A DNA stretch of 64,000 nt from Escherichia phage LPEK22. The notes under the pieces were generated by a model. The model did no database searches and was not told where the DNA came from. It saw only the letters and a list, made by a program, of their open reading frames with translations. Both the position numbers and the translations under genes were made by a program. Every line of letters starts with the position of its first letter. Positions within the stretch are counted from its first letter, which is position 1. The stretch is from sequence record OK283619.1; one strand, given 5' to 3'. Below are positions 1-64,000 of the stretch, in pieces.

Positions 1-3000
1 CCTTCCCCTACGCGTATTGGGGATTCCGTTACTATTTGTGATGCTTATGGGAAATTTGCCACTTACCCATTGACCGTGTCTCCTTCTGGAAATAATTTGT
101 ATGGCTCCACTGAAGACATGGCTATAACAACTGATAACGTATCAGCAACGTTCACTTGGTCTGGACCTGAACAAGGTTGGGTTATCACATCCGGCGTCGG
201 TCTTGGCCAAGGCCGTGTCTACAGTCGTGAAATCTTTACACAAATTTTGGCGTCTGAAACAAGTGCTGTCACTCTCAATACTCCACCAACAATCGTGGAC
301 GTGTATGCTGACGGAAAACGTCTTGCGGAATCCAAATATTCACTAGATGGGAATGTAATCACTTTCAGTCCTTCTTTGCCAGCCAACACAGAACTTCAGG
401 TGATTGAATATACTCCGATTCAATTGGGTAATGGCGGTGGTTCTGGTTCTTCTACGATTACCTGGGTCTATAATGGGGGTTCAGCGATTGGCGGTGAAAC
501 CGAAATCACGTTAGACATCGTTGTTGATGATGTTCCGGCCATTGATATAAACGGAAGTCGCCAGTATAAAAATCTGGGGTTCACATTCGATCCATTAACC
601 AGTAAAATCACTCTTGCGCAAGAACTGGATGCAGAGGATGAAGTTGTTGTAATTATCAATGGAACGCCAAACATCTATAATCAAATTGATTATACTTTGC
701 GGGAAGTGGCTCGTGTAACCAATGTTAAAGATACAGAGGTCGTTTATTTTAGTGTTGGTGCTGTGTTAAGCGGGTATAAAGTTATCTACGATAAAATAAC
801 ACAGAGATCATATTTTATTCCAGAGTTACCGACTGGAACCACGGCAGTCAGCCTTAGTTCTTCGGCTGTGCTTGTACATTCTGCTGGTAGTGTTGATCTG
901 GGCGCATTAGCTGTATCTCGTGAAGAATATGTTACCTTGGCTGGGACATTTGATTCTGGTGCTGTCATCAATACTAAAAATGAATTACTCACCCATACTG
1001 ATGGAAAGTATCGTTGGGATGGTACACTTCCTAAAACTGTAGCTGCTGGCTCAACACCTGCAACAACTGGAGGCGTTGGTTCGGGAGCGTGGTTGAGTGT
1101 TGGTGATGCCACTGCCCGCCAGTGGGTAGCTAATAATTATATCAATAGTAAATTCGAGAAGTTTGGGTCTTTCTTGCAAGGTTCAGTTTTAACCACCAAC
1201 GAGCAAGCTCTTGTTGATTCAAGTGGTCTTTTCTGGGTTAAATATGGTGCTATACAAAGTGGTGGTTATACAGTAGCGCCGGGAACTGTTCCAGACTATC
1301 CCGATTTTTACTGTGTTGGATATTTAACAGATTATGATTGGCAGTCTGTTACAAACTGGGGTGCTGATAACAACTATTCTATCGCAGATAAGATCGGTGT
1401 AGACGCGGTCGATGCTATAAACCTCGCAGGTTATCATGCGGAGAAACGTGCGGAACTATTCGGATCCCAGCAAGTTGTCATGGTTCCTGCTGGCACTTAT
1501 CTGTTGGATAAAACGACTCTTGTGGAAGGCACGGCGCATGGTCTGACTATTTATCGTAATCAGGAAGTTATGATTTTTCTTCGCAACAACGTTACTTTCA
1601 TCGGCGATGGCGACGCAACGTTACTGTATGTTGCCGATGGTGTTGTTGAGCGCAATAAGGAAAACGGGGGCACTAAAGGCTTTGTAGTTTTCGGTGATGG
1701 TATTCGTGAAATTCAGAACGCATATGTCCACGATATGCTAATTGATGAAAATGGTGACAATAACCTTGTCCCGCCATTGAACTGGTCTGGAGCACAAGCT
1801 CATTGTCCAGCAGTAGCTTGTTACGAAGGTAGTAATGGTGTGACTGTTTCTGGAGTTAACGTCAAGAATGCTCCTGGTGCAAACGTAATGGTATTCCAGG
1901 AAGCTCAGGCAGCGTTCAACAGCTACAATACGCGTGTAGAGAATTGCAACTTCTATCGCGTTGCTGACGCTGTGACTGGAAACAGTAACCTAATAGACCA
2001 CTCATCAATAAGAATTCATTCCGATGGCTACGTTATAAATAACGTTAAATGTATCCAGCCAACCATGTCAGACATGTGTACGGTATTTGAGTGTCATGGT
2101 AATGGGATCGTTGATGGATGCATCACCAAAAAAGCTCGCTACCCATTCCTGAAGGCTAACGACGGTGCTACATCGACATCTATAGTCACCTTCACAAATA
2201 ACGTCTGTGAGGACGCAGGTAGTGCTTTGGTTCTGGATACCGTACCTAACGTTACAACTGTTGCCAGATTTATTGGTAATACTGTAACGCTACGATCAGA
2301 AAAGCAAGTTATCGGGTATCCTAATACTGCGGCATTCACAACACAGCAGCCGTCTGTTTTGTCATCTGACCCAACCACTATTAATGCAATTATTTACTCT
2401 GCAAATAATAACATATTGCAAAAAAACAGAGCCGCAGATTGGACAACTGAACAAAAAGCTGCAAACGTTGCTTATGACCTGGACTATTTCAAAGAAGTTG
2501 TTAGTGAAAATAACACTTTCTCAGGTTTTTGGGGGTGTGTTCGCTTGGGTAAACAAAAAACAGGTGCTACTTTCAACAGCAATGACTCTTTTGTCTCTTG
2601 CGGGACCAACGGTTCACCTCAATTATCAGACAACACAGCCATAAGGTTTACCAATAAATTTGCCAACGATTATCTTGTTCACCTTGATGAAATGCATATT
2701 AAATGGAATATGACAAAATGTCAGTTTGGTGGTGTCCTGGGTTTATTGCAACAAGCAGCAGGAGTGACTGTTGGTGTTGTGCAATTCACTGCTGATATTA
2801 AAACAGATAGATGGATGCATCCAGCGCTTGGGATAGCTCCACTATCCGTACAGGATTACTACTTCAACATTGATGTATACAGTGATGTGAATACCAGTGA
2901 ACCTTTATACGGATACGCTGGTATTCATGGGCAAATTAATGTTGACTCGCCAACTCAACCATATGTTAAACAATTTTACAAATACAAACCAAACACCCAG

Positions 3001-3168
3001 AATGGATGGTGGTTTAAAGGCATTTTAGCAACTGACACAACTTCTGTTCCTGACAGGCCTTTTGGTAATGCGTCTGGTGACAGATATGATGTTATTGCTG
3101 GGGCATCAAATATTTTCGGGTATCGACATAATGGTACAACATGGGATGCAATGAAATTTACATCATAG
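1..3168 (+). CDS. Tailspike protein, 5'-partial (reading frame open to window start; track start at 70 is a TTG). Long N-terminal extension, then the shared anchor module, then a C-terminal domain.
   Basis: Frame has no stop from nt 1. Residues about 236-370 (VKDTEVVYFSVG...YRWDGTLPK...GAWLSVGDA) are about 70 percent identical to the N-termini of the ORFs at 3272 and 8300. Beta-helix or depolymerase fold of the C-terminal part is assumed, not shown. Confidence 0.75.
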   Translation, partial: PSPTRIGDSVTICDAYGKFATYPLTVSPSGNNLYGSTEDMAITTDNVSATFTWSGPEQGWVITSGVGLGQGRVYSREIFTQILASETSAVTLNTPPTIVDVYADGKRLAESKYSLDGNVITFSPSLPANTELQVIEYTPIQLGNGGGSGSSTITWVYNGGSAIGGETEITLDIVVDDVPAIDINGSRQYKNLGFTFDPLTSKITLAQELDAEDEVVVIINGTPNIYNQIDYTLREVARVTNVKDTEVVYFSVGAVLSGYKVIYDKITQRSYFIPELPTGTTAVSLSSSAVLVHSAGSVDLGALAVSREEYVTLAGTFDSGAVINTKNELLTHTDGKYRWDGTLPKTVAAGSTPATTGGVGSGAWLSVGDATARQWVANNYINSKFEKFGSFLQGSVLTTNEQALVDSSGLFWVKYGAIQSGGYTVAPGTVPDYPDFYCVGYLTDYDWQSVTNWGADNNYSIADKIGVDAVDAINLAGYHAEKRAELFGSQQVVMVPAGTYLLDKTTLVEGTAHGLTIYRNQEVMIFLRNNVTFIGDGDATLLYVADGVVERNKENGGTKGFVVFGDGIREIQNAYVHDMLIDENGDNNLVPPLNWSGAQAHCPAVACYEGSNGVTVSGVNVKNAPGANVMVFQEAQAAFNSYNTRVENCNFYRVADAVTGNSNLIDHSSIRIHSDGYVINNVKCIQPTMSDMCTVFECHGNGIVDGCITKKARYPFLKANDGATSTSIVTFTNNVCEDAGSALVLDTVPNVTTVARFIGNTVTLRSEKQVIGYPNTAAFTTQQPSVLSSDPTTINAIIYSANNNILQKNRAADWTTEQKAANVAYDLDYFKEVVSENNTFSGFWGCVRLGKQKTGATFNSNDSFVSCGTNGSPQLSDNTAIRFTNKFANDYLVHLDEMHIKWNMTKCQFGGVLGLLQQAAGVTVGVVQFTADIKTDRWMHPALGIAPLSVQDYYFNIDVYSDVNTSEPLYGYAGIHGQINVDSPTQPYVKQFYKYKPNTQNGWWFKGILATDTTSVPDRPFGNASGDRYDVIAGASNIFGYRHNGTTWDAMKFTS

Positions 3169-3170
3169 TA

Positions 3171-3198
3171 AAAACCCCGCTTCGGCGGGGTTCTTATT
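3171..3198 (+). terminator. Rho-independent terminator after the first tailspike gene
   Basis: ccccgcttcggcgggg hairpin plus ttcttatt. Confidence 0.75.
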
Positions 3199-3231
3199 AT
3201 ATCCATGTTTATAAAATTTTGTTAATTCAGA

Positions 3232-3238
3232 CTAAATA
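3232..3238 (+). promoter_or_regulatory. Late-promoter-like motif CTAAATA(cc) upstream of a tailspike gene
   Basis: T4 late promoters are TATAAATA. The variant [C/T]TAAATAcc recurs upstream of many late genes in this window. Confidence 0.45.
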
Positions 3239-3271
3239 CCCCATATTGGTCATCCTTTATGGGGTATTATC

Positions 3272-5368
3272 ATGATTTCTCAATTCAATCAACCACGCGG
3301 CTCCACTTCCATAGAAGTTAACAAACAATCTATCGCTCGAAATTTCGGTGTCAAAGAAGACGAAGTCATTTATTTCACTGTCGGTATTGATCTCAGCGGA
3401 TTTAAAGTAATTTATGATGAGTCTACCCAACGGGCTTATTCTCTTCCTTCAGGTATTGTTTCAGGAACGACTGCGATAAGTCTGAACGAACAAGCCATCC
3501 TTACTCATTCTTCTGGCTCTGTTGATCTCGGGGAATTAGCAGTAAGCCGCGAAGAATATGTGACTTTACCTGGTTCTTTTAATTTCGGCCATACTATTAA
3601 TGTGAAAAATGAACTTCTTGTTCACGATGATGAAAAATATCGATGGGATGGTGCATTACCTAAAGTTGTTCCTGCTGGTTCAACTCCAGCATCAACTGGT
3701 GGCGTTGGTTTAGGTGCTTGGGTTAGTGTTGGTGATGCTGCATTTAGGCAGGAAGCTAATAAGAAATTCAAATATTCAGTAAAGTTATCTGATTATTCTA
3801 CATTACAGGATGCAGCGACAGCAGCCGTAGATGGATTGCTTATTGATGTTGACTACACTTTTACTGCAGATGAGAATGTAGATTTTAGCGGTAAAGTTTT
3901 AATCATTGAATGCAAAGGAAAATTCATTGGCGATGGTATGTTGGTTTGGAATGGTTTGGGTGCGGGCTCAGTAATTAAGAAACCGCACATGCATACTAAA
4001 ACTACGCCGTATACTGTTTACCGATTCGATGCAAACGGTAATTGGGTTACAGACCCAACACAAGTTCTGGCATCTGTTCAGCAGCGTTTGGATGTTGGAT
4101 ATAAGCCAAATATTAACGATTTAGATATTTGGGACGACCTTCCTGATAATGTAAAAAATCAGGTTGCTGGTGCTACTTTGCGAATAATGAGCGGCGATAA
4201 TATCATCGTAGAGAACCCAGAAGCTACATTTGGTGGTTATCTATTTACTTTATGTAATAGGATTCTTGTTAAGAATCCACGCAATTTTATTGCTTTGGAA
4301 TCGGGCATTACATTTGAGAACCATCATACAACTGCATGGGGTACTGGCAACTGGGTTGTTGGGGGTGAGATAAAATATGGCTCTGGTTCCGCTGTACTGT
4401 TCATTCGCAATGATGGTGGTACAGACCATGATGGTGGAGTAAGGGATTTAATCTCATACCGTGTTGGAGAATCAGGTATTAAAACCTATCAGAACGAAAT
4501 TGGAGGTCGTTCAGCCAGGAACTACCGTTTAGTGTTCGACAATATAACTACAATCCAGTGTTACTATGATGGTATTGATGTTAATGCTGACACAGGGTCG
4601 CCAACTGAACGTGTGGATGACTACTCACTCGCAGAGTATCCATGGTTCCACCTACCTACTCAACATATCATCCGTAATATTATTACTCGTGATTGTATGG
4701 GGATTGGTGCTTGGTGGGATGGTCAGAAAAATATTATTGATAATGTTGTTACTTATGAGGCCCATAAGGAAGGCGTCTTCGATAGGGGTACTAACAATGA
4801 TATTACTAACATTACTGTAGTAGGTGCGAATAAGGATTTAACTAACCTAAATCAGCTTACCTGTGAGGGAGGTAGTAGACTTCGTGGTATTAACATCCAT
4901 GCATATACTACACAAGGTTACGCTATATACGCTCCGTCTTCAGAAGTAAGTAATGTTTCCTGTGCTGGTTCCGGTACTAAGAAATTACTATGTACCTATA
5001 TAAGCGATATTCAGGGAGGTAATATCAATGTTCAGCATAGTGCCAACCAAATGACACTTGCAATGCAACCTGCTATGGGTGGTACTACAAACCCATCTTT
5101 GCTTATGACGGCAGATTGCCAGGTTGCTACACCAGGGGGTGAGGCAAGTATTGTCAAGCTTTCGGCAATTCAGGAGGGTGTACGTGTAGGTGAGTTTCAG
5201 CTTAACCGCTTAGGCTTTAAGCATATGAGTATACCTGCTGCCCCTTTACAATTACCAGAGAGCGCTCTGGAACATAATTCATCTATAGGATTCTTCTTCG
5301 GAAGTGACGGAGCATTGAGGTTGCTTGCTAAAAAACCAGATGGAAGTTATGTAACATACACACTTTAA
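3272..5368 (+). CDS. Tailspike protein (698 aa) with N-terminal shared anchor module
   Basis: ATG start. N-terminal 150 aa (VKEDEVIYFTVG...YRWDGALPKVVPAGSTPASTGGVGLGAWVSVGDA) matches the module in the other tailspikes. Preceded by terminator and late-promoter-like motif. Confidence 0.8.
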   Translation: MISQFNQPRGSTSIEVNKQSIARNFGVKEDEVIYFTVGIDLSGFKVIYDESTQRAYSLPSGIVSGTTAISLNEQAILTHSSGSVDLGELAVSREEYVTLPGSFNFGHTINVKNELLVHDDEKYRWDGALPKVVPAGSTPASTGGVGLGAWVSVGDAAFRQEANKKFKYSVKLSDYSTLQDAATAAVDGLLIDVDYTFTADENVDFSGKVLIIECKGKFIGDGMLVWNGLGAGSVIKKPHMHTKTTPYTVYRFDANGNWVTDPTQVLASVQQRLDVGYKPNINDLDIWDDLPDNVKNQVAGATLRIMSGDNIIVENPEATFGGYLFTLCNRILVKNPRNFIALESGITFENHHTTAWGTGNWVVGGEIKYGSGSAVLFIRNDGGTDHDGGVRDLISYRVGESGIKTYQNEIGGRSARNYRLVFDNITTIQCYYDGIDVNADTGSPTERVDDYSLAEYPWFHLPTQHIIRNIITRDCMGIGAWWDGQKNIIDNVVTYEAHKEGVFDRGTNNDITNITVVGANKDLTNLNQLTCEGGSRLRGINIHAYTTQGYAIYAPSSEVSNVSCAGSGTKKLLCTYISDIQGGNINVQHSANQMTLAMQPAMGGTTNPSLLMTADCQVATPGGEASIVKLSAIQEGVRVGEFQLNRLGFKHMSIPAAPLQLPESALEHNSSIGFFFGSDGALRLLAKKPDGSYVTYTL

Positions 5369-5380
5369 TTTATCTTGAGC

Positions 5381-5409
5381 AAAAACCCCGCTTTGGCGGG
5401 GTTCTTATT
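5381..5409 (+). terminator. Rho-independent terminator after the second tailspike gene
   Basis: ccccgctttggcgggg hairpin plus ttcttatt. Confidence 0.75.
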
Positions 5410-5441
5410 ATACCTTTGTTCATAAATTTTATTAGTTCAGA

Positions 5442-5448
5442 CTAAATA
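5442..5448 (+). promoter_or_regulatory. Late-promoter-like motif CTAAATA(cc)
   Basis: Same motif, upstream of the third tailspike gene. Confidence 0.45.
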
Positions 5449-5483
5449 CCCCATATTGGCAAATCCTTATGGGGTATTTTCAA

Positions 5484-8249
5484 ATGACCAGAAATGTAGA
5501 AGAATTATTCGGCGGCGTAATCACAGCTCCCCACCAGATTCCTTTCACGTATAAATCAAATGTCGGTGGAGAAACTTTCCTTTCTTTGCCGTTCCATCCC
5601 GTCACTGGTGTTATCACAATCAACGGTGGTATGCAAGTTCCGTTAGACAACTTTGAAATCGAAGGAAATACATTGAATCTCGGACGCGCATTGTCCAAAG
5701 GCGATGTTGTGTATTGCTTATTCGATAAAATTCTTTCGCCAGAAGATACAGCCAAAGGTATCCGCATATACAAATTTCAGGCCGTAGGAGGTGAAACCGA
5801 GTTCACTCCTGATTTCACATCTTATGGAGTCCAATCTCTTTATATCGGTGGCGAGTACAAAACCCCCGAAATTGAATATTCCTATGACAGTACGACAGGA
5901 AAAGTATCTTTGCAAACTGCACTGACTGCAGGCGTTTGGGTAGTCGCTGAAATGTCTGTTAAACAACCGAATATCAGTCCGGCGTTTGACCGAAGTATTC
6001 AAGAAATCGCCCGTTCTGCTAATGTAAAAGACTCTGAAGTCATCGTTAGTACGGACACCATATCTTTGTTGGATGGGAAGAAAGTTGTTTATGACATAGC
6101 GGCGCAAACCAGTTATGGTTTACCAACCATTCCTGATGGTTCTGTCATTTCTTCTGTATCTGCTGGGAAATTGAATTACAATCCAGGTGATGTGCAGGTT
6201 GATTTGTTGCCTTTAGAAGATTCATTTATTAATGTGATAAACACTCTGGGGCGAAATGATGGTGCCAAGTATATTGGAGAATGCCATTCTGTTGCTGATC
6301 TCAGGAATACTGAACCCACTATGGATGGACAACGCATTATTCTTAAGCAACACACTGCGGGTACTCTTCTTGGTGGAGGGGTATTCCGTGCGTTAATTGA
6401 TGGTACAGGAAAGACTGATAATAACGGTACTGTGATCAAAACTGTTGGCGGCGCAGCATGGTTACGTGTTAATGCTGATAGAGTTAACCCATTCATGTTT
6501 GGTGCTTTGGGTGGTTCTAATGATGATACTATTCCAGTACAATCTTGTGTGGATAGTGGTAAGGCCACACAATTAACTGGTGTACATTACGTTAGCAATA
6601 TCCAGTTAAAATATAATACGTCGTCTATTTATGGGTCTGGATTACATTACTCAAGGTTGCATCAGTTGCCTTCTGCTACTGGGAATTGTATTACCATAAA
6701 AGATACATGCTCCCTTATTGTATTAGACGCCTTTGGGGTATATGGCACAGGTGCACAACAAGGCACGTCATTTACTGCGGGCACAACAGGTATCTATGTA
6801 GAAACTCCTTCAGGTCTCTCAGCCGATTATCCGTTCCACACTACCGCAGACCCAAGACGGGACTTGTGTATTTCTAAGGTCCATATAGCAGGTTTTGATG
6901 AATATGGGTTAAATATTGATAGTGGTAACTTTAGTGTTACTACAGATTCTCTTTTAGTCAACCACATCAATCAGGTGGGTGTCCGTTGTGCTACTACTGA
7001 TTGGACTTGGACAAATATCCAGGTTAATACCTGCGGTAAACAATGTCTAGTTCTTGATGGTTGTGGTAATGGTCGTATTATTGGCGGTAAATTCATTTGG
7101 GCTAACTGGCAACCTTATGGTACAGTAGGACAGTTCCCAGGCATTACTATTAATAACAGCCAGAATATGGTTATTAATGGTATTGAGGTACAAGATTGTG
7201 GCGGGAATGGTATTGAGATTAGCGAGTCATATTCAATTTCCATGAACGGATTGAACACCAATCGTAACGGCATCAATGCTAACAACACTTTCTACAACAT
7301 CGTATTTAACAAAAGTGATGCAGTTATCAACGGATTCGTAGGACTCAATTATGCCGCGAATAGTGGTTCAGGTGCTAACTCTAGTGCAGGCAATTTTCAG
7401 TTCCTGTCTAATGATTGTAGTGTCACCATTAATGGTGTGGTTGAGACTGGTTATATGGGCATTAACTTTATTGGTGATAACAATATTATCAACCCCACCA
7501 ATTCCGACCTGAGCATTAACGGATTGGTTAATTATTCCAAGACTGGTTTGCAAACCATGAACGAGACCCCTACATTTGATGGTGTTAGCACTACACCTGT
7601 TTATGTAAGTGTCCCATCTTCTGTAGGGCAAGTAAATGGTCTGAGACTATCACAAGCCAACAAAGATAAATTACTGTATTCAAGAACAGCAGGTCCAGAA
7701 GGTATTACCATGGCTGCTGTTGTAGTACCCACCATATCTGGAGCTGAAGTATTTAACTTCATGGCCATTGGTTCAGGGTTTAGTGATACATCCAACAGTC
7801 TTCATCTTCAATTAGTTATAGACGCTTCTGGAAAACAAACAATTGCTTTGCTATTGGGGGGCGATGGTACAACCCAAATTTTATCTGGGGATTTACCTAA
7901 CGACCTTAAACTACAAAGTGGTGTACCATATCATATAGCTATTGGTGCTAAACCTGGATATTTCTGGTGGAGTATTCTTAATATTCAGACGGGTAAGAGA
8001 ATCAGACGGTCATTCCGAGGCGCTTATTTAGCCGTACCATTTAATTCTATATTCGGATTAACTTCTTCATTAACATTCTTCTCGGATAGCAATGCTGGTG
8101 GGGATGCTTGTTCTGGGGTGGGCGCTAAAGTGTATGTTGGTATGTTCTCTTCCGAGAACGATTATGTAGCTTCACGATACTACAATCTGATTAATCCGGT
8201 AGACCCTACTAAGTTAATTAGTTACCGTATATTGGATTCTTCTATTTAA
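5484..8249 (+). CDS. Tailspike protein (about 921 aa) with N-terminal extension and a diverged anchor module
   Basis: ATG at 5484 preferred over the in-frame ATG at 5469, which lies inside the upstream hairpin. Residues about 180-250 (ANVKDSEVIV...VVYDIAAQTSYGLP) are a diverged copy of the module. C-terminal domain fold not verified. Confidence 0.7.
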   Translation: MTRNVEELFGGVITAPHQIPFTYKSNVGGETFLSLPFHPVTGVITINGGMQVPLDNFEIEGNTLNLGRALSKGDVVYCLFDKILSPEDTAKGIRIYKFQAVGGETEFTPDFTSYGVQSLYIGGEYKTPEIEYSYDSTTGKVSLQTALTAGVWVVAEMSVKQPNISPAFDRSIQEIARSANVKDSEVIVSTDTISLLDGKKVVYDIAAQTSYGLPTIPDGSVISSVSAGKLNYNPGDVQVDLLPLEDSFINVINTLGRNDGAKYIGECHSVADLRNTEPTMDGQRIILKQHTAGTLLGGGVFRALIDGTGKTDNNGTVIKTVGGAAWLRVNADRVNPFMFGALGGSNDDTIPVQSCVDSGKATQLTGVHYVSNIQLKYNTSSIYGSGLHYSRLHQLPSATGNCITIKDTCSLIVLDAFGVYGTGAQQGTSFTAGTTGIYVETPSGLSADYPFHTTADPRRDLCISKVHIAGFDEYGLNIDSGNFSVTTDSLLVNHINQVGVRCATTDWTWTNIQVNTCGKQCLVLDGCGNGRIIGGKFIWANWQPYGTVGQFPGITINNSQNMVINGIEVQDCGGNGIEISESYSISMNGLNTNRNGINANNTFYNIVFNKSDAVINGFVGLNYAANSGSGANSSAGNFQFLSNDCSVTINGVVETGYMGINFIGDNNIINPTNSDLSINGLVNYSKTGLQTMNETPTFDGVSTTPVYVSVPSSVGQVNGLRLSQANKDKLLYSRTAGPEGITMAAVVVPTISGAEVFNFMAIGSGFSDTSNSLHLQLVIDASGKQTIALLLGGDGTTQILSGDLPNDLKLQSGVPYHIAIGAKPGYFWWSILNIQTGKRIRRSFRGAYLAVPFNSIFGLTSSLTFFSDSNAGGDACSGVGAKVYVGMFSSENDYVASRYYNLINPVDPTKLISYRILDSSI

Positions 8250-8299
8250 AAAATACACCCCTCTTAGGAGGGGCTTACTAGAAAAACAAAGAGGTATGT

Positions 8300-10612
8300 A
8301 TGAACGAGATGTTTAGTCAAGGTGGTAAGGGTTCAACTGGAATCCTAACCAACAAACAAGCAGTAGCTAGACACTTTGGGGTTAAGCAATCTGAGATTGT
8401 TTACTTTTCGGTTGGTGTAGATTTAGGGGGGTATAAAGTTATCTATGACAAGGAAACGCAAAGAGCTTATTCCTTACCTGCTGGTATTGCTTCTGGTACT
8501 ACTGCCGTCAGTCTTAATACTGCTGCTGTACTTGTACATTCAGCAGGTTCTGTAGACTTAGGTGCATTAGCTGTATCTCGTGAAGAATACGTAACCTTAC
8601 CTGGTTCGTTTGATTCTGGCTCTACGCTTAACGTTAAAAATGAATTACTCACTTATACAGATGGTAAGTATCGCTGGGATGGAGCATTACCTAAAGCTGT
8701 CCCTGCCGGTTCAACTCCTGCATCAACTGGTGGTATTGGTCTTGGCGCGTGGGTTAGTGTTGGTGATGCTTCTTTGAGAACACAACTGGCAAACGGCAAT
8801 GGCTCGTTGATTGGAATTCACCCGCAGGGAACGCTAAATAATGTATTAACTGTGCGCACACCTGAACAGTACAATGCGGTAGGCGACGGAATAGATGACG
8901 ATACTTCAAAATTAAAAGAAATGCTTTCAGACATAAACAACGTTCCTGAAACACTTCCTGATGCTGCGGCTGTAAACTCGTACATGGAGCAAGTAGCAGT
9001 AAAAATTAACCTGACCAAGTTATACCGATTCACAGAGACGCTATACATACCCCCAGGTGTTTCAATTGAAATGCCAGCACCAAACTTTTTTACTCGTGAG
9101 TGTAAGCAAGGATTGTTTTATGACCCAGTAGATAAGAATACAGCAGCAATCAGCTTAATGGTGTACCGTAAACAACCTGATGGTTCATACAAACTCAATA
9201 AAGATGTAGATTATTATCCTACTGGGTTAGATATTGATAATGGGTACGCTGTAACATGTGCCAGAAAAATTGATATTAGTAACCTTAACCTGATTACAGC
9301 ACCAGGTGTAAAGGTTGGTGTTAAATGGATAGGTGGGGCAGGTTGCACTACAAAAGGGTTATCTATTGGGGAGAATACAGGGAGCGATATTACAACAGCA
9401 AGACTGCCAAGAGTAGGATTGTTGCAGTCAGCATCATGGGGTTCTGTTCATGAAAATCTACGCATCCTGTATAAAACTCAGGGCGCAGTGTTCATTGACT
9501 CTAATGGCGGTGCTACTGTAAACAATGCTTACATTTCCCGCCTTGGTAATACCAATGGTGAGCTAGAACAAGCGGTGTATAAACCAGCAGGGTTTACTGA
9601 GGTAGGTGATGTTGCCATCACTCAGTTTGCAGGTTCAGAGGTTAAGTTTAATAGCCCAATCATCGAACAAGCATCATTCGACTTTGTTCACGCTGGCCGG
9701 GATACTGATTCCTACGGTTTATTTATGGTTGATAAACCCCACATTGAATCATCTGGTGGGAAGAAAAAACATAGTTTCTACCTGATCAATACCAGTTCAG
9801 ATGTTACGTTGTCAGGGGTAGGTCTTTCCGGACAAGACCCTGATCTAGATAGTATGTACTTCCTTAAAAACTGCCCAGAAACTGCCCGAAATGTTGTCAG
9901 AGGACAAATGCCAGTAGGTGGTTTAAAACTCGTTAGAGGTACTGGTAACTACCCTACATTGGTACTCGACTGTACAAATATGGGAAGTCAATTCCAATTT
10001 GGGGAAGTTGGTGACATTTTCTATATCAAAGATGTTGTTGGTGTAAAAGCAGACACTCTATACATAGATCCTGTAAATGGTAATAACTACAACTGGGGAT
10101 TTAACGGAACCAAACCTATAAGAGAGCTACTTAATATTTCAAAGTTATGCCAGCTATTCAAGTGCAAAAGAGTTTATCTTAACCCAGGTGAGATAGCCAT
10201 TACCTCTAACACGGAGTTGCCGATGGTTAATTTTGAAGGTACTGGTAGCTTGAAGGCAAATTCTGGTAGTAGCTTCCTTATCAAAACCGGTGGGACATTA
10301 TCATTAATTGGGCTTGCTGGTATATCTACAGATGGCGGCCATATGTTTAGAGTCTCCACCACGGAAAAAGTAAACATACATACTAACTGCCCAGTGGATT
10401 CTGGTGCGGCCTATGTTGTACTAAGTGAGATTCAGGGTAATATTGAATACAGGCAATTATTCTATTCTGTAAATTGTTCTAAGTATGTAGGTGCAACAGC
10501 TGGACAAACTATCGCTGGTGTCATGGTTAAGACAGCGTCAAGACCGACAGGAATAGATGCTGATCCAGTTGATGGTAATACTTCTCTAACCTATAAAATT
10601 ATAGGATCATAG
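8300..10612 (+). CDS. Tailspike protein (770 aa) with N-terminal shared anchor module
   Basis: ATG with RBS aaagaggt. N-terminal 150 aa about 75 percent identical to the ORF at 3272. Followed by a strong hairpin plus T-run terminator. Confidence 0.8.
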   Translation: MNEMFSQGGKGSTGILTNKQAVARHFGVKQSEIVYFSVGVDLGGYKVIYDKETQRAYSLPAGIASGTTAVSLNTAAVLVHSAGSVDLGALAVSREEYVTLPGSFDSGSTLNVKNELLTYTDGKYRWDGALPKAVPAGSTPASTGGIGLGAWVSVGDASLRTQLANGNGSLIGIHPQGTLNNVLTVRTPEQYNAVGDGIDDDTSKLKEMLSDINNVPETLPDAAAVNSYMEQVAVKINLTKLYRFTETLYIPPGVSIEMPAPNFFTRECKQGLFYDPVDKNTAAISLMVYRKQPDGSYKLNKDVDYYPTGLDIDNGYAVTCARKIDISNLNLITAPGVKVGVKWIGGAGCTTKGLSIGENTGSDITTARLPRVGLLQSASWGSVHENLRILYKTQGAVFIDSNGGATVNNAYISRLGNTNGELEQAVYKPAGFTEVGDVAITQFAGSEVKFNSPIIEQASFDFVHAGRDTDSYGLFMVDKPHIESSGGKKKHSFYLINTSSDVTLSGVGLSGQDPDLDSMYFLKNCPETARNVVRGQMPVGGLKLVRGTGNYPTLVLDCTNMGSQFQFGEVGDIFYIKDVVGVKADTLYIDPVNGNNYNWGFNGTKPIRELLNISKLCQLFKCKRVYLNPGEIAITSNTELPMVNFEGTGSLKANSGSSFLIKTGGTLSLIGLAGISTDGGHMFRVSTTEKVNIHTNCPVDSGAAYVVLSEIQGNIEYRQLFYSVNCSKYVGATAGQTIAGVMVKTASRPTGIDADPVDGNTSLTYKIIGS

Positions 10613-10613
10613 T

Positions 10614-10644
10614 AAAAACCCCGCTTCGGCGGGGGTTTTATTTC
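10614..10644 (+). terminator. Rho-independent terminator after the fourth tailspike gene
   Basis: ccccgcttcggcggggg hairpin plus ttttatttc. Confidence 0.8.
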
Positions 10645-10666
10645 TATCCTGTTTGTTGGCTGTATA

Positions 10667-10684
10667 CTAAATATCTCTATAAAT
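10667..10684 (+). promoter_or_regulatory. Late-promoter-like motifs (ctaaata and tataaatg) upstream of the 1612-aa gene
   Basis: tactaaatatctctataaatgg. Confidence 0.4.
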
Positions 10685-10705
10685 GGCACTCTATGGAGCA
10701 TCAAA

Positions 10706-13700
10706 ATGCAATCTACAAATTTAAACCGTCGCCCGTATTGGGATGACTGGAATCCTGGGAAACGTTTTTCACGGATTCTTTTTCGTCCGATGCCTATCAA
10801 GGTTCAGACTCGAGAACTGAACCAGATGCAGACTATTCTTCAGGATCAAATTGAAAAACTAGGCAACCATTTGTTCAAAGATGGTTCTATGGTTATCCCT
10901 GGCGGTCTGACGATTACCAATGCCGCAGTCTCTTTGAAATTCACTTTGGCTGGTGGTACTGAATTCACTGATCTGGAAGGTATTTCTGAACTCTACGTTT
11001 TGGGGAAGGACAATAATGCCAAAGCACGTGTGTTGTCTCTTGAACGTGATCTGTCTGCTCCTGATACGATGCTGGCTATCCTTGAGATGACTGAAGCGGG
11101 TAATGCTGACGGATTCCATGTTAACGATAATCTGTATTTCCAGACTTACGACGTGAATGATAATTTCATTCGTATTGGTTATGGTATCGCAGCTGCAGTA
11201 ACTGGTTCTATCGTCGCTCGTATGACGAAAGGCGTTTACTTCATTCGTGGGATGTTCCTAGACGTTGATGACGCAACTCTTATCGTTGATAAAACTTCTA
11301 ACATCACTTCCCACCGCATCGGATTTAAAGTCACCGAAACTATTGTCACCGAAACAGAAGATGAATCCCTTTATTCAAATGCTCAGGGAACGATTAACTC
11401 CAAAGCCCCAGGCGCTCATCGTCTTCGAATAGATCTGGTCTTATCTCGATTTGATTATGACGCCGTGGTTGAAGATTTTGTTGAACTGGCCAAAGTTCGT
11501 GATGGTAAAATCCAGTCTATGGTGACTCAGTCCACCTATAATATTCTGGAAGACACGTTGGCCCAACGGACGTATGAAACCAACGGCGATTACAACGTTT
11601 CAACGCACCAGATCGACATCCGCGAACACCTGAAAGTCAATAACAATGGCGGGGTATTCAATGCCGCTGATGGCGGTGACGAGAGCAAATTTGTTTCTGT
11701 GATGAAACCAGGCATCTCCTATGTTCGCGGTCGACGTATCGAAAATGTCGGGGAAGAACTGGTTATTGTCGACAAGGCGCGGGATACCGATGTCCTGAAT
11801 AACACCCCTGTTGCGGTGGCCACAGGCAATTATCTGGTCACTAAGAATTCTAAAGGTGTGCCAGTGATATCCCGCACCGTTCGATACAAATTACTGAATG
11901 CTTCAGGCGTTACCCAGGCTACAGCACTTTGTATATCAGCTGAACGTAATTCAACAGAATTTCGTCTGTATATGCGCGACCTGGTCGTTACTGGCGATGC
12001 ATCCACTATCACCAAAGTGTCTTACGAAGAAAGCGGTATCACCATGTTCTCTGCTGAACTGGAATCCAATCAGTTTAACCAGAGTTCTATGATAGATCTG
12101 ATCTTCTCTCTTCCGGTATTCGGTGTCAAGACTTTAGCACCAACTGGCTCCGTGGATATCAACTACACTGTTCTCAGAACGTATAAAGTGACGTTGGACA
12201 ACAGCGGCGCGGGTTCTATTTCTGCTCCATTGGGATATAGTTTTTCCCCAGAATTTTCGTTGTACTCTGCAGCGAAATCTGATGGTTCTGAAGCGCAGTT
12301 CGATATCTCTGGTTCTTTGTCTTTGACTGGTTCTCCGGTCGGTTCGGCGCTGCAGATTTCTCTGGGCAGTGGTAATGCTAACCAGTCAATCAATTTGCTG
12401 GCGCTGATGATTCGTACCACGGCCACAATCAAAACGAAGACCATCACTGAAACAACTGAAACAGTGACATTCACCTCGCAGACTAGCCGTCCTTTGGCGA
12501 ATCACGATGGTTGGAAATTGGTGTCGGTCAAAAACGATACTGGCGCAGACGTGACCTCCAGCTTCGTCCTAGATGGCGGACAGCGTGATGCAGGGTATTA
12601 CAAGTCTAACTTGTTATCCAGCGCTGGAGCAATCTCAGGGACGTATACAGTGGTGTATCAATACTTCGCCCACAGTTCCGGTGATTTCTTCTCTGCTGAT
12701 TCGTATACTTCGATGGATTATAAAGATATCCCGAATTATACATCTTCTACATCAGGCGCGGTGTACGGCCTGGCAGATAGTTTGGATTTCCGTCCGAAAA
12801 TCACCAACGGAACTTCTGACACAGATATGGTTCGTCCAAACACTGCAGTTATTCTGGACACAGAATATTATCTGCCGCGTATCGACGCGATTTATCTGGC
12901 AGACAACGGCGTGTTTGGTGTGGCTCGTGGCATCAGTTCTAATAATCTGGCTTCTCCAGCAATCCCAGCGAACGCCATGCGTTTGTATGAATTGTTGATC
13001 CCGCCGTATACACCGAATATTGATGATATCCAAATTCGAACTATTGATAATCGTCGTTATACAATGCGCGATATCGGTAAACTGGAAACCCGTATTTCCA
13101 ATGTTGAATACTATACCTCTCTGTCACAGCTGGAATCTTCAGCGATGACACAGCAAGTGTTCGACCCCATTACGGGTAATCCTCGTTTCAAAAATGGTAT
13201 CGCAGCTGATCCGTTCAAAGACTTCCGGTTGATTGATGACTTGTCTGAAGATTGGATGGGTTCTATCGATACCGAAAACGGACGTCTGCGCCCGTTTGTA
13301 CAACAAAACGTTGTTGACATGACTCCGGTTGGCTGGAACAAAGTGATGGATGGGATGGTGGTTTGTAATTACACGCCTGAAATCTCGGTGAACCAAGAAT
13401 ATGCGACGACGACGATCAACGTTAACCCGTATGCAGTATTCAATTGGGAAGGTTTCTTGAAGATTAACCCGACCACAGACTACTGGTTCGAAAACTATTA
13501 TGTTGCGCCGCGTATTATCAATGAAACGATCAACACCCGTGGTACTGTACAAGAAGGTTCAGTGTACGGAACATGGCGTACTGTTTCTGTTTCTGATCGT
13601 GTTTGGGAACCGCATGGTGCTGGTGGTGTGTGGTGGGGATATCGTTACCGCACGACTGTTTCTGCCCGTGATGTCACCACATATACATACACGGACAAAA

Positions 13701-15544
13701 CAACCACGACCATGACTGGTGAACAGATTGTGGAGACGCAAGTTATCCCATACATGCGCGAGATCGATATTTCTTTCGACGCATCTGGGCTGCGACCTTT
13801 CACTCGTATGTATGCGTTCTTCTCTGGTCGTGACGTCAATCTGTATTGCAAACCGAATGGTGGTAATTTCGGAGACCCAATCACCACTGATGCCAATGGT
13901 GCTGTTAAAGGTGTATTCCGCGTTCCACAGAACGATACAATCAAGTTCAACACAGGCGACAACGTGTTCCGCTTAACGGATAGCCCTGTTGACAGTAAAT
14001 CTGCGGATGATACACTGACCAATGCAGAAATTGTTCATAAATCTTTCGGTAAGAAACAAGGTATTCAAAAGACCTTTGTCAACACTCGTGTCCTGGGTTA
14101 CACTGCTAGTACTCGCACCGAAACTTCTACTTCTGAAGTGGTTGTTGATCAATGGCGTGATCCGATTGCCCAATCGTTTATGGTGGCGACTAAGATTGGC
14201 GGCGAGTATATCGAAGGCGTGGAAGTATTCTTCTCTACCAAGTCACGTGATGTTCCGATCACTCTGGAAATTCGCGAGATGGAGAATGGCTTACCTTCTC
14301 ATACAGTCATTACTCGTAAAACTTTGAACCCGTCTGAAGTGACGATCTCTACAGACTCTTCCGGCGGTACGAAGTTCACCTTTGATTATCCGGTGTATCT
14401 GCAAGCATCGACTGAGTTTGCTATCGTTTTGTTGGCGAATACTCAGGATTACAACGCGTATATCGCGGAAATGGGCAAGAAAAACCTTCTGTCCAACGAA
14501 TATATCGCCAAACAACCGTATACAGGGGTGTTCTTCACTTCTTCAAACGGTTCTACATGGTCTCCAAACCAAATGGCTGATATGAAATTCCGCATATATC
14601 GTTGTAACTTCGCTGCGGGACAGAACGTTGTAACATTTGATCCGAAGCTCGGGCCAAAACAACGTCCGTTGGGATTGAACACTCTGAACTGCGTAAGCGG
14701 GTCTTCTGTTGTGACTGTGTTTGCAACTGGTCATGGTTTGGTTGCTGGGAACAATGTTACTCTTTCTGAATTGACAGGCGGTTGTGGCTTTACTCCTGAA
14801 CAACTTAACAAAACGTTTACTGTGACAGATGCGAGCTATACTTCATTCAAGATTGACGTCGGTACGGCAGCAGACAGCAATGGACAAATCGGTGGAGATA
14901 ATGCTTCTTTCTTGGGCAATTATCTAGTTGATATGTTCTATGCCAGCGTTACCAATTCGGCTCTGGAAGGTTCAATTCTGAAATTGGAATACCGTTATCG
15001 CGATGCCACTTCAAATTCTATGTCTGATTGGGCTGAGTTTGAAACTGACACTGACGTGGCATTGCCGACTGAAGGTATCTATCGCCAGGTCGGGGATTTC
15101 CAAATCCGAGCCACCATGACGCGTAGTGAAAACAACGTGTACACTGCTCCAATGATTGATGGCGATGACCTGAGCGTAATCTTCAACTCATACGGTGTGG
15201 ATCCATTTGAAGATGTCTTCAAATACGTGACAAAGGACATCGGATTTGATAATCCGTGTTCTACTGTGAAGTTGTTCTTTGGTGCAATGCTCCCATCTCA
15301 GTCTTCGATGAAGGTGCAGGTGAAACTTCTACGAGCAGGGCAAGAGATGGATAGTGTGGCTTGGGAAGACGTCACCCCAACTTCGCCTCTGGTTAACGAC
15401 GGTTCCACATTCTTTGAATATGAGTATGACAAGACTGTGGCGAGCAATAACCCGTTTGTTGGCCTGAAAGTCCGAGCGCTTGTACGGGGGAACCGCGTTG
15501 CTCCTCCATCATTCAAAGACTTCCGTCTTATTGCTCTGGCATAA
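10706..15544 (+). CDS. Very large virion-associated structural protein (1612 aa), function unassigned
   Basis: Uninterrupted 4.8-kb ORF, ATG with GGAG RBS, late-promoter-like ctaaata and tataaatg upstream. T/S/N/G-rich fiber-like composition. Sits between the tailspikes and the neck genes. Confidence 0.6.
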   Translation: MQSTNLNRRPYWDDWNPGKRFSRILFRPMPIKVQTRELNQMQTILQDQIEKLGNHLFKDGSMVIPGGLTITNAAVSLKFTLAGGTEFTDLEGISELYVLGKDNNAKARVLSLERDLSAPDTMLAILEMTEAGNADGFHVNDNLYFQTYDVNDNFIRIGYGIAAAVTGSIVARMTKGVYFIRGMFLDVDDATLIVDKTSNITSHRIGFKVTETIVTETEDESLYSNAQGTINSKAPGAHRLRIDLVLSRFDYDAVVEDFVELAKVRDGKIQSMVTQSTYNILEDTLAQRTYETNGDYNVSTHQIDIREHLKVNNNGGVFNAADGGDESKFVSVMKPGISYVRGRRIENVGEELVIVDKARDTDVLNNTPVAVATGNYLVTKNSKGVPVISRTVRYKLLNASGVTQATALCISAERNSTEFRLYMRDLVVTGDASTITKVSYEESGITMFSAELESNQFNQSSMIDLIFSLPVFGVKTLAPTGSVDINYTVLRTYKVTLDNSGAGSISAPLGYSFSPEFSLYSAAKSDGSEAQFDISGSLSLTGSPVGSALQISLGSGNANQSINLLALMIRTTATIKTKTITETTETVTFTSQTSRPLANHDGWKLVSVKNDTGADVTSSFVLDGGQRDAGYYKSNLLSSAGAISGTYTVVYQYFAHSSGDFFSADSYTSMDYKDIPNYTSSTSGAVYGLADSLDFRPKITNGTSDTDMVRPNTAVILDTEYYLPRIDAIYLADNGVFGVARGISSNNLASPAIPANAMRLYELLIPPYTPNIDDIQIRTIDNRRYTMRDIGKLETRISNVEYYTSLSQLESSAMTQQVFDPITGNPRFKNGIAADPFKDFRLIDDLSEDWMGSIDTENGRLRPFVQQNVVDMTPVGWNKVMDGMVVCNYTPEISVNQEYATTTINVNPYAVFNWEGFLKINPTTDYWFENYYVAPRIINETINTRGTVQEGSVYGTWRTVSVSDRVWEPHGAGGVWWGYRYRTTVSARDVTTYTYTDKTTTTMTGEQIVETQVIPYMREIDISFDASGLRPFTRMYAFFSGRDVNLYCKPNGGNFGDPITTDANGAVKGVFRVPQNDTIKFNTGDNVFRLTDSPVDSKSADDTLTNAEIVHKSFGKKQGIQKTFVNTRVLGYTASTRTETSTSEVVVDQWRDPIAQSFMVATKIGGEYIEGVEVFFSTKSRDVPITLEIREMENGLPSHTVITRKTLNPSEVTISTDSSGGTKFTFDYPVYLQASTEFAIVLLANTQDYNAYIAEMGKKNLLSNEYIAKQPYTGVFFTSSNGSTWSPNQMADMKFRIYRCNFAAGQNVVTFDPKLGPKQRPLGLNTLNCVSGSSVVTVFATGHGLVAGNNVTLSELTGGCGFTPEQLNKTFTVTDASYTSFKIDVGTAADSNGQIGGDNASFLGNYLVDMFYASVTNSALEGSILKLEYRYRDATSNSMSDWAEFETDTDVALPTEGIYRQVGDFQIRATMTRSENNVYTAPMIDGDDLSVIFNSYGVDPFEDVFKYVTKDIGFDNPCSTVKLFFGAMLPSQSSMKVQVKLLRAGQEMDSVAWEDVTPTSPLVNDGSTFFEYEYDKTVASNNPFVGLKVRALVRGNRVAPPSFKDFRLIALA

Positions 15545-15596
15545 ATAATGTTGAAAGGTGGGCGTAAAGCCCACCAAACCAATAGAGGATAAAGAT

Positions 15597-15845
15597 ATGC
15601 GTGGAGTGAAAGTACAGGGGCACGCATCCATGTTGAGAAGCAGTTCTTGCCCTGGCGCGATTATTTGCACCGATCACGCCGCTGGCATGGCTGCATTGCA
15701 AGCCCGTCAACGCAATGAAACCCGTGAAGCCACCATTGTTGAACAATCAAACCAGATATCTAATCTGGAGGCGACAATCAAAATGATGGCCGAAAAGTTG
15801 GGGATCGAAATCCCCGAAGGAGGTCAGAATGGCGACGCAAGCTGA
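15597..15845 (+). CDS. Hypothetical protein (82 aa)
   Basis: ATG at 15597 with aggat RBS, downstream of a hairpin. Track start at 15558 is an alternative start codon. Confidence 0.35.
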   Translation: MRGVKVQGHASMLRSSSCPGAIICTDHAAGMAALQARQRNETREATIVEQSNQISNLEATIKMMAEKLGIEIPEGGQNGDAS

Positions 15846-16170
15846 AAGAACGGGGCTTGACATCCGTGGTATCTTAACCGCTGTCGTGGCTTCTGCATTG
15901 GTCTCGGCAGCATCGTTCCTTTGGTTCATGGGCGGGATGGAAACGCGCGTGAATGTATTGGAACGAGATTCCAACAAGATGGATCAAGTTCTTCAGAAAG
16001 TGAATGACATGAGTGAACGTATGGCGATCATGAATACTGACCTCGCATATGTCAAACAAAACATGGCTGAGTTAAAACTCAATAGCAGCAGTCTTTCAGA
16101 TGATGTTCGCACACTGCGGATTACTGTATCTGATTTGCAGCAAAAGGGGAATAACAATGGCCGTCAATAA
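15829..16170 (+). CDS. Hypothetical membrane-anchored coiled-coil protein (113 aa)
   Basis: ATG with strong RBS gaaggagg. One hydrophobic helix (ILTAVVASALVSAASFLWFM) followed by a heptad-like region. Confidence 0.45.
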   Translation: MATQAERTGLDIRGILTAVVASALVSAASFLWFMGGMETRVNVLERDSNKMDQVLQKVNDMSERMAIMNTDLAYVKQNMAELKLNSSSLSDDVRTLRITVSDLQQKGNNNGRQ

Positions 16171-16909
16171 GATTCGAGACAAAAAATCTTTTATGAATTA
16201 TGTCTTGCGTAAATTGGGTGCTCCTGTGATCCAAATTAACCTTGACAGTTCACAAGTCGAAGATGCAGTCGATGATGCTCTGCAGAAATTTTGGGAATAT
16301 CATCGTGATGGTAGCCAAGATGCGTTCTTCCTGTACCAAGTTAAACAAGAAGATATCGACAAGGGATATATAGAATTTCCCGATGATATTGACGATGTGA
16401 TTGAAGTTATCCCTGGACCTCCTATTGAGTCAATCGGAAACTGGGCAACTCCTCAATGGCAAATGGCTCAAGCAATGCTTGTCCCCAAAGCAGCGCTGGT
16501 TTCTATTCGTCTCATTGATTATGTTTCCATGCAACAACGCCTGTCGGATATCACAAGCGTCTTAAATGTTCGCCGTAATTTTGTGTACAAGAAGTTCCAG
16601 CGACGCCTTTACCCGCAGTTTGCTGCCATTGTTGATGAAACTCTGGCTTTTCGTTGTTATCAAAATATCGACCCCGAATCGGAAGAAAACGCTGAAGCAT
16701 GGAATGATATGTGGTTGAAAGCGTATGCGACTGCATTGGTCAAGCGCCGTTGGGCAGAGGTGCTTAAGAAGGCAAGAGGCATCCGTCTCCCTGGTGGTAT
16801 CGAACTGGATGGTGATAGTATGTTCAGTGAGGCCGAGACCGAGATAGAGCGGCTGGAGGAAGAATTGCGTACTGGTCAGCAATACCCCATTGATTTTATG
16901 ATGGGATAA
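16157..16909 (+). CDS. Neck protein, T4 gp13-like
   Basis: ATG at 16157 with RBS aagggga. N-terminus (VLRKLGAPVIQINLDSSQVEDAVDDALQKFWEYHRDG) and C-terminus (YATALVKRRW...LPGGIELDG) align with T4 gp13 as recalled. Confidence 0.8.
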   Translation: MAVNKIRDKKSFMNYVLRKLGAPVIQINLDSSQVEDAVDDALQKFWEYHRDGSQDAFFLYQVKQEDIDKGYIEFPDDIDDVIEVIPGPPIESIGNWATPQWQMAQAMLVPKAALVSIRLIDYVSMQQRLSDITSVLNVRRNFVYKKFQRRLYPQFAAIVDETLAFRCYQNIDPESEENAEAWNDMWLKAYATALVKRRWAEVLKKARGIRLPGGIELDGDSMFSEAETEIERLEEELRTGQQYPIDFMMG

Positions 16910-16913
16910 GAGA

Positions 16914-16939
16914 AGGCGGGTTATCCCGCCTTTCTTTTT
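16914..16939. terminator. Bidirectional rho-independent terminator between convergent genes
   Basis: aaggcgggttatcccgcc hairpin followed by tttcttttta. Confidence 0.7.
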
Positions 16940-17150
16940 ATAACTTGATGTCGCGTCCGGAAGGATCTGAATTTGCTAGAATATAACCATCAACCACGTT
17001 CTTTTCGTCCCACCATTCAATAAAATCATTTCCCTTTTCGCCTTTGATAAGACCCACAATGTTATATGAACCATCGGCGATTTTAGCATCTACACAGATA
17101 ATTCTCACACGCCTTCCGTCACGAGTTTCTTTAATATCTTCAACCTTCAT
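16938..17150 (-). CDS. Hypothetical protein (70 aa), antisense to the structural operon
   Basis: ATG on minus strand with good RBS (gagga, 9 nt upstream). Ends at the bidirectional terminator. Confidence 0.45.
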   Translation of the reverse strand: MKVEDIKETRDGRRVRIICVDAKIADGSYNIVGLIKGEKGNDFIEWWDEKNVVDGYILANSDPSGRDIKL

Positions 17151-17181
17151 TTATCAATTCCTCAAAAGAATTAATGATTGA

Positions 17182-17188
17182 CTAAATA
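17182..17188 (+). promoter_or_regulatory. Late-promoter-like motif upstream of the gp14-like gene
   Basis: gactaaatacc. Confidence 0.45.
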
Positions 17189-17211
17189 CCTTCAAAATTG
17201 AGGGTAAAGTC

Positions 17212-17853
17212 ATGGCTACTTCAAAATATTTCAACTATACAGCACATCAAGGTACTCAAAAATTAATTGATGACTTGGTGGTCGAGATGATACAATTGCG
17301 TGGGATTGACGTCAAGTATATCCCACGTTCTATTGTTGAAAAATACCCAATTTTAAACGAGGCCGAACACAAATTCGACCAAGCGTTTGACATCGAAGTG
17401 TATATGCAGGATTATCAAGGCTTCAACACACAGATGTGGGAAAAGTTCGGCGGTATCCAATTACAAGATGAAGTGACATTCACTATTGCTCGTCGTCGTT
17501 TTTCAGAAGTTATTGGTAATGGTCCAGGCCTTGAACAAATGCCTCAAGAAGGTGATTTGATATATCTGCCTATGGCTAACAAAATATTTAAAGTGAATAA
17601 CCCGAATAACGATGAAGAATTCATGCAATTTGGGAAATGGTACACATATTCCCTACCATGTACGTTGTTCCAATACGGTAACGAAGATTTCGATACAGGT
17701 GTATCTGAAATAGACGATATTGATAAACGATTGCAGGATCTGGAAGGAGACGGTGTGTACAAAGACGCCAGCCTGCAAACGGATAACCAATTTGCGGACG
17801 AAATAGAGAAAGATCTTTCGCCCAATAAAATGAAGATAGACTTCGGGGAATAA
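17212..17853 (+). CDS. Neck protein, T4 gp14-like
   Basis: LIDDLVVEMIQLRGIDVKYIPRS, LQDEVTFTIARRRF and PQEGDLIYLPMANKIFKVN align with T4 gp14 as recalled. gactaaatacc motif upstream. Confidence 0.8.
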   Translation: MATSKYFNYTAHQGTQKLIDDLVVEMIQLRGIDVKYIPRSIVEKYPILNEAEHKFDQAFDIEVYMQDYQGFNTQMWEKFGGIQLQDEVTFTIARRRFSEVIGNGPGLEQMPQEGDLIYLPMANKIFKVNNPNNDEEFMQFGKWYTYSLPCTLFQYGNEDFDTGVSEIDDIDKRLQDLEGDGVYKDASLQTDNQFADEIEKDLSPNKMKIDFGE

Positions 17854-17855
17854 TC

Positions 17856-18554
17856 ATGGCCAGACCATTTGAAAAATATTTCTATCATGAATCATTGTTG
17901 AAATACATACATGTGTTCAACGCTATCATGTCAGATTTAAAAGTCAAAACCGAACGTGGCTTGATGGAAATCCCGCTGCATATGGCCATTGGCCGCCGTA
18001 ATGACCTCAACAGGAACGTGCCAGCCAATATGCTGCCATTTGCAACAATGTCCTTTGGTCAGTTCGAAATCAATAAACAGGTGACGAAGTCATACCACAA
18101 CCAAATATCGACCGCTACGGCACGGTCCAAACAACGCATTCCGATCATTATAGATTTTGAATACAATATCAGAACTAAAAAATTGGTCGAAATGTTGCAA
18201 GTATTAGAACAAATTTATTCTGTGTTCACTCCTTCTGTTGACTGTCAGATAAAGGACAACGATACTTTATCTCAAGATCAGAACGTGAAGATAATGTTGG
18301 TAAATCACACGATTTCTGACAACTGGGAAGGGGACGCAACAGAATCACCACACATAGATTGTTCATTCAATTTTCAATTACATGGTCACATCTATGGAGA
18401 AGATTATTGGGTTGATGATGGTTCGGGCGGTGGGGATCCAAACGTCATCAAAGAGATAATTATTGAAATGTCTAATGATTTGAACATGCCATGGTCGGAA
18501 CTTCCTGAGTGGTTCCGAGTTGATAAAGACGGCATACATCATCCGGAGGATTGA
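17856..18554 (+). CDS. Tail sheath stabilizer / tail completion protein, T4 gp15-like
   Basis: N-terminus (FEKYFYHESLLKY...) and FEYNIRTKKLVEMLQVLEQIYSVFTP resemble T4 gp15 as recalled. Position between gp14 and terminase. Confidence 0.75.
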   Translation: MARPFEKYFYHESLLKYIHVFNAIMSDLKVKTERGLMEIPLHMAIGRRNDLNRNVPANMLPFATMSFGQFEINKQVTKSYHNQISTATARSKQRIPIIIDFEYNIRTKKLVEMLQVLEQIYSVFTPSVDCQIKDNDTLSQDQNVKIMLVNHTISDNWEGDATESPHIDCSFNFQLHGHIYGEDYWVDDGSGGGDPNVIKEIIIEMSNDLNMPWSELPEWFRVDKDGIHHPED

Positions 18555-18556
18555 TC

Positions 18557-19237
18557 ATGAGCAATATGTCAGAAAGGTTACTCGCCACGCTTGATGCAGT
18601 GACCGCCCGAGACGAAGTCGGGAAGGAGGCGATGGAGGCTGTCGCCCCTCGTCCAGGTATTGACTTCGATGAAAATACAGGTGAATGGTTTGGTGAACGT
18701 CCGGAAGGGTATCAGCCGATTCCTGAACCTCCTTCATTGGAGGATATTGCTTCCAAGGAATCCAAAGTACCTGAGTTTGCGGACACTGATGCTACAACGG
18801 ATTACAAACGGATACGCGACACAACATATGCCATGCAAGAAGCCACAATGTTCATGATGGGACAAGCCGCTAAATTGGCTGCATCCACAGAAGCTCCGCG
18901 AGCATTTTCTGTTTTCCGTGAATTGGGTGAACTCATGCGCGGTCTGAATAAAGACTTGATGGAAAACCAGAAAACCATCAAGGCAGTAACAGGTGATAAA
19001 GAACCACCTGTTGATGACACGACAGTGGATGTTACAACTTCACCAGACGGAACAACAACAGTATCGGTTGGGAAAAAGGCGCGATCTTCTCGCGATTTAT
19101 TGAAGACGATTGAAGATGCCCGCCGTCGCGCTGAAGAAAGATCACAAGCAAAGGCCGCACAACAACCAGAAGATGAAATCATTGATGGTGAAACAGTTGA
19201 TGTGAAGGAAGAAGACGATGGCGTATCAGAAGCGTGA
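18557..19237 (+). CDS. Terminase small subunit, T4 gp16-like
   Basis: ATG at 18557 after RBS ggagga (track start at 18551 is TTG). Position immediately upstream of, and overlapping, the large terminase. Weak similarity to T4 gp16. Confidence 0.65.
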   Translation: MSNMSERLLATLDAVTARDEVGKEAMEAVAPRPGIDFDENTGEWFGERPEGYQPIPEPPSLEDIASKESKVPEFADTDATTDYKRIRDTTYAMQEATMFMMGQAAKLAASTEAPRAFSVFRELGELMRGLNKDLMENQKTIKAVTGDKEPPVDDTTVDVTTSPDGTTTVSVGKKARSSRDLLKTIEDARRRAEERSQAKAAQQPEDEIIDGETVDVKEEDDGVSEA

Positions 19238-21428
19238 TATAGAATATGCCCCAATTAAAACGGGGTTCAAAATAGACGATGTGAAATTGCGTATGGACCA
19301 AACGTTCATGCGCAAACCTTCTGTGCGTGCTCCCCGAGTCGAGTTAATGCTGACAGATGAACAAGAAGACGAATTCGTTGAATGTTCAATGGACGCGCAT
19401 TACTTCGCCGCCAACTATTACAAGATAACCACGATCGATAAAGGCTTTATCCTTTTCGATATGCATGATTATCAGAAGCAGTTGTTCCATGACTTTCAGG
19501 ACTATCGATTCAATGCGGTCGTCCAGGCTCGTCAGTCCGGTAAATGCGTCCGTGGTGATACTCTTGTTTATGTCTATGATACAATCAGTCAACAAGAGTT
19601 GCATCTCACCATAGAAGAGCTTCACAAGCGCTTCGAAGGACCTAACCATGCTGTGCCACTGAATACCATTGGCAACCACAATAAGTTTGTAGACAGCCGT
19701 TTCGGGAAACGATATTTTGTTGAGTCCGACACTGGCTGGGTTCCGGTTATTGCCGCTCATAAAACGAAAGAATACGCTGAATACGTTGTCAGGACTGAAA
19801 CCGGACGCACAATTCATGTCGCAGATGAGCACATGTTCTTCAATGAATATGGGCGCGAAGTATTTGCTAAAGACATGGAGGCCGGAGATGCCATAATGAC
19901 CCAGGAGGGAATAGAATTCATCTCTGAGATCTGGGAGACTGGTGAGTACCACCACATGTATGACTTGCAAGTCAAGTCCAGCGATCAACGTTATTACACG
20001 AATGGGTTCCTCAGCCATAATACCACGGTCGTGGCTGCGTTTCTTCTTTGGTATGCGATGTTCCACTCAGACAAAGAAATCGCGGTACTGGCAAACAAAG
20101 AGAAACAAGCGATTGAAATTCTTGACCGTATCAGGAAGGCGTATCAGGACCTCCCATTCTTCCTTCAGCAGGGTTGTGAGAAGTTTGGTTCTACACTGAT
20201 AGAGTTTGAGAACGGCTCTAAGATATATGCTTATGCAACGTCTTCGGACTCTATTCGTGGTCGTTCTGTATCTCTCTTGTACGTGGACGAAGTAGCGTTC
20301 ATCGAAAATGACTTTGAATTTTGGGAATCAACATTCCCAGCGATCGCATCTGCTGATACTTCACGTTGTATCCTGACCAGTACTCCGAAAGGCCAGCGAG
20401 GGTTGTTCTACGATATCGTTACAAAAGCCGACCCACGCCATCCACAATACAACGATTTCCATCTTACCGAAGTCCCTTGGTACAAGGTTCCGGCGTACAC
20501 CAAAGACCCTGATTGGGAAACCAAACAACGCGCTCGTCTGGGGGATGCTCGTTTCGATCAAGAATTTGGCATTAAGTTCCGTGGTTCCGTGGGTTCATTG
20601 ATTCCGGCCAAATGCTTAGATAAAATGACGTCCAAGTTGTATCGGGAACCTAATGAATTCACCAAGATTTATAAGGAATACGACCCACAACGTCTCTACT
20701 TTGGGATTGCGGACACTGGGAAGGGGGTGGAAGGAGATTATTCCGTCTTAACAATTCTGGATATAACTGAATATCCGCATGTCATAGCAGCCAAGTACAG
20801 GAATAACACGATACCTCCTATGATGTATGCATACACGATAGCTGATATGTGCACCGAATACGGGGAATGCCCTGTCCTTGTTGAAACAAACAACGACGTC
20901 GGTGGACAGGTTATCACGATCTTGTATCAAGAAATTGAGTATCCAGAGATCATATTCACGTCGACGGATAACAAAGGGACAGGGAAACGGATTGGTGGTC
21001 GTAAACCAGAGCCAGGCATTAACACCAACAGGAAAGTGCGATCTATTGGTTGTGCTAACCTGAAAGCGCTTATTGAGAAAGAAATGTTGGTGATCGAAGA
21101 CCAAGACACGATAGATGAACTCAGCACATTCGTGTTCCGTGGTGCGCGTTATGAAGCAGATGATGGATGCCACGACGACTGCGTTATGCCGTTGGTATTA
21201 TATTCTTGGGCAGTTAAACAAGAATGGTTCAGTGATCTGACTTCTACCAGTATTTCTCAAGACATGAGAAATAGAATGTCTTCGACTGAGTCACAACAAG
21301 TATTCCCGTTTGGTGGTTTAGTCGTGGGAGACACTCCATCTGGAACTGAGCATCTCCCTGGGTTCGGTGGTGTTCAAGTCTTCGACGAACGTTCAGGGAT
21401 GACAATGGACGAGTGGTTTAAGAATTGA
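19218..21428 (+). CDS. Terminase large subunit, T4 gp17-like, interrupted by an in-frame mini-intein
   Basis: Exteins join as ARQSGK|TTVVAAFLLW, matching the T4 gp17 Walker A (SRQLGKTTVVAIFL). Downstream ATPase and nuclease regions are colinear with gp17. Confidence 0.9.
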   Translation: MAYQKRDIEYAPIKTGFKIDDVKLRMDQTFMRKPSVRAPRVELMLTDEQEDEFVECSMDAHYFAANYYKITTIDKGFILFDMHDYQKQLFHDFQDYRFNAVVQARQSGKCVRGDTLVYVYDTISQQELHLTIEELHKRFEGPNHAVPLNTIGNHNKFVDSRFGKRYFVESDTGWVPVIAAHKTKEYAEYVVRTETGRTIHVADEHMFFNEYGREVFAKDMEAGDAIMTQEGIEFISEIWETGEYHHMYDLQVKSSDQRYYTNGFLSHNTTVVAAFLLWYAMFHSDKEIAVLANKEKQAIEILDRIRKAYQDLPFFLQQGCEKFGSTLIEFENGSKIYAYATSSDSIRGRSVSLLYVDEVAFIENDFEFWESTFPAIASADTSRCILTSTPKGQRGLFYDIVTKADPRHPQYNDFHLTEVPWYKVPAYTKDPDWETKQRARLGDARFDQEFGIKFRGSVGSLIPAKCLDKMTSKLYREPNEFTKIYKEYDPQRLYFGIADTGKGVEGDYSVLTILDITEYPHVIAAKYRNNTIPPMMYAYTIADMCTEYGECPVLVETNNDVGGQVITILYQEIEYPEIIFTSTDNKGTGKRIGGRKPEPGINTNRKVRSIGCANLKALIEKEMLVIEDQDTIDELSTFVFRGARYEADDGCHDDCVMPLVLYSWAVKQEWFSDLTSTSISQDMRNRMSSTESQQVFPFGGLVVGDTPSGTEHLPGFGGVQVFDERSGMTMDEWFKN
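19545..20021 (+). mobile_element. Mini-intein (159 aa) inserted between the Lys and Thr of the terminase P-loop
   Basis: Begins with Cys (CVRGDTLVYVYD), ends with His-Asn (NGFLSHN), +1 residue is Thr. Contains a TxxH-type block B (GRTIHVADEH). No LAGLIDADG or HNH endonuclease domain evident. Confidence 0.85.
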
Positions 21429-21431
21429 TCA

Positions 21432-21438
21432 CTAAATA
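21432..21438 (+). promoter_or_regulatory. Late-promoter-like motif upstream of the sheath gene
   Basis: cactaaatatc. Confidence 0.45.
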
Positions 21439-21480
21439 TCTTTCAAATTGAGCGAAACTCTACCGAGAAGGAATAACATT

Positions 21481-23376
21481 ATGGCAACTCAAAGCTTCAG
21501 CGTTGCGCCGTCCGTTCAGTGGACTGAGCGTGATGCCACGCTTCAGACGTCCCCGTCCGTTGTTGTTCAGGGCGCGACCGTCGGCAAATTTCAATGGGGT
21601 GAAGTTGAACTTCCAGTGCTGGTGACTGGTGGTGAGACAGGTTTGGTGAAGAAATTCTTCAAACCCAACGACAGTACTGCGACAGATTTCCTTGTGATTG
21701 CAGACTTTTTGTCTTACAGCTCTATGGCATGGGTGACTCGTGTTGTTGGTCCTCTGGCCAAGAACTCTGTCACCAAAGGCCAGACAGCCATCACGATCAA
21801 AAACAAGCTGGATTTTGAAACAGCAAGTCCGTCAGCGTCTATCACTTGGGCTGGTCGTTATCCAGGTTCCCTGGGTAATGATATTGCTATCAATGTTTGT
21901 GACTCCGCTGGATTTCCGACCTGGGAATTCCGCAACAACTTTGCGTACGCACCTCAGTCTGGTGAATTCCATGTTGTGGTTGTAGACAAAGTTGGGCGCA
22001 TTACTGACTCTGAAGGCGCAGTCGGTCAGGTTGATCGTATATCTGTTTCTGGCACGGCAACTGCAGCTGGCACCATCAGTGTGGCAGGTGAAGATATTGC
22101 ATATCTGGATACTGATACTCCGGCCACTTTGGCGACCAAAATCGGCGCGGCGCTGACGGCGCTGACAGATGTTTATTCTTCTGTCGTTGTTAAGTCTAAC
22201 ACTGTCATCGTGACCCATAAAGCTATTGGTCCCCAGACAGTTACTGCTATTGTTCCAGATGATAAGGGGCTGACTGCAACCGCCGTGATTACCACTGTTG
22301 GCGCATCTGGTTCTATTATCGAAAAATACGAACTCATGCAGAACACACAGGGTTCCAAAAAGTCCGATGGCGCGAATGCGTACTTCAAAGATGTCATCAA
22401 TGATACATCAAATTGGGTGTACACCTTCGCTACCGCTCTGGCCGCAGGTGTTGTTGAATTAGAAGGCGGCGTAGACGATTATAACATCAACCGCGTGGCG
22501 GCTATCCAAGTCTTGAACAATGCCGAAGCATATGATGCGAAGCCAGTATTTGCATACTGTGAAGAGTTGATTGAGCAACAAGCATTGATCGACTTATCTA
22601 CTGAGCGAAAAGATACAGTATCTTTCGTATCCCCGCTCCGTGATACGGTTGTTGGCAACCGTGGTCGTGAAATGGATGATGTCGTTGCTTGGCGTGAAAG
22701 CCTTGTTCGCGACTCTTCTTATTTCTTCATGGATGATAACTGGGCATATGTGTACGACAAGTACAACGACAAAATGCGTTGGATTCCGGCTTGTGGTGGC
22801 ACCGCAGGTGTTTGGGCGCGAAGCATTGAAATCGCGGGTATCTACAAATCTCCGGCGTTCCACAACCGTGGTAAATACAACAACTATAATCGAATGGCGT
22901 GGTCTGCGTCTTCTGATGAACGTGCTGTGTTGTACCGCAATCAGATCAACAGCATCGTAACCTTCTCCAATGAAGGCATCGTCCTGTATGGTGACAAAAC
23001 TGGCCTGACCCGCCCGTCGGCGTTTGACCGTATCAACGTTCGTGGCCTGTTCATCATGGCTGAGCAGAACATCGCCGCAATCGCCAAATACTATCTTGGT
23101 GAGAACAATGACGCGTTTACACGTAGTCTGTTCAGCAATGCGGTTCGTCCATATATTCGCCAGCTGGCAAATATGGGCGCGATTTACGATGGTAAAGTCA
23201 AGTGTGATGAAGATAACAACACTGCTGATGTCATTGCGGCAAACCAAATGGTTGCTGGTATCTGGTTGAAGCCTGAGTACAGCATAAATTGGGTGTATCT
23301 TGACTTTGCTGCAGTTCGACCAGATATGGAGTTCAGCGAAATCGAATCCGGTGGCGGCATCGTTGCTGCTTCATAA
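21481..23376 (+). CDS. Tail sheath protein, T4 gp18-like
   Basis: YDKYNDKMRWIP and LYGDKTGLTRPSAFDRINVRGLF match T4 gp18 motifs as recalled. ATG at 21481 with RBS gaagga (track start at 21448 is TTG). Confidence 0.9.
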   Translation: MATQSFSVAPSVQWTERDATLQTSPSVVVQGATVGKFQWGEVELPVLVTGGETGLVKKFFKPNDSTATDFLVIADFLSYSSMAWVTRVVGPLAKNSVTKGQTAITIKNKLDFETASPSASITWAGRYPGSLGNDIAINVCDSAGFPTWEFRNNFAYAPQSGEFHVVVVDKVGRITDSEGAVGQVDRISVSGTATAAGTISVAGEDIAYLDTDTPATLATKIGAALTALTDVYSSVVVKSNTVIVTHKAIGPQTVTAIVPDDKGLTATAVITTVGASGSIIEKYELMQNTQGSKKSDGANAYFKDVINDTSNWVYTFATALAAGVVELEGGVDDYNINRVAAIQVLNNAEAYDAKPVFAYCEELIEQQALIDLSTERKDTVSFVSPLRDTVVGNRGREMDDVVAWRESLVRDSSYFFMDDNWAYVYDKYNDKMRWIPACGGTAGVWARSIEIAGIYKSPAFHNRGKYNNYNRMAWSASSDERAVLYRNQINSIVTFSNEGIVLYGDKTGLTRPSAFDRINVRGLFIMAEQNIAAIAKYYLGENNDAFTRSLFSNAVRPYIRQLANMGAIYDGKVKCDEDNNTADVIAANQMVAGIWLKPEYSINWVYLDFAAVRPDMEFSEIESGGGIVAAS

Positions 23377-23384
23377 AAATGACC

Positions 23385-23411
23385 AACCCCGCTTCGGCGG
23401 GGTTTTCCTTT
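23385..23411 (+). terminator. Rho-independent terminator after the sheath gene
   Basis: ccccgcttcggcgggg hairpin plus T-run. Confidence 0.8.
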
Positions 23412-23434
23412 GTCTTATTGATTTGAGTTATTGA

Positions 23435-23893
23435 ATGATATACGCATACAAAATTGAAACGATAACTAATGGAAAGGTCTACATCGGTGTGACCAATCAC
23501 CCACAACGAAGATATGATCAGCATTTTGCGAATGCTTTTCATCATGGAGTCCAAAGTGAATTGTATGATGCTATGCGTAAGTATGGAACATCTGGATTTA
23601 CTTTCGTTGTAATTGCTCAGACCGATGAAGTCCATAAATGGGAATTAGAGAAGCAACTCATCGCTCAATATAATTCTTATGAGATGGGTTACAACATGAA
23701 TAAAGGCGGTAATGATGGAAGTCATATGCTGGGTAAAACTGCAGCAAAATTGACATCCACAGGTGAACACATTGGTCTTGTTTCTCTCATAGATCCCCGT
23801 TGGGAATTGTGTGAAATCGAACCTGTTTCAAGTAATGTTCATCATGGTTTCGATCTTTCTTCCATGAAGATTAAAAGATTGACGACTAATTAG
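23435..23893 (+). CDS. Free-standing GIY-YIG homing-endonuclease-like protein (152 aa)
   Basis: N-terminal IYAYKIETITNGKVYIGVTNHPQRRYDQH carries the GIY...YIG...R...H core. Inserted between the sheath and tube genes, downstream of a terminator. Confidence 0.7.
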   Translation: MIYAYKIETITNGKVYIGVTNHPQRRYDQHFANAFHHGVQSELYDAMRKYGTSGFTFVVIAQTDEVHKWELEKQLIAQYNSYEMGYNMNKGGNDGSHMLGKTAAKLTSTGEHIGLVSLIDPRWELCEIEPVSSNVHHGFDLSSMKIKRLTTN

Positions 23894-23923
23894 AATTGTG
23901 TACTCTTATTTGGAGATATAAAA

Positions 23924-24457
23924 ATGGCGACAGTCAATGAGTTTCGCGCAGCCATGTCACGAGGGGGCGGCGTACAACGCCAACACCGCTGGCGTGTGAC
24001 TGTAAACTTTCCTTCTTTTGTTGCTGGTTCCGACACAATTCGTGACGTGTCCTTGCTGGCTGTAACCACCAACACCCCAACAGGTCAGCTGGGCGAAATT
24101 CTGGTGCCCTGGGGTGGTCGTGAACTTCCGTTCCCAGGGGATCGTCGTTTCGAAGCGCTTCCTGTGACGTTCATTAACGTGGTGAACAACGCTCCATACA
24201 ATGCTTTTGAAGTGTGGCAGCAATTCATCAACGGTAGTGAAAACAACCGCGCCAGCGCGAATCCAGATGATTATTTCCGTGATATCATCATGGAACTTCT
24301 GGACGCGAATGACAACGTGACTAAGACATGGACTTTACAGGGCGGCTGGCCTCAAAACCTCGGCCAACTGGAACTCGATATGTCGGCAATGGACTCTTAC
24401 ACACAGTTCACTGTCGACTTGCGTTATTTCCAAGCCGTTTCTGACAAGTCATTGTAA
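23924..24457 (+). CDS. Tail tube protein, T4 gp19-like
   Basis: C-terminal WTLQGGWPQNLGQLELDMSAMDSYTQFTVDLRYFQA parallels T4 gp19 (GLWPTNVGELQLDWDS...FEVTLALDYWE). RBS tggagat. Confidence 0.8.
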   Translation: MATVNEFRAAMSRGGGVQRQHRWRVTVNFPSFVAGSDTIRDVSLLAVTTNTPTGQLGEILVPWGGRELPFPGDRRFEALPVTFINVVNNAPYNAFEVWQQFINGSENNRASANPDDYFRDIIMELLDANDNVTKTWTLQGGWPQNLGQLELDMSAMDSYTQFTVDLRYFQAVSDKSL

Positions 24458-24524
24458 TGTCCTCGGTGCTGGGGGAATGTTATTCCCCCTCACTAATTAC
24501 AAGAAAACGTTGAGGACTTAGATC

Positions 24525-26207
24525 ATGGCTGGATACGGCATGGGGTTCTTCGGTTTGTTTGGTGGCGGCGGTTTAGTCAATGCCAAAGTCGACACCGATA
24601 AGTTAGCCCAAAAACAAGATGAATTGTTGCTCACCAAGGCGACAGTTGTTGCTCTGGACGATGCTCAAGACGGTTCTATAATCCTTCAGGGCGGTGCAAA
24701 CACCTACAACTATGTTGGCGTTGAGAGTGAACTTCTCAGCGTTAAAACAGTTGTGGAAGAATATCAGTCCATGGCTCAACAGCCTGAAATTCGCAAAGCT
24801 GTGGACATTATTGTCAATGATGTTGTCACCTGTGAGGAAGATGAAACTCCAGTGACAGTAAACCTTGACAAAGTTGAAGGGATATCTGATACTGTTAAAG
24901 AATCTATCACCGAATGCTTCAAAGAAGTTATGCACTTGATGGACTTTGACAATACAGCATATCAGAAGATCCGGAAATGGTATGTTGACGGTCGACAAGC
25001 ATATCATGTCATCGTTGATCCCACGAATAAAAAAGGCGGGATCAAGAAATTGGTTATGCTTGATTCTCGTTGCATTCGTCCTGTCTATATCGTTGAGAAG
25101 GCGATGCGTGAAGGCGGTATTGAAGCAATAGAATCTGTAACATTGAAGTATTATTACAACCCGAATTATAATCGAAACCAATTCACTGGCCAATCTGGTA
25201 CTTCTCAAAACTTCCAGCCTTCACAGCAAGAACTCGTATTCGATGACGAAAGCATTGTTTACATCGATAGTGGTGAAGAGCCATTGGCCAATGGTATTGT
25301 CCCAGGCCTTTTAAATCCTGCTATCCGTCCGTTGAACAACCTGGTTACGACTGAAGATGCGACTGTAATTTATGCCATCACTCGCGCCCCTGAGAAACGC
25401 GCATTCTATCTTGACGTCGGTACTCTCGGTAAGAAATCTGCTGAAGAATACATGACCATGATGATGGGTAAATTCAAAAACCGCAACGCATATGACCGCA
25501 CCACTGGTAAGATAACAGGTAATGCCCATCTTATGGGTATTGCAGAGGATTATTGGTTGCCGCGCCGCGAAGGTCAGAATGCTACAGAGATTGCGACTGT
25601 TGGGGGTGGGAATCAATTGGGCGAAATGGATCACGTGAACTATTTCCGTGAAAAACTCTATGATGCTCTAATGATCCCTAAGAGCCGCCTCCAAGAGGAA
25701 GGATCTATTAACATTGGGGGTTCTAACCTTGCGGAGATTACACAGGAAGAGCTGCGCTTCAGCAAGTTCTGTGCTGGGTTACGACGCCGTTACTCCCATT
25801 TCTTTATGGAATTCTTGCGCCGCCAGTTAATTTTGAAAGGCGTTACGGATGAAAAGGATTGGAATGAGAAGATCAAACCGTTTATAAAGTTTGAATTCAC
25901 ATCCGATAGTTACATTCGTGAACAACAAGAAAACGCTATCTTGAATGATCGTCTGGCTTCATTGAACACTGTTGAGCCATTTGTTGGTTCCATTTTCTCC
26001 ATAGACTACGTCATGAGAAATGTATTGCGTATGTCTGATGAAGAAGTTAAAGAACAACAAACGAAGATCGCGGAAGAGAAGAAGAAAGGTCTCTATCCGA
26101 AGGTTCAAGCAGATGAAACTGGCAATTATAGCGGTTCAGATGTTAGTCCGTTGAAGTTTAAACCTGAGACTATCCCATTCTCCGGTTCAACAGACGATAG
26201 TATTTAA
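24525..26207 (+). CDS. Portal protein, T4 gp20-like
   Basis: AITRAPEKRAFYLDVGTLGKKSAEEYM...YDRTTGKITGN...EDYWLPRREGQNATEI aligns with T4 gp20 as recalled. Confidence 0.9.
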   Translation: MAGYGMGFFGLFGGGGLVNAKVDTDKLAQKQDELLLTKATVVALDDAQDGSIILQGGANTYNYVGVESELLSVKTVVEEYQSMAQQPEIRKAVDIIVNDVVTCEEDETPVTVNLDKVEGISDTVKESITECFKEVMHLMDFDNTAYQKIRKWYVDGRQAYHVIVDPTNKKGGIKKLVMLDSRCIRPVYIVEKAMREGGIEAIESVTLKYYYNPNYNRNQFTGQSGTSQNFQPSQQELVFDDESIVYIDSGEEPLANGIVPGLLNPAIRPLNNLVTTEDATVIYAITRAPEKRAFYLDVGTLGKKSAEEYMTMMMGKFKNRNAYDRTTGKITGNAHLMGIAEDYWLPRREGQNATEIATVGGGNQLGEMDHVNYFREKLYDALMIPKSRLQEEGSINIGGSNLAEITQEELRFSKFCAGLRRRYSHFFMEFLRRQLILKGVTDEKDWNEKIKPFIKFEFTSDSYIREQQENAILNDRLASLNTVEPFVGSIFSIDYVMRNVLRMSDEEVKEQQTKIAEEKKKGLYPKVQADETGNYSGSDVSPLKFKPETIPFSGSTDDSI

Positions 26208-26214
26208 AGTTCAA

Positions 26215-26221
26215 CTAAATA
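26215..26221 (+). promoter_or_regulatory. Late-promoter-like motif upstream of the prohead core genes
   Basis: aactaaatata. Confidence 0.4.
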
Positions 26222-26248
26222 TAGAAAATTAATTCGGAGATCAAAATC

Positions 26249-26419
26249 ATGAGCGCAATTGATATCGTTCGTGCAGTAATTGACGGTGACACTGAAACTG
26301 CTGTTGCAGAATGCAACATGGAACTTGATGCACGTAGTCAAGAACTATTAAACCAAGGCACAGCATATGTTCTGGATTCTATCGCAGCTGATATGAATTC
26401 AAACAACAACGGCCAGTAA
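26249..26419 (+). CDS. Small acidic protein (56 aa), prohead core gp67-like by position
   Basis: ATG with RBS, between portal and protease as in T4 (20-67-68-21). Not in the ORF track because it is under 60 aa. Confidence 0.35.
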   Translation: MSAIDIVRAVIDGDTETAVAECNMELDARSQELLNQGTAYVLDSIAADMNSNNNGQ

Positions 26420-26427
26420 GGAGATGC

Positions 26428-26745
26428 ATGATGGAAATCACAGAGATCGCCACGTTCGCTGATTTCCTGGCCTCTCGTATGGACGAGCAGCGAGTCATCG
26501 ATAAAGTGAACGCTCGTGGTAAACGCCGCCGCCGCTTGAAATGTGCCCCTGGGTTCAAATTGTCGGCTGATGGTTCACGTTGTGAAGTCATGGATGCCAG
26601 CGAACGTCGTGTGCGCAAAATCGGCAACCGAAAAGCTCTTCGCTCCAAAAAGCGTATGGGTATGGGCTACCAACGAAAAATCGAGCGTCGTAAGAAAAAG
26701 GCTATGAAGTTCCGCAAAATGATGGGACTGAGTAAGAACAAGTAA
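26428..26745 (+). CDS. Highly basic small protein (105 aa), prohead core / internal protein (gp68-like by position)
   Basis: Very high Arg/Lys content (RGKRRRRLK...RKKKAMKFRK). RBS aaggag. Confidence 0.5.
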   Translation: MMEITEIATFADFLASRMDEQRVIDKVNARGKRRRRLKCAPGFKLSADGSRCEVMDASERRVRKIGNRKALRSKKRMGMGYQRKIERRKKKAMKFRKMMGLSKNK

Positions 26746-26752
26746 GGAGTTT

Positions 26753-27421
26753 ATGATGAAACTGTTGCGTGAGATCACAGCGATAGGGAAGGATCTTCAA
26801 ATCGGTGAGGATACGACCTCAACTGGTGGGAAGGCCATGTTCATCGAAGGTCCGTTTGTGATGTGTAACCAAGTAAACCGGAACGGGCGTAACTATGATC
26901 TACAGAAAGTGGGTATCCCTGCTGTCGAAGCATATGACAAAGAGTATATCCAAGATCGTCGCGCAATCGGTGAAGTCACACATCCTGACTATCCTTTCCC
27001 TAATCTGGTGGAAGCAGCGCTCAAAACCGAATCCCTTCGCTGGGAAGGCACCAATGCCATCGGTCGGGCGCGAATTTTAAATACACCAAAAGGCCAAATC
27101 ATACGTGCATTGGCTGAAGCAGACTTCAATCTGGCCGTGTCTACACGTGGTCTGGGTGAGACCAAGTCAGTAAACGGTTATGACGACGTTCAACCTGGCT
27201 TTATGCTCACCGCTGTTGATGCAGTCGACCGTCCTTCTGGACAAGTTTGTTATGTTAAGGCTGTGAGTGAATCTGTTGAATGGCAGCTTGATGAGGCTTC
27301 TGGTATTTGGATGCCTCGGGATGTTAAAGGAAACGTTGTTGATCAGTTGGTGAAAGCCAATATTCAAGTAGAAGACGACTTCCTGCGCCGCCTTGATGCA
27401 GCATTGAATCATCTGGGCTGA
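26753..27421 (+). CDS. Prohead core protease, T4 gp21-like
   Basis: AIGEVTHP, GRARIL and VSTRGLGE parallel T4 gp21 (ALGELNHP, GRARVI, VSSRGLGS). Confidence 0.85.
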   Translation: MMKLLREITAIGKDLQIGEDTTSTGGKAMFIEGPFVMCNQVNRNGRNYDLQKVGIPAVEAYDKEYIQDRRAIGEVTHPDYPFPNLVEAALKTESLRWEGTNAIGRARILNTPKGQIIRALAEADFNLAVSTRGLGETKSVNGYDDVQPGFMLTAVDAVDRPSGQVCYVKAVSESVEWQLDEASGIWMPRDVKGNVVDQLVKANIQVEDDFLRRLDAALNHLG

Positions 27422-27432
27422 AATTCAGCTCA

Positions 27433-27439
27433 CTAAATA
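27433..27439 (+). promoter_or_regulatory. Late-promoter-like motif upstream of the scaffold gene
   Basis: cactaaatact. Confidence 0.45.
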
Positions 27440-27467
27440 CTGAAAAATCGTTCAGAAGGAAACTATC

Positions 27468-28307
27468 ATGAAACCTGAATTGCAAAAACTGTTTGAAGGC
27501 GTTAATGGCCTCAGCACCGATTTCTTGGACAAAGTATCTGGTCTGCTGGAATCTAAAGTTGAAGCCGCCCGTCTGCAAGCTATTCAAGAAACTGAAGCGG
27601 CTGGTAACGTTGAGCGCCTGACTCTGGTAGAAGCCCACCAGAAAGAAGTCGCAGACCTTAAAGAAAATTTCACTCTTCAGTTGGCGGAAAAAGTTGATTC
27701 GTTCCTCAACGCGGTTGTTGAAGAATGGGCTAACAAAAATGCTCCGGCTATTGACGCTCAGATCAAAACCGAAGCTGCTGAACGCTTCCTCACTGGTTTC
27801 TCTAATGTTCTGAAAGAAGCAGGTGTTAGTTTCGCCACTGACCCAGACGGTCAGATTGCAGCTCTCACCAACCGCCTGGCTGAAGCAGAGCAACGCGCCA
27901 GCATTGCCAATACTGAATTGGCTCAGCTCAAAGAAAGTGAAACCAAACGCCAGCGCAATGATGTCATTGATCGTATTTGTGAAGGTATGGTTGACACCAA
28001 GAAAGACACTGTTGTCAACCTGCTGGAAGGTATTGAATTCCAGACCGAGTCTGAATTTGAATCCCGTGTGCGCACCTTCCGTAACCTGGTAGAAGGCAAA
28101 GATGACTTCTCTGATAAAGTCGGCAAAGACAATGAAAAAGGCAAGCCGGATGGCGACAAGTCTGAAAAAGACATCAAAGAAGGTAAAAAACCGAAGAAAG
28201 AAGGTGAAGCCGACGATGATGACGATGACGATGATGACAAAGACGAAGTTGGCAAAGAAGTCAACGAAGCCGTCCGTCGCCAGATCAGTGCTTTGCTGAA
28301 CGGCTAA
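27468..28307 (+). CDS. Prohead scaffolding protein, T4 gp22-like
   Basis: Alpha-helical, acidic, with a C-terminal poly-Asp tract. Position between protease and major capsid gene. Confidence 0.7.
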   Translation: MKPELQKLFEGVNGLSTDFLDKVSGLLESKVEAARLQAIQETEAAGNVERLTLVEAHQKEVADLKENFTLQLAEKVDSFLNAVVEEWANKNAPAIDAQIKTEAAERFLTGFSNVLKEAGVSFATDPDGQIAALTNRLAEAEQRASIANTELAQLKESETKRQRNDVIDRICEGMVDTKKDTVVNLLEGIEFQTESEFESRVRTFRNLVEGKDDFSDKVGKDNEKGKPDGDKSEKDIKEGKKPKKEGEADDDDDDDDDKDEVGKEVNEAVRRQISALLNG

Positions 28308-28398
28308 TTTTAGCAGCCACAGCCCTCGAAAGGGGGCTTGATTTTGAACTACTAAGTAATTTCAACTTAACTGAATATCAATGTAAGGAACGAGCATC

Positions 28399-29721
28399 AT
28401 GACTAAGAAACTTGTAACCGAAGAAATGCGCAAACAGTGGCTGCCAGTTCTCCAAAAAGAATCTGAAGCTATTCAACCTCTGTCTGCCGAAAACGTAACC
28501 ATCCGTCTGATGCAGAACCAGGCTGAATGGAACGCAAAAAACCTGGGCGAATCTGACGCACCTGGTTCTGTGAACAGCACTGTCGGTAAATGGCAGCCAG
28601 TTCTGATCGACATGGCAAAACGTCTGGCGCCGATCAACATCGCGATGGACTTCTTCGGTGTTCAGCCGCTGTCTGGTCCTGACGGTCAGATCTTTGCACT
28701 GCGCGCTCGCCAGGGTATTGGTGACAGTTCCAACACCGCACAGTCTCGTAAAGAACTGTTCATGCAGGAAGCCGATTCCGGCTATTCCGGTGATGGTACT
28801 GTACAGGCTGGCGACCCGTCAGGCTTTAGTCAGGCTGAGATCGAAGGTTCCGGCTCTGGCGTGACCACTATCGGTAAAGGTATGCCGTCAACCGACGCGG
28901 AACTGCTGGGTACTACCACCAATCCGTGGGCGCGTGTTGGTATCACCGTTCAGAAAGCGACCGTTACTGCCAAGTCTCGCGGCCTGTATGCTGATTACAG
29001 CCATGAACTGCGTCAGGATATGATGGCAATTCACGGCGAAGACGTGGATAATATCCTGTCTGACGTGATGGTAACTGAAATTCAGGCGGAAATGAACCGT
29101 GAATTCATCCGTACCATGAACTTCAGTGCTGTTCGCTTCAAAAAATTCGGCACCAACGGTGTTGTTGATATCGCGCAGGACATCTCTGGTCGTTGGGCGC
29201 TGGAAAAATGGAAGTTCCTGACTTTCATGCTGGAAGTTGAAGCGAACGGTATCGGTGTTGACACCCGTCGTGGTAAAGGCAACCGTGTTCTGTGTTCTCC
29301 GAACGTGGCATCCGCTCTGGCGATGTCTGGCATGCTGGACTATGCTCCAGTTCTGCAGGAAAACACTAAACTGGCTGTTGACCCGACTGGCCAGACCTTC
29401 GCTGGTGTTCTGTCCAACGGTATGCGCGTCTATGTTGACCCGTATGCTGTAGCAGAATATATCACTCTGGCATACAAAGGCGCAACTGCGCTGGATGCCG
29501 GTATCTTCTTCGCGCCGTATGTGCCGCTGGAAATGTACCGCACCCAGGGTGAAACCACCTTCGCTCCGCGTATGGCGTTCAAAACCCGTTACGGCATCTG
29601 TGCTAACCCGTTCGTACAGATTCCGGCTAACCAAGACCCGCAGGTTTACGTGACTGCTGACGGTATTGCTCAAGACAGCAACCCGTATTTCCGCAAAGGT
29701 CTGATCAAATCTCTGTTCTAA
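28399..29721 (+). CDS. Major capsid protein, T4 gp23-like
   Basis: DFFGVQPLSGPDGQIFALRARQG parallels T4 gp23 (FDICGVQPMNSPTGQVFALRAVYG). Strong codon bias. Followed by a terminator. Confidence 0.9.
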   Translation: MTKKLVTEEMRKQWLPVLQKESEAIQPLSAENVTIRLMQNQAEWNAKNLGESDAPGSVNSTVGKWQPVLIDMAKRLAPINIAMDFFGVQPLSGPDGQIFALRARQGIGDSSNTAQSRKELFMQEADSGYSGDGTVQAGDPSGFSQAEIEGSGSGVTTIGKGMPSTDAELLGTTTNPWARVGITVQKATVTAKSRGLYADYSHELRQDMMAIHGEDVDNILSDVMVTEIQAEMNREFIRTMNFSAVRFKKFGTNGVVDIAQDISGRWALEKWKFLTFMLEVEANGIGVDTRRGKGNRVLCSPNVASALAMSGMLDYAPVLQENTKLAVDPTGQTFAGVLSNGMRVYVDPYAVAEYITLAYKGATALDAGIFFAPYVPLEMYRTQGETTFAPRMAFKTRYGICANPFVQIPANQDPQVYVTADGIAQDSNPYFRKGLIKSLF

Positions 29722-29739
29722 TCGACAGGTTTTGATAAC

Positions 29740-29768
29740 AAACCCCGCTTCGGCGGGGTTTTTCTTTA
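29740..29768 (+). terminator. Rho-independent terminator after the major capsid gene
   Basis: aaccccgcttcggcggggtt hairpin plus tttctttat. Confidence 0.8.
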
Positions 29769-29815
29769 TAGGGATATGTAAGATAATAAAGCCTCATTTA
29801 TCAAAGGAGGTTAAA

Positions 29816-30052
29816 ATGTCTCATCAATTATCTGGCGGTGCAGTCGATACTCTATTCGTTCTTTTCTGGTTTGGACCTCGTGAAGCTGGGGAAATACCTG
29901 CTAAATCTGGAGAAGCCGAATTGGCCTCCCTGGGGTTTTGTAAACGAGTTGATGTTAAAAACGTACCAAAAGGTCGAGATACACATCTGTGTGTACTCAC
30001 CGAGGAAGGTTACAAATACGCATATCTGAAATATGTTTCTCAAAATGCGTGA
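29816..30052 (+). CDS. Hypothetical protein (78 aa)
   Basis: ATG after RBS aaaggagg (track start upstream is an alternative start). Confidence 0.45.
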   Translation: MSHQLSGGAVDTLFVLFWFGPREAGEIPAKSGEAELASLGFCKRVDVKNVPKGRDTHLCVLTEEGYKYAYLKYVSQNA

Positions 30053-30139
30053 TTGTTTATCGTAACGATTTAATACGCGAATAGTTCAATAACAATTCCT
30101 GTTGTACGATATAACTTTCTTACAACAGGAGTATCAGTC

Positions 30140-30454
30140 ATGACAACCCGAAATATTACCTCTGAACAATCCGTGTCACAAATCCTCATTAATTCCCGCA
30201 CCCAAAAAGAACGTCTTTTTGACATCCTCACTAATGTGATCAATATTCGTCGACAATTAGATGGTGAATTTCCCGAATCTGATTCTGAAGAAAAATCAAC
30301 ACACAATCCAGGTCTTGTTGGTGCTATCCTTAACATACAAGGAGAGCAGGACGATATCATCGATAGAATCAATGCCCACATGGACGTCATCCATACTAAA
30401 CTGGGAACGTTTTATCACCCAAATTGTGAAGACGAGTCTAAAGATAATTGTTAA
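30140..30454 (+). CDS. Hypothetical protein (104 aa)
   Basis: ATG. RBS aggag lies in the 3' arm of a hairpin (30098-30129). Confidence 0.45.
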   Translation: MTTRNITSEQSVSQILINSRTQKERLFDILTNVINIRRQLDGEFPESDSEEKSTHNPGLVGAILNIQGEQDDIIDRINAHMDVIHTKLGTFYHPNCEDESKDNC

Positions 30455-30515
30455 TGTTTTCAATAAATGGGTAATGAACCATCATTACCCAACTTTCACA
30501 ATAGGAATACAACTC

Positions 30516-30710
30516 ATGGCAAAAGAAACTCTTAACAATGAAAACTCCAACTTTGCAGAATGGCATACCGAATTAGAGCGCGTTGCCCGTTCTCAACATG
30601 GTTCTGCCGCTGATGCAGATGCTTGGCGTGAAGATTATGAATCTGGAAAAACTCCACGTCAGGCTTGGGAAGACGAATGGGGGTGGGATGATGCCGACTC
30701 TAATCCGTAA
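30516..30710 (+). CDS. Hypothetical small protein (64 aa)
   Basis: ATG at 30516. The longer track ORF from 30261 overlaps the ORF at 30140 out of frame and is probably not its true start. Confidence 0.3.
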   Translation: MAKETLNNENSNFAEWHTELERVARSQHGSAADADAWREDYESGKTPRQAWEDEWGWDDADSNP

Positions 30711-30921
30711 GATATATCTGGATAAGAACTATTTGGAATCTAAAATCGAAGTTTTCACGGCTCAAAAAATATTTGAAGACGGTGAAACGAGATATTATCT
30801 GAATCCAGACCTTTATCTCCCAGGAAGTAATTTGAATCGCGACATATCCCAAATAGACGGCACAATCATTCGTTGGGAAATAGCGACGCAAGAAGACAAC
30901 TGTCACAACATAACACTTTGA
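30685..30921 (+). CDS. Hypothetical small protein (78 aa)
   Basis: ATG at 30685 after a G-rich RBS. The upstream part of the track ORF overlaps the previous gene. Confidence 0.3.
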   Translation, partial: GMMPTLIRKIYLDKNYLESKIEVFTAQKIFEDGETRYYLNPDLYLPGSNLNRDISQIDGTIIRWEIATQEDNCHNITL

Positions 30922-30936
30922 AGAGAGAACTACATC

Positions 30937-31383
30937 ATGTCTAAACAAAATTATATCTTTATTAGTCCAGGACGTTCCCAGTTTTTTCGTAGCGACATCG
31001 ATACACCTATCGAAGGTTTTCGCATTTTCAAATGCTATAAATTGGCCAGCGGTGACATTGATTATCAAAGTCACGACAATGACCGCCAAGACTTGGTTGA
31101 TAACGGTTGGGAAGAAATAGATTCTCCTCAATATCTGACCGTCAACCTTTATTATATGAAGGAAAGCGGTAAATATTATTCGACTGGGGAGTTGAAAATC
31201 CGAGTTTCAGAAGCCCAATCCAATCCAGCAAAAAGTTGGTATGACACGCAAGAGTTAGTGCGTGATCTCCTGAAGAAAGGCGAACTGCCTGGCTTGGTTA
31301 AAGGTTCCCGTTTTGATACCTTCATGTCCTGTGAACAACACCCGTGCTATGTTCCGACTTTATTTAAAATCAGCAACATGTGA
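30937..31383 (+). CDS. Hypothetical protein (148 aa)
   Basis: ATG with upstream gagagaactacatcATG context shared with the ORF at 32106. Confidence 0.5.
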   Translation: MSKQNYIFISPGRSQFFRSDIDTPIEGFRIFKCYKLASGDIDYQSHDNDRQDLVDNGWEEIDSPQYLTVNLYYMKESGKYYSTGELKIRVSEAQSNPAKSWYDTQELVRDLLKKGELPGLVKGSRFDTFMSCEQHPCYVPTLFKISNM

Positions 31384-31394
31384 GAGATTAATAT

Positions 31395-31769
31395 ATGAGC
31401 AATTTACCACTGCTTCAAGTCGGCGATGTGTTCGTTCTCACAGAAGAAATGACCATTGAAACTCAGGTGCCTAAGCATTTCTTGTATTCTAATTGCAAGG
31501 GAGATTGGCAAACGGACTCTGGTTATATCACCCCTGAGGGATTCTTCGGTTACATGCAAGGGCATTATGTCGTTACCAAAACAGCTCTACAAGGAGGTAG
31601 CGCTGGTCACGACCCATACCCAGACGGTCATCATGTTTGGGCACAGCATACCGAAAATGAACGCATCAGGATCTGTTTTTATCAGACAGGCAGCTTCAGA
31701 AACATGCACCGTAACGTTCCAGTAGTCGGAAAAGCCAAGGCGCAAACATGGACTTGGGAGAAATTATGA
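31395..31769 (+). CDS. Hypothetical protein (124 aa)
   Basis: ATG with RBS gagag. ATGA overlap with the next ORF. Confidence 0.5.
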   Translation: MSNLPLLQVGDVFVLTEEMTIETQVPKHFLYSNCKGDWQTDSGYITPEGFFGYMQGHYVVTKTALQGGSAGHDPYPDGHHVWAQHTENERIRICFYQTGSFRNMHRNVPVVGKAKAQTWTWEKL

Positions 31770-32002
31770 GAATCAAAAAGATTGGAGCAAGCCCGTTGAC
31801 GGGCACTATCTTCCAAGGTACATTGAATACCAAAACCAGTATGTGGGTAGGTGAGAAGACCGACGTGACTAACGACTGTGTAGCGGCTACGGCTGAACAT
31901 ATGCGCCACATCAAGAAAGACTACTGCTTCCCTACTAAAGACGGCAAGTTCCTGGTGCTGAGCGCTGAGGTTCACGACACTCTTCCTGATCGCTTCAAAT
32001 AA
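31766..32002 (+). CDS. Hypothetical protein (78 aa)
   Basis: ATG at 31766 after gggagaaatt. Confidence 0.45.
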   Translation: MRIKKIGASPLTGTIFQGTLNTKTSMWVGEKTDVTNDCVAATAEHMRHIKKDYCFPTKDGKFLVLSAEVHDTLPDRFK

Positions 32003-32105
32003 ATTTAAAATTTATTCAATAAACGGGGTTTACTTCTTCAATAAACCCCGTATACTTCATTCCATAAGCAGCACAACACTGACTCTGAAATGAAGGAACT
32101 ACATC

Positions 32106-32570
32106 ATGACAACCGTAAAAATCTCCGTCTGGGCATTCAACAATTTCACCAAATTTGACGCGTTTGTTAAAAACGCTCTGGGCATCACCAACATAGAATC
32201 TTTCACTTCTTATGACCGCGAAGATCAGGTCAAAATGCTTCGTCCTGAAATCGACCTTGACGCAATGCTGAACGCCATCAAGAATCACGATGACAACCTG
32301 GCTGAATTCGAAAACCTCCGCACCTCTATCTTCAAAAAGAACGGTGGCATTCGTAAGCTGAGCAACAAAACCATCAAATATGTCACCGAAGGGTTCTTTG
32401 TGGTGTTCGACTTCATAGAAACCAAGCCGAACGAACTTCGTAAAGATTTAGACGGCAACGTTATCACCCTGAAAATATTTGGCGAAGCCAAAGCCGATAT
32501 GATGCGTGACGGCCTATGTGATGAGACATTCACATACGACGAATATTGCGATCAGTGCCAAGATCTGTAA
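32106..32570 (+). CDS. Hypothetical protein (154 aa)
   Basis: ATG with RBS aaggaa. Preceded by a hairpin at 32023-32051. Confidence 0.5.
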   Translation: MTTVKISVWAFNNFTKFDAFVKNALGITNIESFTSYDREDQVKMLRPEIDLDAMLNAIKNHDDNLAEFENLRTSIFKKNGGIRKLSNKTIKYVTEGFFVVFDFIETKPNELRKDLDGNVITLKIFGEAKADMMRDGLCDETFTYDEYCDQCQDL

Positions 32571-32638
32571 TTTGTTCTAAACCATTTGAACGGGTATGTT
32601 AAAATCATACCCAACCCCTACAAATAGAGGACTATAAC

Positions 32639-32956
32639 ATGGCTTGTAAAACACCAGAAATGAAATTAGTTGTTTCGTCAAAGGGACGTCGCAGCCGCAG
32701 TCGAAATCTCATCACCCGTTTAGATATTCTACGTCAAAAATATCAAGGTCACAGCGTGTTCACGCGCATCCGTAACGCATTAAAGGAAGGGCGAACCGAG
32801 TTGGAGCTATATCGTCCAAACGGTTCGACTCGTGCGTATCAGACCACCGACGGTTTGCTGGAACTGATCCGCCTCTCGGGAATGAGCATAGAACCTCGTT
32901 CATCAGGGACTCCCTTGTGCAGCCTGTATGTAATCGGCAATCTTGGGGCGCTGTGA
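32639..32956 (+). CDS. Hypothetical basic protein (105 aa)
   Basis: ATG with RBS agagga. Confidence 0.45.
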   Translation: MACKTPEMKLVVSSKGRRSRSRNLITRLDILRQKYQGHSVFTRIRNALKEGRTELELYRPNGSTRAYQTTDGLLELIRLSGMSIEPRSSGTPLCSLYVIGNLGAL

Positions 32957-32961
32957 GTTCT

Positions 32962-33384
32962 ATGAAGAAGTATATCGTTCTTATAACGGGTTCCCGTTCT
33001 ATAACTGAGCGGGATAAAATCTTCGCCAAACTGGATGAACTGTTAGATCCCCACGAGATCGAAACTTTTATAGAAGGTGAAGCGGTTGGTGTGGACTTGA
33101 TATCTCGTGATTGGTGTGAAATCAATTATGTCCATGTTACACCAATGGAGATCCCTAAGAATTATCACACGATATATGGGAAAGGCGCAGGAAACCAACG
33201 TAACAAAGATATGTTAGACAAAGCTATGACCCTGGCCAAACAAAAAGGTCTTGAGGTCTTTGGAATTGCATTATGGGATGGTTCGTCTACTGGGACGCAA
33301 GACATGATTACCCGCATGAAAAAAGCAGGTGTCAATGTCAATATCACTCTCATGGGCAAACCCAAAACCAAACGATTGTTATAA
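32962..33384 (+). CDS. SLOG / DprA-like Rossmann-fold protein (DUF2493-like), 140 aa, tentative
   Basis: MKKYIVLITGSRSITE...IETFIEGEAVGVD...GKGAGNQRNKDM resembles the SLOG (Smf/DprA/LOG) fold pattern. Recognition by eye only. Confidence 0.4.
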   Translation: MKKYIVLITGSRSITERDKIFAKLDELLDPHEIETFIEGEAVGVDLISRDWCEINYVHVTPMEIPKNYHTIYGKGAGNQRNKDMLDKAMTLAKQKGLEVFGIALWDGSSTGTQDMITRMKKAGVNVNITLMGKPKTKRLL

Positions 33385-33418
33385 ATATGTTTGCCTTCAC
33401 ACCCATATGGAGTTAGCT

Positions 33419-33589
33419 ATGCTGCAATTAATTTTGATTCTTTGCGTCGCTTTTACCATGTACTTTCTGGCGCGAATCAGTTATATCACACTAAATGATC
33501 TGAAAAATACACCACGCGAACCTAAATTTATATTTCTAAAGAAATACACCAAAAAGTTCTGCGAGAATTTTATCTATCATCTTCCGTGA
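33419..33589 (+). CDS. Small hydrophobic membrane protein (56 aa)
   Basis: One predicted TM helix (LQLILILCVAFTMYFLA). Start uncertain. Confidence 0.25.
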   Translation: MLQLILILCVAFTMYFLARISYITLNDLKNTPREPKFIFLKKYTKKFCENFIYHLP

Positions 33590-33590
33590 T

Positions 33591-33618
33591 TATAAATACC
33601 CCCAAAATTGGGGGTATT
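33591..33618 (+). promoter_or_regulatory. TATAAATA late-promoter-like box fused to a 9-bp-stem hairpin immediately upstream of the ATG at 33621
   Basis: tataaataccccc aaaatt gggggtattt. Arms aataccccc / gggggtatt. Confidence 0.45.
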
Positions 33619-33620
33619 TT

Positions 33621-34349
33621 ATGAACGCACAAATCTACGATGTCCTTTCCTCTGGTAATGCATTTAGCAACCCGCTTCCGTCCCTCTCCGGTCCCTCACA
33701 GGATTTAATCACCAGTGGTAGTACCAATATACCATTGATAACTGCCAACGCGACTCCGGAGATGCAGGCGGCTATGGTTGCTGGTGGACTAACACCAGAA
33801 AAACTCACAGCAGCCACCACCATGTATAGCGCCGCCAACACGGGGATAACGACACTGAACACATATGGCGACCAAAGTATCAATGACGCGTATTCTCGCA
33901 TCGGTACTTCCGTGTCATACAAATCAGGTCTGAAGGGTATATCACGAGAGCCAAACAATTGTGATTTGATCAACAAGGCTTTTGGTGTTGTTCAGGATTT
34001 AGGACGCCAATGGCTGAATGCTATGGAAGGTGCTCTACAGACCGTAACAAACAAGATATCGGAATTGTATGACATGATTATGGAAGGTGCCTCAGAAGGG
34101 ATGGCAAAACTACAGCAATTGGCTGCTGAAGTAACAGGACATATCAATGAGGCAATAACCGCAGTCAACGGGGTTATAAGTGATATTACAGATGGTATAG
34201 CCGCAGAACTTGCTCACATTGAAAGCATGATCAAAGAATGTCTAAACTTCTCTTTTGCGAATGTTCTTGGAGAATGGGCTAAAGATCTCTGTGCTGGAGG
34301 CGTTATTGATAAAATAGGGACTCCAGAATTAAAAGAGTCCCTGAAATAA
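33621..34349 (+). CDS. Hypothetical protein (242 aa)
   Basis: ATG immediately after the TATAAATA plus hairpin element at 33591-33618. Confidence 0.5.
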   Translation: MNAQIYDVLSSGNAFSNPLPSLSGPSQDLITSGSTNIPLITANATPEMQAAMVAGGLTPEKLTAATTMYSAANTGITTLNTYGDQSINDAYSRIGTSVSYKSGLKGISREPNNCDLINKAFGVVQDLGRQWLNAMEGALQTVTNKISELYDMIMEGASEGMAKLQQLAAEVTGHINEAITAVNGVISDITDGIAAELAHIESMIKECLNFSFANVLGEWAKDLCAGGVIDKIGTPELKESLK

Positions 34350-34970
34350 TTAATGTCTAGCGGGGAGAACTCCCACTGGTTCGATACCTTCCATCACCAG
34401 GGAGTTCACCCCAACATCACTCATTCGAATCCATACTTTACCGCCTGGTCTTATTTCATAGATGTTCATTTCATTACCCACAGCAGATCCATTAACGAAA
34501 ACACCCTGAGTGGCAATTCGGATCGGAGATTTGGTGTTATTAACTATCTGAAATGATATTGCAACGTCTCTGGTGATTTCTACGTCCCTTGCTTGAGTAT
34601 TCCTTCTGAGTTTGTCAAAGAAAGAAGGGTTGAAAGTCGCTATGATGCTATTATTCTGAGAGTAATAAATACTTGCGGATAGATATGGGATCTTTCCTTC
34701 GTCACCTTTCCTCAATAGGGGAATCGTGGTTTTCCAGTATGGTCTCAGTGACTGGTTGTTATCATCAAAACAACCAACAGCTTGAAGAGTCTGGAAGTTC
34801 TGAAAATCAGATACTACTTGATTCAGAATATTTTTATTGCATTTATCAATGTCGGCTGAGATGTTAACAGGTATGGTTCTGATTTCAGGATCCCAGAGGT
34901 CGGTTACAGAAATGACGGACGTGACAAAGATACGGCAACTTGTGAGTGCAAGCACCATTATCATCGTCAT
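34350..34970 (-). CDS. Hypothetical secreted or membrane protein (about 206 aa), antisense to the flanking genes
   Basis: Minus-strand ORF. ATG at 34970 gives a hydrophobic N-terminus (MTMIMVLALTSCRIF). The track start at 35048 is a TTG. Confidence 0.4.
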   Translation of the reverse strand: MTMIMVLALTSCRIFVTSVISVTDLWDPEIRTIPVNISADIDKCNKNILNQVVSDFQNFQTLQAVGCFDDNNQSLRPYWKTTIPLLRKGDEGKIPYLSASIYYSQNNSIIATFNPSFFDKLRRNTQARDVEITRDVAISFQIVNNTKSPIRIATQGVFVNGSAVGNEMNIYEIRPGGKVWIRMSDVGVNSLVMEGIEPVGVLPARH

Positions 34971-35033
34971 GATCCATTTTCTGAATCCGCGTATCAGGAA
35001 CACTAAAACGTTCTCCACAGCAAAGGTGCTAAC

Positions 35034-35531
35034 ATGACAGGTGTACAATTCAAAAACGAAAATCCTAATTTCGCGGCTTCCGATAAATGGCGCTTAACTA
35101 TCGGAGACCTGATATTGCTTACTCGTTCAATACATGACTTCAGTATTCCTGGAGTGTATTCTGAAGGTATCGAGGGACCATCCCCTGGCGATGTGCTCAA
35201 CTCCATACCTTCAGAACGTCTCACGTATGACCCCATCGTATTTACGTTCGTTATCGATGAGAGTTGGTACAACTGGGAACAGATTTACAATTGGATTGCG
35301 TCCAATGCTGGATCTGATTTAGCTGTTAGCCGTGACATCACCATCGACCTTCTTGATAACATGAATCGCCCTGTTGGTCTACAATTGTTGTTGGAAGAAG
35401 CCCGTCCCACAGCTTTGGACAACGTATTGGTGGATGTGGATGCTGCGGTTCCCCAACTGGTCACGACTGTCACGTTCAAATATTTGAAACTGACTCCGAC
35501 TCGCGTCACCCGCGAAATTGATAAACAATAA
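35034..35531 (+). CDS. Hypothetical protein (165 aa)
   Basis: ATG with RBS aaggtg. Confidence 0.5.
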   Translation: MTGVQFKNENPNFAASDKWRLTIGDLILLTRSIHDFSIPGVYSEGIEGPSPGDVLNSIPSERLTYDPIVFTFVIDESWYNWEQIYNWIASNAGSDLAVSRDITIDLLDNMNRPVGLQLLLEEARPTALDNVLVDVDAAVPQLVTTVTFKYLKLTPTRVTREIDKQ

Positions 35532-35569
35532 GTTATAATACAGAGAGTTGAAACAGCAGGGAATAAATC

Positions 35570-36025
35570 ATGAGCGAAACAAAACTTGAAACGATGAAAA
35601 CCGAAGATATAATGGCAGAATTGGAGCCTCTTATTTCGGTAAATCCTGAAGACATGAACTTAGACCAAATGTCATTGAAAATTGGTCGTTCGTGGATGAC
35701 TGTGCAACGCCATTATATTCGTGAAGGAAGATATCTGGAGTATCTAACTGGCAAATTCCGCCAAATAGATCTCTATTTACGCCGATTTTATGCAGGGGAA
35801 TTGCCGCCCAACGTTTATGTTGAACGCCCATTAAAAGTTCGACCCCTGAAATCTGATATAGATGTATGGGTAAAAGCAGATGATGATTATATCGAATTGT
35901 CTAGCATGCTTCAAGAGCAGAAAGCCAAAGTCAAGTTCATCGAAAGTTGCTTAGATCGTTTGAACAAACTCGGATATGAAGTGAAGAATGCTATTGATTG
36001 GCGAAAATATTTGGATGGGATGTAA
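35570..36025 (+). CDS. Hypothetical protein (151 aa)
   Basis: ATG with RBS caggga. TAATG overlap with the next gene. Confidence 0.5.
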   Translation: MSETKLETMKTEDIMAELEPLISVNPEDMNLDQMSLKIGRSWMTVQRHYIREGRYLEYLTGKFRQIDLYLRRFYAGELPPNVYVERPLKVRPLKSDIDVWVKADDDYIELSSMLQEQKAKVKFIESCLDRLNKLGYEVKNAIDWRKYLDGM

Positions 36026-36771
36026 TGGTTTCTCTACAGGCTTTGCGCAAACTTAATGACTTTGAAAATCGTCATCATACATTTCAGCAATATTCCTTGC
36101 CGTTTAAGGAACTGACTTGCGTAACTACCGAAAATGGTCGTCACTATGTTTCCCCCACTGGAGTCAAACTAACTTCAGTGACGACCATGTTAGGGCGTAC
36201 TGGTGACCACACATGGTTAGAAGCCTGGCGGGACAAGTTGGGGCATGAAGCTGCTGATATAGAAACACATCGTTGCGCAGACCGTGGGGAAAAACTTCAT
36301 TTGGCTTGTGAGTTGTATCTCAAAAACAGACCAATGAAGGAAGTTCTGGAAGCTGCAGGGGAATACGTGTTTATGTTCAAACAGGTTTTCCCCTACCTTA
36401 ACAAAATGAGCAAGATATATGCACAAGAGATTCCATTATATAGCGAAGTCCTGGGTCTTGCTGGTCGTGTTGACCTCATCGGGGTTTACGAAGGAATTCC
36501 AAGCATAATCGATTTCAAAACATCTAACACCCTAAAAACTCGAAGCATGATAGAAGATTATAGTATTCAATTGTGTCTATACTCAGTCATGTTTCAACAA
36601 ATGTTTAATGTCAAGATAGAGCGTTTAATCAATATTATATCCAACGAAAATGCCCTTGTTCCCACCATAATCGAATTCGATCGCAAAGACGTTATTTCTA
36701 AAATGTTTGACCGTGTCCGTCTGTATCACAAAATGAACAAAGAACAGAACGGAATCTGGGCGGATCGCTAA
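36025..36771 (+). CDS. PD-(D/E)XK family nuclease (RecB/Cas4-like exonuclease fold), tentative
   Basis: GRVDLIGVYEGIPSIIDFKTS fits the D...(D/E)xK catalytic core. ATG at 36025 overlaps the upstream stop. Confidence 0.55.
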   Translation: MVSLQALRKLNDFENRHHTFQQYSLPFKELTCVTTENGRHYVSPTGVKLTSVTTMLGRTGDHTWLEAWRDKLGHEAADIETHRCADRGEKLHLACELYLKNRPMKEVLEAAGEYVFMFKQVFPYLNKMSKIYAQEIPLYSEVLGLAGRVDLIGVYEGIPSIIDFKTSNTLKTRSMIEDYSIQLCLYSVMFQQMFNVKIERLINIISNENALVPTIIEFDRKDVISKMFDRVRLYHKMNKEQNGIWADR

Positions 36772-36774
36772 ATA
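36768..36774 (+). promoter_or_regulatory. Late-promoter-like motif upstream of uvsW
   Basis: gctaaatactc, about 27 nt before the uvsW ATG. Confidence 0.4.
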
Positions 36775-36800
36775 CTCCATAATATTGGGGGAAATTAGTG

Positions 36801-38300
36801 ATGTCTGAGATCCAAATAGTCAAAGTGAACGAAGTTAGAATGCGGATCCTTACCGAGGATTATATCCGTGAAGAACTCAACGATTACTTCAAATTTGAAG
36901 ATCCTAATTTCCAACCGAATCCGTTCAGTAAATGGGACGGCGTAGTGCGGCTGTTCACAAAGAGTTCTGGGCTTATCGACATCGGCCTGTTATTTGAGGT
37001 GTTCAAATTCTGTAAGATGAACGGTTACACCATCAAATTAGATCCGACCTTAAAATATATTCAAGATATTCCGGATGAAGAAATTCATGCGTTCATCGAT
37101 ACATTGAATGCGGTGTACCGAGACGAAAACAAACAATATCAAAAAGCGATTGTCCGCGATTATCAATTTGATTCTGTTGCCACAGCAATACGCCAAAGCA
37201 GATGTGTCCTCGAAGCTGCCACGAGTGCTGGCAAATCCTTTATTTTGTACATCATGGCGCGTTACTACAGGCAACGCAGAGATGCCCTCGAAAGTAATCT
37301 GAGGACGTTAATTGTTGTACCATCCATTCATTTGGTGACTCAGTTGTATGACAACTTCGAAGAATATAGCCACGGGACAGAATGGAAGCCATTGATGAAC
37401 GTCCAGACAATATACGAAGGGGCAACGAAAGAGATTTTCAAACCCATAGTTATTTCAACTTGGCAAGGTATCCAGAACCAACCCAAAGAGTGGTTCCATC
37501 AATTTGGAGATATCGTCGTCGACGAAGTACATACATCAAAATCAGATAAATTGTCTTACATCTTGAACAACTGTATTAACGCTGATCAACGTTTGGGAGT
37601 AACCGGAACCCTGGCGAATACAAAGGTCGCAGGGTTACAAGTCGTTGCTCACTTTGGCGCATATCATAAAATTATTACAGCGCGCGATTTAATCGATCTA
37701 GGATATGCGGTAGACATCAATGTTAATATGATTGAAGTCATACATCCTATGGCAGACTGTATTGAAATGCACGGTGCTGAGTATCAAAAGGAAATAGAAT
37801 TCCTCATTGCTAACGAACGCCGCAATGAATTGATAGCCCGAATGGCTCTATCTTTGAAAGGGAACGTCGCAGTCATGTTCGAACGTATCGATGCACACAT
37901 GATGTTGGTTTATGAAATGCTATCGGCAGTCAAGAAAAACGTATTCGTCATCAACGGGGAAGTCAAGACAGAAGTTCGTAAACAGATTCAGGCTGCTATG
38001 GAAGAAGGGGAAGATATAACACTGTTGGCATCATATGGTACTATGCAACAGGGCGTATCTATCAAAAAACTCCATCATCTGATATTGGCCCATCCCAGCA
38101 AATCTTATATCCGTGTTATACAGACATTGGGGCGTTTGATGCGCCAGCATTCCTCTAAGGATGTTGCGCGAATCTGGGACCTGGTAGACAACCTGCGTTA
38201 CAACGGTTCCTACAACCATGCTCTCAGGCATTCTCATGAGAGATATAAATTTTATCTTATGGAGCGCCACCCTGTTAAAATGAAAAAAGTGGCGCTCTAA
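36801..38300 (+). CDS. uvsW: UvsW-like DNA helicase
   Basis: KWDGVVRL, ATSAGKSF (Walker A), STWQGIQNQPKEWFHQFG, DEVH, ASYGTMQQGVSIKKLHHLILAH, QTLGRLMR and WDLVD align along the length with T4 UvsW as recalled. ATG at 36801 (track start is GTG). Confidence 0.9.
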   Translation: MSEIQIVKVNEVRMRILTEDYIREELNDYFKFEDPNFQPNPFSKWDGVVRLFTKSSGLIDIGLLFEVFKFCKMNGYTIKLDPTLKYIQDIPDEEIHAFIDTLNAVYRDENKQYQKAIVRDYQFDSVATAIRQSRCVLEAATSAGKSFILYIMARYYRQRRDALESNLRTLIVVPSIHLVTQLYDNFEEYSHGTEWKPLMNVQTIYEGATKEIFKPIVISTWQGIQNQPKEWFHQFGDIVVDEVHTSKSDKLSYILNNCINADQRLGVTGTLANTKVAGLQVVAHFGAYHKIITARDLIDLGYAVDINVNMIEVIHPMADCIEMHGAEYQKEIEFLIANERRNELIARMALSLKGNVAVMFERIDAHMMLVYEMLSAVKKNVFVINGEVKTEVRKQIQAAMEEGEDITLLASYGTMQQGVSIKKLHHLILAHPSKSYIRVIQTLGRLMRQHSSKDVARIWDLVDNLRYNGSYNHALRHSHERYKFYLMERHPVKMKKVAL

Positions 38301-38305
38301 CCATT

Positions 38306-38671
38306 TCAAAGATCTTGGTTCACATAGGCGGGGGTTGCCTCGCCTTCTTTGTTGGAACCAAATAAACAGTCGATCGTGCCAATACATTGTTGTAGCACTT
38401 TCGGCTCAAGAATCTGAGAAAACAATTCTTCATTAGATGCCAGCAGTGGAACAACTTTCACTTCCCGCGCCTGGCCTTGTTGAATAATGCCAACATACAG
38501 ACCTTTGTTATTTGGGAGTAATGGTATCACCAACATCGGTGACACAATAAACCCCGATGTACAGAAAAGACTTTGTAAATAAACGCCTTTTAATGACGGA
38601 CGTTGTTCTGCTATGGAAAGAATTACTTCTTGGTCTTCCCCTACTGCGTATAAACCAACAAATTGCTTCAT
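38306..38671 (-). CDS. Hypothetical protein (121 aa), minus strand, divergent from the clamp gene
   Basis: ATG on minus strand, convergent with uvsW. Function unknown. Confidence 0.45.
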   Translation of the reverse strand: MKQFVGLYAVGEDQEVILSIAEQRPSLKGVYLQSLFCTSGFIVSPMLVIPLLPNNKGLYVGIIQQGQAREVKVVPLLASNEELFSQILEPKVLQQCIGTIDCLFGSNKEGEATPAYVNQDL

Positions 38672-39010
38672 ATATTATTTCTCACGTGTTAGCAAACTTG
38701 ACTACATAATAATGTCATGTTCTGTTTAGACCAAATAAAATATTTTAATTGTTGAATAAAAATCGCTTTCTTGTTGAACAATCCGTGCGTAATATACGAG
38801 TTGTGAGCTTTGCGAGCAACGAGTATTATCACGAGCGAAGCGAGTAGACTGATAAAGAAAGGTTTTATTAAAACAGAATATTATAAATGCCGTCAGGCAT
38901 TTATTTATCGCGCGTAGGGCAATTTATCACTTGTTCTATAACTACAAACACGCGATACTAATTTGCGTCAAATATGACTTGAACCCCACTATATTTTGAG
39001 GATACAACTA
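38672..39010. promoter_or_regulatory. Long AT-rich divergent intergenic region (about 340 bp) with short direct repeats
   Basis: Largest non-coding gap in the window. Lies between the divergent minus ORF at 38306-38671 and the clamp gene. Contains TTGTTGAA twice and a cluster of ACGAG/GCGAG repeats at 38796-38844. Confidence 0.4.
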
Positions 39011-39679
39011 ATGCAAGAGATCACTCTCTCCGAACGCACTTTACAACTGCTGGCTAACTTTGAAACCATCTGCCCCTCTATCGTTCTGGCACCTGGTAAA
39101 AAGTTGCGCACTGTTAACGATTCCAGTACAGTTATCGCTATTGCCGACATTGACGAAGACTTCCCGTTCGAATTCCCGATTCTGGATCTGACCAAATTGC
39201 TGGCAATCCAGCGTCTGCCGAGTTTTAAAGGCGGTAAAATTGAAATGTCGGAAGACCACATTTTGCTGAAAGGTGAAAACTCCCAACTGCAATTCTGGCG
39301 TTCCGCTAAAGAACTGACTGTCGTTCCGGCAGACAGCATCGATCTCCCGTCTGTAGAATTTGAAGCAACAGTCACTCCTGAAAAAATGAAAGAGCTGACC
39401 CGCGCATGTTCTACTCTGGGCCACAAAACTGTACGCCTGGTTGCCAGCGGCGGTAAAACTCGTCTGGTGGGCACGACCACTACTATCGACAATTCCAACG
39501 ATTACACTGTTGAGTTGGGTGAAACAACTCTGGGTGATTTTGCTATGCCTGTTGATGTGGTCAACCTGAAAATGATCGAAGGCAACTACGTGATCCGCGC
39601 CTGTGCCGAAATGCAACTGGTTAACTTCCAATCCGCAGACGGCACCATCAACTATTACGTCGGCATGCAGCTGGATTAA
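39011..39679 (+). CDS. Sliding clamp, T4 gp45-like
   Basis: LQLLANFETICPSIVLAPG parallels T4 gp45 (LLKNFATINSGIMLKSG). ATG at 39011 with RBS gagga (track start is TTG). Lies upstream of the clamp loader. Confidence 0.8.
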   Translation: MQEITLSERTLQLLANFETICPSIVLAPGKKLRTVNDSSTVIAIADIDEDFPFEFPILDLTKLLAIQRLPSFKGGKIEMSEDHILLKGENSQLQFWRSAKELTVVPADSIDLPSVEFEATVTPEKMKELTRACSTLGHKTVRLVASGGKTRLVGTTTTIDNSNDYTVELGETTLGDFAMPVDVVNLKMIEGNYVIRACAEMQLVNFQSADGTINYYVGMQLD

Positions 39680-39708
39680 TCAATAACGATTCGGCGCTTT
39701 ATTATCGG

Positions 39709-39740
39709 TGGCGGGGGTTTCCCCGCCCTTTGAAACGTTT
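39709..39740 (+). terminator. Hairpin, possible attenuator or terminator between clamp and clamp loader
   Basis: gcgggggtttccccgc hairpin followed by an interrupted T-run. Confidence 0.45.
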
Positions 39741-39757
39741 TATCTAAAGAGGCTGCA

Positions 39758-40747
39758 ATGTCTAACATCACTATCGTCACAGATCAATACGCGTGGGAAA
39801 ACAAATATCGTCCTGACAATCTGGATGAGATCGTCCTCCCTTCAGACGTCCGTGCAAAAATCCATGGCTATGTTACATCAGGCAATGGAAACATCCCCTC
39901 AATGCTGTTCTATTCCCCTCAGCCTGGTACGGGCAAGACTACTTCTGCTCTGGCTGTGTGTAACGAAATCGGTTGTATCAAACCGTTGATGATCAATGCG
40001 TCACTGGATAACAGCATTGATGTCATCCGTGACCGTGTTATTCAATACGCAACTGGCGTCAGTGTTTTCGGTGGCCGCAAAGTCGTTATCCTCGATGAAG
40101 TTGAGCGACTTTCCATGGCGGCGCAGGAATCCCTGAAAGGCATCGTAGAGAAAGTCTCAAAAAACTGCTCCTTCATCCTGACGACTAATGCGAAACAGCG
40201 CGTTAACGAACCTCTGCGTTCCCGCTGTCGTGAAATTGATTTTATCTGGTCTGAAAAGGAAGCAGATGAAGTTAAACTTCAATTCATGCGTCGTTGCGCA
40301 ACTATCCTGACAGAGGAAGGCATTCCGTATGAAGCTGGTGTAATTGCTTCCATTGTGAAATCATATTTCCCAGATAATCGCAAAATTATGGGAACTCTTC
40401 AGGATAATGCCACCACGTTTGGTAAAATCGATGAACGCGCTCTGGCACAGGTTAAAGCAGGGGAATTCCAAGCGTTGGTGGATTTCCTAAAAACCAATGA
40501 TTGGGCTGGGATGAAGCAGTGGGTGACCGACAACCAAAACTACATCACTGAAGATTTTTATTCCCGTTTCTTCCATTTCTGCGTTCCCCAGAACAAGGAA
40601 AAGACTCCTTTGATTCAAAACGAGTCAATCCCTGATCTGGTATGCGTATGTGGTCAGTCTCAGATTGAACATCGTTCCGTCGGCGACGTCTGGTTACACG
40701 GCGTTTACTTCTTGACTAACGTCATGCTCAACATCAAATGGAAGTAA
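39758..40747 (+). CDS. Clamp loader large subunit (AAA+), T4 gp44-like
   Basis: Walker A PQPGTGKTT, Walker B ILDEVERL, RFC-box-like SRC. Confidence 0.9.
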   Translation: MSNITIVTDQYAWENKYRPDNLDEIVLPSDVRAKIHGYVTSGNGNIPSMLFYSPQPGTGKTTSALAVCNEIGCIKPLMINASLDNSIDVIRDRVIQYATGVSVFGGRKVVILDEVERLSMAAQESLKGIVEKVSKNCSFILTTNAKQRVNEPLRSRCREIDFIWSEKEADEVKLQFMRRCATILTEEGIPYEAGVIASIVKSYFPDNRKIMGTLQDNATTFGKIDERALAQVKAGEFQALVDFLKTNDWAGMKQWVTDNQNYITEDFYSRFFHFCVPQNKEKTPLIQNESIPDLVCVCGQSQIEHRSVGDVWLHGVYFLTNVMLNIKWK

Positions 40748-40751
40748 TATT

Positions 40752-41174
40752 ATGGCCGCTCCGTCACTGTTCGATTACCTCGGTGCGTTGAATAGCACCA
40801 AAGAGAATCTGTTGATGACCGAAGACCCCGAAATCAGAAAGGCTTTTGATCCTTTCATGACTCGGCGCGGCCTTGCTCAGAGTAAAGACACGCTTGTGGT
40901 TGCCGAACAAATGAACCGCTTCCATGCCATTACTCCTTGGATGCAATGGAACCTGGCGTTTCATAGCATTCCGGCAAAACGTCGCTATGACAAGTGGTCT
41001 AAGAAGGGAGCTATGGATCCTGATGTGAAATTGATTTCTGAGTATTATTACATCAGTCCTGAAAAGGCTTCAGAATATGTTCGATTCCTGCCGAAAGAAG
41101 TCCTGGCTGAAATCAAGGCGAAGGTCGAACGTTCCAACAGCAACGAAAAAGCCAAACCGCGCAAGGCTAAGTAA
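40752..41174 (+). CDS. Clamp loader small subunit, T4 gp62-like
   Basis: IPAKRRYDKWSK parallels T4 gp62 (VPRGKRYGKWAK). Position immediately after the gp44-like gene. Confidence 0.7.
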   Translation: MAAPSLFDYLGALNSTKENLLMTEDPEIRKAFDPFMTRRGLAQSKDTLVVAEQMNRFHAITPWMQWNLAFHSIPAKRRYDKWSKKGAMDPDVKLISEYYYISPEKASEYVRFLPKEVLAEIKAKVERSNSNEKAKPRKAK

Positions 41175-41203
41175 TTCAAATAATTGTTAAAGGGGTATGA
41201 GTC

Positions 41204-41668
41204 ATGGCGCGTAATACGCTGGACATCTTAAAACTTTCAGCTGTCAACGATGAGGCCAGCATTGTTGACTGTATGGTTGAAGTTCAATTGAACCAAGACA
41301 AACCAGGGATTTTCCTGGGTATCAAGGAAACGCTGAGTCGGATAGGGGTTAACACTCGTCAAGAGCCTAACACCTTGTATCAAACGTGCCATATTCTGCA
41401 TAAATTTGGCAGATATCACATCGTGCATTTCAAGCATCTTTTCATGCTAGATGGGCACTACAACGGCTTTACGCGTGAAGATGTCCTGCGTATGAATCGG
41501 ATTATACGGCTTCTGGAGCAATGGAATATGGTTAAGATCTTGCATCCGGAACAAATAACCGAAGTGGCTGACATGTCTCGGATCAAAGTTGTAAAACATG
41601 ACCAAGTTTCTGAGTGGAAACTGGTTCCAAAATACACCATTCGCCCAAGTCGGGCAAAAAGCGAATAA
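41204..41668 (+). CDS. regA: RegA-like translational repressor
   Basis: LYQTCHILHKFGRYHIVHFKHLFMLDG and EWKLVPKYTI match T4 RegA (LYQSCHILQKKGLYYIVHFKEM, EWKLVPKYTI) as recalled. Confidence 0.85.
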   Translation: MARNTLDILKLSAVNDEASIVDCMVEVQLNQDKPGIFLGIKETLSRIGVNTRQEPNTLYQTCHILHKFGRYHIVHFKHLFMLDGHYNGFTREDVLRMNRIIRLLEQWNMVKILHPEQITEVADMSRIKVVKHDQVSEWKLVPKYTIRPSRAKSE

Positions 41669-41684
41669 CTGGAGTCGCTATATT

Positions 41685-42548
41685 ATGACAACTACATTTA
41701 ATAAAAACGTGAGATTGAATTTGGCTTTTGGTAATGCGGCTGGAGATATTACAGCCCCTGACTTCGGTAAAATTCGCAATCAGGCCAAACTGGTTCTGGA
41801 AGAGACCCGCGAATTACTGGAAGCGGCTTATTTCGATCATGACATCAAACTTGAGCTGGTGGCAACTCCAAAAGAAGACACCGATGATGTTGATATGGAT
41901 AAAATCCTGAAAGCCATCATGGACGCTCAGGGTGATATCACAACTGTTAATGACGGCGTGGCCCATATCGCTGGTTTTAATGGTGATGAATGTTTACAAC
42001 GCGTGTTTGCCTCTAACATGAGCAAATTTATTCGCTCAGAAGATGAAGTCGGTCCGGCACTGGAATATTATTATTCACGCGGTTTCCCAGATGGCCAGTT
42101 ACGCGTTGAAGGTGAATTCCCTCAGGCATGCATCAAAGTGAATGAGACTGTGATGTGGAATGGCAAAGAATATCCGAAAGGAAAATTCCTGAAAAACATG
42201 GCTGTGTTCAAAGAGCCTGATTTCTCTGATATGCTGACGAATACCCCTTCCCGTCAGATCAATGACATCGTTGCCAGCATGGCAATTGAAGAAGGTCAGG
42301 TATTTGTTGATGATATGAACGGCGTGGCGTTGGTATCTCCAAAAACGTTGGAAGTAATTCTTTCTATGGCAGTTGAAAAATCTTCTCGACCCGTAGATGT
42401 TAACGGCCAAATTGAAAGTTATGTGCCAGCGTATATCATTAACGATACCAATATGCCTAAGCTGTGTGGGGTGTGGGGTGCTAATGTTCGTGTATACGCG
42501 TGCGCACCTGTTCAAAACACTGTGACACACCTCTCTCGCTTCGATTAA
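41685..42548 (+). CDS. Hypothetical protein (287 aa); N-terminal region is possibly a MazG/HisE-like nucleotide pyrophosphohydrolase
   Basis: ATG at 41685 with GGAG RBS (track start at 41598 overlaps regA). LVLEETRELLEAA resembles the EExxE metal-binding helix of MazG-type all-alpha NTP pyrophosphatases. Weak. Confidence 0.45.
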   Translation: MTTTFNKNVRLNLAFGNAAGDITAPDFGKIRNQAKLVLEETRELLEAAYFDHDIKLELVATPKEDTDDVDMDKILKAIMDAQGDITTVNDGVAHIAGFNGDECLQRVFASNMSKFIRSEDEVGPALEYYYSRGFPDGQLRVEGEFPQACIKVNETVMWNGKEYPKGKFLKNMAVFKEPDFSDMLTNTPSRQINDIVASMAIEEGQVFVDDMNGVALVSPKTLEVILSMAVEKSSRPVDVNGQIESYVPAYIINDTNMPKLCGVWGANVRVYACAPVQNTVTHLSRFD

Positions 42549-42572
42549 TATAATCCGTTATTCACTAAACAA

Positions 42573-42600
42573 CAGAGGCTATAATGGCCTCTGTTTTTGT
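42573..42600 (+). terminator. Rho-independent terminator
   Basis: cagaggc/gcctctg stem with tataatg loop, followed by tttttg. Confidence 0.7.
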
Positions 42601-42617
42601 ATTCTAGAGAGGATACC

Positions 42618-43823
42618 ATGAAAGATAAACCACATGACATCCCATATTGCGGTGTCCGTGAAACCAAAATCAAATCAGCCCATCCTATGTTAAGTTCATT
42701 CCACCGCCAGCTGGCATATGAATGGATGAGGGATCGTTATGCGATACATGTCAAGAAGGACGTGCAATGCCTTCCAGCGCCATGGACGGATAATCCGGTA
42801 TTACGCCAAGTCAAGTTTTGTAACGTGCGGAGAGAGCACGATAGGCAGTCTCGAAATTTGATCAATAATATCATCCTCGATCAGGATCTCACGCTATCTG
42901 ACAAAATGTTCAACTGTGTATTGTTCCGCATGTACAACATGTGGGAACCTATACAGGCTTTGGGTGGTCCATGGACGATCGAAGAATTCGGAAACATAAA
43001 TCTTGAATGGTGTCGAGATGTTCTTCAGGAATTCGAATCTAAAGGTGGCAAAGTTTTCACCAATGCGTTTAATACAGGCGGTCTGAAACAATGCCTGGCT
43101 TTCCCTGAACTAGTTGTCAACCACAAGGAGCAACGCTTTGGCGGCATGAAGGTAAAAGTCCATCGGGTTGGCGGTGTTATAGATGAAATGGATTACAAGG
43201 TTGCCAAGAAGCTGGCCGAAGATAATCCTGGTGAATACAAAATAGAAGGCTGGGAACCATACATGCCGATGCGAGTCATCCGCTCTTTGAAGGCATTCGT
43301 CAACAAACACCCTCATTACTTTGATCGCCTCAGGGAATTTAGCCGTCCCGACTCTGTTTACCAGGCGATGTATGACGACATTGAGGGGCTTGGACCATTC
43401 TTGGCATACCAGATTTGGGTTGATTTTACATACATCGATGAATATCCATTCAGTGAAAACCACTTCACTATCGCTGGTCCAGGTTGCCGTGCTGGTATCG
43501 ATCTGTTATTTTTGGACAAGGACGGCATGACGCATGAAGAATGCATATTCTGGGTTCGTGATCATCAAGATCAATTGTTCGCTCAGTACGGGTATAAACG
43601 TAATGAATTTTGGTCGGCAGAAGAACCGGAAGACCGTTGCATGAATGTTATGCAGTTGGAGAACATGTTCTGTGAACTTCAGAAATATACCCGCTGCGTT
43701 GAGGCGGTGATGCGCGGGGAGAAACCTCGAGGAAAGGTGGGGTATAATGGTGGTGAAGTTAATCAGCCATTACAGAAGACTCCCGTTCGTTCTATTAATC
43801 TGTTAGAGAAGATGAAAAAATGA
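42618..43823 (+). CDS. Hypothetical protein (401 aa), unassigned enzyme-sized ORF
   Basis: ATG at 42618 with RBS agagagga (track start is TTG). No P-loop, no thymidylate-synthase or ThyX motif seen. Confidence 0.55.
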   Translation: MKDKPHDIPYCGVRETKIKSAHPMLSSFHRQLAYEWMRDRYAIHVKKDVQCLPAPWTDNPVLRQVKFCNVRREHDRQSRNLINNIILDQDLTLSDKMFNCVLFRMYNMWEPIQALGGPWTIEEFGNINLEWCRDVLQEFESKGGKVFTNAFNTGGLKQCLAFPELVVNHKEQRFGGMKVKVHRVGGVIDEMDYKVAKKLAEDNPGEYKIEGWEPYMPMRVIRSLKAFVNKHPHYFDRLREFSRPDSVYQAMYDDIEGLGPFLAYQIWVDFTYIDEYPFSENHFTIAGPGCRAGIDLLFLDKDGMTHEECIFWVRDHQDQLFAQYGYKRNEFWSAEEPEDRCMNVMQLENMFCELQKYTRCVEAVMRGEKPRGKVGYNGGEVNQPLQKTPVRSINLLEKMKK

Positions 43824-44227
43824 AACCCGTAAAACATCATCGTTCATGGAAAGTATGCCCAGCGTGTTCAAGTCGGGCGACAAAATTGTTCAACATGAAT
43901 ACTGGGAAATATGAATGTCAAGTCTGTCGGCATCATTATGATGATCCAAAATGTCGATCTTTGGTCGACAAAATTTATAAATTTATCATTTTGTTGGGTA
44001 ATTGCGAGCAATATCAATATACCGTGTATGGTGATAGTTTAAGCCAGATCGATAAACATCTTTTGAAATTGATTTCGAAATACGATAAAGAAAGCAAGCG
44101 CCCTGTGCGCGTTGTGAGTACTCCAAAGGGTTATCCAAAGGGAACAAGATCAGTTACGGTTGTTGGTTACACCAGTTATGACGGGAAACGGTTCAGAAGT
44201 ATTCGAGTAAACATGATTCCCGTTTAA
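43820..44227 (+). CDS. Zinc-ribbon protein (135 aa)
   Basis: CPAC...CQVC pattern. ATGA overlap with the upstream gene. Confidence 0.5.
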   Translation: MKPVKHHRSWKVCPACSSRATKLFNMNTGKYECQVCRHHYDDPKCRSLVDKIYKFIILLGNCEQYQYTVYGDSLSQIDKHLLKLISKYDKESKRPVRVVSTPKGYPKGTRSVTVVGYTSYDGKRFRSIRVNMIPV

Positions 44228-44323
44228 ACTTTTCAATAAATCTTTTCAGCGTATATTGACCTCACTTTAACGACGCGCCCCGATAAGGGCGCTCACTTTG
44301 AACTGAAACAGGAAGACTATACC

Positions 44324-46342
44324 ATGGCAGAATTCAAACCCTTCGCAACGGCAGTTAATAACAACGTGCTGGCGATGTCCGCAACTGGTCTGTTCATGAC
44401 CAATATCGATAAAGATGCTCTTTGGGATCTGTATCTGGCATCTTTCCCTGCTGGTACTAACCCGCTGTACCGCGAACGTACTGAACACGATTGCACCTGC
44501 TGTAAACAATTCATCCGTAACATCGGCGGTGTTGTCACCATCGATTCAGAACTGAACGTAATTTCTATCTGGGACAACATTGATCTGGGTAATGAATATG
44601 ACGTGGTGGCTGCGGCTCTTTCCGCGTATGTCAAACAACACGCAATCGTCGATGTTTATTTTAACGATTCTGCCAAAGTCGGCCTGTCTCACAATCACGA
44701 ATCTGGTGAAGATGGCAAAATCCGTACTTACAATCATTTCCATACCCAATTACTTGGTAGCTATGTTCTGCGTCCGGACGCAATCGCTTCGAAAAAAGGT
44801 GAAATCCGCCAGGCTATTGAATTGTTTGAACGCGGTCTGCGTGAAATTACTCTGGAATCAGCTGAAATCGTTCTGGAACTGATTGACCAGAATTCTCTGT
44901 ATCGCGGCGCAGAACACAAAGCAGCAGTGAAGGGATTTGTTGAAACCAAAAAGGCATATGAACAAGTCCCCGAATCAGCCCGTTCTCTTTGGGCATGGCA
45001 TACTGGATACCGTTCAAACAATCATGTTCCACACGGCATCCGCAACACAGTTATCGGCACTCTGCTGACAGATATCAGCGAAGGCGTGGAACTGGAAAAG
45101 GCTGTTAAATCGTTTGAATCCAAAGTTGCTCCGGCGAACTACAAACGTCCGACAGCGCTGGTTTCAAAATCCATGATCGAAAACGCTCAGAAAGAAGTTA
45201 TTGCTCTGGGTTTGGAAGACTCACTGGCGCGTCGTTATGCGGTTTACGATGATCTGACAATCAACAACGTTCTGTTCGCAGATCTGGCCGCTCAGAAAGC
45301 GATGGATCCGTTTGCACAGCTGGCCGCCGAAGTGAAAACTCCGACCAAATCCCTGGAAAAAGTTGAAGAGATCAGCGTTGATGATTTCCTGAGCAATGTT
45401 CTGCCAAAAGCGCATTCAATGGAAGTGCTTGTAGAGAATTCTCATACTAGCAACCTGATGTCCCTGGTTGCTCCGGCGAACCCAGATGCGCCTAACCTGT
45501 TCAAGTGGAACAACGGTTTCTCCTGGTCTTACAACGGTGAAGTGACCGATTCCATTAAAGAACGTGTAAAGGCTGCTGGTGGTAAAGTTGACGGGTATCT
45601 GCGCGTTTCCTTGGCGTGGCACAACAACGACGACCTCGATCTGCATATGTTCAACAACATGGAGCACGTTTACTTCCGTGATCGCCGCTCTATGACAGGT
45701 GCCCATCTGGATATCGATATGAACGGTATGGATGGTATTGATCCAAACCGCGCTCCGGTGGAAAATATCATCTTTACAGATGAAAGCAAGCTGCGCGATG
45801 GTGAATACCGTTTCGAAATCCACAACTACAATCAACGTGAAAAAATCGACGAAGGGTTTGAAGTCGAAGTAGAATACAAAGGCGCAACGCATCGTTTCAG
45901 CCATCCTGGCCTGAAAGATCAGGGGCGTATCACTGCAGTCATCCTGACTGTTAAAGACAAACAAGTTGTTGGCATTAAGTCCGAACTGGCTAATGTTGAT
46001 AAGTCTAAAGAAGTTTGGGGTATCAAGACCGCGACCTTCCAGAAAGTACAGCTGGTTCTGAATTCACCAAACCATTGGGATGGGGAGCAAACTGGTAACA
46101 AGCATGTGTTCTTCATTCTTGAAGGCTGTGCTAATCCTGAAGGTACTCGTGGTTTCTACAACGAATATCTGAAGCCGGAACTGGATAAACATCGTAAGGT
46201 TTTTGAAATGTTGGGTAGTAAAATGAAAGTCCAGCCGAATGAAAACCAACTGTCCGGTCTGGGATTCTCGACGACGCAACGCAACCACGTGTTCGTCAAA
46301 GTGTCCGGCGCGTTTAACCGTACTGTAAAAGTCATTTTCTAA
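44324..46342 (+). CDS. Hypothetical protein (672 aa), unassigned
   Basis: Long clean ORF with ATG and upstream caggaagactataccATG context. No motif recognised by eye. Confidence 0.6.
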   Translation: MAEFKPFATAVNNNVLAMSATGLFMTNIDKDALWDLYLASFPAGTNPLYRERTEHDCTCCKQFIRNIGGVVTIDSELNVISIWDNIDLGNEYDVVAAALSAYVKQHAIVDVYFNDSAKVGLSHNHESGEDGKIRTYNHFHTQLLGSYVLRPDAIASKKGEIRQAIELFERGLREITLESAEIVLELIDQNSLYRGAEHKAAVKGFVETKKAYEQVPESARSLWAWHTGYRSNNHVPHGIRNTVIGTLLTDISEGVELEKAVKSFESKVAPANYKRPTALVSKSMIENAQKEVIALGLEDSLARRYAVYDDLTINNVLFADLAAQKAMDPFAQLAAEVKTPTKSLEKVEEISVDDFLSNVLPKAHSMEVLVENSHTSNLMSLVAPANPDAPNLFKWNNGFSWSYNGEVTDSIKERVKAAGGKVDGYLRVSLAWHNNDDLDLHMFNNMEHVYFRDRRSMTGAHLDIDMNGMDGIDPNRAPVENIIFTDESKLRDGEYRFEIHNYNQREKIDEGFEVEVEYKGATHRFSHPGLKDQGRITAVILTVKDKQVVGIKSELANVDKSKEVWGIKTATFQKVQLVLNSPNHWDGEQTGNKHVFFILEGCANPEGTRGFYNEYLKPELDKHRKVFEMLGSKMKVQPNENQLSGLGFSTTQRNHVFVKVSGAFNRTVKVIF

Positions 46343-46379
46343 TTGATTTGACCACAAATTCGTAATAAGGAACAATGAA

Positions 46380-46751
46380 ATGTTTGATCAAGCAACCCGT
46401 TTAAAACTGCGTTTCAACTCTAACAAAGGTCTGCTGTCTGTTGAGCAGGTTTGGGATCTGAACCTGAATGCCCTAAACGAACTGGCGAAAGACCTCAGCC
46501 GTCAGGTGAAGGAAGCCGCCAGCGATGAAGAAGATTTCATCGGCGTGAAAAGCGCAGTCGACTCTCAGTTACAACTGCGTTTCGATATCGTGAAAGCGAT
46601 CATCGGTGTCAAACTGAAAGAACGTGACGAAAGCGCAACCGCCGCCGAACGTAAAGCGAACAACCAGGTTATTCTGGAACTGATCCAGCGTAAGAAACAG
46701 CAGGAGCTTGAAGGTAAATCTGTTGAAGAACTGGAAGCGCTGTTGAAATAA
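46380..46751 (+). CDS. Hypothetical coiled-coil protein (123 aa)
   Basis: ATG with RBS taaggaa. Followed by a strong terminator. Confidence 0.5.
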   Translation: MFDQATRLKLRFNSNKGLLSVEQVWDLNLNALNELAKDLSRQVKEAASDEEDFIGVKSAVDSQLQLRFDIVKAIIGVKLKERDESATAAERKANNQVILELIQRKKQQELEGKSVEELEALLK

Positions 46752-46771
46752 TCTGTCGGCTCCGGCCTGAG

Positions 46772-46800
46772 CAACCCCGCCTTGTGCGGGGTTTCTTTTG
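46772..46800 (+). terminator. Rho-independent terminator
   Basis: ccccgccttgtgcgggg hairpin plus tttcttttg. Confidence 0.75.
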
Positions 46801-46810
46801 GAGAAATATT

Positions 46811-47047
46811 ATGAAACAAATTACTAAGACAGTACAAATCACCCAATATCAAACGGATGACGGCAGAGTGTTCGATACTCTTGGTCAGGCCGAACATTAT
46901 GAGAAGATGAAGTCCGGTATTCGCAAGGTATGCCCTTCTTGTGATGGCAAAGGTCGCGACTCTCCGTCTGGCGACGGGCGTGATATGACGACTTGTCATT
47001 ATTGTGGTGGTAAAGGCTGGGTAGAAAAGAAAGAGATATGGGGTTAA
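46811..47047 (+). CDS. Small zinc-ribbon protein (78 aa)
   Basis: ATG at 46811 (track start is GTG). CPSCDGKG...CHYCGGKG. Confidence 0.4.
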   Translation: MKQITKTVQITQYQTDDGRVFDTLGQAEHYEKMKSGIRKVCPSCDGKGRDSPSGDGRDMTTCHYCGGKGWVEKKEIWG

Positions 47048-47457
47048 TGAAACCTGTCATCTGTGATTACTGCGGCCTTCCTGCCAAATACGTCGGGGGT
47101 GATGTTGTATACCCCCACCGCCCTGAACTCCGCAATCTGAAGTTCTGGGTGTGCACTCCATGTGACGCCCGAGTCGGTTGCCATAAACATGGTGATGGAA
47201 AGACCCCTATGGGAAGGATGGCGAATGCCGCTCTCCGTGCTGCTAAGCAGGAAGCTCATAGGTCGTTTGACCCTATCTGGAAAAGTGGGCAGAGGAGCAG
47301 GAGTGATGCTTACAGCTGGCTGGCTCATAATCTGGGGATCAAGAAGCGCGATTGCCATATCGGCTTGTTCGATATCGACACGTGCCGTAAAGTAATATCT
47401 GTGTGTGACCAACTAGAGGTGTCAAACGATGTCAAAGGAAATACAAGAATCTTTTGA
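47047..47457 (+). CDS. Cys-rich hypothetical protein (about 136 aa)
   Basis: ATG overlapping the upstream stop (TAATG). CDYCG...CTPCD pattern. Confidence 0.4.
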   Translation: MKPVICDYCGLPAKYVGGDVVYPHRPELRNLKFWVCTPCDARVGCHKHGDGKTPMGRMANAALRAAKQEAHRSFDPIWKSGQRSRSDAYSWLAHNLGIKKRDCHIGLFDIDTCRKVISVCDQLEVSNDVKGNTRIF

Positions 47458-47680
47458 AAAGTTATCTCAGGTAATGACCGATTGCAACCGCCGAAATTAT
47501 TGCGATGAAGCGTATACGCAATTGAAAACCGTCGTCGAATCTGAGTTGAATAACCTTTCAACTTTTAAAGATATTCAGACCGAAGTGCTATATCTGTCGG
47601 ATGAAGATTTAAGGCGTTGTCCCCGCAAGATTTACCAATTACTGGATCGTTTGGTGAAAGTGGGGGTGGATAATGGGTAA
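47429..47680 (+). CDS. Hypothetical protein (83 aa)
   Basis: ATG with RBS gaggtg. Confidence 0.4.
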   Translation: MSKEIQESFEKLSQVMTDCNRRNYCDEAYTQLKTVVESELNNLSTFKDIQTEVLYLSDEDLRRCPRKIYQLLDRLVKVGVDNG

Positions 47681-48398
47681 TCGTGAAGGGATTAAACTCA
47701 CTCCAGAACTTCTAAAGTCCCACATCGCCGAAGTGATTTATGAAGACCGTGAAGTCGGTGGTCATCGTGTCATTACATGCCACTTCAAGATGGACAATGG
47801 CTTCGTCGTCTGGGGGAAGAATAGTTCAACTTCTATCGACCCAGCCAACTTTGATGAAGAGTTGGGTAAGAAACTGGCCTATGAAAAGACCTTCTCCCAG
47901 CTGTGGGAACTGGAAGCATATCGCGCGATGGTAGAAAAGCAGATCATCGATGTGTCCGTCAAAGATGCTAAGATCAACATTGATGAATATGTGTCAGAAA
48001 GGGAAGCGATACATGAGATGGGTGGTTCTGAATTCCTTAAGGGTAAAGGACAATCTGTCGTGTTTCGTCATCCCAAGGATCCAAGTCGGGGATTTCGAGT
48101 TGAATTTGTTCGCACCGATAACGAACGTTATAACGAACGACGTAATGGTGAAGCAAGATCTTTGGTGGAAGCGTATCTTCGCTCGTTCATGACTTCTGAA
48201 GAACTAAATTCTGAACTTGTTTTGCGTTTGGCGAAAACGTGTAATGCTGCTTCAGGGGATTATCCGTGGTGTGACCTGTCAGAAGACAAACGCCAAGCAG
48301 CTTGTGATCGTGTTAAGAAATTCTTGTTAGATCCGAAAGCCGAACCTGATGATTCCGTGGGGGCGCTGTATAGAGCCATCGTGGTGTCATACTTGTGA
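47673..48398 (+). CDS. Hypothetical protein (241 aa) with N-terminal phage Gp49/gp66-like domain, tentative
   Basis: LTPELLKSHIAEVIYEDREVGGHRVITCHFKMDNGFVVWG...LAYEKTFSQLWELEAY resembles the N4 gp49 / Sf6 gp66 family pattern as recalled. Confidence 0.45.
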   Translation: MGNREGIKLTPELLKSHIAEVIYEDREVGGHRVITCHFKMDNGFVVWGKNSSTSIDPANFDEELGKKLAYEKTFSQLWELEAYRAMVEKQIIDVSVKDAKINIDEYVSEREAIHEMGGSEFLKGKGQSVVFRHPKDPSRGFRVEFVRTDNERYNERRNGEARSLVEAYLRSFMTSEELNSELVLRLAKTCNAASGDYPWCDLSEDKRQAACDRVKKFLLDPKAEPDDSVGALYRAIVVSYL

Positions 48399-48497
48399 TT
48401 TTCAAAAGTCTTTCAAAATCAATAACGTCCGGCAAATTGCTGGGCGTTTCAATTAACAAGCCAAGGTATAATGGTCTAATTGTAAAGCGAGGAAATC

Positions 48498-48857
48498 ATG
48501 TCCGTAAAAATGAAAGGTGTTGAATTCAACGCCTACTATAACGATGACGAATATTGGGAAAAGGGTGCTTGGCACGATGATCATTGCGTCAAAGTTAATG
48601 GAGAATACCGTGAAGAACTCGATGAAAATATTCCAGACGATGCTGATGTCGTAATTGAGTCAGGCACAGTTTATATCCCTGTAGCTGGAGAAAGTGGTGC
48701 TGAAGAGAAAGATATCCAGTTGGTCACTCATTTCAAGAATTGGCGTAAGAAAAAGAACTTTTCTTTCATTGTTGTGATTGTAAAGAAAGATAAGGCGTCG
48801 GAAGTCCGTGAAGCCCTGAAGAATATTTCTGGTGTCATGGAAGTGAAAGGGAATTGA
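48498..48857 (+). CDS. Hypothetical protein (119 aa)
   Basis: ATG with RBS gaggaa. Confidence 0.45.
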   Translation: MSVKMKGVEFNAYYNDDEYWEKGAWHDDHCVKVNGEYREELDENIPDDADVVIESGTVYIPVAGESGAEEKDIQLVTHFKNWRKKKNFSFIVVIVKKDKASEVREALKNISGVMEVKGN

Positions 48858-48858
48858 T

Positions 48859-49029
48859 ATGACCAAACCATTTTTGCGTTCAGGAGTTGACTCTCTTGAC
48901 TCACAGTTTAAACCCAGCGAAGTTTTAATCCAACAGATTGAAACTAATCGCGAATTCATAGAACACATGCTGGCGAAGCCGGAAGGTGAAGCCGTCCATA
49001 CCACTAAAGAAGGTAATAACGATGATTGA
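48859..49029 (+). CDS. Possible small ORF (56 aa)
   Basis: ATG with RBS aaggga. Overlaps the start of the vWA gene. Under 60 aa, so absent from the track. Confidence 0.2.
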   Translation: MTKPFLRSGVDSLDSQFKPSEVLIQQIETNREFIEHMLAKPEGEAVHTTKEGNNDD

Positions 49030-51238
49030 ATCATTAACATTTAAGAATGCGGTTGCGACCGTCGCGCCGTCTAACCATGTAATCGTTGTGGATATCTCCG
49101 GTTCCATGTATCGTTCACTTCCAGAAGTCCGTAAGCATCTGAAGGAGAACCTGCCTTCCCTGGTGAAACCGGAAGATACTGTGAGCATCCTTTACTTTTC
49201 ATCTCGCGGTGATTTCGGAACGGTATTTGCCGGACGTCAGATTAACAGTGCAACTGACCTCAGTGAGATCAATAATCTAATTGACCGTTTCCTGAAGCCT
49301 TCTGGTTGTACTGGTTTTGTTGAGCCGCTGAAACTGGCTGCGGAAACTGCCATTAGCCTGAATAAACCTGGTTATGTTAACAACCTGGCATTCATGACCG
49401 ACGGGTATGACAACTGCTGGCGTTCTAATGAAATCCTGGATGCCGCTGAAGTACTGCCCAAAGCGTTTGATAACATTACCTTCATCGAATACGGTTGGTA
49501 TTGTAATCGCGAACTGCTGGGGCTAATGGCAGAACGTTCTGGTGCGACCCACGTATTCGCCGAAGGACAGAATGAATATCAGACCGAATTGGAAAACGTG
49601 CTGAAAACTTCTTCACCGAAAGTTGTAGTCGATGTTCCTCTGGTTTATACCCATGCCATTTATGTTGAAAATGGCGTGGCGACTGTTTTAGCTGTGCATC
49701 CTGATGAAGAGCACCCTATTGGCCACGTCAGCATCCCTGAAAGCGTTTCTCAGCTGTGGGTTGTAAACCCCAACATGATCGACCAGCTGGATAATCTGGC
49801 AGACATCCAAGCGGCATACGTGCTGGCATTTTACGGCGTGTATACCATGGACGCCGATCTGGTCTGGGCCGCGCTGAAGAAGACGGGTGACGTCCGCTTC
49901 ATCAAACAGTACAGCAACTGTTTCACCAAGCAGGACTATTCCAACATCAAAGTCGATCTGACTCAGGCTATCGTAGACGAATCTCTGCGAGGAGTTGATG
50001 GCATCGATTATAATATGGTTCCGGCTGAAGACGCCACCACCATTGTTGATGTTCTGACGTATCTGGCTGAAGCAGATGTCTCTATCGTCACCAAGCATCC
50101 ACTATTCTCTTACAAGAGCATTGGGCGCGGTACTGTACAGAAAGTTGATGACACCGAAGACAAGTTGGCCGAAGAGATTGCGAATGCGACTTCTAAAGAA
50201 GAGCGTAAAGCCCTGGCGCTCAAACTGGCCGAGCACGAAGATTGGACCCCCGAATTCAATCCGGTTGATGATAAAGGGATTGTCCCGATCAGCAATTTGG
50301 TCTACAATTCAGAACGTCCTAACATCAGTGTGCAGACAGTTCAACACGGAACGGTTGTTGTGCCTGAGTTTGTACAGAAGAAATATGAACTTCCTGAAGA
50401 GCTGGGGACCTGGCGTTATCGCAATTACACCATTGTCAAGGATGGTATCATCAACCTGAAAACAATGCCTATCACTGCAGATTCTCCGATTGTTCGGGCT
50501 AAGGTGGCACAGGATTTGACTGCCATGGGTGTTCATGTGTTTGGTGGACCGGAAGTCTTCATTGTAAATCTGGAAAGTGTCCCAATGGTTAACCGCGCCA
50601 TGACAAAGAATATCAGTGCTGCTGAATTCTTTGCAGACAATGTGCGCCGTGAAGCATTGAAGGCAAAACAGAAAGTTCTGAAATTCTACCGTGATGAACT
50701 GGTTGGTAAAGGCAACGCTACTGGTCTGGCTTCAAAATATGGCAAAGAAGCAGCTGATTTCCTGTCAGCAAACGGAATTCGCGACTATGGATTTTCACCG
50801 AAGACTTCTTCTGTAGAATCAACCGATGTCTATATGAGTCGTGAATTGAATGTGAAAATCAAAGGCGCATCTTCACTGCCGAGCATCGCGTCTGTTATCA
50901 AAAAACAGACGGACGGTAAAAAACTGAATGTCGCTGATCAGCTGATCGCTAATGCCCTGGCTGAATACAATGCATTTGTTAAATCGCCGATGATCACCAG
51001 CGTACCGGAAGAGACTCAGAAAAAGCTGATTGAAAGCTGGATCGGAGACGCAGCAAAAGCGGCCATTAACGAAGTCCGCGCCCTGAACAAAACGCTGTCC
51101 AAGGTAGTTTATGGGATTGTTGCAGGCCATGGTTGGTTTACCGACCTGGATTTGGAAGAATCCACTATGGATGTGGAAGTTGATGGGGTGAAATACACCG
51201 TCACTGCCGAACTGGCTGAAAAAGAAGTCAAAATCTAA
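49022..51238 (+). CDS. von Willebrand factor A (vWA) domain protein with MIDAS motif (738 aa)
   Basis: ATG at 49022 with RBS aaagaaggt (track start is GTG). N-terminal VVDISGSM...FMTDG fits the MIDAS pattern (DxSxS...T...D). Long C-terminal region unassigned. Confidence 0.7.
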   Translation: MIESLTFKNAVATVAPSNHVIVVDISGSMYRSLPEVRKHLKENLPSLVKPEDTVSILYFSSRGDFGTVFAGRQINSATDLSEINNLIDRFLKPSGCTGFVEPLKLAAETAISLNKPGYVNNLAFMTDGYDNCWRSNEILDAAEVLPKAFDNITFIEYGWYCNRELLGLMAERSGATHVFAEGQNEYQTELENVLKTSSPKVVVDVPLVYTHAIYVENGVATVLAVHPDEEHPIGHVSIPESVSQLWVVNPNMIDQLDNLADIQAAYVLAFYGVYTMDADLVWAALKKTGDVRFIKQYSNCFTKQDYSNIKVDLTQAIVDESLRGVDGIDYNMVPAEDATTIVDVLTYLAEADVSIVTKHPLFSYKSIGRGTVQKVDDTEDKLAEEIANATSKEERKALALKLAEHEDWTPEFNPVDDKGIVPISNLVYNSERPNISVQTVQHGTVVVPEFVQKKYELPEELGTWRYRNYTIVKDGIINLKTMPITADSPIVRAKVAQDLTAMGVHVFGGPEVFIVNLESVPMVNRAMTKNISAAEFFADNVRREALKAKQKVLKFYRDELVGKGNATGLASKYGKEAADFLSANGIRDYGFSPKTSSVESTDVYMSRELNVKIKGASSLPSIASVIKKQTDGKKLNVADQLIANALAEYNAFVKSPMITSVPEETQKKLIESWIGDAAKAAINEVRALNKTLSKVVYGIVAGHGWFTDLDLEESTMDVEVDGVKYTVTAELAEKEVKI

Positions 51239-51244
51239 ATTCAA

Positions 51245-51272
51245 CTGGCGGGGAAACCCGCCTTCATTTTGA
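51245..51272 (+). terminator. Rho-independent terminator
   Basis: ggcggggaaacccgcc hairpin plus ttcattttg. Confidence 0.7.
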
Positions 51273-51275
51273 GAT

Positions 51276-51593
51276 ATGCTTATGTCAAACAAACCAACTT
51301 ATGTTGAAGTAATGCGTGTTCTGGCTCAGTACGCTTGTGACAACCTGAACATGGAAACCTGGCGCAACGGGGATCACAAGGACAAGTTTGATAACATTGA
51401 TGATAATATCGATGCTTTAGCGCCGTTACGGGTTAAGAATGATCTCGGCGGTGACGATCTTGACATGATTGAGCTGGTCATGGAAATCGAAGAAGAGTAC
51501 GATGTAGAAATTAGTGACGAGTGGGTGGGTAAACATGGAGATGATCCTACCCTCGGAGAGTTAGCTGAACTCGTCGTTGTTCTCTGCAAATAA
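51276..51593 (+). CDS. Acyl-carrier-protein-like protein lacking the phosphopantetheine-site Ser (Ser to Asp)
   Basis: DLGGDDLDMIELVMEIEEEYDVEISDE aligns with the ACP helix II region ([20 protein letters not shown]..EIPDE). The position of the conserved Ser is Asp. Confidence 0.6.
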   Translation: MLMSNKPTYVEVMRVLAQYACDNLNMETWRNGDHKDKFDNIDDNIDALAPLRVKNDLGGDDLDMIELVMEIEEEYDVEISDEWVGKHGDDPTLGELAELVVVLCK

Positions 51594-51602
51594 TAATCCA
51601 TG

Positions 51603-51632
51603 AAATCCCCAATAATTATTGGGGATTTTTAC
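51603..51632 (+). terminator. Rho-independent terminator
   Basis: aaatcccca/tggggattt stem followed by a T-run. Confidence 0.75.
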
Positions 51633-51724
51633 TTTCAAAGGCTTTACTTGAATAAACATTTGCCGTATTATTCAATAACTGGCTAACGTGGGGTTGGTCA
51701 GAAATTGAATAGGTTGATTATAAC

Positions 51725-51964
51725 ATGTCAAACAAGAAAGTAGAAACGGCAGTAGAAATAGACCGCAATTGGGGCTTGCTCCGCGCTAAAGGATTCCGCC
51801 GTGTGTACATGACTAAGGAAGTCTATGCTTCGCGCCGAGATGTTATCATTAGCAAGAAAGGAAAAGTATGGGTTGCTGAAGAGGTTGATGCCGAAACGGG
51901 TGTCGTCGGTAAGGTTAAAGCCAAGGCGAATATTCTTTTCGCTCTTCTGAAGCATATCAATTAA
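51725..51964 (+). CDS. Hypothetical protein (79 aa)
   Basis: ATG start. Confidence 0.4.
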   Translation: MSNKKVETAVEIDRNWGLLRAKGFRRVYMTKEVYASRRDVIISKKGKVWVAEEVDAETGVVGKVKAKANILFALLKHIN

Positions 51965-52023
51965 TTCTATAAATTATGGCGGGGTATGATTACCCCGCCG
52001 ATTTGAAATGCAGGAACTATACC

Positions 52024-52479
52024 ATGACCCGTATCAATGTTATTCCCGTTGAATCTCTTTGCGACCAACACCTCCTTGCCGAGTACAAAGAACTTGCGCC
52101 AGTTGTCCTTAACGTGGTGAATGGAAAACGCCGTAATCTCAAGGGCGCTCCAAAGCAGTACAAACTCAACGAAGGTCATGTGCTGTTCTTCCGCGACAAA
52201 CTCATTTATCTGATCGAGCGCTACGATCAGCTTGTTGCCGAACTGATTTCTCGTGGGTATGTTGTCAACTATCCTTCGCTCCGCAATCAGGTGACGTCTG
52301 ACAATCGACAGGAACTCGCGATCTATTTGAACGATTACCAACCGACCCAGGCAGCAGTAGAAGAGAATGCCGAGCGCATTGTCGAACGTCTGAATGGCAT
52401 GGGCAAGATCACGTATAACAGAACACCAGTAGATCCATCCTACATGGTGAACGTTATGAAACAAACATTCCAATTTTGA
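52024..52479 (+). CDS. denV: Pyrimidine-dimer DNA glycosylase, T4 endonuclease V (DenV)-like
   Basis: N-terminus MTRINVIPVESLCDQHLLAEYKEL parallels T4 DenV ([24 protein letters not shown]). ATG at 52024 with RBS (track start upstream is an alternative start). Confidence 0.85.
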   Translation: MTRINVIPVESLCDQHLLAEYKELAPVVLNVVNGKRRNLKGAPKQYKLNEGHVLFFRDKLIYLIERYDQLVAELISRGYVVNYPSLRNQVTSDNRQELAIYLNDYQPTQAAVEENAERIVERLNGMGKITYNRTPVDPSYMVNVMKQTFQF

Positions 52480-52491
52480 AGAGACTATATC

Positions 52492-52770
52492 ATGACAGAT
52501 CAAAGAAGTATTGCTCGTTCGGAAATCAAAGATATTATACAGAGCAAAACCAACGAAACTCATGCTCAATCCAGAATGCTATCTCGATTTGTTGAAATTA
52601 AGTTTGACATTGAAGAGAATAACAATCGGAGAGCGCTGGAGGGAATGTTGGCGATTATCTTGGGCCATGTCACCAATTCAGCATACGACATGGATGATTT
52701 AACTCGTTTGTTGAACGCCCAGAATAACGTTGGGAATTCTGTTCGCGAATTGCTGTTTAAGTCCGAATGA
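52492..52770 (+). CDS. Hypothetical protein (92 aa)
   Basis: ATG start. Confidence 0.4.
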   Translation: MTDQRSIARSEIKDIIQSKTNETHAQSRMLSRFVEIKFDIEENNNRRALEGMLAIILGHVTNSAYDMDDLTRLLNAQNNVGNSVRELLFKSE

Positions 52771-52807
52771 ACTAACTAAGGGATAATCCTATATCCCGAG
52801 GTGTGTC

Positions 52808-53257
52808 ATGTTCCTTACATCCTTTATTGACTGGATGAATATCATAAATGGCCTGAGGATTCCTGTTGGGAACCTCGGGCTTTCTCGTTCTTCTATGCCG
52901 CAAATCGATGCCGACAAACAAGAAGATTTTCACAAATATCTTGAAGACAACGGCGTGTCCATAGATGCTGCGCAAGTGCCCATCAAAATGCTTCGTCTTA
53001 CCCAGAACGAAATCAATAAAATGAAGGTCTGGAAGATTATGAAGCAGATCAGAAATAAGAAGCCCATGGGTCGAGTTTGGGTGTCTTCTGACAATTACGT
53101 TGTTGACGGGTCTCACCGATTTGTCGCTGCGTTGAACATGGACGGCAAACAGCGCATGAAGGTCTACAAAGTTGATTTGCCAGCGATGGAATTTGTTAAA
53201 CTCGCTAAACAGTTTCAGGGTGTGCGATACAGAACGGTCAGCGATACCCGTTTCTGA
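52808..53257 (+). CDS. ParB/Srx-like nuclease-domain protein (149 aa), tentative
   Basis: VVDGSHRFVAA resembles the DGxHR core of the ParB N-terminal domain. RBS gaggtg. Confidence 0.45.
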   Translation: MFLTSFIDWMNIINGLRIPVGNLGLSRSSMPQIDADKQEDFHKYLEDNGVSIDAAQVPIKMLRLTQNEINKMKVWKIMKQIRNKKPMGRVWVSSDNYVVDGSHRFVAALNMDGKQRMKVYKVDLPAMEFVKLAKQFQGVRYRTVSDTRF

Positions 53258-53336
53258 ATACGATAGTTTATTGAAACCCTTTACTCAACATGGTGACAGC
53301 CCTATCATTTTATCCAATGAAATAAGGAGAATCACC

Positions 53337-54026
53337 ATGAAACGTTTAATCATCGGGGTTGTGCTGGCTGGTCTGGCACTTCCTGCCACCGCCAAGCTGA
53401 ACTCCACAGGTGAAAAACTGTGGTCTGATCTTTCCTACTGTGCTGGGTTCTCCCAAGCCGTCGCTATAGACAAAACTGGTTCCATAGAGAACTTTGCTGA
53501 ACTCTGGACCACAGGTAATGTCACAGATGCCGTTGTAAATGCTGGTATTGAGTTTAATCGATATAAGCAAGGCGCGTTCAACCTGAAAGGATATATGAAC
53601 GACAAAGAATTTAACCGAGGAGGCATGGAGGCTGGCGATCTTATTATGACTGGTCGTATGGGTACACAAGGACGAATGACCGTAAGACAGTGCCGTTCTC
53701 TTCCTTCTCCAGCATTACAAAAAGGTGTGCAGGTTGGCCGACGTCAGCTGGATCTCATCAATGATGGCAACCAATGCATCAAGGTGTTTGAATATAGTGC
53801 CGACCAAGAATCAGATCGACGTTTGAAAAAGGAATGGCGGACTCGCGCCCTTGGCCTGAGAGCATGGCTGGTGGAAAATGATCATTATTATGAAGACCGT
53901 GTTCAGAATGGTTTGAAAGATCTTTCCACTAATTTGTCTGTCAATCTTGATGATCCAAGGCTTTCCCGTGAACTCAAGCAAACAAGAATTGACTGTGATA
54001 ATATGATGAAGGAGAACGAAAGATGA
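53337..54026 (+). CDS. Secreted / periplasmic protein with signal peptide (229 aa)
   Basis: ATG at 53337 after RBS aaggaga. N-terminus MKRLIIGVVLAGLALPATA is signal-peptide-like. Confidence 0.5.
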   Translation: MKRLIIGVVLAGLALPATAKLNSTGEKLWSDLSYCAGFSQAVAIDKTGSIENFAELWTTGNVTDAVVNAGIEFNRYKQGAFNLKGYMNDKEFNRGGMEAGDLIMTGRMGTQGRMTVRQCRSLPSPALQKGVQVGRRQLDLINDGNQCIKVFEYSADQESDRRLKKEWRTRALGLRAWLVENDHYYEDRVQNGLKDLSTNLSVNLDDPRLSRELKQTRIDCDNMMKENER

Positions 54027-54343
54027 AAATCAAAATCTTATTGTTATTCCTGTGCACTTTCATGTCTTCCCAAGTATTGGCAGCTCCGGCCAGTAAGTTG
54101 AATATTTGTGCTGCTTGGTTGTCTACATATCAACAATTCCATCCGGATGATAAGGATACATCAATTCTTTTATCTGATTATGAAGGTGAATTGAAACGCC
54201 TTGATCTCTATAGTGTGGACCAGATAGAGAATGCGCTTGATTTATCTATGATGGAATCTGCCGCAGACAACAGCAAACAGACTATTAAAGATCTGACGAT
54301 GTGTCGTGAAATTGCAACTAATTTCGTTGGAAATCAAAGATAG
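54023..54343 (+). CDS. Small secreted protein with signal peptide (106 aa)
   Basis: MKIKILLLFLCTFMSSQVLAAP signal-peptide-like. RBS gaaggag. Confidence 0.45.
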   Translation: MKIKILLLFLCTFMSSQVLAAPASKLNICAAWLSTYQQFHPDDKDTSILLSDYEGELKRLDLYSVDQIENALDLSMMESAADNSKQTIKDLTMCREIATNFVGNQR

Positions 54344-54392
54344 TTTCAGGTTAAAATTTTATTCCCCATTGAACTGAAAGGTGTATTTCGTG

Positions 54393-55184
54393 ATGATCAT
54401 TACCAAAAAGATCGCTGAGGCGATCGTTGAAAAGAATAAAATGTTCGCACCTAACAAAGCAAAGGTTATTCTGATCCATGATGATGGTCGCGTGGTCTTC
54501 GCTGAAAAATTTGAGCAAGGGTGCGCTTTCTGGTTTGCAGACACGATGCGTGAAAGCAAGCTACAGGGCATCATTTACAAATTAACTCTGGTTGCCAAGC
54601 GCAACGACCAGGGTGACTGGGTTACGGTTTGTGATTTCAGCTCCAAGGTTGATACTCGACCAAAATCTCGCCAAGAGAGAATTCTGGAAGCTCAGGAAAA
54701 ACTTGTTGCTGCTCGTACTTCACCAGTCATTAAGCCAGCAGTCATCTCCCCTTCTATTGATCTGCCGCCTGTCAGCCAAAAGGCTGTTGAGCAATATGCA
54801 GAAAAACGAAAAGAAGAACCCGTGAAGTCTCCGGTTGAGAATAAAGAAGAATCTGAATTTATTTCAATCAGGCAGTTATGTCCGCAAGAAAGGCGATTTT
54901 CTTCACCAAATGATTTATTCGTGTCTTTCCGGTCTAATGGGAAGATTATATTGTGCAAAACCCTACGGGAACAATTGCAGTGGCCTAACATCAATATGAT
55001 GGTGAGTCGGAACTTCAAACGATTCGCAATCGGTGAAGGTAAAGATTATCCTGTTAATAAGAGCGGAACATATGCAAATCGTCATATGTGCGACAAATTG
55101 TCTTTCCCAAACGATTCTGGCACTATTCGTGTTCGTTTAGAATGGGATGAAAGTTTGAACATGTATGTCGGTGATATAAAATAA
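54393..55184 (+). CDS. Hypothetical protein (263 aa)
   Basis: ATG at 54393 (track start is GTG). Followed by a terminator at 55207-55238. Confidence 0.5.
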   Translation: MIITKKIAEAIVEKNKMFAPNKAKVILIHDDGRVVFAEKFEQGCAFWFADTMRESKLQGIIYKLTLVAKRNDQGDWVTVCDFSSKVDTRPKSRQERILEAQEKLVAARTSPVIKPAVISPSIDLPPVSQKAVEQYAEKRKEEPVKSPVENKEESEFISIRQLCPQERRFSSPNDLFVSFRSNGKIILCKTLREQLQWPNINMMVSRNFKRFAIGEGKDYPVNKSGTYANRHMCDKLSFPNDSGTIRVRLEWDESLNMYVGDIK

Positions 55185-55206
55185 TTCAATAACATTAGGG
55201 CGGTTA

Positions 55207-55238
55207 TTATTAAACCGCCTTTTATTTGAGAGATCTAT
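55207..55238 (+). terminator. Rho-independent terminator
   Basis: ggcggtt/aaccgcc stem plus ttttatttg. Confidence 0.7.
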
Positions 55239-55241
55239 ATT

Positions 55242-55910
55242 ATGAACAACAAGAGCCGTATTATCATCGGGGCTGACCAGGGTAATTTATATTTTGAAAG
55301 ATCTGATGTTGTCGCCCACGCTATCCTTCCCACTGGAATTTCCGTTTATTGTGTGGAACATCCTGACCCTGCAGTTAAACGTCTTTGCTATGTCTCCCGT
55401 GAAAATGGACTAATTGTATTGCCAGAAGGCGCGATTATGCGCGCTCGTTTTTGGCCGATCGATTTTAATTCCATGAGCAATAGGGAGATCGACGCCCGTT
55501 TCTTCGTACATAATATGAACCGGACTCTGAAAAATGAAACTCAGAGAGTTGTTCATTTCGACAATGAAACTCATGGAGTGACGTTAGAATTCAGAACTCG
55601 TGGTGAAGCTCTTCAGGTGAAGAAATCAAGCTGGAAAACTGAAGGGACGTTCACATATGATTATGCGTTAATCGACAAATTGTGTAATCAGTTTCGCATT
55701 AGCCTGACTGCCAACGACGATTTAGGTCAGTATGTTGTATGGACAGCCCGTTCACCACATATGAACGGTATCATGATGGAGAGTGAAACTCGTAATCGCG
55801 CTGTGCTCCAACTGCTGCTGTTAGACGCGTATTCTCGCAACCCGTTGGAATATCTGTCTCGGGAACAGATTGATAACGCGCTTTCTCATTGTAACCGTCT
55901 GGAGGTGTAA
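55242..55910 (+). CDS. Hypothetical protein (222 aa)
   Basis: ATG start. Confidence 0.5.
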   Translation: MNNKSRIIIGADQGNLYFERSDVVAHAILPTGISVYCVEHPDPAVKRLCYVSRENGLIVLPEGAIMRARFWPIDFNSMSNREIDARFFVHNMNRTLKNETQRVVHFDNETHGVTLEFRTRGEALQVKKSSWKTEGTFTYDYALIDKLCNQFRISLTANDDLGQYVVWTARSPHMNGIMMESETRNRAVLQLLLLDAYSRNPLEYLSREQIDNALSHCNRLEV

Positions 55911-55911
55911 T

Positions 55912-56199
55912 ATGTCCGGCGTATGGTGTGATGTATTGTTGGTAAGATTTTCAAACGGGATGGATAATCAGATCATTTCATTCTTTTATCCTGTTCCCTT
56001 TTCTTCTATGGGTCTGACTGTCAAGCGCGTTCTTGACATAGAAGAAAAACTCAACACGATGCCGTATATGGCGCGACCACACGTGCTGGGTTGTGAACTG
56101 TTAAACGAAATGATGATTGACGAGAATCTTGTTGAAACAATTATCACGCGTGAACAGATGAAAACCATACTGTCTCAGGGAGAACCCCATGTCGAATAA
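55912..56199 (+). CDS. Hypothetical protein (95 aa)
   Basis: ATG at 55912 after RBS ggaggtg. Confidence 0.4.
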   Translation: MSGVWCDVLLVRFSNGMDNQIISFFYPVPFSSMGLTVKRVLDIEEKLNTMPYMARPHVLGCELLNEMMIDENLVETIITREQMKTILSQGEPHVE

Positions 56200-56509
56200 A
56201 CCGTTTGAACTTAAATTTCGCGTTTGGCATATTCCCCAGGTTCCTGGGATCGCTTTTCATGTTGAGGTTCCAACATTTGAAGAAGCGCAGCGCCTGAAGA
56301 ATACTCTGGCTGATTACGACCTGTTTCAGTATAACAATAACATCAAGCCGGATTATTGTAATGCTTCCGGCGTTCAAATATACCAACATGATCTGACTGA
56401 AGAAGATCTAAATGATATGGGTCTGGATGATCGTTGGGTTGATATCGAAGATATTGACGAACTCAACGATTATTTTGATCATCTGCGTAGCACAGGGTGG
56501 GAAATATGA
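56189..56509 (+). CDS. Hypothetical acidic protein (106 aa)
   Basis: ATG start. ATGA overlap with the downstream gene. Confidence 0.45.
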   Translation: MSNKPFELKFRVWHIPQVPGIAFHVEVPTFEEAQRLKNTLADYDLFQYNNNIKPDYCNASGVQIYQHDLTEEDLNDMGLDDRWVDIEDIDELNDYFDHLRSTGWEI

Positions 56510-56715
56510 TCGGGTTAATCCGTTATCTGTTCATATTCGTAATTTCAACATTCATTTTATTTTTCTTTTTCAAATACTTGAAAGAGACTAAAATCTACCG
56601 AAGTAAACGTTGGCGTAAACGGGTGAGGGTAACTTTCCTGCTGCTGATTTCTTCGGTTACAATAACCGCACTCACATTGGGTGCATATATCTACATTTTT
56701 GAAGGGGTACATTGA
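56506..56715 (+). CDS. Small membrane protein with two predicted TM helices (69 aa)
   Basis: ATG at 56506. Hydrophobic stretches flank a basic loop (RSKRWRKRVR). Confidence 0.4.
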   Translation: MIGLIRYLFIFVISTFILFFFFKYLKETKIYRSKRWRKRVRVTFLLLISSVTITALTLGAYIYIFEGVH

Positions 56716-57506
56716 TGTTCAAGAAATTGGTGTTTGGTGCAATTATGGTTCTGGCTGCAAGTCTACTTTCTGGTTGTGGTGGCGTTATCGATGAAGGTAA
56801 TGTCGGCGTTCGCACCCAATGGGGTGAAGTAGACATGAACCCTGTAACAGCGGGGATCTACACCAGCTTTGTTTCAAGCGTGGATGTTTACACGACCAAA
56901 GAAGCCGTTGTGAGTCTGACGAAAATGACGCCAAAGGCCAAAGACAACCTGACCTTGGAAGATCTGGATGTGGACGTTTATTACACACCGAACGTCGCGA
57001 AGGTTCCTTGGTTCCATACCAAATTTGCAGGTCAGAGCGCTGAACTCGGTGACGGCACGATAGCGGTGGGATTCAACCTGGTTAAAACCGCCGCAGCATC
57101 CTCAACGATGGACGCCGTTTCCTCTTTGGATTCTATGACAATTCACACCCAACGGGCTGAGTTAGAAAAGATGATCAAGGAACGCACCCAGCAGCAATTG
57201 GAAACTGCTGCGCCTGGCATGTTCACAATCACACGTGTGTTGGTGAAAAAGGCGCTGACAGATCCTTCGATTGAGCAATCTATCCGTGATAATGTCATGG
57301 CCGACAAACGTTTGGATACAGCAAGAAAGAACGTTGAAATTCGAGACCAAGAAGCCAGGGCGAATCAGAAACTGACGACATCTCTGACACCTGAATATTT
57401 ACAACACGAATATAACATGGTGTTGCAATCTTGCGCCAACAGCGGGAAATGTACTCTGATTGTTGATGGTTCAGGCTCAAGTAAAATGCTAAACGTCGGC
57501 AAATAA
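56715..57506 (+). CDS. Lipoprotein, possibly SPFH/band-7-like (263 aa)
   Basis: Signal peptide plus lipobox (AASLLSGCGG). RBS gaagggg. The SPFH resemblance (NVGVRTQWGEV...) is by eye only. Confidence 0.5.
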   Translation: MFKKLVFGAIMVLAASLLSGCGGVIDEGNVGVRTQWGEVDMNPVTAGIYTSFVSSVDVYTTKEAVVSLTKMTPKAKDNLTLEDLDVDVYYTPNVAKVPWFHTKFAGQSAELGDGTIAVGFNLVKTAAASSTMDAVSSLDSMTIHTQRAELEKMIKERTQQQLETAAPGMFTITRVLVKKALTDPSIEQSIRDNVMADKRLDTARKNVEIRDQEARANQKLTTSLTPEYLQHEYNMVLQSCANSGKCTLIVDGSGSSKMLNVGK

Positions 57507-57589
57507 ACGCTTTATTCAATAGTATTTGTTAGGTAAGCTGTAGTCCTCTTGTAGTGAAACATCGTAAACAACTAACTGGAGTAATCCGA

Positions 57590-57868
57590 ATGAACCGTAC
57601 TGATTTTATCGCTCACATCGCTCAAACCCAGGGTATGACCAAAGGCGAAGCTGAGAAAATCGTTGCATCTTTTATCAATGGCGTGAAAACTGCAGTCGCG
57701 GCTGGCCAATCTGTCCAATTCGTAGGCTTCGGCGCGTTCGAAGTTAAACATCAGGAAGCGCGCACTGGCCGCAACCCGCTGAACGGACAACAGATCCAGA
57801 TCGAAGCGAAAAATGTAGTTAAATTCAAAGTCGGTGAAGGTCTGAAAGCTGCTGCCAACGGCCAGTAA
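57590..57868 (+). CDS. HU/IHF-family histone-like DNA-binding protein
   Basis: MNRTDFIAHIAQ...VQFVGFGAFEVKHQEARTGRNPLNGQQIQIEAKNV aligns along the length with bacterial HU (...[35 protein letters not shown]). ATG at 57590 with GGAG RBS. Confidence 0.85.
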   Translation: MNRTDFIAHIAQTQGMTKGEAEKIVASFINGVKTAVAAGQSVQFVGFGAFEVKHQEARTGRNPLNGQQIQIEAKNVVKFKVGEGLKAAANGQ

Positions 57869-57928
57869 TCACACCAGGCGTCGGCTCAGCGCATGTCTGC
57901 AGTGCAGCGGCGCAAGGCTAAAAGGAGA

Positions 57929-57956
57929 AGCCGAGGTTAATGCCTCGGCTTTTTCG
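57929..57956 (+). terminator. Rho-independent terminator after the HU-like gene
   Basis: agccgagg/cctcggct stem plus ttttt. Confidence 0.8.
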
Positions 57957-58003
57957 TTGTTGGGATTCGGGTAAACTATAACAGAATCCAAAGGAGGAAC
58001 AAC

Positions 58004-59725
58004 GTGACAGCATTTAATCAACACCGAAAGGCGATTGACGCCATAGGCCGTAAGGTTCCTGTGGAAGAAATACAACGCCTTACCAAAGATGAATTCCCAT
58101 ATGACAAAGCGAACCCAGGCCAGATGGAATGCATCGTCGAAGCCATAGATGCGCTTATCAACAAAAAGGTTAAACATGTCATCATTGAAGCTCCGACAGG
58201 TGTCGGTAAATCTTTGATTGGCACTACCATTCATAAAGTGATTCGCCATCTAGTTTTACAGGCTGATCCTTATGGGCAATTTCGCACTTCTATCAGCACC
58301 CCGACCAAAGGTCTGCAAGATCAGTATGCTGCTGAAAAGGCGGTGGCGATAGACATCCTAAAAGGCAAGAAGAACTATCGTTGCCACGTACATCCAGATG
58401 TGTATTACAATGCTGTCCAATGCCGTATAGCATGCCGTGACGGGCATTGTAGCAAACGCCGCTGTCCTTATGTACAGGCGCGTAATTTGTGGACGGATAT
58501 TTCATCATTGCGTTGTACTAATGCTGCCATGATGATCGAAATGTGTACAACCATCTGCATGAAGCCCGAAAACCGTTCCGATATGCTGATCCTTGACGAG
58601 TGCCATAAAATGCCCTCTACGCTCCTAGAGCACACGATCATGGAATACAATACAAAGGCCGTGGAGGGGCTGCGTTCTATCCCTGATGGCAAGGAGATCG
58701 TCTCTACCATTGGTGATATCGTAGAACGCACCAAGGACTATGTCCTGGGCAAGTTATATTCCTTGTCTGGTGAACTACATTCAATGTTTGAAGACCTCCA
58801 TCTCAAAGTAGAAAATTTGTTGGAAGTTCTTGAAGAATTGGTCGAAGATGATCGCTTGAGTGAAAGCCAAGTGATGAAACTCGCCGACATTATAGATGTC
58901 TTGCATAACTTGAGTGATTATTGCGGTATTATGTCTCAGACAAAGGCCAGCACCTTTATCGTACAGGAAAAGGGAGATGACTTTATTCGGTTTAAACCCG
59001 TTATGCCTTCTGATGTAAGTGAATTCGGGTTATTCCGAAAAGCTGATTATCACGTTCATATGTCAGCAACGATCTGTGGTATAGATTCGTATGCTCGTTC
59101 ATTGGGTATTCGACAGGGGGATTATCATTCCATTCAGATCGGCAACCCTATCCCGATTGAAAACAGAAAAGTCAACTATATGCCCATAGTGAAGATGACT
59201 AACAATATGGGTGACTATGAAATGAAAAGGTTGACGGAATATATTGATGAAATAATCGCGTTCCACCCAGGTCAGTCCGGTATTATCCATACAGTGAGTT
59301 ATGATCGCGCGTTGGCAATACAAAAATTCAGCAAATATCAGAATTTTATCCATGTTCCGCGCACCCGAAAGGCGTTGATGGATATTATGGAAAATGCTTT
59401 TAGAACAAAGTCCCCATGCGTCATTGCCAGTCCTGCCATGGAAGAAGGTTATGATTTCAAAGGGGATTACAGCCGTTTCCAAATACTGATCAAAGTCCCT
59501 TATGATTATCTGGGCGATCCACTGATAGCACATATCAATTCAGTGGATCCGTCGGCATATTTCCGCAATGCAGTACTGCGCATTGTTCAAATGTGTGGGC
59601 GTTCGGTCAGGGGTGTTGATGACTGGGCTGCGACATACATCATTGATTCATCTTTTGAATCTCTTATGATGCGCAACCCAGAATTCTTCCCAACCTGGTT
59701 CACCGATGCAGTGTTTGAGGTTTAA
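58004..59725 (+). CDS. DinG/Rad3 (XPD)-family Fe-S helicase, GTG start
   Basis: Walker A EAPTGVGKS, DEAH-type box ILDECH, four-Cys cluster between them (C..C....C....C). Strong RBS aaggagg 6 nt before the GTG. Confidence 0.8.
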   Translation: MTAFNQHRKAIDAIGRKVPVEEIQRLTKDEFPYDKANPGQMECIVEAIDALINKKVKHVIIEAPTGVGKSLIGTTIHKVIRHLVLQADPYGQFRTSISTPTKGLQDQYAAEKAVAIDILKGKKNYRCHVHPDVYYNAVQCRIACRDGHCSKRRCPYVQARNLWTDISSLRCTNAAMMIEMCTTICMKPENRSDMLILDECHKMPSTLLEHTIMEYNTKAVEGLRSIPDGKEIVSTIGDIVERTKDYVLGKLYSLSGELHSMFEDLHLKVENLLEVLEELVEDDRLSESQVMKLADIIDVLHNLSDYCGIMSQTKASTFIVQEKGDDFIRFKPVMPSDVSEFGLFRKADYHVHMSATICGIDSYARSLGIRQGDYHSIQIGNPIPIENRKVNYMPIVKMTNNMGDYEMKRLTEYIDEIIAFHPGQSGIIHTVSYDRALAIQKFSKYQNFIHVPRTRKALMDIMENAFRTKSPCVIASPAMEEGYDFKGDYSRFQILIKVPYDYLGDPLIAHINSVDPSAYFRNAVLRIVQMCGRSVRGVDDWAATYIIDSSFESLMMRNPEFFPTWFTDAVFEV

Positions 59726-60489
59726 TAACCCGCAATAAACGATAAATGGCACTTGATATTTGGTTCAAGTGTCGTTATCGTGATAATCATATTGTCCACA
59801 TCTTGGCTGAAAGATATATTTGCGATCGGTTTGGTTTGAACATGATTATACAGGCTATAAATCAGATCTTCACCACGATAACCGATTTTGCCATCAGTGT
59901 CCTGCCAATGACCGAGGGTAGACTCTCGAGCGTGTACTCGGAATTCGACCATATGAAACAATGCTTTTGGGATTGTCTTCAGTATGCTGGTCCCAACAAC
60001 CGGAATATCAATAGAAGAGTCGTTGGAGTTTCCTTCATAAACAGATTCCCAACCAAATATTGGATCACCTCCTGCCACAGGAGTTCTTTTCCAGTATTGG
60101 AATTCTGGGTTGCCCGAAGCGTTCTTTTGTAGGAGGATTACTTCACCGCCTTCAAAATTGGAAGTGTCTATATCGTCCCTTGCTAATAAATCTGCCGGAG
60201 AACCAATAAATTTCCAAGTTTCGCGATCTAAAATAGACTTATAATAATCGGTGAATACGTTGCTGTCGTTAGCTGCATTGATTGCGTCTTTAAGACCTTC
60301 ACCTGTGACCATCTCATTAAGTTTTAGCCACATGTTTTTGACAGCTGACGCAGCTGCGACTTGACCTTCAGTCCCACCCGCCGTGTAGTCATAAATGATG
60401 TCCAGCTTTTGTATGGAATCATTTATAGACAAGAGCAAACGCTCAATTTCTGGGGCGGTCAGACTGAAACGATATGCGCGTTCTGACAT
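59722..60489 (-). CDS. Hypothetical protein (255 aa), minus strand
   Basis: ATG on minus strand with RBS gaggaa. Its stop overlaps the helicase stop tail-to-tail (ttaa). Confidence 0.5.
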   Translation of the reverse strand: MSERAYRFSLTAPEIERLLLSINDSIQKLDIIYDYTAGGTEGQVAAASAVKNMWLKLNEMVTGEGLKDAINAANDSNVFTDYYKSILDRETWKFIGSPADLLARDDIDTSNFEGGEVILLQKNASGNPEFQYWKRTPVAGGDPIFGWESVYEGNSNDSSIDIPVVGTSILKTIPKALFHMVEFRVHARESTLGHWQDTDGKIGYRGEDLIYSLYNHVQTKPIANISFSQDVDNMIITITTLEPNIKCHLSFIAGY

Positions 60490-60531
60490 GATTCGTTCCT
60501 CATCGATAAAACCAGTTTGGGATACTTATAC

Positions 60532-61059
60532 ATGATTGAAATATACACTGACGGGGCATCATCCCCTCAGAAGACACGAGCCGCTGGTTGGGCATTTGCC
60601 ATCAGTCCAATCACTGGAGAGCAATGGAAAGTGTTTTATGGGTATTTACCCCCGCCGTCAACGAACAATATAGCTGAGTTACTCGGGGTTATAAACGCAA
60701 TGAAGATCCTATGGAAATTCTCTAATTGCGGTGAACGCTGCATTCCCCCAGCCCGCATCATATCCGACAGCCAATATGTTATCAATAGCGTTTTGGAGTG
60801 GCGTCGTAAATGGGAATATGAAGGAATGCCGCCTAAGAACACAGAACTTCTGCTCGAGTTGTTCGATTATTATGACAAAGTTTGTTCAATTTGTGAACTT
60901 GAATTAAAATGGGTGAAAGGTCATGCAGGAACGATGGGCAACGAAATTGCGGATCAGTGGAGCGTTAGAGCCAAAGAAGATAGTTCAATGGTTCTTGAAA
61001 ATAACCGTTTCTCGGTCAAGAAAGTCGTTGGTTCTTTCAATGAATTCATTGGTATTTGA
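60532..61059 (+). CDS. Ribonuclease HI (RNase H1-type)
   Basis: IYTDGAS...AGWAF...NNIAELLGVINAM...SDSQYVIN...WVKGHAG..GNE.AD carries the catalytic-residue pattern of RNase HI. ATG at 60532 (track start is TTG). Confidence 0.85.
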   Translation: MIEIYTDGASSPQKTRAAGWAFAISPITGEQWKVFYGYLPPPSTNNIAELLGVINAMKILWKFSNCGERCIPPARIISDSQYVINSVLEWRRKWEYEGMPPKNTELLLELFDYYDKVCSICELELKWVKGHAGTMGNEIADQWSVRAKEDSSMVLENNRFSVKKVVGSFNEFIGI

Positions 61060-61070
61060 GGATTATCACG

Positions 61071-61862
61071 ATGGGTATGAATTTTGTAGACAGGGGTGAT
61101 AACGTCACCAAATATTTCACAGACGAAGATAATGACCGTGTTGTTGGAATATTGAGAGATTGGATTCCGGCTCGCAAAAAGGCTTTGGCCGAAGGAACAC
61201 CCCTACCAAGAATCCCCAATTATGTGGCCATGAATGTTCAGATGATTATTAAGAACATGAGTATGCGCTACAACTATCGTGATTATCCATACCGCGAAGA
61301 CATGGTCAGTGAGGCCGTTGTCAACATCCTTCGTTACCTCCATACATTTGACGTCAGTCATATCGGCAAGAAAGGAAAAATCAATTTCTTCTCTTGGGTA
61401 ACGATGTGCGCCGATCGTTCATTCGCCAAGAAACTCACCAGTGAAGAAGAACACAATTATATCAAGTTGCGTTCATTTGAAGAAGCAGGTGGTTTCGCTG
61501 CATTATCAGATGACCCAGACTTCCAGCAACAGACATTCGTAGACAGCACTGGTATAACAATGGACTTCCGTGAGCGTATCGGAAATTTTGAAACTAAGAA
61601 AGAAGCACAGCGCGAAAAGGAACGCCAAAAGCAAATCGCCATCAAAGAAGAGGAAAAGAATAAGAAAATTCCTCGCGGTATACTTCAATGTCTCACAAAG
61701 AGTGAAAATACCATTACCGCCGACGCCGAAGATAATTCAGACTATGACTTCGGCTCTACTCAATTCAATCTGGAAGACGAAATATGTTCTATGGAACCAG
61801 ATTGGGAAGAAGCAAAGAAACGAGCATTAGAACGGGAGCAACAAAATAATGGCGATTGCTAA
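61071..61862 (+). CDS. Late-transcription sigma factor, T4 gp55-like, with C-terminal extension
   Basis: QMIIKNMSMRYNYRDYPYREDMVSEAVVNILRYLHTFD and INFFSWVTMCADRSFAKKLTSEEE parallel T4 gp55 as recalled. 263 aa against about 185 aa in T4; extra Lys/Glu-rich C-terminal region. Confidence 0.75.
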   Translation: MGMNFVDRGDNVTKYFTDEDNDRVVGILRDWIPARKKALAEGTPLPRIPNYVAMNVQMIIKNMSMRYNYRDYPYREDMVSEAVVNILRYLHTFDVSHIGKKGKINFFSWVTMCADRSFAKKLTSEEEHNYIKLRSFEEAGGFAALSDDPDFQQQTFVDSTGITMDFRERIGNFETKKEAQREKERQKQIAIKEEEKNKKIPRGILQCLTKSENTITADAEDNSDYDFGSTQFNLEDEICSMEPDWEEAKKRALEREQQNNGDC

Positions 61863-62964
61863 AATAGGCGATTTACATATCGGGAGCCGTAATGGTTCCC
61901 GTTACGTTCGAGAATTCATAAAGAATTATCTCATCAATTATTTTATTCCAGAATTGGTTGACGCCGATATTAAAGAAGTGTGGCAATTTGGTGATACGTT
62001 TGATGTTCGCAAATTCATGTATGGTCGCGATAAAGATTGGTTGAAAGATGAATTGACGCCAGCGCTGCGCAAAGCAGGTATTAAATGGAATGGCATCGTC
62101 GGCAACCATGATATCACGTTAGAAGAGTCCAATCGCATTAACTGGCCTTCTTATCTTAATGAATTGGCACCGGATGTTTATCATTATTACAGCGAACCAA
62201 CTGAAGTAATGATTGAAGGTGTCAAGACCCTCCTACTGCCGTGGATTAACAAAGAGAACTATGATGCGTCCATTAAAGCGATACAAGATACAGACGCCAA
62301 GTACTGTTTTGCGCATCTGGAGTTGGCAGGGTTCAAAATGTATCAGTCCTCTATATGTGATAAAGGTCAGATCGACGTGGCGCTCCTTTCGAAATTCGAG
62401 CGCGTGGATACCGGACATTTCCATACCCGTTCGATGGAAGGTAACATTCAGTATATTGGGACTCCTTATCACCTTACCTGGGAAGACCACAAAGACGGGA
62501 CGAACCGAGGATTCTATGTAGACGACATGAATGGCGGGGAATTGTTTATCCCCAACAACGAACAACAAACGTTGTTCCGGTTCGTGGAATACGACTACAC
62601 GCAAATGTCTTCTGACACCGAAGGTAATTGGATCGACCCCGATTGGTTAAACAATGTTTTGGGTATTGAAGGGCAAATCGTTAAGGTGATTGTACAGAAC
62701 CGTGACAATGCCAAGCATTATGAAAAGTTCTGTGACGCATTGAAGCGCTGTAAATGCATCGATTACAACTTCATCGATCGGACGATTACTGTTGCTTCCG
62801 AGAAGGTAGAAGTCACTGAAGAGATGGTGGCGACTGATGCTGTGGAAGTCCTGAAGAAAGATATCCGCGCCGCCAATAATATCCAGCGCCCTGAAAATGT
62901 TTGCAAATTAGCAGAACAATTCTATAATGCTGCCCAACAACGCCTGAACACATTGGATGCATAA
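61849..62964 (+). CDS. Recombination nuclease subunit, T4 gp47-like (Mre11/SbcD family)
   Basis: Phosphoesterase motifs GDLHIG, GDTFD, VGNHD, GHFH and YIGTP, colinear with T4 gp47. Confidence 0.9.
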   Translation: MAIAKIGDLHIGSRNGSRYVREFIKNYLINYFIPELVDADIKEVWQFGDTFDVRKFMYGRDKDWLKDELTPALRKAGIKWNGIVGNHDITLEESNRINWPSYLNELAPDVYHYYSEPTEVMIEGVKTLLLPWINKENYDASIKAIQDTDAKYCFAHLELAGFKMYQSSICDKGQIDVALLSKFERVDTGHFHTRSMEGNIQYIGTPYHLTWEDHKDGTNRGFYVDDMNGGELFIPNNEQQTLFRFVEYDYTQMSSDTEGNWIDPDWLNNVLGIEGQIVKVIVQNRDNAKHYEKFCDALKRCKCIDYNFIDRTITVASEKVEVTEEMVATDAVEVLKKDIRAANNIQRPENVCKLAEQFYNAAQQRLNTLDA

Positions 62965-62966
62965 TA

Positions 62967-64000
62967 ATGAACAATGTAGACCTATTATCAAAATTTGGTT
63001 CGCTGTTGAAAGAAGCGGACACTCCTGTTTCTGTTGAAGCACCATTTGAAATCCGTGGGGAAATTACCCACAAACTGACTTTCCATCGCGGTCGCGCTAA
63101 AAACTTTCGTTCTATCGGTAATGAATTCATGGAAATTGATTACCAACGCAACCCTGCAACCTTGGTTACATCCGATGACAATGGCGCTGGTAAATCCACC
63201 ATGCTTGTCTGGCTGCTGTTCTTCGTTCTGTATAATGACACATATAGCAAGAAAGAAAAGAAAGCCGGATTAGTCAATTCCCAAAACAAAAAGGAATGCG
63301 TGGGTGAAGTTGAGTTCTCCACTCGAGGAAGTGAATGGAAAGTCCGTCGTGGTATCAAACCTGATTTCGTAGAAGTCTATCAGATGGTAGACGGTGAGTG
63401 GAAGCAGGTCGTGAATGATGCGGCCAAAGCCGACATGAACAAATATATTGTGAACCTGATTGGCGTAGACCAGAAGATGTTTGAGAACTCCCTGGTTCTG
63501 GGCAAAGAGAAGTTCATCCCATTCACGGAAATGTACACTGCCGACCGTCGCGCTATGGTAGAGACAATCTGGGATTTGGGGTTCTTCAGTCTGATGAATG
63601 AAGATGTAAAAGCATCTATCAAGACAGTAACGAATGAACTCACGACGGTCACCAATGATTACGCCTTTCATGATGTAAATTTAAAAGGCCAGCAATCGCA
63701 GTTGGAACAGATCAATAATTCCAATGCGATGATCCAGCAACAATCTGCTGATATCCTTGTCCAAGAGAAGGAACGTCTGAATAGCCTGAATTCAGATATC
63801 AGCGCAGTGCAGGAACAACTGACAGAGTCCCGTGCTCAAGACTCTAAATTGGAATCAGAATTATCAGAAGTCCGTAATCGCCTGAATGCCGAAATGAAAG
63901 GGGATATCGATGCCATCAATGAAGAGTATGCGGCCAAAATCCAAGCAGTTCAGGATGAAGCCGATACCAAGGCTGAAGATTATGAACGCATAGAAGTATC
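62967..64000 (+). CDS. Recombination ATPase subunit, T4 gp46-like (Rad50/SbcC family), 3'-partial at window end
   Basis: Walker A DNGAGKSTML and NSQNKKE parallel T4 gp46, then coiled-coil. Frame open to nt 64000. Confidence 0.85.
   Translation, partial: MNNVDLLSKFGSLLKEADTPVSVEAPFEIRGEITHKLTFHRGRAKNFRSIGNEFMEIDYQRNPATLVTSDDNGAGKSTMLVWLLFFVLYNDTYSKKEKKAGLVNSQNKKECVGEVEFSTRGSEWKVRRGIKPDFVEVYQMVDGEWKQVVNDAAKADMNKYIVNLIGVDQKMFENSLVLGKEKFIPFTEMYTADRRAMVETIWDLGFFSLMNEDVKASIKTVTNELTTVTNDYAFHDVNLKGQQSQLEQINNSNAMIQQQSADILVQEKERLNSLNSDISAVQEQLTESRAQDSKLESELSEVRNRLNAEMKGDIDAINEEYAAKIQAVQDEADTKAEDYERIEV

What the first reader, a model, noticed from the sequence alone, without database searches (positions are those of the whole stretch)
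10706..15544. Unassigned 1612-aa ORF between the tailspike array and the neck genes
This is the largest gene in the window. It carries late-promoter-like motifs and a T/S/N/G-rich fiber-like composition, and sits where T4 has gp12 and wac. Its N-terminus (RRPYWDDWNPGKRFSRILFRPMPIKVQTRELNQMQ) matched nothing I could place. It may be a central fiber, a tailspike-scaffold hub, or a decoration protein.
Basis: inference. Interest (0 to 1): 0.4.

Follow-up and report, generated by a model that had tools for sequence, protein, structure and literature searches.

The report
VriC, a tripod-like baseplate protein
The "unassigned" 1612-residue gene is the well-known, conserved VriC/VrlC protein of Vi01-like (Ackermannviridae) Salmonella phages, a full-length relative of the "tripod" baseplate protein solved in Staphylococcus phage 812, so it is an ordinary, already catalogued virion gene whose exact role in this phage family is still only inferred.

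The parts
10619..10642 (+). Intrinsic terminator ending the TSP1 transcript (CCCCGC-TTCG-GCGGGG followed by a T run)
   Evidence: 6 G-C pairs, loop of 4, T tail; sequence.
10666..10673 (+). Late-promoter-like box ACTAAATA, 32 nt before the start codon. A TATAAAT follows at 10678-10684.
   Evidence: 7 copies, all on the + strand, against 1.84 expected; 0 of 100 shuffles reach 7; five of the copies lie 21-33 nt upstream of the start of the ORF that follows. Promoter function is inferred, not shown.
10695..10698 (+). Ribosome-binding site GGAG, 7 nt before the ATG
   Evidence: Read directly from the sequence.
10706..15544 (+). vriC/vrlC coding sequence, 1612 aa plus stop; DUF4815 family, homologue of the tripod baseplate protein
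10709..10933 (+). aa 2-76: conserved N-terminal signature (PY.DD..P.K.F..ILF.P....Q.RELNQMQ) and a predicted helix at aa 32-56, taken here as the first 'spine' helix. Aligns to tripod residues 1-72.
   Evidence: 36% identity, E 2e-14; invariant residues P10 Q34 R36 E37 Q40 Q42 Q48; helix in the model.
10934..11212 (+). aa 77-169: insertion 1, an all-beta segment with no counterpart in the tripod protein; poorly conserved among distant homologues
   Evidence: no match to the tripod; strands, pLDDT about 80-87; 14-17% identity among distant homologues.
11213..11788 (+). aa 170-361: conserved core, aligns to tripod residues 73-243. Includes a predicted helix at aa 281-293, taken here as the second spine helix.
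11789..12478 (+). aa 362-591: region holding insertions 2 and 3 (about aa 362-454 and 502-591). These are extra beta segments around a short matched island (aa 455-501, tripod 250-290).
12479..14095 (+). aa 592-1130: conserved DUF4815 core plus downstream beta-sandwich domains, aligning to tripod residues 291-787. Includes the long helix at aa 787-815, taken here as the third spine helix. The segment aa 818-911 is predicted with low confidence as a monomer.
   Evidence: (DUF4815 best stretch 582-930).
14147..14647 (+). aa 1148-1314: the best-conserved domain (DP.AQSF motif). Aligns to tripod residues 788-954, which is probably the tripod's 'leg' domain. Cwp84-like lectin / PHR beta-sandwich fold.
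14720..14950 (+). aa 1339-1415: insertion 4, a small beta domain (V.V....HGL..G..V..SGA.GGNGI motif) absent from the tripod. It also occurs on its own, or repeated, in other large proteins.
   Evidence: Pfam Phage_spike_2 matches only below its cut-off (E 0.005-0.03). Phage endosialidases are weak structural hits to the 1051-1612 model as a whole; I could not localise which part of the model they match. Modular occurrence.
14951..15541 (+). aa 1416-1612: C-terminal all-beta module, aligning to tripod residues about 969-1146 (the tripod's C-terminal region, which holds its anchor and hook domains). The last 110 aa or so also end many shorter proteins.
   Evidence: probability 91, E 1.2e-6 for this piece alone; pLDDT above 90; CBM-like hits to the 1051-1612 model.
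15597..15845 (+). 82-aa 'virion structural protein' gene directly downstream. No terminator lies between it and vriC, so it is probably co-transcribed.
   Evidence: phrog_4322, E 2e-47; annotation; one search shows no strong terminator until 16912.
16912..16943 (+). Next strong intrinsic terminator, after the gp13-like neck gene; probable end of the transcription unit that starts at the 10666 box
   Evidence: 9 pairs, 6 G-C, T tail. That it ends this transcription unit is an inference.

Best explanation
The gene encodes VriC (also called VrlC), the Ackermannviridae member of the DUF4815 family of baseplate proteins. It is a full-length, collinear homologue of the 'tripod' protein (gp119) of Staphylococcus phage 812.

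Shown here:
- Family membership by sequence, profile and predicted fold.
- An architecture of tripod plus four inserted beta segments.
- Lectin-like and CBM-like folds in the C-terminal third.
- Conserved position between the baseplate/receptor-binding genes and the neck genes, in relatives down to about 31% identity.

From the literature: a near-identical protein is abundant in purified virions.

Inferred by analogy with phage 812 and A511:
- The protein forms trimers held on the periphery of the baseplate. Probably these are the downward-pointing 'prongs' seen on Vi01-like phages.
- Once the tailspikes have cut through O-antigen or capsule, the lectin-like leg and C-terminal domains contact a conserved surface glycan such as the LPS core.
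- The trimers re-orient and refold during baseplate opening. This fixes the contracted baseplate on the cell and helps couple surface contact to sheath contraction.

The name 'virulence-associated' is historical and says nothing about function.
For: Identity of the gene. It is 99.8% identical over its full length to Salmonella phage Se_EM1 'VriC'. 232 phage records match at the DNA level, and 231 of them cover at least 80% of the query.

Family. Pfam DUF4815 scores 206.9 bits against a cut-off of 30. VriC and the Kayvirus tripod hit the same four PHROGs: 358, 877, 5986 and 17266.

Solved relative. The only PDB sequence match is the phage 812 baseplate DUF4815 chain 9euf_0, at E 8e-52. That 1152-aa protein is gp119, the tripod. 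This follows from Kayvirus gene order: 1021 aa, then 173 aa (BW3TFN family), then 1152 aa, 52 aa, 639 aa, 123 aa and 458 aa, matching arm scaffold, arm segment, tripod, RBP1, coupler and RBP2 in PMC13433997.

Profile comparison. hhalign of the VriC family against the tripod gives probability 100 and E 3e-71, aligning VriC 6-1607 with tripod 1-1146. The alignment is collinear from end to end. The C-terminal 197 aa alone still match (probability 91, E 1e-6).

Synteny. In two distant relatives the order is gp6, wedge protein, variable genes, DUF4815 gene, a small gene, gp13, gp14, gp15.

Virion presence. Sajous1 gp140 gave 311 spectra. The VrlC homologue is abundant in the PhiM12 proteome, and the A511 homologue was immunolocalised to the baseplate.

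Prior hypothesis. The 2024 Ackermannviridae review already proposes that VriC forms the prongs.
Against: - No structure or immunolabelling of an Ackermannviridae baseplate was found in the papers searched. Location, copy number and identity with the prongs are therefore inferred.
- No homologue of the phage 812 arm scaffold, which docks the tripods, was detected among the three baseplate genes upstream of the tailspike cluster in the close relative aagejoakim. The attachment site is unknown and may differ.
- Trimerisation was not modelled.
- The host is Gram-negative, so the peptidoglycan binding proposed for the tripod hook cannot apply at the cell surface. No LysM match was detected by Pfam in VriC or in the tripod.
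- Sequence conservation is even along the protein, with no variable tip of the kind typical of receptor-binding proteins. VriC is about 84% identical between phages of Salmonella, Klebsiella, Dickeya and E. coli. This fits either a conserved ligand or a purely structural role.
Confidence: 0.75

Rival explanations
1. VriC is the platform that carries the branched tailspike complex (a 'tailspike-scaffold hub'). In this view the anchor domain of TSP4 binds to VriC trimers rather than to a wedge protein.
For: - The gene is directly adjacent to the TSP cluster in all Ackermannviridae.
- In A511, immunolocalisation suggested that the receptor-binding protein gp108 is bound to the VrlC homologue.
- In contracted phage 812, a fiber domain of the outer tripod contacts RBP2.
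- The baseplate partner of the TSP4 anchor domain is not identified in the CBA120 TSP4-N paper.
Against: - The N-terminal XD domains of TSP4 mediate binding of TSP1-3, and the paper describes no role for VriC in forming the complex (PMC8825819).
- VriC homologues occur in many phages that have no tailspike array, such as cyanophages, rhizophages and Herelleviridae.
Confidence: 0.1
2. VriC is a central tail fiber, needle or spike on the tail axis that controls DNA release.
For: - The protein is large and all-beta, and the gene lies in the tail region.
- The review speculates that the prongs might control DNA ejection like the P22 needle.
Against: - The solved homologue is a peripheral trimer present as 12 complexes on the baseplate arms, not on the axis.
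- A distant relative that carries the same gene also encodes a separate gp5-type central spike.
- No match to gp5 or gp27 families, and no predicted coiled-coil needle, was found.
Confidence: 0.03
3. VriC is a head or neck decoration, a whisker protein equivalent to T4 wac.
For: Only the gene's position just upstream of the neck genes.
Against: - No match to a fibritin family was found, and the models show no long coiled coil.
- The homologues are located in the baseplate in phage 812 and A511.
Confidence: 0.02
4. VriC is an enzyme (a polysaccharide depolymerase) or a genuine bacterial virulence factor, as its name suggests.
For: - Database names include 'virulence-associated protein'.
- There are weak structural hits to phage endosialidases.
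Against: - No catalytic family was detected.
- The other fold matches are non-catalytic lectin and CBM sandwiches.
- The depolymerase activities reported for Klebsiella phage vB_KpnM-20 were found in genes of the variable region flanked by vrlC, not in vrlC itself.
- From my own knowledge, the name comes from the vrl locus of Dichelobacter nodosus and was never tied to a function.
Confidence: 0.02

Closest known systems
Tripod protein gp119 of Staphylococcus phage 812 (Kayvirus, Herelleviridae); PDB 9EUF/9EUI/9EUJ, PMC13433997. [quoted passage not shown]
   Same: - Same Pfam family (DUF4815) and the same PHROGs.
- Collinear alignment over the whole length, from the conserved N-terminus to the C-terminus.
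- Three predicted helices at aligned positions, which I take to be the tripod's spine helices.
- CBM-like and Cwp84-like lectin domains in the C-terminal part.
- A virion structural protein encoded next to the baseplate and receptor-binding genes.
   Different: - VriC is 460 aa longer, through four inserted beta segments at about aa 77-169, 362-454, 502-591 and 1339-1415.
- Only about 26% identity in the aligned parts.
- The host is Gram-negative, so the proposed peptidoglycan-binding role of the hook cannot be the same.
- No detectable arm scaffold protein (812 gp117) next to it. A gp8/BW3TFN-like gene precedes the DUF4815 gene in a distant relative, but none was detected in Kuttervirus.
- Copy number, inner and outer positions, and refolding are unknown for VriC.
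VriC/VrlC genes of other Ackermannviridae (ViI, CBA120, Det7, S117, Sajous1, AV101, KpS110, Limestone-type phages)
   Same: The same gene. It is 98.5-99.8% identical to the best-matching Salmonella kutterviruses and about 84% identical in phages of Klebsiella, Dickeya and E. coli. It has the same position flanking the TSP cluster.
   Different: Nothing of note. The window copy is an ordinary allele.
VrlC proteins of T4-like cyanophages, pelagimyophages, rhizophages (PhiM9/PhiM12), Caulobacter phage Cr30 and Stenotrophomonas phage Moby
   Same: They share the region corresponding to aa 1 to about 1310 (tblastn 26-34% identity). They have the same synteny next to the host-recognition cluster and the gp13/gp14 genes. 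They are abundant virion proteins.
   Different: tblastn matches in these phages end at about aa 1300-1390, and their insertions differ. In one search the full 1600-aa architecture is matched only in Ackermannviridae and Vibrio phages. One search adds Ralstonia phage RSP15 and many uncultured relatives.
T4 gp12 short tail fiber (positional and possibly functional analogue)
   Same: The gene occupies the same interval, between the gp10-like protein (here TSP4) and the neck genes. The proposed role, secondary binding to the cell surface under the baseplate, is similar.
   Different: There is no sequence or fold relationship; searches gave no gp12 match. The architecture is globular and multi-domain rather than a slender fiber.

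Membership tests
DUF4815 / VrlC / tripod baseplate protein family | Pfam PF16075 (DUF4815) above the gathering score | tested here: met
   206.9 bits against a cut-off of 30, in three stretches because of insertions. The reference tripod scores 684 bits over the whole model.
DUF4815 / VrlC / tripod baseplate protein family | Collinear homology to a structurally characterised tripod protein over the full length, including the N-terminal signature and the C-terminal module | tested here: met
   hhalign probability 100, E 3e-71, aligning 6-1607 with 1-1146. Block map. N-terminus 36% identical. Leg domain E 4e-33 and C-terminal module E 1e-6 when tested alone.
DUF4815 / VrlC / tripod baseplate protein family | Predicted fold matches the solved tripod structure | tested here: met
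DUF4815 / VrlC / tripod baseplate protein family | Component of the purified virion | not testable with these tools
   From the literature only: Sajous1 gp140 (98.9% identical) gave 311 spectra. VrlC is abundant in the PhiM12 proteome.
DUF4815 / VrlC / tripod baseplate protein family | Located at the baseplate periphery as trimers docked on an arm or wedge protein | not testable with these tools
   Shown for phage 812, and baseplate location shown for A511. No Ackermannviridae structure was found. No arm scaffold homologue was detected upstream.
DUF4815 / VrlC / tripod baseplate protein family | Gene lies in the baseplate / receptor-binding module | tested here: met
   The gene lies between the tailspike array and the neck genes in the window. 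The same order, gp6, wedge protein, variable genes, DUF4815, gp13-gp15, holds in distant relatives.
DUF4815 / VrlC / tripod baseplate protein family | LysM-like 'hook' at the C-terminus (feature described for the phage 812 tripod) | tested here: inconclusive
   The C-terminal module is homologous. Pfam finds no LysM in VriC or in the Kayvirus tripod, and the VriC model is all-beta there.
Ackermannviridae tailspike proteins (TSP1-4) | Tail_spike_N head domain, gp10-like XD domains or a beta-helix catalytic domain | tested here: not met
   None was found in VriC at E up to 1. Three of the four neighbouring genes match Tail_spike_N in Pfam (TSP2 does not), TSP3 also matches the P22 tailspike family, and all four hit tail spike/fiber PHROGs.
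T4 gp12 short tail fiber / wac fibritin | Sequence or fold similarity to gp12 or fibritin | tested here: not met
   No such hit appeared in Pfam, PHROGs, the PDB sequence search or the fold searches. Only the position in the genome is shared.

The most novel reading that the evidence does not exclude
VriC trimers are the six 'prongs' of Vi01-like phages and act as the secondary, irreversible receptor-binding and trigger module, functionally equivalent to T4 gp12. After the tailspikes strip the O-antigen or capsule, the lectin-like leg domain and the C-terminal CBM-like module would bind a conserved LPS-core or outer-membrane glycan. The trimer would then undergo a tripod-type refolding that opens the baseplate. 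If so, one ancient tripod switch is shared by myophages of Gram-positive bacteria, Gram-negative bacteria and cyanobacteria, adapted here by four inserted domains.
Probability: 0.35. Interest if true: 0.45.

Novelty: already known. Interest (0 to 1): 0.2.

Why it matters
For the scan, this resolves an "unassigned giant ORF" into a catalogued gene, so it should not be carried forward as a discovery.

For phage biology, a modest point remains. VriC is the most conserved large tail protein of a family used in biocontrol and diagnostics, yet its location and ligand are still untested. The end-to-end homology with the recently solved phage 812 tripod gives a concrete model that can be tested. The domain map given here (four insertions, a lectin-like leg, a modular C-terminus) tells experimenters which fragments to express and which density to look for in a baseplate map.

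Tried and rejected
1. The exact T4 late promoter TATAAATA occurs only 3 times in the window, at chance level, and none is upstream of the gene. It was replaced by the ACTAAATA box.

2. I looked for the docking partner, the phage 812 arm scaffold or arm segment, among the three baseplate genes upstream of the TSP cluster in the close relative aagejoakim. The 593-aa protein is gp6-like. The 284-aa protein belongs to Pfam Baseplate_wedge. The 396-aa protein matches nothing useful. No arm scaffold homologue was found.

3. I tested whether the small gene after vriC (82 aa) is the counterpart of the 52-aa gene after the Kayvirus tripod gene. They fall in different PHROGs, 4322/473 against 1074, so no link is supported.

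4. A LysM or peptidoglycan-binding signature at the C-terminus was not detected by Pfam in either protein.

5. Pfam Phage_spike_2 for aa 1351-1421 scores below its cut-off (15-17.5 bits against 25), so it is treated as unproven.

6. Residue boundaries for the tripod domains could not be obtained. No supplement is held, and the text gives no ranges. My naming of VriC domains after tripod domains is therefore approximate.

7. I searched for a published Ackermannviridae baseplate structure or a paper linking 'tripod' and VriC. None was found in the library.

8. I looked for a variable receptor-binding tip by windowed conservation. None stands out.
Full report
**1. The observation**

The ORF at 10706..15544 (+) is real. 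It starts with ATG, encodes 1612 aa and has GGAG 7 nt upstream. It is the longest ORF in the window.

An intrinsic terminator (10619-10634 plus a T run) closes the preceding tailspike gene.

The exact T4 late box TATAAATA is not upstream of the ORF. ACTAAATA is present at 10666-10673. It is one of seven copies in the window against 1.84 expected, and none of 100 shuffles reached seven. All seven are on the + strand. Five of them lie 21-33 nt before the start codon of the ORF that follows, the one at 21431 lies 9 nt before a TTG, and the one at 26214 has no start nearby. The 'late-promoter-like motif' is therefore real as a motif, but it lies in front of the gene, not in it.

T+S+N+G is 31.8%. 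That resembles the four tailspikes (31.5-36.1%) and exceeds terminase, portal and sheath (22-28%).

Upstream are four tailspike genes (Tail_spike_N, P22 tailspike and tail-spike PHROGs). Downstream are an 82-aa virion protein, a 113-aa protein, two T4-type neck proteins and a gp15 homologue. The synteny claim, that the gene sits where T4 has gp12 and wac, holds.

**2. What the window is, and what the gene is called**

The gene is 99.8% identical in DNA to Salmonella phages Se_EM1 and Se_EM3 and 99.3% identical to SFP10 and S117. It is present in 232 phage records. In those records it is annotated 'virulence-associated VriC protein', 'VrlC protein', 'phage structural protein' or 'hypothetical protein'.

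The closest annotated relative examined, aagejoakim, is a Kuttervirus of the Ackermannviridae and has the same gene order.

The Ackermannviridae literature uses vriC as the conserved landmark flanking the tailspike cluster (PMC8432352 and PMC11721090). The gene is therefore not unassigned in the databases. Only its function is unsettled.

**3. Family membership**

- Pfam places the protein in DUF4815 (206.9 bits, cut-off 30).
- PHROGs places it in families 358, 877, 5986 and 17266.
- A search of the large protein collection found over 1000 relatives. These include about 120 full-length proteins of roughly 1600 aa, down to 31% identity at 100% coverage, on contigs up to about 177 kb.
- tblastn against phage genomes found 1708 records. 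They include Synechococcus and cyanophages, Staphylococcus, Bacillus, Listeria and Enterococcus (Herelleviridae), rhizophages, Vibrio, Caulobacter, Stenotrophomonas and Xanthomonas phages.
- The shared core is aa 1 to about 1313. In one search, full-length matches are limited to Ackermannviridae and Vibrio phages. One search adds Ralstonia phage RSP15 and many uncultured relatives, and the C-terminal 300 aa recur mainly in proteins of similar length.

**4. The solved relative**

The only PDB sequence match is the DUF4815 chain of the Staphylococcus phage 812 baseplate (9euf_0, 1152 aa, E 8e-52).

In the Kayvirus phiIPLA-RODI the 1152-aa gene lies in this order: 1021 aa, 173 aa (Pfam BW3TFN), 1152 aa, 52 aa, 639 aa, 123 aa, 458 aa. 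That is the order arm scaffold gp117, arm segment gp118, tripod gp119, RBP1 gp121, coupler gp122 (124 aa in the paper) and RBP2 gp123 in Binovsky et al. (PMC13433997). The chain is therefore the tripod protein.

A 53-sequence profile of the VriC family aligns to it with hhalign probability 100 and E 3e-71, pairing VriC 6-1607 with tripod 1-1146. A global alignment is collinear end to end.

The aligned blocks, and the segments with no tripod counterpart, are:

| VriC residues | Tripod residues | Note |
|---|---|---|
| 2-76 | 1-72 | conserved N-terminus |
| 77-169 | none | insertion 1 |
| 170-361 | 73-243 | conserved core |
| 362-454 | none | insertion 2 |
| 455-501 | 250-290 | short matched island |
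| 502-591 | none | insertion 3 |
| 592-1130 | 291-787 | DUF4815 core and beta-sandwich domains |
| 1148-1314 | 788-954 | leg-like domain |
| 1339-1415 | none | insertion 4 |
| 1416-1612 | 967-1151 | C-terminal module |

Two pieces were tested on their own. The leg-like domain gives E 4e-33, and the last 197 aa give probability 91 and E 1e-6.

It is 36% identical to the tripod N-terminus.

**5. Predicted structure**

With the 53-sequence alignment, AlphaFold2 gave pLDDT 79 for aa 1-1130 and 85.6 for aa 1051-1612.

The N-terminal part is mostly beta. It has three helices (aa 32-56, 281-293 and 787-815) at the positions aligned with the tripod, and I take these to be the tripod's spine helices. 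The region aa 818-911 is low-confidence as a monomer.

Foldseek against the PDB found phage 812 baseplate chains as the only hits below 1e-3 for the N-terminal part (5e-22, 1.7e-14 and 1.6e-13). They were also the best hits for the C-terminal part (5e-16, with TM 0.53 normalised by query length, to the pre-contraction chain). Tandem CBM22 followed at 6e-4.

- PHR domains, and several CBM families including CBM61.

These are the same fold classes that the phage 812 paper reports for the tripod base, fin and leg domains, and that the Deep-Blue/Vp4 paper reports for its 'tail fiber/VrlC' proteins.

**6. Mechanism**

In phage 812, twelve tripod trimers sit on six baseplate arms. Their flap loops bind docking loops of the arm scaffold. 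On attachment the outer tripods rotate by about 170 degrees. The base, fin and leg domains move by tens of angstroms. The anchor and hook domains are proposed to extend toward the cell wall. Tripod-tripod contacts stabilise the contracted baseplate, and changes in the tripods trigger release of the central spike.

By homology I infer that VriC forms peripheral baseplate trimers that face the cell surface and take part in the baseplate switch. The 2024 Ackermannviridae review had already suggested, from in-silico resemblance to A511 and phage 812 proteins, that VriC may form the 'prong-like structures' under the baseplate.

Conservation is even along the protein. VriC is about 84% identical across phages of Salmonella, Klebsiella, Dickeya and E. 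coli, whereas the neighbouring tailspikes are the variable host-range determinants. If VriC binds anything, it should be a conserved surface component such as the LPS core. This part is inference.

These steps are not shown for this phage family: trimer state, copy number, docking partner, ligand and refolding.

**7. Rival explanations**

*Tailspike scaffold.* The N-terminal XD domains of TSP4 mediate binding of TSP1-3, and TSP4's anchor domain is inferred to bind the baseplate (PMC8825819). The partner of that anchor domain is unknown, and an A511 precedent places the RBP next to the VrlC homologue. I keep this rival at about 0.1.

*Central fiber or needle.* The homologue is peripheral, and a distant relative that carries the same gene has a separate gp5-type spike.

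*Head or neck decoration.* Only gene position speaks for it.

*Enzyme or virulence factor.* No catalytic family or fold was found. The depolymerases of Klebsiella phage vB_KpnM-20 map to the genes flanked by vrlC, not to vrlC.

**8. Context in distant relatives**

In a 148-kb contig (P0078) and in Ralstonia phage RSP15 (P0054) the order is gp6, wedge protein, variable genes, the DUF4815 protein of about 1600 aa, a small gene, gp13, gp14, gp15, terminase, sheath, tube and portal.

In the first of these, the gene just before the DUF4815 gene matches T4 gp8 and also BW3TFN (36 bits, cut-off 27). BW3TFN is the family of the Kayvirus arm segment protein that precedes the tripod gene. This hints that the 'arm segment then tripod' gene pair is old. 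In Kuttervirus, the genes upstream of the tailspike cluster showed no arm scaffold homologue and no BW3TFN match.

**9. C-terminal modules**

A full scan of 1.84 billion representative proteins with aa 1314-1612 found 202 proteins at E up to 1e-3. Most are VrlC-like proteins of 1570-2400 aa that carry the module at their C-terminus.

The first 100 aa or so of the query (which covers insertion 4) and the last 110 aa or so also occur separately. Sometimes they are repeated, and sometimes they form the C-terminal end of proteins of 120-800 aa. So they behave as separable modules.

**10. Verdict**

The gene is the already known VriC/VrlC, a DUF4815, tripod-type baseplate protein. Its presence in virions is published for a 98.9%-identical protein.

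Novelty is 'already known', and interest is low. What remains open, and is now well framed by the phage 812 structure, is where VriC sits on the Ackermannviridae baseplate, what it binds, and whether it undergoes the tripod-type rearrangement.

Noticed in passing
window 1-3168: The first tailspike gene (TSP4-type, gp10-like N-terminus) is cut by the left end of the window. Frame 1 is open from base 1, and residues from 70 onward align to positions 136-1167 of phrog_23412. The listed '70..3168 TTG' start is an artefact of the ORF finder.
   Followed up: yes
window 3231, 5441, 10666, 17181, 21431, 26214, 27432 (all + strand): ACTAAATA occurs 7 times against 1.84 expected. Five copies lie 21-33 nt upstream of the start of a late structural gene. 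The copy at 21431 lies 9 nt before the listed TTG of the ORF at 21448 (matching the sheath gene of aagejoakim), and the copy at 26214 has no start nearby. It looks like this phage's late-promoter box, of the CTAAATA type rather than T4's TATAAATA.
   Followed up: partly
window about 16910-17210, compared with L001 18233-19221: The close relative aagejoakim carries an extra minus-strand gene of about 710 bp (aagejoakim_14) between the two neck genes. The window lacks it. It may be a mobile insertion, but it was not examined.
   Followed up: no
L005 (GCA_033721355.1, JAWWAS010000001.1, 148,459 bp): A contig deposited as 'MAG: Nitrosopumilaceae archaeon' encodes a 1668-aa VriC homologue. Around it is a complete T4-like set: gp5, gp25, gp6, gp8, gp13, gp14, gp15, terminase, sheath, tube and portal. 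It is a myophage genome, either mis-binned or, less probably, a virus associated with that archaeon.
   Followed up: no
L005 18836-22520: In the same contig the large terminase appears as two genes. The first (866 aa) carries a weak LAGLIDADG_3 hit next to Terminase_6N, which suggests an intein or a homing-endonuclease insertion.
   Followed up: no
L005 8630-9952: The gene directly upstream of the DUF4815 gene matches both T4 gp8 (64.7 bits) and BW3TFN (36 bits, cut-off 27). BW3TFN is the family of the Herelleviridae arm segment protein that precedes the tripod gene. This may link T4 gp8 to the Herelleviridae baseplate arm.
   Followed up: partly
L006 8566-9906 (Ralstonia phage RSP15): A radical-SAM protein gene sits immediately upstream of the VriC homologue, inside the tail and baseplate module. 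The pelagimyophage paper also mentions radical-SAM cassettes in the host-recognition cluster.
   Followed up: no
window 23435-23893: A 152-aa ORF lies between the sheath and tube genes. It corresponds to the 'putative GIY-YIG endonuclease' of aagejoakim and is probably a homing endonuclease inside the tail operon.
   Followed up: no

Follow-up and report, generated by a model that had tools for sequence, protein, structure and literature searches.

The boundary between the Lys and the Thr of the Walker A motif (K|T) is the "classic" P-loop insertion site of inteins (Kelley et al. 2016, mBio, PMC5050341). A split intein of a gp17-like terminase with an unusual N-terminal break, located after motif N1, has also been described (Dassa et al. 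2009), and Cat-TerL is a consensus of two atypical split inteins, GOS-TerL and AceL-TerL. Gosselin, Arsenault and Gogarten (2025, bioRxiv 10.1101/2025.01.02.630785) have reported non-canonical inteins whose homing endonucleases are encoded out of frame or in antisense. For the large terminase (TerL) of phage Marshall, the annotation of KF669653 reads "intein from Cys110 to Asn268", and a TerL intein is also mentioned in two genome announcements. These Marshall-type reports are one-sentence, InterPro-based annotations, without blocks, distribution, allele structure or splicing test.

We analyzed a window of 64,000 nt from Escherichia phage LPEK22 (OK283619.1), a Vi01-like Kuttervirus (Ackermannviridae) with an intein-bearing TerL. 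Its TerL gene (Table 1) is 100% identical to those of Salmonella phages S8 and STP55. In a profile search the ORF matched Terminase_6N (E 3e-16) and scored 20.0 for Terminase_6C, against a cut-off of 22.6, while the spliced protein matched the gp17 structures 3ezk and 3cpe over residues 28-516 (E about 1e-75). These matches point to a large terminase of the T4 gp17 type (Terminase_6), with a predicted N-terminal ATPase carrying Walker A and B and a predicted C-terminal RNase H-like nuclease. The end of the small terminase gene (TerS) overlaps the start of TerL by 20 nt. There is no homing endonuclease in the TerS-TerL interval of this phage, and the window contains no homologue of the free-standing F-LimIX-type endonucleases.

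Direct reading of the junctions revealed an insert of 477 nt, in frame, occupying codons 110-268: GGT AAA is followed by TGC at 19545, and CAT AAT closes the insert at 20021, before ACC. The flanking residues are AVVQARQSGK on the N-terminal side and TTVVAAFLLWYA on the C-terminal side, with Thr at +1. Excision yields ARQSGK|TTVVAAF, placing the site between K109 and T269 of Walker A; the predicted ligated K109-T269 junction would read ...NAVVQARQSGKTTVVAAF... The spliced 577-aa product aligned with T4 gp17 (3ezk, E 3.4e-76) with no gap at the junction, "aRQsGKTTVVAaFL" lying opposite "SRQLGKTTVVAIFL" of T4 gp17. The precursor has a computed mass of 84.7 kDa, which splicing would divide into a ligated extein of 66.2 kDa and an intein of 18.6 kDa. 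The G+C content of the intein matches that of the exteins. A preliminary description of this DNA had placed a 159-aa insert, running from Cys to His-Asn, at 19545-20021, had proposed that its removal restores the gp17 P-loop and had estimated products of ~66 and ~18 kDa. Our data bear out each of these points. We rejected a naturally split intein or a fractured gene, as there is one continuous ORF of 736 codons.

Table 1. Features of the terminase region, in positions of the window
Feature	Position	Strand	Basis or remark
Small terminase gene (TerS)	18557..19237	+	Start set by analogy with the Marshall annotation
TerL (gp17-type) precursor ORF, 736 aa + stop	19218..21428	+	ORF call, Pfam profiles, identity to relatives
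N-extein, residues 1-109	19218..19544	+	Ends with the first Walker A half, ARQSGK (19527..19544)
TerL recombination junction	19529..19547	+	Distribution of differing sites; Fisher p 1e-9 and 3e-23
Class 1 mini-intein (very probable), 159 aa, precursor C110-N268	19545..20021	+	Profiles, fold, conservation; Marshall annotation identical
Block A Cys1 (TGC), predicted nucleophile of the N-S acyl shift	19545..19547	+	Invariant in 25/25 sequences
Intein residues 31-46, lower-confidence loop and second short helix	19635..19682	+	Follows helix 1
Block B GRTIHVADEHMFF	19803..19841	+	A93-D94-x-H96 invariant
Block F HHMYDLQVKSS	19950..19982	+	M138 and D140 invariant
Block G RYYTNGFLSHN	19989..20021	+	Penultimate His158 and terminal Asn159 invariant
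C-extein, residues 269-736	20022..21425	+	Opens with Thr+1 (20022..20024)
Walker B LLYVDEVAF	20274..20300	+	In the C-extein, which also holds the predicted nuclease domain

Across an alignment of 25 homologues, C1, A93, D94, H96, D140, H158 and N159 were invariant, and Cys1 is the only Cys of the intein. Thr+1 was nearly invariant. This residue would act as the nucleophile in splicing while also serving as the Walker A Thr, and its conservation is no independent sign of splicing because Walker A requires Thr anyway. Among the class 1 hallmarks named in the preliminary description, Cys1, the C-terminal His-Asn and Thr+1 are present, but a regular-expression search found no TxxH in the insert; the block B position reads A93-D94-E95-H96. 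ADEH aligns with SEEH of the gp41-1 intein, with H96 opposite the gp41-1 block B His, and Ala93 is invariant in this intein family where the Thr of TxxH was expected. The block B Thr is frequent in class 1 inteins without being universal, and hence it is not defining. Class 3 inteins lack an N-terminal nucleophile and have a Trp-Cys-Thr triplet in which the block F Cys is obligate. We rejected this class for the insert, where Cys1 is present, D140 holds the block F position and there is only one Cys.

The intein profiles with which the preliminary description had proposed to check the insert gave a divided result: TIGR01445 (intein_Nterm) scored above its cut-off (25.4 bits versus 24.5), but Pfam Intein_splicing (PF14890; E 3.5e-8) reached 33.9 bits, under its gathering cut-off of 35.8, and TIGR01443 remained below its own (11.9 versus 15.6). 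Among solved inteins, the insert sequence matched gp41-1 (6qaz, E 8e-4) and the engineered Cat consensus (6dsl, E 4e-3). An AlphaFold2 model (mean pLDDT 94.6, pTM 0.87) consists entirely of HINT elements except for two short helices, at residues 23-29 and 36-43; the block of residues 31-46 has a pLDDT of 85. When this model was compared with the PDB using Foldseek, all 50 of the 50 matches listed were inteins or intein-like BIL domains with probability 1.00. VidaL (6vgv) was best, with E 3e-11, and TM was 0.7-0.85 among the matches listed. The insert is therefore predicted to adopt a HINT fold, and the match to inteins seen with TIGR01445, Pfam Intein_splicing and Foldseek is well beyond chance.

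We found no endonuclease in frame, out of frame or antisense, making the insert a mini-intein. At 159 aa, or 477 nt, there is no room for one, as the preliminary description had judged. Distant relatives inserted at the same K|T site (L014-L017) do contain endonuclease ORFs of Vsr-like or HNH type; these are read in the +1 frame and leave the intein frame open. These out-of-frame ORFs of about 300 codons lie at the equivalent of residues 31-46, and the L014-L017 inserts end at a KF[IV]xS motif that corresponds to residues 47-51 of the window intein. The endonuclease ORFs inside the L014 and L016 inteins have no homologue in the window. A group I intron was rejected as the source of the relatives' roughly 445-aa inteins: Rfam gave nothing in L014 and L015, and the extra DNA is the out-of-frame endonuclease ORF.

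The intein alone recovered just two proteins from an index of 5.8 billion, and the full precursor was used for the homologue search instead; an intein-only query also recovered an nr entry named "intein [Salmonella phage Maynard / Marshall]". The intein is present in about 278 of 283 TerL genes of cultured enterobacterial Ackermannviridae. Carriage by nearly all of these roughly 280 cultured phages is a new observation. Klebsiella phage KFM-TASP06 was considered as intein-free and rejected, since the intein is present; its megablast match stops 9 nt before the intein because of runs of N in the assembly. Empty sites reading RQSGK|TTVVAAF were found in Vibrio phage K393 and the metagenomic TerLs P0015 and P0016, at the DNA and protein levels, and in P0017-P0019, likewise metagenomic, at the protein level. 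These six intein-free TerLs are 74-85% identical in the best BLASTP local alignment, at 60-64% query coverage. Gene order around TerL on the P0015 and P0016 contigs is the same as here, and a neighbour-joining tree without bootstrapping places P0015 inside the clade that carries the intein.

Comparison with intein-free terminases of relatives, which the preliminary description had recommended, thus turned up precise empty alleles. Its view of the locus as a site of past mobile-element invasion fits these data as well: the distribution and phylogeny of the intein are supported as those of a mobile element. The dN/dS ratio was 0.06-0.12 for the intein and 0.03-0.04 for the exteins. By these values the intein is under purifying selection, which is also new here.

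Nucleotide identities varied independently in intein and exteins. Between S8 and CBA120 the intein is 72.5% identical and the N-extein 97%; between CBA120 and ZQ1, which belong to different subfamilies, the intein is 93% identical and the exteins 76-82%. These comparisons show, as a further new result, that divergent intein alleles have been swapped as cassettes between genera and subfamilies of the Ackermannviridae, with crossovers in the conserved P-loop codons. The window itself offers an example that is new here: its TerL gene is CBA120-like upstream of nt 312-324 and Vi01-like between about nt 330 and about nt 1100, and it is a recombinant with a crossover at the 5' edge of the intein.

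The explanation that we consider very probable is that the insert is a class 1 mini-intein without endonuclease, in frame between K109 and T269 of the TerL Walker A motif. TerL would be translated as the 84.7-kDa precursor, its ATP-binding loop interrupted by a 159-residue HINT domain. The subsequent steps we infer from the canonical class 1 pathway. Cys1 would attack the K109 carbonyl in an N-S acyl shift assisted by the block B His96, and Thr+1 would attack the thioester to give a branched ester. Asn159 would form a succinimide with the assistance of His158 and Asp140, freeing the 18.6-kDa intein, and an O-N shift would produce the K-T peptide bond, restoring the ARQSGKTT P-loop in a TerL of 66.2 kDa. 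The P-loop is intact only in spliced TerL, and splicing would therefore be expected to precede packaging ATPase activity. As a DNA element the intein would be an old resident, present in essentially all cultured enterobacterial Ackermannviridae. Purifying selection would keep it able to splice, as TerL is an essential gene, and it has been replaced by divergent alleles via recombination in the conserved flanking codons. We found no splicing experiment in the searchable literature for this or any other Ackermannviridae TerL intein.

Other readings of the insert were weighed against the mini-intein. One possibility is an element of another kind that stays in frame by chance, either a group I intron or an endonuclease inserted out of frame or in antisense. 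An antisense ORF of 226 aa (19386..20066) spans the insert, and frame-preserving out-of-frame endonuclease insertions are known in phages and are present in relatives of the window intein. However, this ORF was rejected as a hidden endonuclease: Pfam shows no match to it, and stop codons interrupt it in every relative tested, among them Marshall and Vi01, which are 99.4% identical in this region. The in-frame translation, moreover, folds confidently as a HINT domain in the model and the 477 nt are too small for an endonuclease, all of which leaves the idea scarcely credible. Another possibility is that the terminase permanently retains the 159 residues as a HINT-like domain that does not splice; in a variant of this idea the domain would only cleave, and TerL would function as the precursor or as two fragments. 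Nearly every cultured member of the family keeps the insert, and the records of Dickeya phages phiD3 and phiDP10.3, from one submitter, label it "pretoxin HINT domain protein". Such a domain, however, would hold the Walker A Lys and Thr 159 residues apart. The class 1 splicing residues are all invariant, and intein-free homologues are missing precisely these residues and no others. The intein also changes at a higher rate than the exteins and is exchanged independently of them, which is unexpected for an integrated functional domain, and we regard this reading as very improbable. The contrary scenario raised in the preliminary description, a conserved terminase domain with no similarity to inteins, is excluded by the profiles, the fold and the empty sites.

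It could also be speculated that the mini-intein is retained as useful, its splicing being conditional on temperature, redox or assembly state and serving as a timer that silences the terminase ATPase and nuclease until late infection. This would be an adaptive layer added to the main explanation rather than a replacement for it. The intein is near-fixed although it is free of endonuclease, it is under purifying selection, and the clustering of inteins in P-loops has been read as suggesting selective retention (Novikova et al. 2016; Kelley et al. 2016). On the other hand, purifying selection is expected for any intein of an essential gene, and intein-free relatives occur in syntenic phage contexts on large contigs, with P0015 inside the intein-containing clade. 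The single Cys makes an internal disulphide trap impossible, and on balance we find a timer quite improbable. Mobilization in trans by endonucleases is another conceivable cause of near-fixation. A MobE-like mobile HNH endonuclease lies about 330 bp upstream of the intein site in about 45 relatives, and related inteins contain homologues of it, nested in another reading frame. Transfer of the intein by an endonuclease was nevertheless rejected for GG32 and Bestiario, where the free-standing endonuclease is 94% identical and the inteins only 71%. The endonuclease moved there without the intein, and trans mobilization is therefore kept only as a reading of low probability. Taken together, the proposal that the intein is not an inert fossil, and combines cassette swapping with near-fixation by trans mobilization or a timer role, is rather unlikely; in it the swapping is the part with direct evidence, and the cause of near-fixation is speculative.

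As a mini-intein within the most conserved codons of an essential ATPase, the element would be a textbook case. It also matters for annotation, as most of the roughly 280 related GenBank records are labeled simply "terminase large subunit" while the predicted precursor and mature TerL differ by 18.6 kDa. Terminase phylogenies and PCR markers that include the intein blend two evolutionary histories, and given the cassette-like exchange of alleles, TerL trees of the Ackermannviridae should use exteins only. The well-sampled, culturable Ackermannviridae could be a tractable system for the persistence of endonuclease-free inteins, and a compact, single-Cys, Thr+1 intein might interest protein engineers. 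The current understanding of inteins is unchanged by these findings.

The intein itself is already known, with the same boundaries in KF669653. The TerL inteins of Salmonella phages Marshall, Maynard and Mooltan and of Klebsiella phage Magnus are the same element in the same gene at the same site; those of Marshall and Mooltan are 99.4% identical in amino acids to the window intein and that of Magnus 84%. With an identical intein already annotated in sister phages, the element is real but ordinary. The mycobacteriophage TerL1-a inteins likewise separate the invariant P-loop Lys of the terminase from the nucleophilic Thr (PMC5050341), and splicing was argued there to precede ATPase activity and pentamer assembly, an argument that is applicable here. 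In contrast, the TerL1-a host protein is a Terminase_1 and the present one a Terminase_6/gp17 protein, and the Terminase_6 inteins of that study sat in the C-motif and not in the P-loop. Several mycobacteriophage TerL inteins have active endonucleases and were shown to splice (PMC5050341), whereas the window intein has no endonuclease and its splicing is predicted.

The closest solved relatives in sequence and structure are gp41-1, VidaL and the Cat consensus, which are phage-derived and metagenomic. Inteins of these types are naturally split and splice in trans, while the window intein is contiguous, with predicted cis-splicing and Thr+1. AceL-TerL, GOS-TerL and Cat-TerL have Cys+1, suggesting a TerL insertion site that differs from the one used here. 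The break of the split terminase intein (Dassa et al. 2009) corresponds to window residues of about 31-46, the site of the endonuclease ORFs in the larger relatives. With their nested +1-frame ORFs, L014-L017 resemble the inteins of Gosselin et al. (2025), although they come from T4-like phages in metagenomes and the latter from actinophages; the window intein, unlike those inteins, has no nested ORF. Near-identical inteins in diverged exteins, as observed here, were read in that work as recent transfer (10.1101/2025.01.02.630785).

To establish the anatomy of the large terminase (TerL) gene in the window, we read the codons across both junctions of the in-frame insert claimed in the preliminary description. 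The reading CAG TCC GGT AAA / TGC GTC CGT ... AGC CAT AAT / ACC ACG GTC confirmed the insert at 19545-20021. Without it, TerL is a 577-aa protein that aligned gap-free over the junction to gp17, the T4 large terminase (3ezk, E 3.4e-76), and the Walker A motif of the spliced form, ARQSGKTTVVAAFL, lay above SRQLGKTTVVAIFL of gp17. The computed masses are 84.7 kDa for the precursor, 66.2 kDa for the ligated extein and 18.6 kDa for the intein. The gene overlaps that of the small terminase (TerS) by 20 nt (19218..19237). At the DNA level it matches the large terminase genes of two Salmonella phages, S8 and STP55, with 100% identity and that of Vi01 with 95.7%, and we therefore assign the window to a Kuttervirus (Ackermannviridae) genome.

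Coordinates of the TerL gene, its intein and associated features in the window and in related loci (L002, L014-L021)
Feature	Location	Strand	Remarks
TerL precursor ORF	19218..21428	+	736 aa; Terminase_6N match (E 3e-16) and Terminase_6C match
Intein insert	19545..20021	+	477 nt = 159 aa; starts with Cys, ends with His-Asn, followed by Thr
TerL crossover zone	19529..19547 (gene nt 312-330)	+	Switch from CBA120-like to Vi01-like
Antisense ORF over whole intein	19386..20066	-	226 aa; no Pfam match
Nested +1-frame endonuclease ORFs	L014 2365-3249; L015 1830-2786; L016 895-1776; L017 772-1689		Vsr-like or HNH
F-LimIX-type endonuclease genes	L018 188-1072 (LIMEstone1 F-LimIX); L002 4043-4975; L019, L020, L021 at ~3001-3882

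Profiles, solved relatives, predicted structure and conserved residues together identified the insert as an intein. TIGR01445 (intein N-terminal region) reached 25.4 bits, above its 24.5 cut-off, Pfam Intein_splicing matched at E 3.5e-8 with a score (33.9) slightly under the gathering score of 35.8, and a short C-terminal intein model scored below threshold. The solved relatives closest in sequence were the cyanophage-like gp41-1 intein (E 8e-4), a CDC21 intein and the engineered Cat consensus intein. An AlphaFold2 model built from an alignment of 25 sequences had a mean pLDDT of 94.6, and all 50 of the Foldseek PDB matches listed were inteins or bacterial intein-like domains. VidaL (E 3e-11), gp41-1, NpuDnaB, GyrA and the RecA mini-intein were among them, and TM-scores ran from 0.7 to 0.85. 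Residues C1, A93, D94, H96, D140, H158 and N159 were among those invariant in 25 homologues with identity down to ~31%, and Thr+1 was nearly invariant. These conserved residues correspond to the class 1 set; a class 3 assignment was rejected, as the Trp-Cys-Thr signature is absent, and the sole cysteine is Cys1. The TxxH block named in the preliminary description is not present in the insert: block B reads A-D-E-H, and its Ala is a feature of the entire family.

The analysis established the anatomy and fold of the insert, its catalytic residues, the empty sites and the selection acting on it. Splicing itself would take the known class 1 route, in which Cys1 undergoes an N-S acyl shift, transesterification to Thr+1 follows, Asn159 cyclises, and an O-N shift would restore the K109-T269 linkage. 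Judging from the Walker A architecture and the argument that Kelley et al. (PMC5050341) made for TerL inteins, the precursor would be unable to bind or hydrolyse ATP productively, and packaging would therefore depend on splicing. Terminases have been described as a common intein target, and K/T as the classic P-loop insertion point (Kelley et al., PMC5050341, and further literature).

The element is "mini" in the sense originally proposed, too short for a homing endonuclease: the model is HINT throughout except for two short helices (residues 23-29 and 36-43). Inteins with out-of-frame or antisense endonucleases risk being taken for mini-inteins (Gosselin, Arsenault and Gogarten 2025, bioRxiv 10.1101/2025.01.02.630785), and we therefore checked the ORF that runs antisense across the insert. 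As a hidden endonuclease it was rejected. It is interrupted by 1-4 stop codons in Marshall, Vi01, CBA120 and every other relative tested, even though Marshall and Vi01 are 99.4% identical in this region; these stops, together with the lack of a Pfam match, mark it as a chance ORF. The window contained no homologues of the endonucleases associated with this intein family.

Comparison with intein-free terminases, as had been suggested, revealed exact empty sites (RQSGK/TTVVAAFLLWYA) in the TerL of Vibrio phage K393 (580 aa) and in five metagenomic TerLs (P0015-P0019, 575-581 aa), the latter with 74-85% identity in the best BLASTP local alignment, spanning 60-64% of the query. The order gp15, TerS, TerL, sheath is found on the P0015 and P0016 contigs, and the P0016 contig also has neck genes upstream and tube and portal genes downstream. 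The intein is almost universal among the cultured phages surveyed: 251 of 254 DNA matches spanned the whole TerL gene, and exteins at least 60% identical occurred in 283 records compared to 278 for the intein. Klebsiella phage KFM-TASP06 (L002, PV588648) was dismissed as an intein-free or variant allele, since runs of N inside TerL had misled the DNA search; the record has such runs at 5280-5560 and 7090-7190 and leaves TerL unannotated. Related inteins occupy the same site in phages of Vibrio, Campylobacter and Salicola and in many T4-like phages from metagenomes. Genes with and without the intein were intermingled in an unbootstrapped neighbour-joining tree of the exteins, where P0015 fell within the intein-bearing enterobacterial clade.

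Where synonymous sites were unsaturated, dN/dS was 0.06-0.12 for the intein and 0.03-0.04 for the exteins; the intein is constrained, though less strongly than the terminase. The histories of intein and extein disagree. Identity between the window and CBA120, also a Kuttervirus, is 97% for the N-extein and 90% for the C-extein, yet no more than 72.5% for the intein. CBA120 and GG32 have an intein that shares 92-93% identity with the one in the Aglimvirinae phage ZQ1, with exteins only 76-85% identical, while ZQ1 and other Aglimvirinae share 89-90% in the exteins and only 74-76% in the intein. The window TerL itself is a mosaic gene, CBA120-like (97%) up to gene nt 312-324 and Vi01-like (99.4-99.7%) from ~nt 330 to ~nt 1100, that is, over the intein and ~300 nt downstream (to ~window 20317). 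Vi01 differs at 3 positions across the 477-nt intein and at 30 across the 327-nt N-extein (Fisher p 1e-9). This switch and these counts place the crossover no more than a few bases from the 5' splice junction (nt 328).

A MobE-like HNH/NUMOD3 free-standing endonuclease (F-LimIX family) lies between TerS and TerL in ~45 Ackermannviridae (Limestonevirus, Agtrevirus, some Kuttervirus and some Taipeivirus). In these phages the 880-nt gene is inserted exactly at the TerS/TerL overlap junction and overlaps both neighbours, and it is homologous to an HNH ORF nested in related inteins (E 2e-18). The copies in GG32 (Kuttervirus) and Bestiario (Taipeivirus) are 93.9% identical at the nucleotide level compared to 70% for the adjacent TerS genes, indicating a mobile gene recently transferred between genera. 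The transfer did not take the intein along, because the two inteins are only 71% identical, and in this instance at least the endonuclease is unlikely to have driven intein exchange.

The intein had been annotated before. GenBank KF669653 (phage Marshall, 2013) records it, from Cys110 to Asn268, with mat_peptide features, the Marshall genome announcement describes a terminase interrupted by an intein, and the annotations of Mooltan and Klebsiella phage Magnus agree. The excised intein is a named protein in NCBI nr, and a 2024 study lists a "terminase large subunit precursor". The preliminary description was correct in finding and interpretation, apart from the TxxH detail, and amounts to a rediscovery. 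We found no experimental work on this intein in the searchable literature, nor our modest additions, which are the survey across the family, the replacement of alleles and the crossover that coincides with the splice junction.

Related terminases carry further interruptions. In Vibrio phage VP-1 TerL (P0084) and three other TerLs (P0053, P0080 and P0112), the ATPase domain is followed, immediately beyond the FDQE[FY] motif, by a GIY-YIG endonuclease, and the same ORF lacks the nuclease domain; a second interruption, whether by an intron or as a gene in pieces, appears to lie downstream of the intein site. Two metagenomic TerLs (P0050 and P0100) have a second intein directly before Walker B (IRGKS/C...HN/CALLYLDE, Cys at +1); split inteins of the AceL-TerL/GOS-TerL type may occupy this site.

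Four distant relatives (L014-L017) have ~445-aa inteins at the same K/T site, each with one +1-frame ORF of ~300 codons (two Vsr-like, two HNH/NUMOD3-like) between the block A region and a KF[IV]xS motif, equivalent to ~residues 31-46 of the window intein. Across these ORFs the intein frame had no stops versus 13-24 expected (P<1/5000 each), compared to 20-31 in the third frame. This is dual coding, a non-canonical intein architecture, in T4-like metagenomic phages, of a kind reported in 2025 in actinophages (Gosselin, Arsenault and Gogarten 2025, bioRxiv 10.1101/2025.01.02.630785). The nested ORFs lie at the atypical N-terminal split position, and the arrangement echoes the gp17 intein with an unusual split from Dassa et al. 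2009.

What the first reader, a model, noticed from the sequence alone, without database searches (positions are those of the whole stretch)
23435..23893. Free-standing GIY-YIG endonuclease between the sheath and tube genes
The ORF starts with a recognisable GIY-YIG core (IYAYKI...NGKVYIGVT...RR...H) and sits in its own gap between two essential, normally adjacent tail genes, directly after the sheath terminator. This is the usual arrangement for a homing endonuclease. At 152 aa it is short and may lack a separate DNA-binding domain.
Basis: partly seen in the sequence, partly recalled or inferred. Interest (0 to 1): 0.5.

Follow-up and report, generated by a model that had tools for sequence, protein, structure and literature searches.

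The report
Short GIY-YIG homing-type nuclease gene
The ORF is a real GIY-YIG (I-TevI/Seg-type) nuclease gene in the gap between the tail sheath and tail tube genes of a Kuttervirus phage; it is already annotated as such in public records, and the only new detail is that it is an old, shortened but selectively maintained version of the longer homing endonucleases that occupy the same gap in related phages.

Summary

The window is a Kuttervirus (99.9% to Salmonella phage moki). There the identical protein is already annotated as a putative GIY-YIG or homing endonuclease.

In Ackermannviridae this junction holds one of several contents:
- empty (Ag3, Bue1)
- this short form 'A' (about 199 of about 278 records)
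- 228-245-aa forms 'B' and 'C'
- B+A in tandem
- a roughly 590-aa opposite-strand endonuclease

The left and right borders are shared by the empty, A, B and C alleles compared. That fits a free-standing homing endonuclease site.

Form A is an internal-deletion derivative of a full-length enzyme. It lacks about 75 residues that include the putative helix-turn-helix. It keeps one copy of a 34-residue 'TGE..G.V...DPRW.TGEI' module.

A is not decaying. dN/dS is about 0.09, its synonymous divergence equals that of the flanking genes, and it sits at the same site in three genera.

Cleavage and homing are untested. Already known; low interest.

The parts
21481..23376 (+). Tail sheath gene (gp18-like), upstream flank. 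The mechanical ORF starts at TTG 21448; homologues are annotated from the ATG at 21481.
   Evidence: Pfam Phage_sheath_1C E=2.5e-13; PHROG 23 tail sheath E=1e-113. Start chosen by comparison with annotated homologues.
23385..23404 (+). Intrinsic-terminator-like hairpin after the sheath gene (AACCCCGC-TTCG-GCGGGGTT followed by TTCCTTTG).
   Evidence: The equivalent hairpin is annotated as a terminator in phages May, Menlow and Mutine. It is also present at empty junctions.
23435..23893 (+). 152-aa GIY-YIG nuclease ORF, allele 'A' of the junction (coordinates include the stop codon).
   Evidence: 100% identical protein in phage moki and others, annotated as putative GIY-YIG or homing endonuclease.
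23435..23719 (+). Catalytic GIY-YIG domain, residues 1-95. Y5, Y16, R26, H30, E72 and N87 correspond to I-TevI Y6, Y17, R27, H31, E75 and N90.
23726..23827 (+). Single copy of the 34-residue 'G-K-x-A-A-x-L-x-S-T-G-E-x-I-G-x-V-S-L-x-D-P-R-W-x-L-C-E-I' module, residues about 98-131. Proposed residual DNA-contact element.
   Evidence: The same module occurs 3-7 times in tandem in metagenomic proteins with unrelated N-terminal regions matching HNH- or GIY-YIG-type endonuclease families. It is predicted as a three-stranded beta unit with pLDDT about 87-91. It is the most constrained part of the protein, dN/dS 0.02-0.05. No Pfam, NCBIfam or PDB-sequence match.
23828..23893 (+). C-terminal tail, residues 132-152 plus stop. 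F139-x8-R148-L-T-T is homologous to the extreme C-terminus of the long forms (F-x8-RL-N-T-T-GWQLIRIV). It marks the internal deletion of about 75 residues.
   Evidence: Protein alignment, DNA alignment of the 3' ends and junction listing. Constraint is more relaxed here, dN/dS about 0.2-0.26.
23885..23894 (+). ACTAATTAGA, conserved in every allele compared, including the empty junctions. It forms the right border of the insertion and supplies the stop codon of this ORF.
   Evidence: Invariant columns in alignment A4. Unique in the window.
23894..23923 (+). 30-nt spacer with the tube gene ribosome-binding site (GGAG at 23912-23915).
   Evidence: Read directly from the sequence. The same spacer follows the empty junction of Ag3.
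23924..24457 (+). Tail tube gene (gp19-like), downstream flank.
   Evidence: PHROG 45 tail tube E=6e-57; Pfam Phage_T4_gp19, weak.

Best explanation
The ORF encodes a free-standing, Seg/I-TevI-type GIY-YIG DNA endonuclease. It belongs to a lineage of homing endonuclease genes that occupies the intergenic gap between the sheath terminator and the tube gene in Ackermannviridae.

This allele, called 'A' here, derives from a full-length enzyme of about 230 aa by an internal deletion. The deletion removed the linker and putative helix-turn-helix domain. It left the complete catalytic domain, one 34-residue beta module and the last ~14 residues of the original C-terminus.

Shown here:
- the fold and catalytic residues
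- presence/absence and allelic replacement at shared borders
- the deletion architecture
- strong purifying selection
- residence at the same site in three genera

Inferred, not shown: the protein is made at a low level from read-through of the sheath terminator in the late operon. In mixed infections it nicks or cuts the corresponding region of related phages carrying another allele or an empty site. Recombinational repair from its own genome would then favour inheritance of its own sheath-tube region (homing or marker exclusion, as for T4 Seg proteins). With only the small beta module for DNA contact, its sequence specificity is expected to be relaxed.
For: Family:
- Pfam GIY-YIG E=1e-10 and PHROG 5123 over full length.
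- Profile alignment to the I-TevI catalytic domain, with Y/Y/R/H/E/N conserved and invariant in 48 homologues.
- AF2 model mean pLDDT 86.5.

Contents found at the junction:
- Empty in Ag3 and Bue1.
- A in Kuttervirus, Taipeivirus May, Miltonvirus Kevin and three metagenomic contigs, always between sheath and tube.
- B in pertopsoe and Coodle.
- C in Menlow and BRM13314.
- B+A in tandem in S118 and L010.
- A roughly 590-aa opposite-strand endonuclease in Mutine and PP35.
- The empty, A, B and C alleles compared share the left border ('..ttgaa' before the ATG) and the right border (ACTAA[T/A]TAGA).

Frequency: about 199 records carry A, against about 278 records with an enterobacterial-type tube gene.

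Exchange at the locus: S118 carries B together with an Aglimvirinae-type terminator. It also has about 500 bp of elevated divergence in the 3' end of the sheath gene (8-21 mismatches per 100 bp, against 0-1 downstream).

Not decaying:
- dN/dS 0.088 (window-May) and 0.086 (L008-L010).
- dS 1.34 for the ORF, against 1.29 for sheath and 1.56 for tube.
- The catalytic domain and the beta module are the most constrained parts.
- Length is conserved at 151-156 aa down to 54% identity.
Against: - No nuclease activity, target site or homing event has been demonstrated for this protein or any close relative. Literature searches found none.
- The recognisable DNA-binding domain of its full-length relatives is missing. 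By established knowledge of I-TevI, the isolated catalytic domain binds DNA poorly.
- Synonymous divergence equal to the flanks, and strict positional conservation, indicate vertical descent rather than recent mobility at genus level.
- No ectopic copy was found in the window or in other records.
- Near-fixation within Kuttervirus leaves few empty targets for classical homing.
Confidence: 0.6

Rival explanations
1. Domesticated ('stranded') nuclease. After losing the HTH domain the gene stopped being mobile. It is kept because it benefits the phage in some other way. One option is relaxed-specificity cutting of unmodified host DNA or differently modified competitor DNA, as T4 EndoII (a 136-aa GIY-YIG protein without a separate binding domain) does. 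The phage's own hypermodified thymidines would protect its genome.
For: - Strong purifying selection, and synonymous divergence equal to the flanks.
- Same site in three genera with no ectopic copies.
- No HTH.
- Ackermannviridae DNA carries hypermodified thymidine (review PMC8472413).
Against: - The closest sequence and structure relatives are I-TevI-type homing enzymes, not EndoII.
- Its sister alleles at the same borders are full-length homing-type enzymes.
- It lies in the late structural operon behind a terminator with no sigma-70-like promoter in front. That is poor timing for host DNA shut-off.
- The junction is still polymorphic, so targets for homing or exclusion do exist.
Confidence: 0.27
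2. Non-functional remnant: a homing endonuclease gene crippled by loss of its DNA-binding domain and on its way to decay.
For: Internal deletion of about 75 residues relative to the full-length alleles. Low G+C and a weak ribosome-binding site.
Against: - dN/dS is about 0.09 at dS above 1.
- No frameshifts or stops in any of about 199 records or in metagenomic homologues down to 54% identity.
- Catalytic residues are invariant.
- The retained beta module has dN/dS 0.02-0.05.
Confidence: 0.04
3. A non-cleaving or partner-dependent role. The short protein might act only together with another factor, for example the long B enzyme when the two are in tandem. Alternatively it might act as a DNA- or RNA-binding regulator or antagonist at the junction, such as interfering with invasion by B or C alleles.
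For: Tandem B+A arrangements exist in two genera. The beta module is the most conserved part of the protein.
Against: Most genomes carry A alone. All six catalytic residues are invariant, which argues for retained catalysis. No evidence for any partner was found.
Confidence: 0.07

Closest known systems
I-TevI (phage T4 td intron endonuclease; PDB 1LN0/1MK0 catalytic domain)
   Different: This gene is not intron-encoded. It lacks the zinc finger, minor-groove helix and HTH of the I-TevI DNA-binding domain. TIGR01453 scores 47 bits, below the 56 cut-off, and covers only the catalytic part.
T4 Seg proteins (SegA-G), free-standing GIY-YIG homing endonucleases
   Same: A free-standing GIY-YIG gene in an intergenic gap between conserved genes, variably present among relatives. 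The CBA120 record annotates the orthologue as 'putative homing endonuclease SegD'. The proposed mode of action follows what is established for SegB, SegF and SegG: cutting a related co-infecting genome, with preferential inheritance of the region.
   Different: Shorter than the 228-245-aa alleles at the same junction, and lacking their C-terminal HTH-containing segment. No activity data. At genus level it appears vertically inherited. The Pfam SegE_GIY-YIG model does not match this ORF.
Long GIY-YIG alleles at the same junction: B (pertopsoe_20, Coodle AYN55524, S118 'TevI-like') and C (Menlow gp185, BRM13314_00126)
   Same: Same insertion borders. 42-44% (B) and 58% (C) identity over residues 4-131, including the DPRW module. 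Homologous extreme C-terminus.
   Different: They carry about 75 extra residues with a putative HTH: weak Pfam HTH_28 and DUF2089-HTH hits in the C-type protein P0010. C-type P0010 reaches the TIGR01453 cut-off.
Free-standing endonucleases catalogued in phage LIMEstone1 (F-LimI to F-LimXI; Adriaenssens et al. 2012, PMC3296691)
   Same: That paper already records a mobile element (F-LimVIII, ORF145) between ORF146 (sheath) and ORF144 (tube) of an Ackermannviridae phage.
   Different: F-LimVIII is a Hef-like enzyme on the opposite strand, matching the roughly 596-aa ORF in PP35. It is not this GIY-YIG protein.
T4 endonuclease II (DenA)
   Different: Clearly more distant than I-TevI. No sequence-family match. 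EndoII is an early gene that degrades host DNA, whereas this ORF sits in the late structural operon.

Membership tests
GIY-YIG nuclease superfamily (Pfam PF01541) | Profile match above the curated threshold | tested here: met
   42.2 bits against a cut-off of 22.6, E=1e-10, residues 2-87.
GIY-YIG nuclease superfamily (Pfam PF01541) | Catalytic residues: Tyr of 'GIY', Tyr of 'YIG', Arg, His, metal-binding Glu, Asn | tested here: met
   Y5, Y16, R26, H30, E72 and N87 align with I-TevI Y6, Y17, R27, H31, E75 and N90. They are invariant in alignments of 12 and 48 sequences.
GIY-YIG nuclease superfamily (Pfam PF01541) | GIY-YIG alpha/beta fold | tested here: met
GIY-YIG nuclease superfamily (Pfam PF01541) | Nuclease activity | not testable with these tools
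   Needs biochemistry.
Group I intron endonuclease, I-TevI family (TIGR01453) | Full-length profile match above the cut-off, including the C-terminal DNA-binding region | tested here: not met
   47 bits against a cut-off of 56.05. Only profile positions 5-93 of 215 are matched.
Group I intron endonuclease, I-TevI family (TIGR01453) | Encoded within a self-splicing intron | tested here: not met
   The ORF lies between two complete genes, after a terminator. Empty junctions are simple 77-78-nt spacers.
Free-standing homing endonuclease gene (Seg-like) | Own ORF in an intergenic region between conserved genes | tested here: met
   Lies between sheath and tube, with spacers of 58 and 30 nt.
Free-standing homing endonuclease gene (Seg-like) | Presence/absence polymorphism with defined borders among related genomes | tested here: met
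   Empty, A, B, C, B+A and other contents were found; the empty, A, B and C alleles compared share their borders.
Free-standing homing endonuclease gene (Seg-like) | Separate sequence-tolerant DNA-binding domain (HTH / NUMOD-type) | tested here: not met
   No Pfam domain in residues 91-152. The HTH-containing segment of alleles B and C is deleted. Only one 34-residue beta module remains.
Free-standing homing endonuclease gene (Seg-like) | Evidence of horizontal spread or co-conversion of flanks | tested here: inconclusive
   For allele A, dS equals the flanks, which indicates vertical descent. Within the Serratia-phage group there is a mild incongruence: the sheath groups L008 with L011, while the nuclease groups L008 with L010. 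For allele B there are signs of import with the upstream flank in S118.
Free-standing homing endonuclease gene (Seg-like) | Cleaves the endonuclease-lacking allele near the insertion site and biases inheritance | not testable with these tools
   Needs cleavage assays and phage crosses.
PHROG 5123 ('homing endonuclease with GIY-YIG motif') | Full-length profile match | tested here: met
   E=3.9e-93, positions 1-152 of 152.
T4 EndoII (DenA)-like host-DNA nuclease | Closest relationship to EndoII and an early-gene context | tested here: not met

The most novel reading that the evidence does not exclude
The short allele is a minimal, domesticated GIY-YIG nuclease that has survived since before the split of Kuttervirus, Taipeivirus and Miltonvirus because it benefits the phage, for example by excluding co-infecting relatives or cutting unmodified DNA. 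Its only DNA-contact element would be one unit of a so far undescribed 34-residue tandem-repeat DNA-binding module ('TGE..G.V...DPRW.TGEI'). That module is used in arrays of 3-7 copies by metagenomic proteins whose N-terminal regions match different endonuclease families (HNH-type and GIY-YIG-type).
Probability: 0.3. Interest if true: 0.5.

Novelty: already known. Interest (0 to 1): 0.2.

Why it matters
As a gene call it adds nothing. The identical protein is already annotated as a GIY-YIG or homing endonuclease in many Kuttervirus records, and mobile endonucleases at this junction were listed for Ackermannviridae in 2012.

The comparative picture has modest value. It offers a natural series at a single locus: empty, full-length, internally deleted, tandem and replaced. 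The HTH-less form is clearly under selection. That makes it a convenient system for asking what keeps a 'crippled' homing endonuclease alive, and what the minimal DNA-targeting requirement of a GIY-YIG enzyme is.

The 34-residue repeat could interest people who engineer modular DNA-binding proteins, if it proves to bind DNA.

Tried and rejected
1. The conserved ACTAA(T/A)TAGA at the right border as a late-promoter motif. CTAAWTAG occurs only once in the 64-kb window, which is no more than chance, so it is not a general promoter element. Its conservation remains unexplained.

2. Recent gene conversion between the tandem B and A copies in S118, suggested by the identical peptide LTSTGEHIGLV. The DNA differs at most synonymous positions, so the identity reflects constraint, not conversion.

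4. The first AF2 model, built from 9 sequences, was poor (mean pLDDT 54.6, C-terminus below 50). It was replaced by a 48-sequence model.

5. Other copies of this family in the window: none. Ten other unassigned or opposite-strand ORFs showed no endonuclease family.

6. Literature. 'Kuttervirus' plus 'GIY-YIG' gave 0 papers. 'DPRW' plus 'endonuclease' gave nothing relevant.

7. A sigma-70-type promoter between the terminator and the ORF: none found.

Full report
**1. The observation**

The ORF is at 23435..23893 on the + strand.

- It matches Pfam GIY-YIG at 42.2 bits (cut-off 22.6, E=1e-10).
- It matches PHROG 5123 'homing endonuclease with GIY-YIG motif' over all 152 positions (E=4e-93).
- The upstream gene is the tail sheath, the downstream gene is the tail tube, and the portal follows.
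- A strong terminator-like hairpin lies at 23385..23404, straight after the sheath stop.
- G+C falls to 0.38-0.40 over the ORF, against 0.45-0.53 in the flanking sheath and tube genes.

**2. Source of the window and existing annotation**

The region is 99.9% identical to Salmonella phage moki and other Kuttervirus phages (Ackermannviridae).

- The identical protein is annotated there as 'putative GIY-YIG endonuclease' or 'homing endonuclease with GIY-YIG motif'.
- The CBA120 record calls the orthologue 'putative homing endonuclease SegD'.
- A 2012 paper on phage LIMEstone1 lists a mobile endonuclease, F-LimVIII, between ORF146 (sheath) and ORF144 (tube) (PMC3296691).
- A review notes 14-25 homing endonuclease genes per Aglimvirinae genome, of unclear role (PMC8472413).
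- I found no experimental work on this protein.

**3. Catalytic domain**

- A profile of the family aligns with the I-TevI catalytic domain. Y5, Y16, R26, H30, E72 and N87 match I-TevI Y6, Y17, R27, H31, E75 and N90.
- These residues are invariant in 48 homologues.
- The AlphaFold model built on 48 sequences has mean pLDDT 86.5.

**4. The junction is a multi-allelic endonuclease site**

Fetching the sheath-tube junction from relatives gave six states.

| State | Where found | Calls |
|---|---|---|
| Empty, 78- and 77-nt spacers | Agtrevirus Ag3, Nezavisimistyvirus Bue1 (more distant Vibrio phages also appear to have adjacent genes, from hit coordinates only) | 9, 53, 55 (7, 43) |
| Short form 'A', 151-156 aa | Kuttervirus, Taipeivirus May, Miltonvirus Kevin, metagenomic contigs L008, L010, L011 | 20, 24-26, 54 |
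| Form 'B', 228-245 aa | pertopsoe, Coodle | 10, 11 |
| Form 'C', 230 aa | Menlow, BRM13314 | 21, 46, 48 |
| B followed by A | S118, L010 | 12, 25 |
| ~590-aa opposite-strand endonuclease | Mutine, PP35 | 22, 70 |

In the phage collection, about 278 records have an enterobacterial-type tube gene. About 199 carry A. About 46 carry a B-type protein at 60% identity or more.

The empty, A, B and C alleles compared share borders. On the left is the terminator followed by '...ttgaa' before the ATG. On the right is ACTAA(T/A)TAGA, about 30-40 nt before the tube ATG. Both borders are present and directly adjacent (0-4 nt apart) in the two empty junctions.

**5. What the short form is**

- A is 42-44% identical to B and 58% identical to C over residues 4-131.
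- B and C then continue with about 75 residues that A lacks. This segment has the pattern NAKRF.L.SP.G.E...GN......LGL.YS, with weak HTH_28 and DUF2089-HTH hits in the C-type protein P0010.
- All forms end in a homologous tail of F-x8-RL-(N)TT.
- The DNA confirms this. A reads AAAAGATTGACGACTAATTAG. C reads GCTAGATTGAATACCACGGGTTGGCAACTAATTAGAATTGTGTAA. The A allele of contig L008 still reads through to the same TAA as B and C, ending in ...NRIV.

So A is an internal-deletion derivative of a full-length, C-like enzyme.

**6. What A retains**

Residues about 98-131 (GKTAAKLTSTGEHIGLVSLIDPRWELCEIEP) are one unit of a 34-residue repeat.

- The exhaustive HMMER search found the repeat in 3-7 tandem copies in metagenomic proteins. 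Their N-terminal regions are unrelated to one another and match HNH- or GIY-YIG-type endonuclease families. The spacing is exactly 34 residues in P0054 and P0033.
- The unit is modelled as three short beta strands with pLDDT about 87-91.
- It has no Pfam, NCBIfam or PDB-sequence counterpart.

Its occurrence behind different nuclease-type regions, and as an array, suggests a DNA-contact module. That is an inference.

**7. Is the short form alive?**

Yes, by every sequence test.

- Between the window and Klebsiella phage May, dN/dS is 0.088, and dS is 1.34. That dS is the same as for the sheath (1.29) and the tube (1.56).
- Between two Serratia-type contigs, dN/dS is 0.086.
- By segment, dN/dS is 0.06-0.10 for the catalytic domain, 0.02-0.05 for the beta module and about 0.2-0.26 for the tail.
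- Length and reading frame are intact down to 54% identity, and always at this site.

The gene is therefore old: it predates the split of three genera. At that scale it has been inherited with its flanks and kept by purifying selection. It is not a fresh invader and not a decaying remnant.

**8. Evidence for exchange at the locus**

This evidence concerns allele B rather than A.

- Kuttervirus S118 carries B upstream of A, together with the terminator variant typical of Aglimvirinae.
- S118 also shows about 500 bp of raised divergence in the 3' end of the sheath gene, at 8-21 mismatches per 100 bp. The A gene and the tube are nearly identical to the window.
- In pertopsoe, divergence from the window is confined to about 23200-23950 and drops to 0-1% in the tube gene.
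- B and C alleles come with their own downstream spacer and tube start (ATGAGT instead of ATGGC[G/T]).
- Other mosaic patches exist elsewhere in these genes, so this evidence is supportive rather than decisive.

**9. Mechanism**

The best-supported reading is a Seg-like free-standing GIY-YIG endonuclease with reduced DNA-binding capacity.

- It would be expressed at a low level by read-through of the sheath terminator. There is no sigma-70-like promoter between the terminator and the ATG, the Shine-Dalgarno sequence is weak, and the start codon lies in a predicted hairpin.
- It would act on related co-infecting genomes that carry another allele.

Only the fold, the residues, the polymorphism, the deletion and the selection are shown. 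Expression, cleavage, target and inheritance bias are inferred from what is established for T4 Seg enzymes.

The main rival is domestication into a phage-beneficial nuclease of relaxed specificity, analogous to T4 EndoII. This fits the vertical inheritance, the missing HTH and the hypermodified phage DNA. It fits less well with the late-operon position and with the clearly closer relationship to I-TevI-type enzymes.

**10. Verdict**

The gene is already annotated in public records and belongs to a well-known kind.

The added value is limited to three points: the allelic series at this junction, the demonstration that the HTH-less form is under strong selection, and the incidental 34-residue repeat.

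Interest is low.

Noticed in passing
window 23726..23827 (one unit); proteins P0012, P0016, P0019, P0023, P0028, P0033, P0054, P0109: A 34-residue tandem repeat (consensus G-K-x-A-A-x-x-x-x-T-G-E-x-L-G-x-V-S-x-x-D-P-R-W-K-T-G-E-I-V). It occurs in 3-7 copies behind unrelated N-terminal regions (matching HNH- or GIY-YIG-type endonuclease families) in metagenomic proteins. It has no Pfam, NCBIfam or PDB-sequence match and is predicted as a small three-stranded beta unit. It may be an undescribed modular DNA-binding repeat of homing endonucleases.
   Followed up: partly
window 19545..20021 (within the large terminase gene 19218..21428): The large terminase subunit carries a 159-aa mini-intein (Cys1 ... 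His-Asn, +1 Thr) inserted in the Walker A loop (ARQSGK|C...SHN|TTVV). Pfam Intein_splicing matches only weakly, at 27 bits below the cut-off. Terminases of the same length, or with the same faint Pfam intein hit, are seen in related loci.
   Followed up: partly
window 23885..23894; aligned positions in L001, L002, L003, L005, L006, L008, L012, L013: ACTAA(T/A)TAGA is invariant about 30-40 nt upstream of the tube start in every allele, including the empty junctions. It provides the stop codon, or the last codons, of the different endonuclease ORFs. It is unique in the window, so it is not a general promoter motif. The reason for its conservation is unexplained.
   Followed up: partly
L007 2145..3920 (Mutine) and L014 958..2748 (PP35), both on the minus strand: A different occupant of the same sheath-tube junction: an opposite-strand ORF of about 590-596 aa annotated as a homing endonuclease. 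It is probably the Hef-like F-LimVIII of LIMEstone1. In Mutine it is accompanied by a 120-aa hypothetical ORF.
   Followed up: no
L004 (S118) 1..2143 compared with window 22900..23500: In S118 the long B-type endonuclease comes with the terminator variant of Aglimvirinae and about 500 bp of elevated divergence in the 3' end of the sheath gene. This looks like a co-conversion tract from import of the B allele.
   Followed up: partly
L010 1..107: In the metagenomic Serratia-type contig L010, a NUMOD3-containing ORF (293 aa, cut at the locus end) lies directly upstream of the large terminase. This is probably another free-standing endonuclease, at the position where LIMEstone1 has F-LimIX.
   Followed up: no
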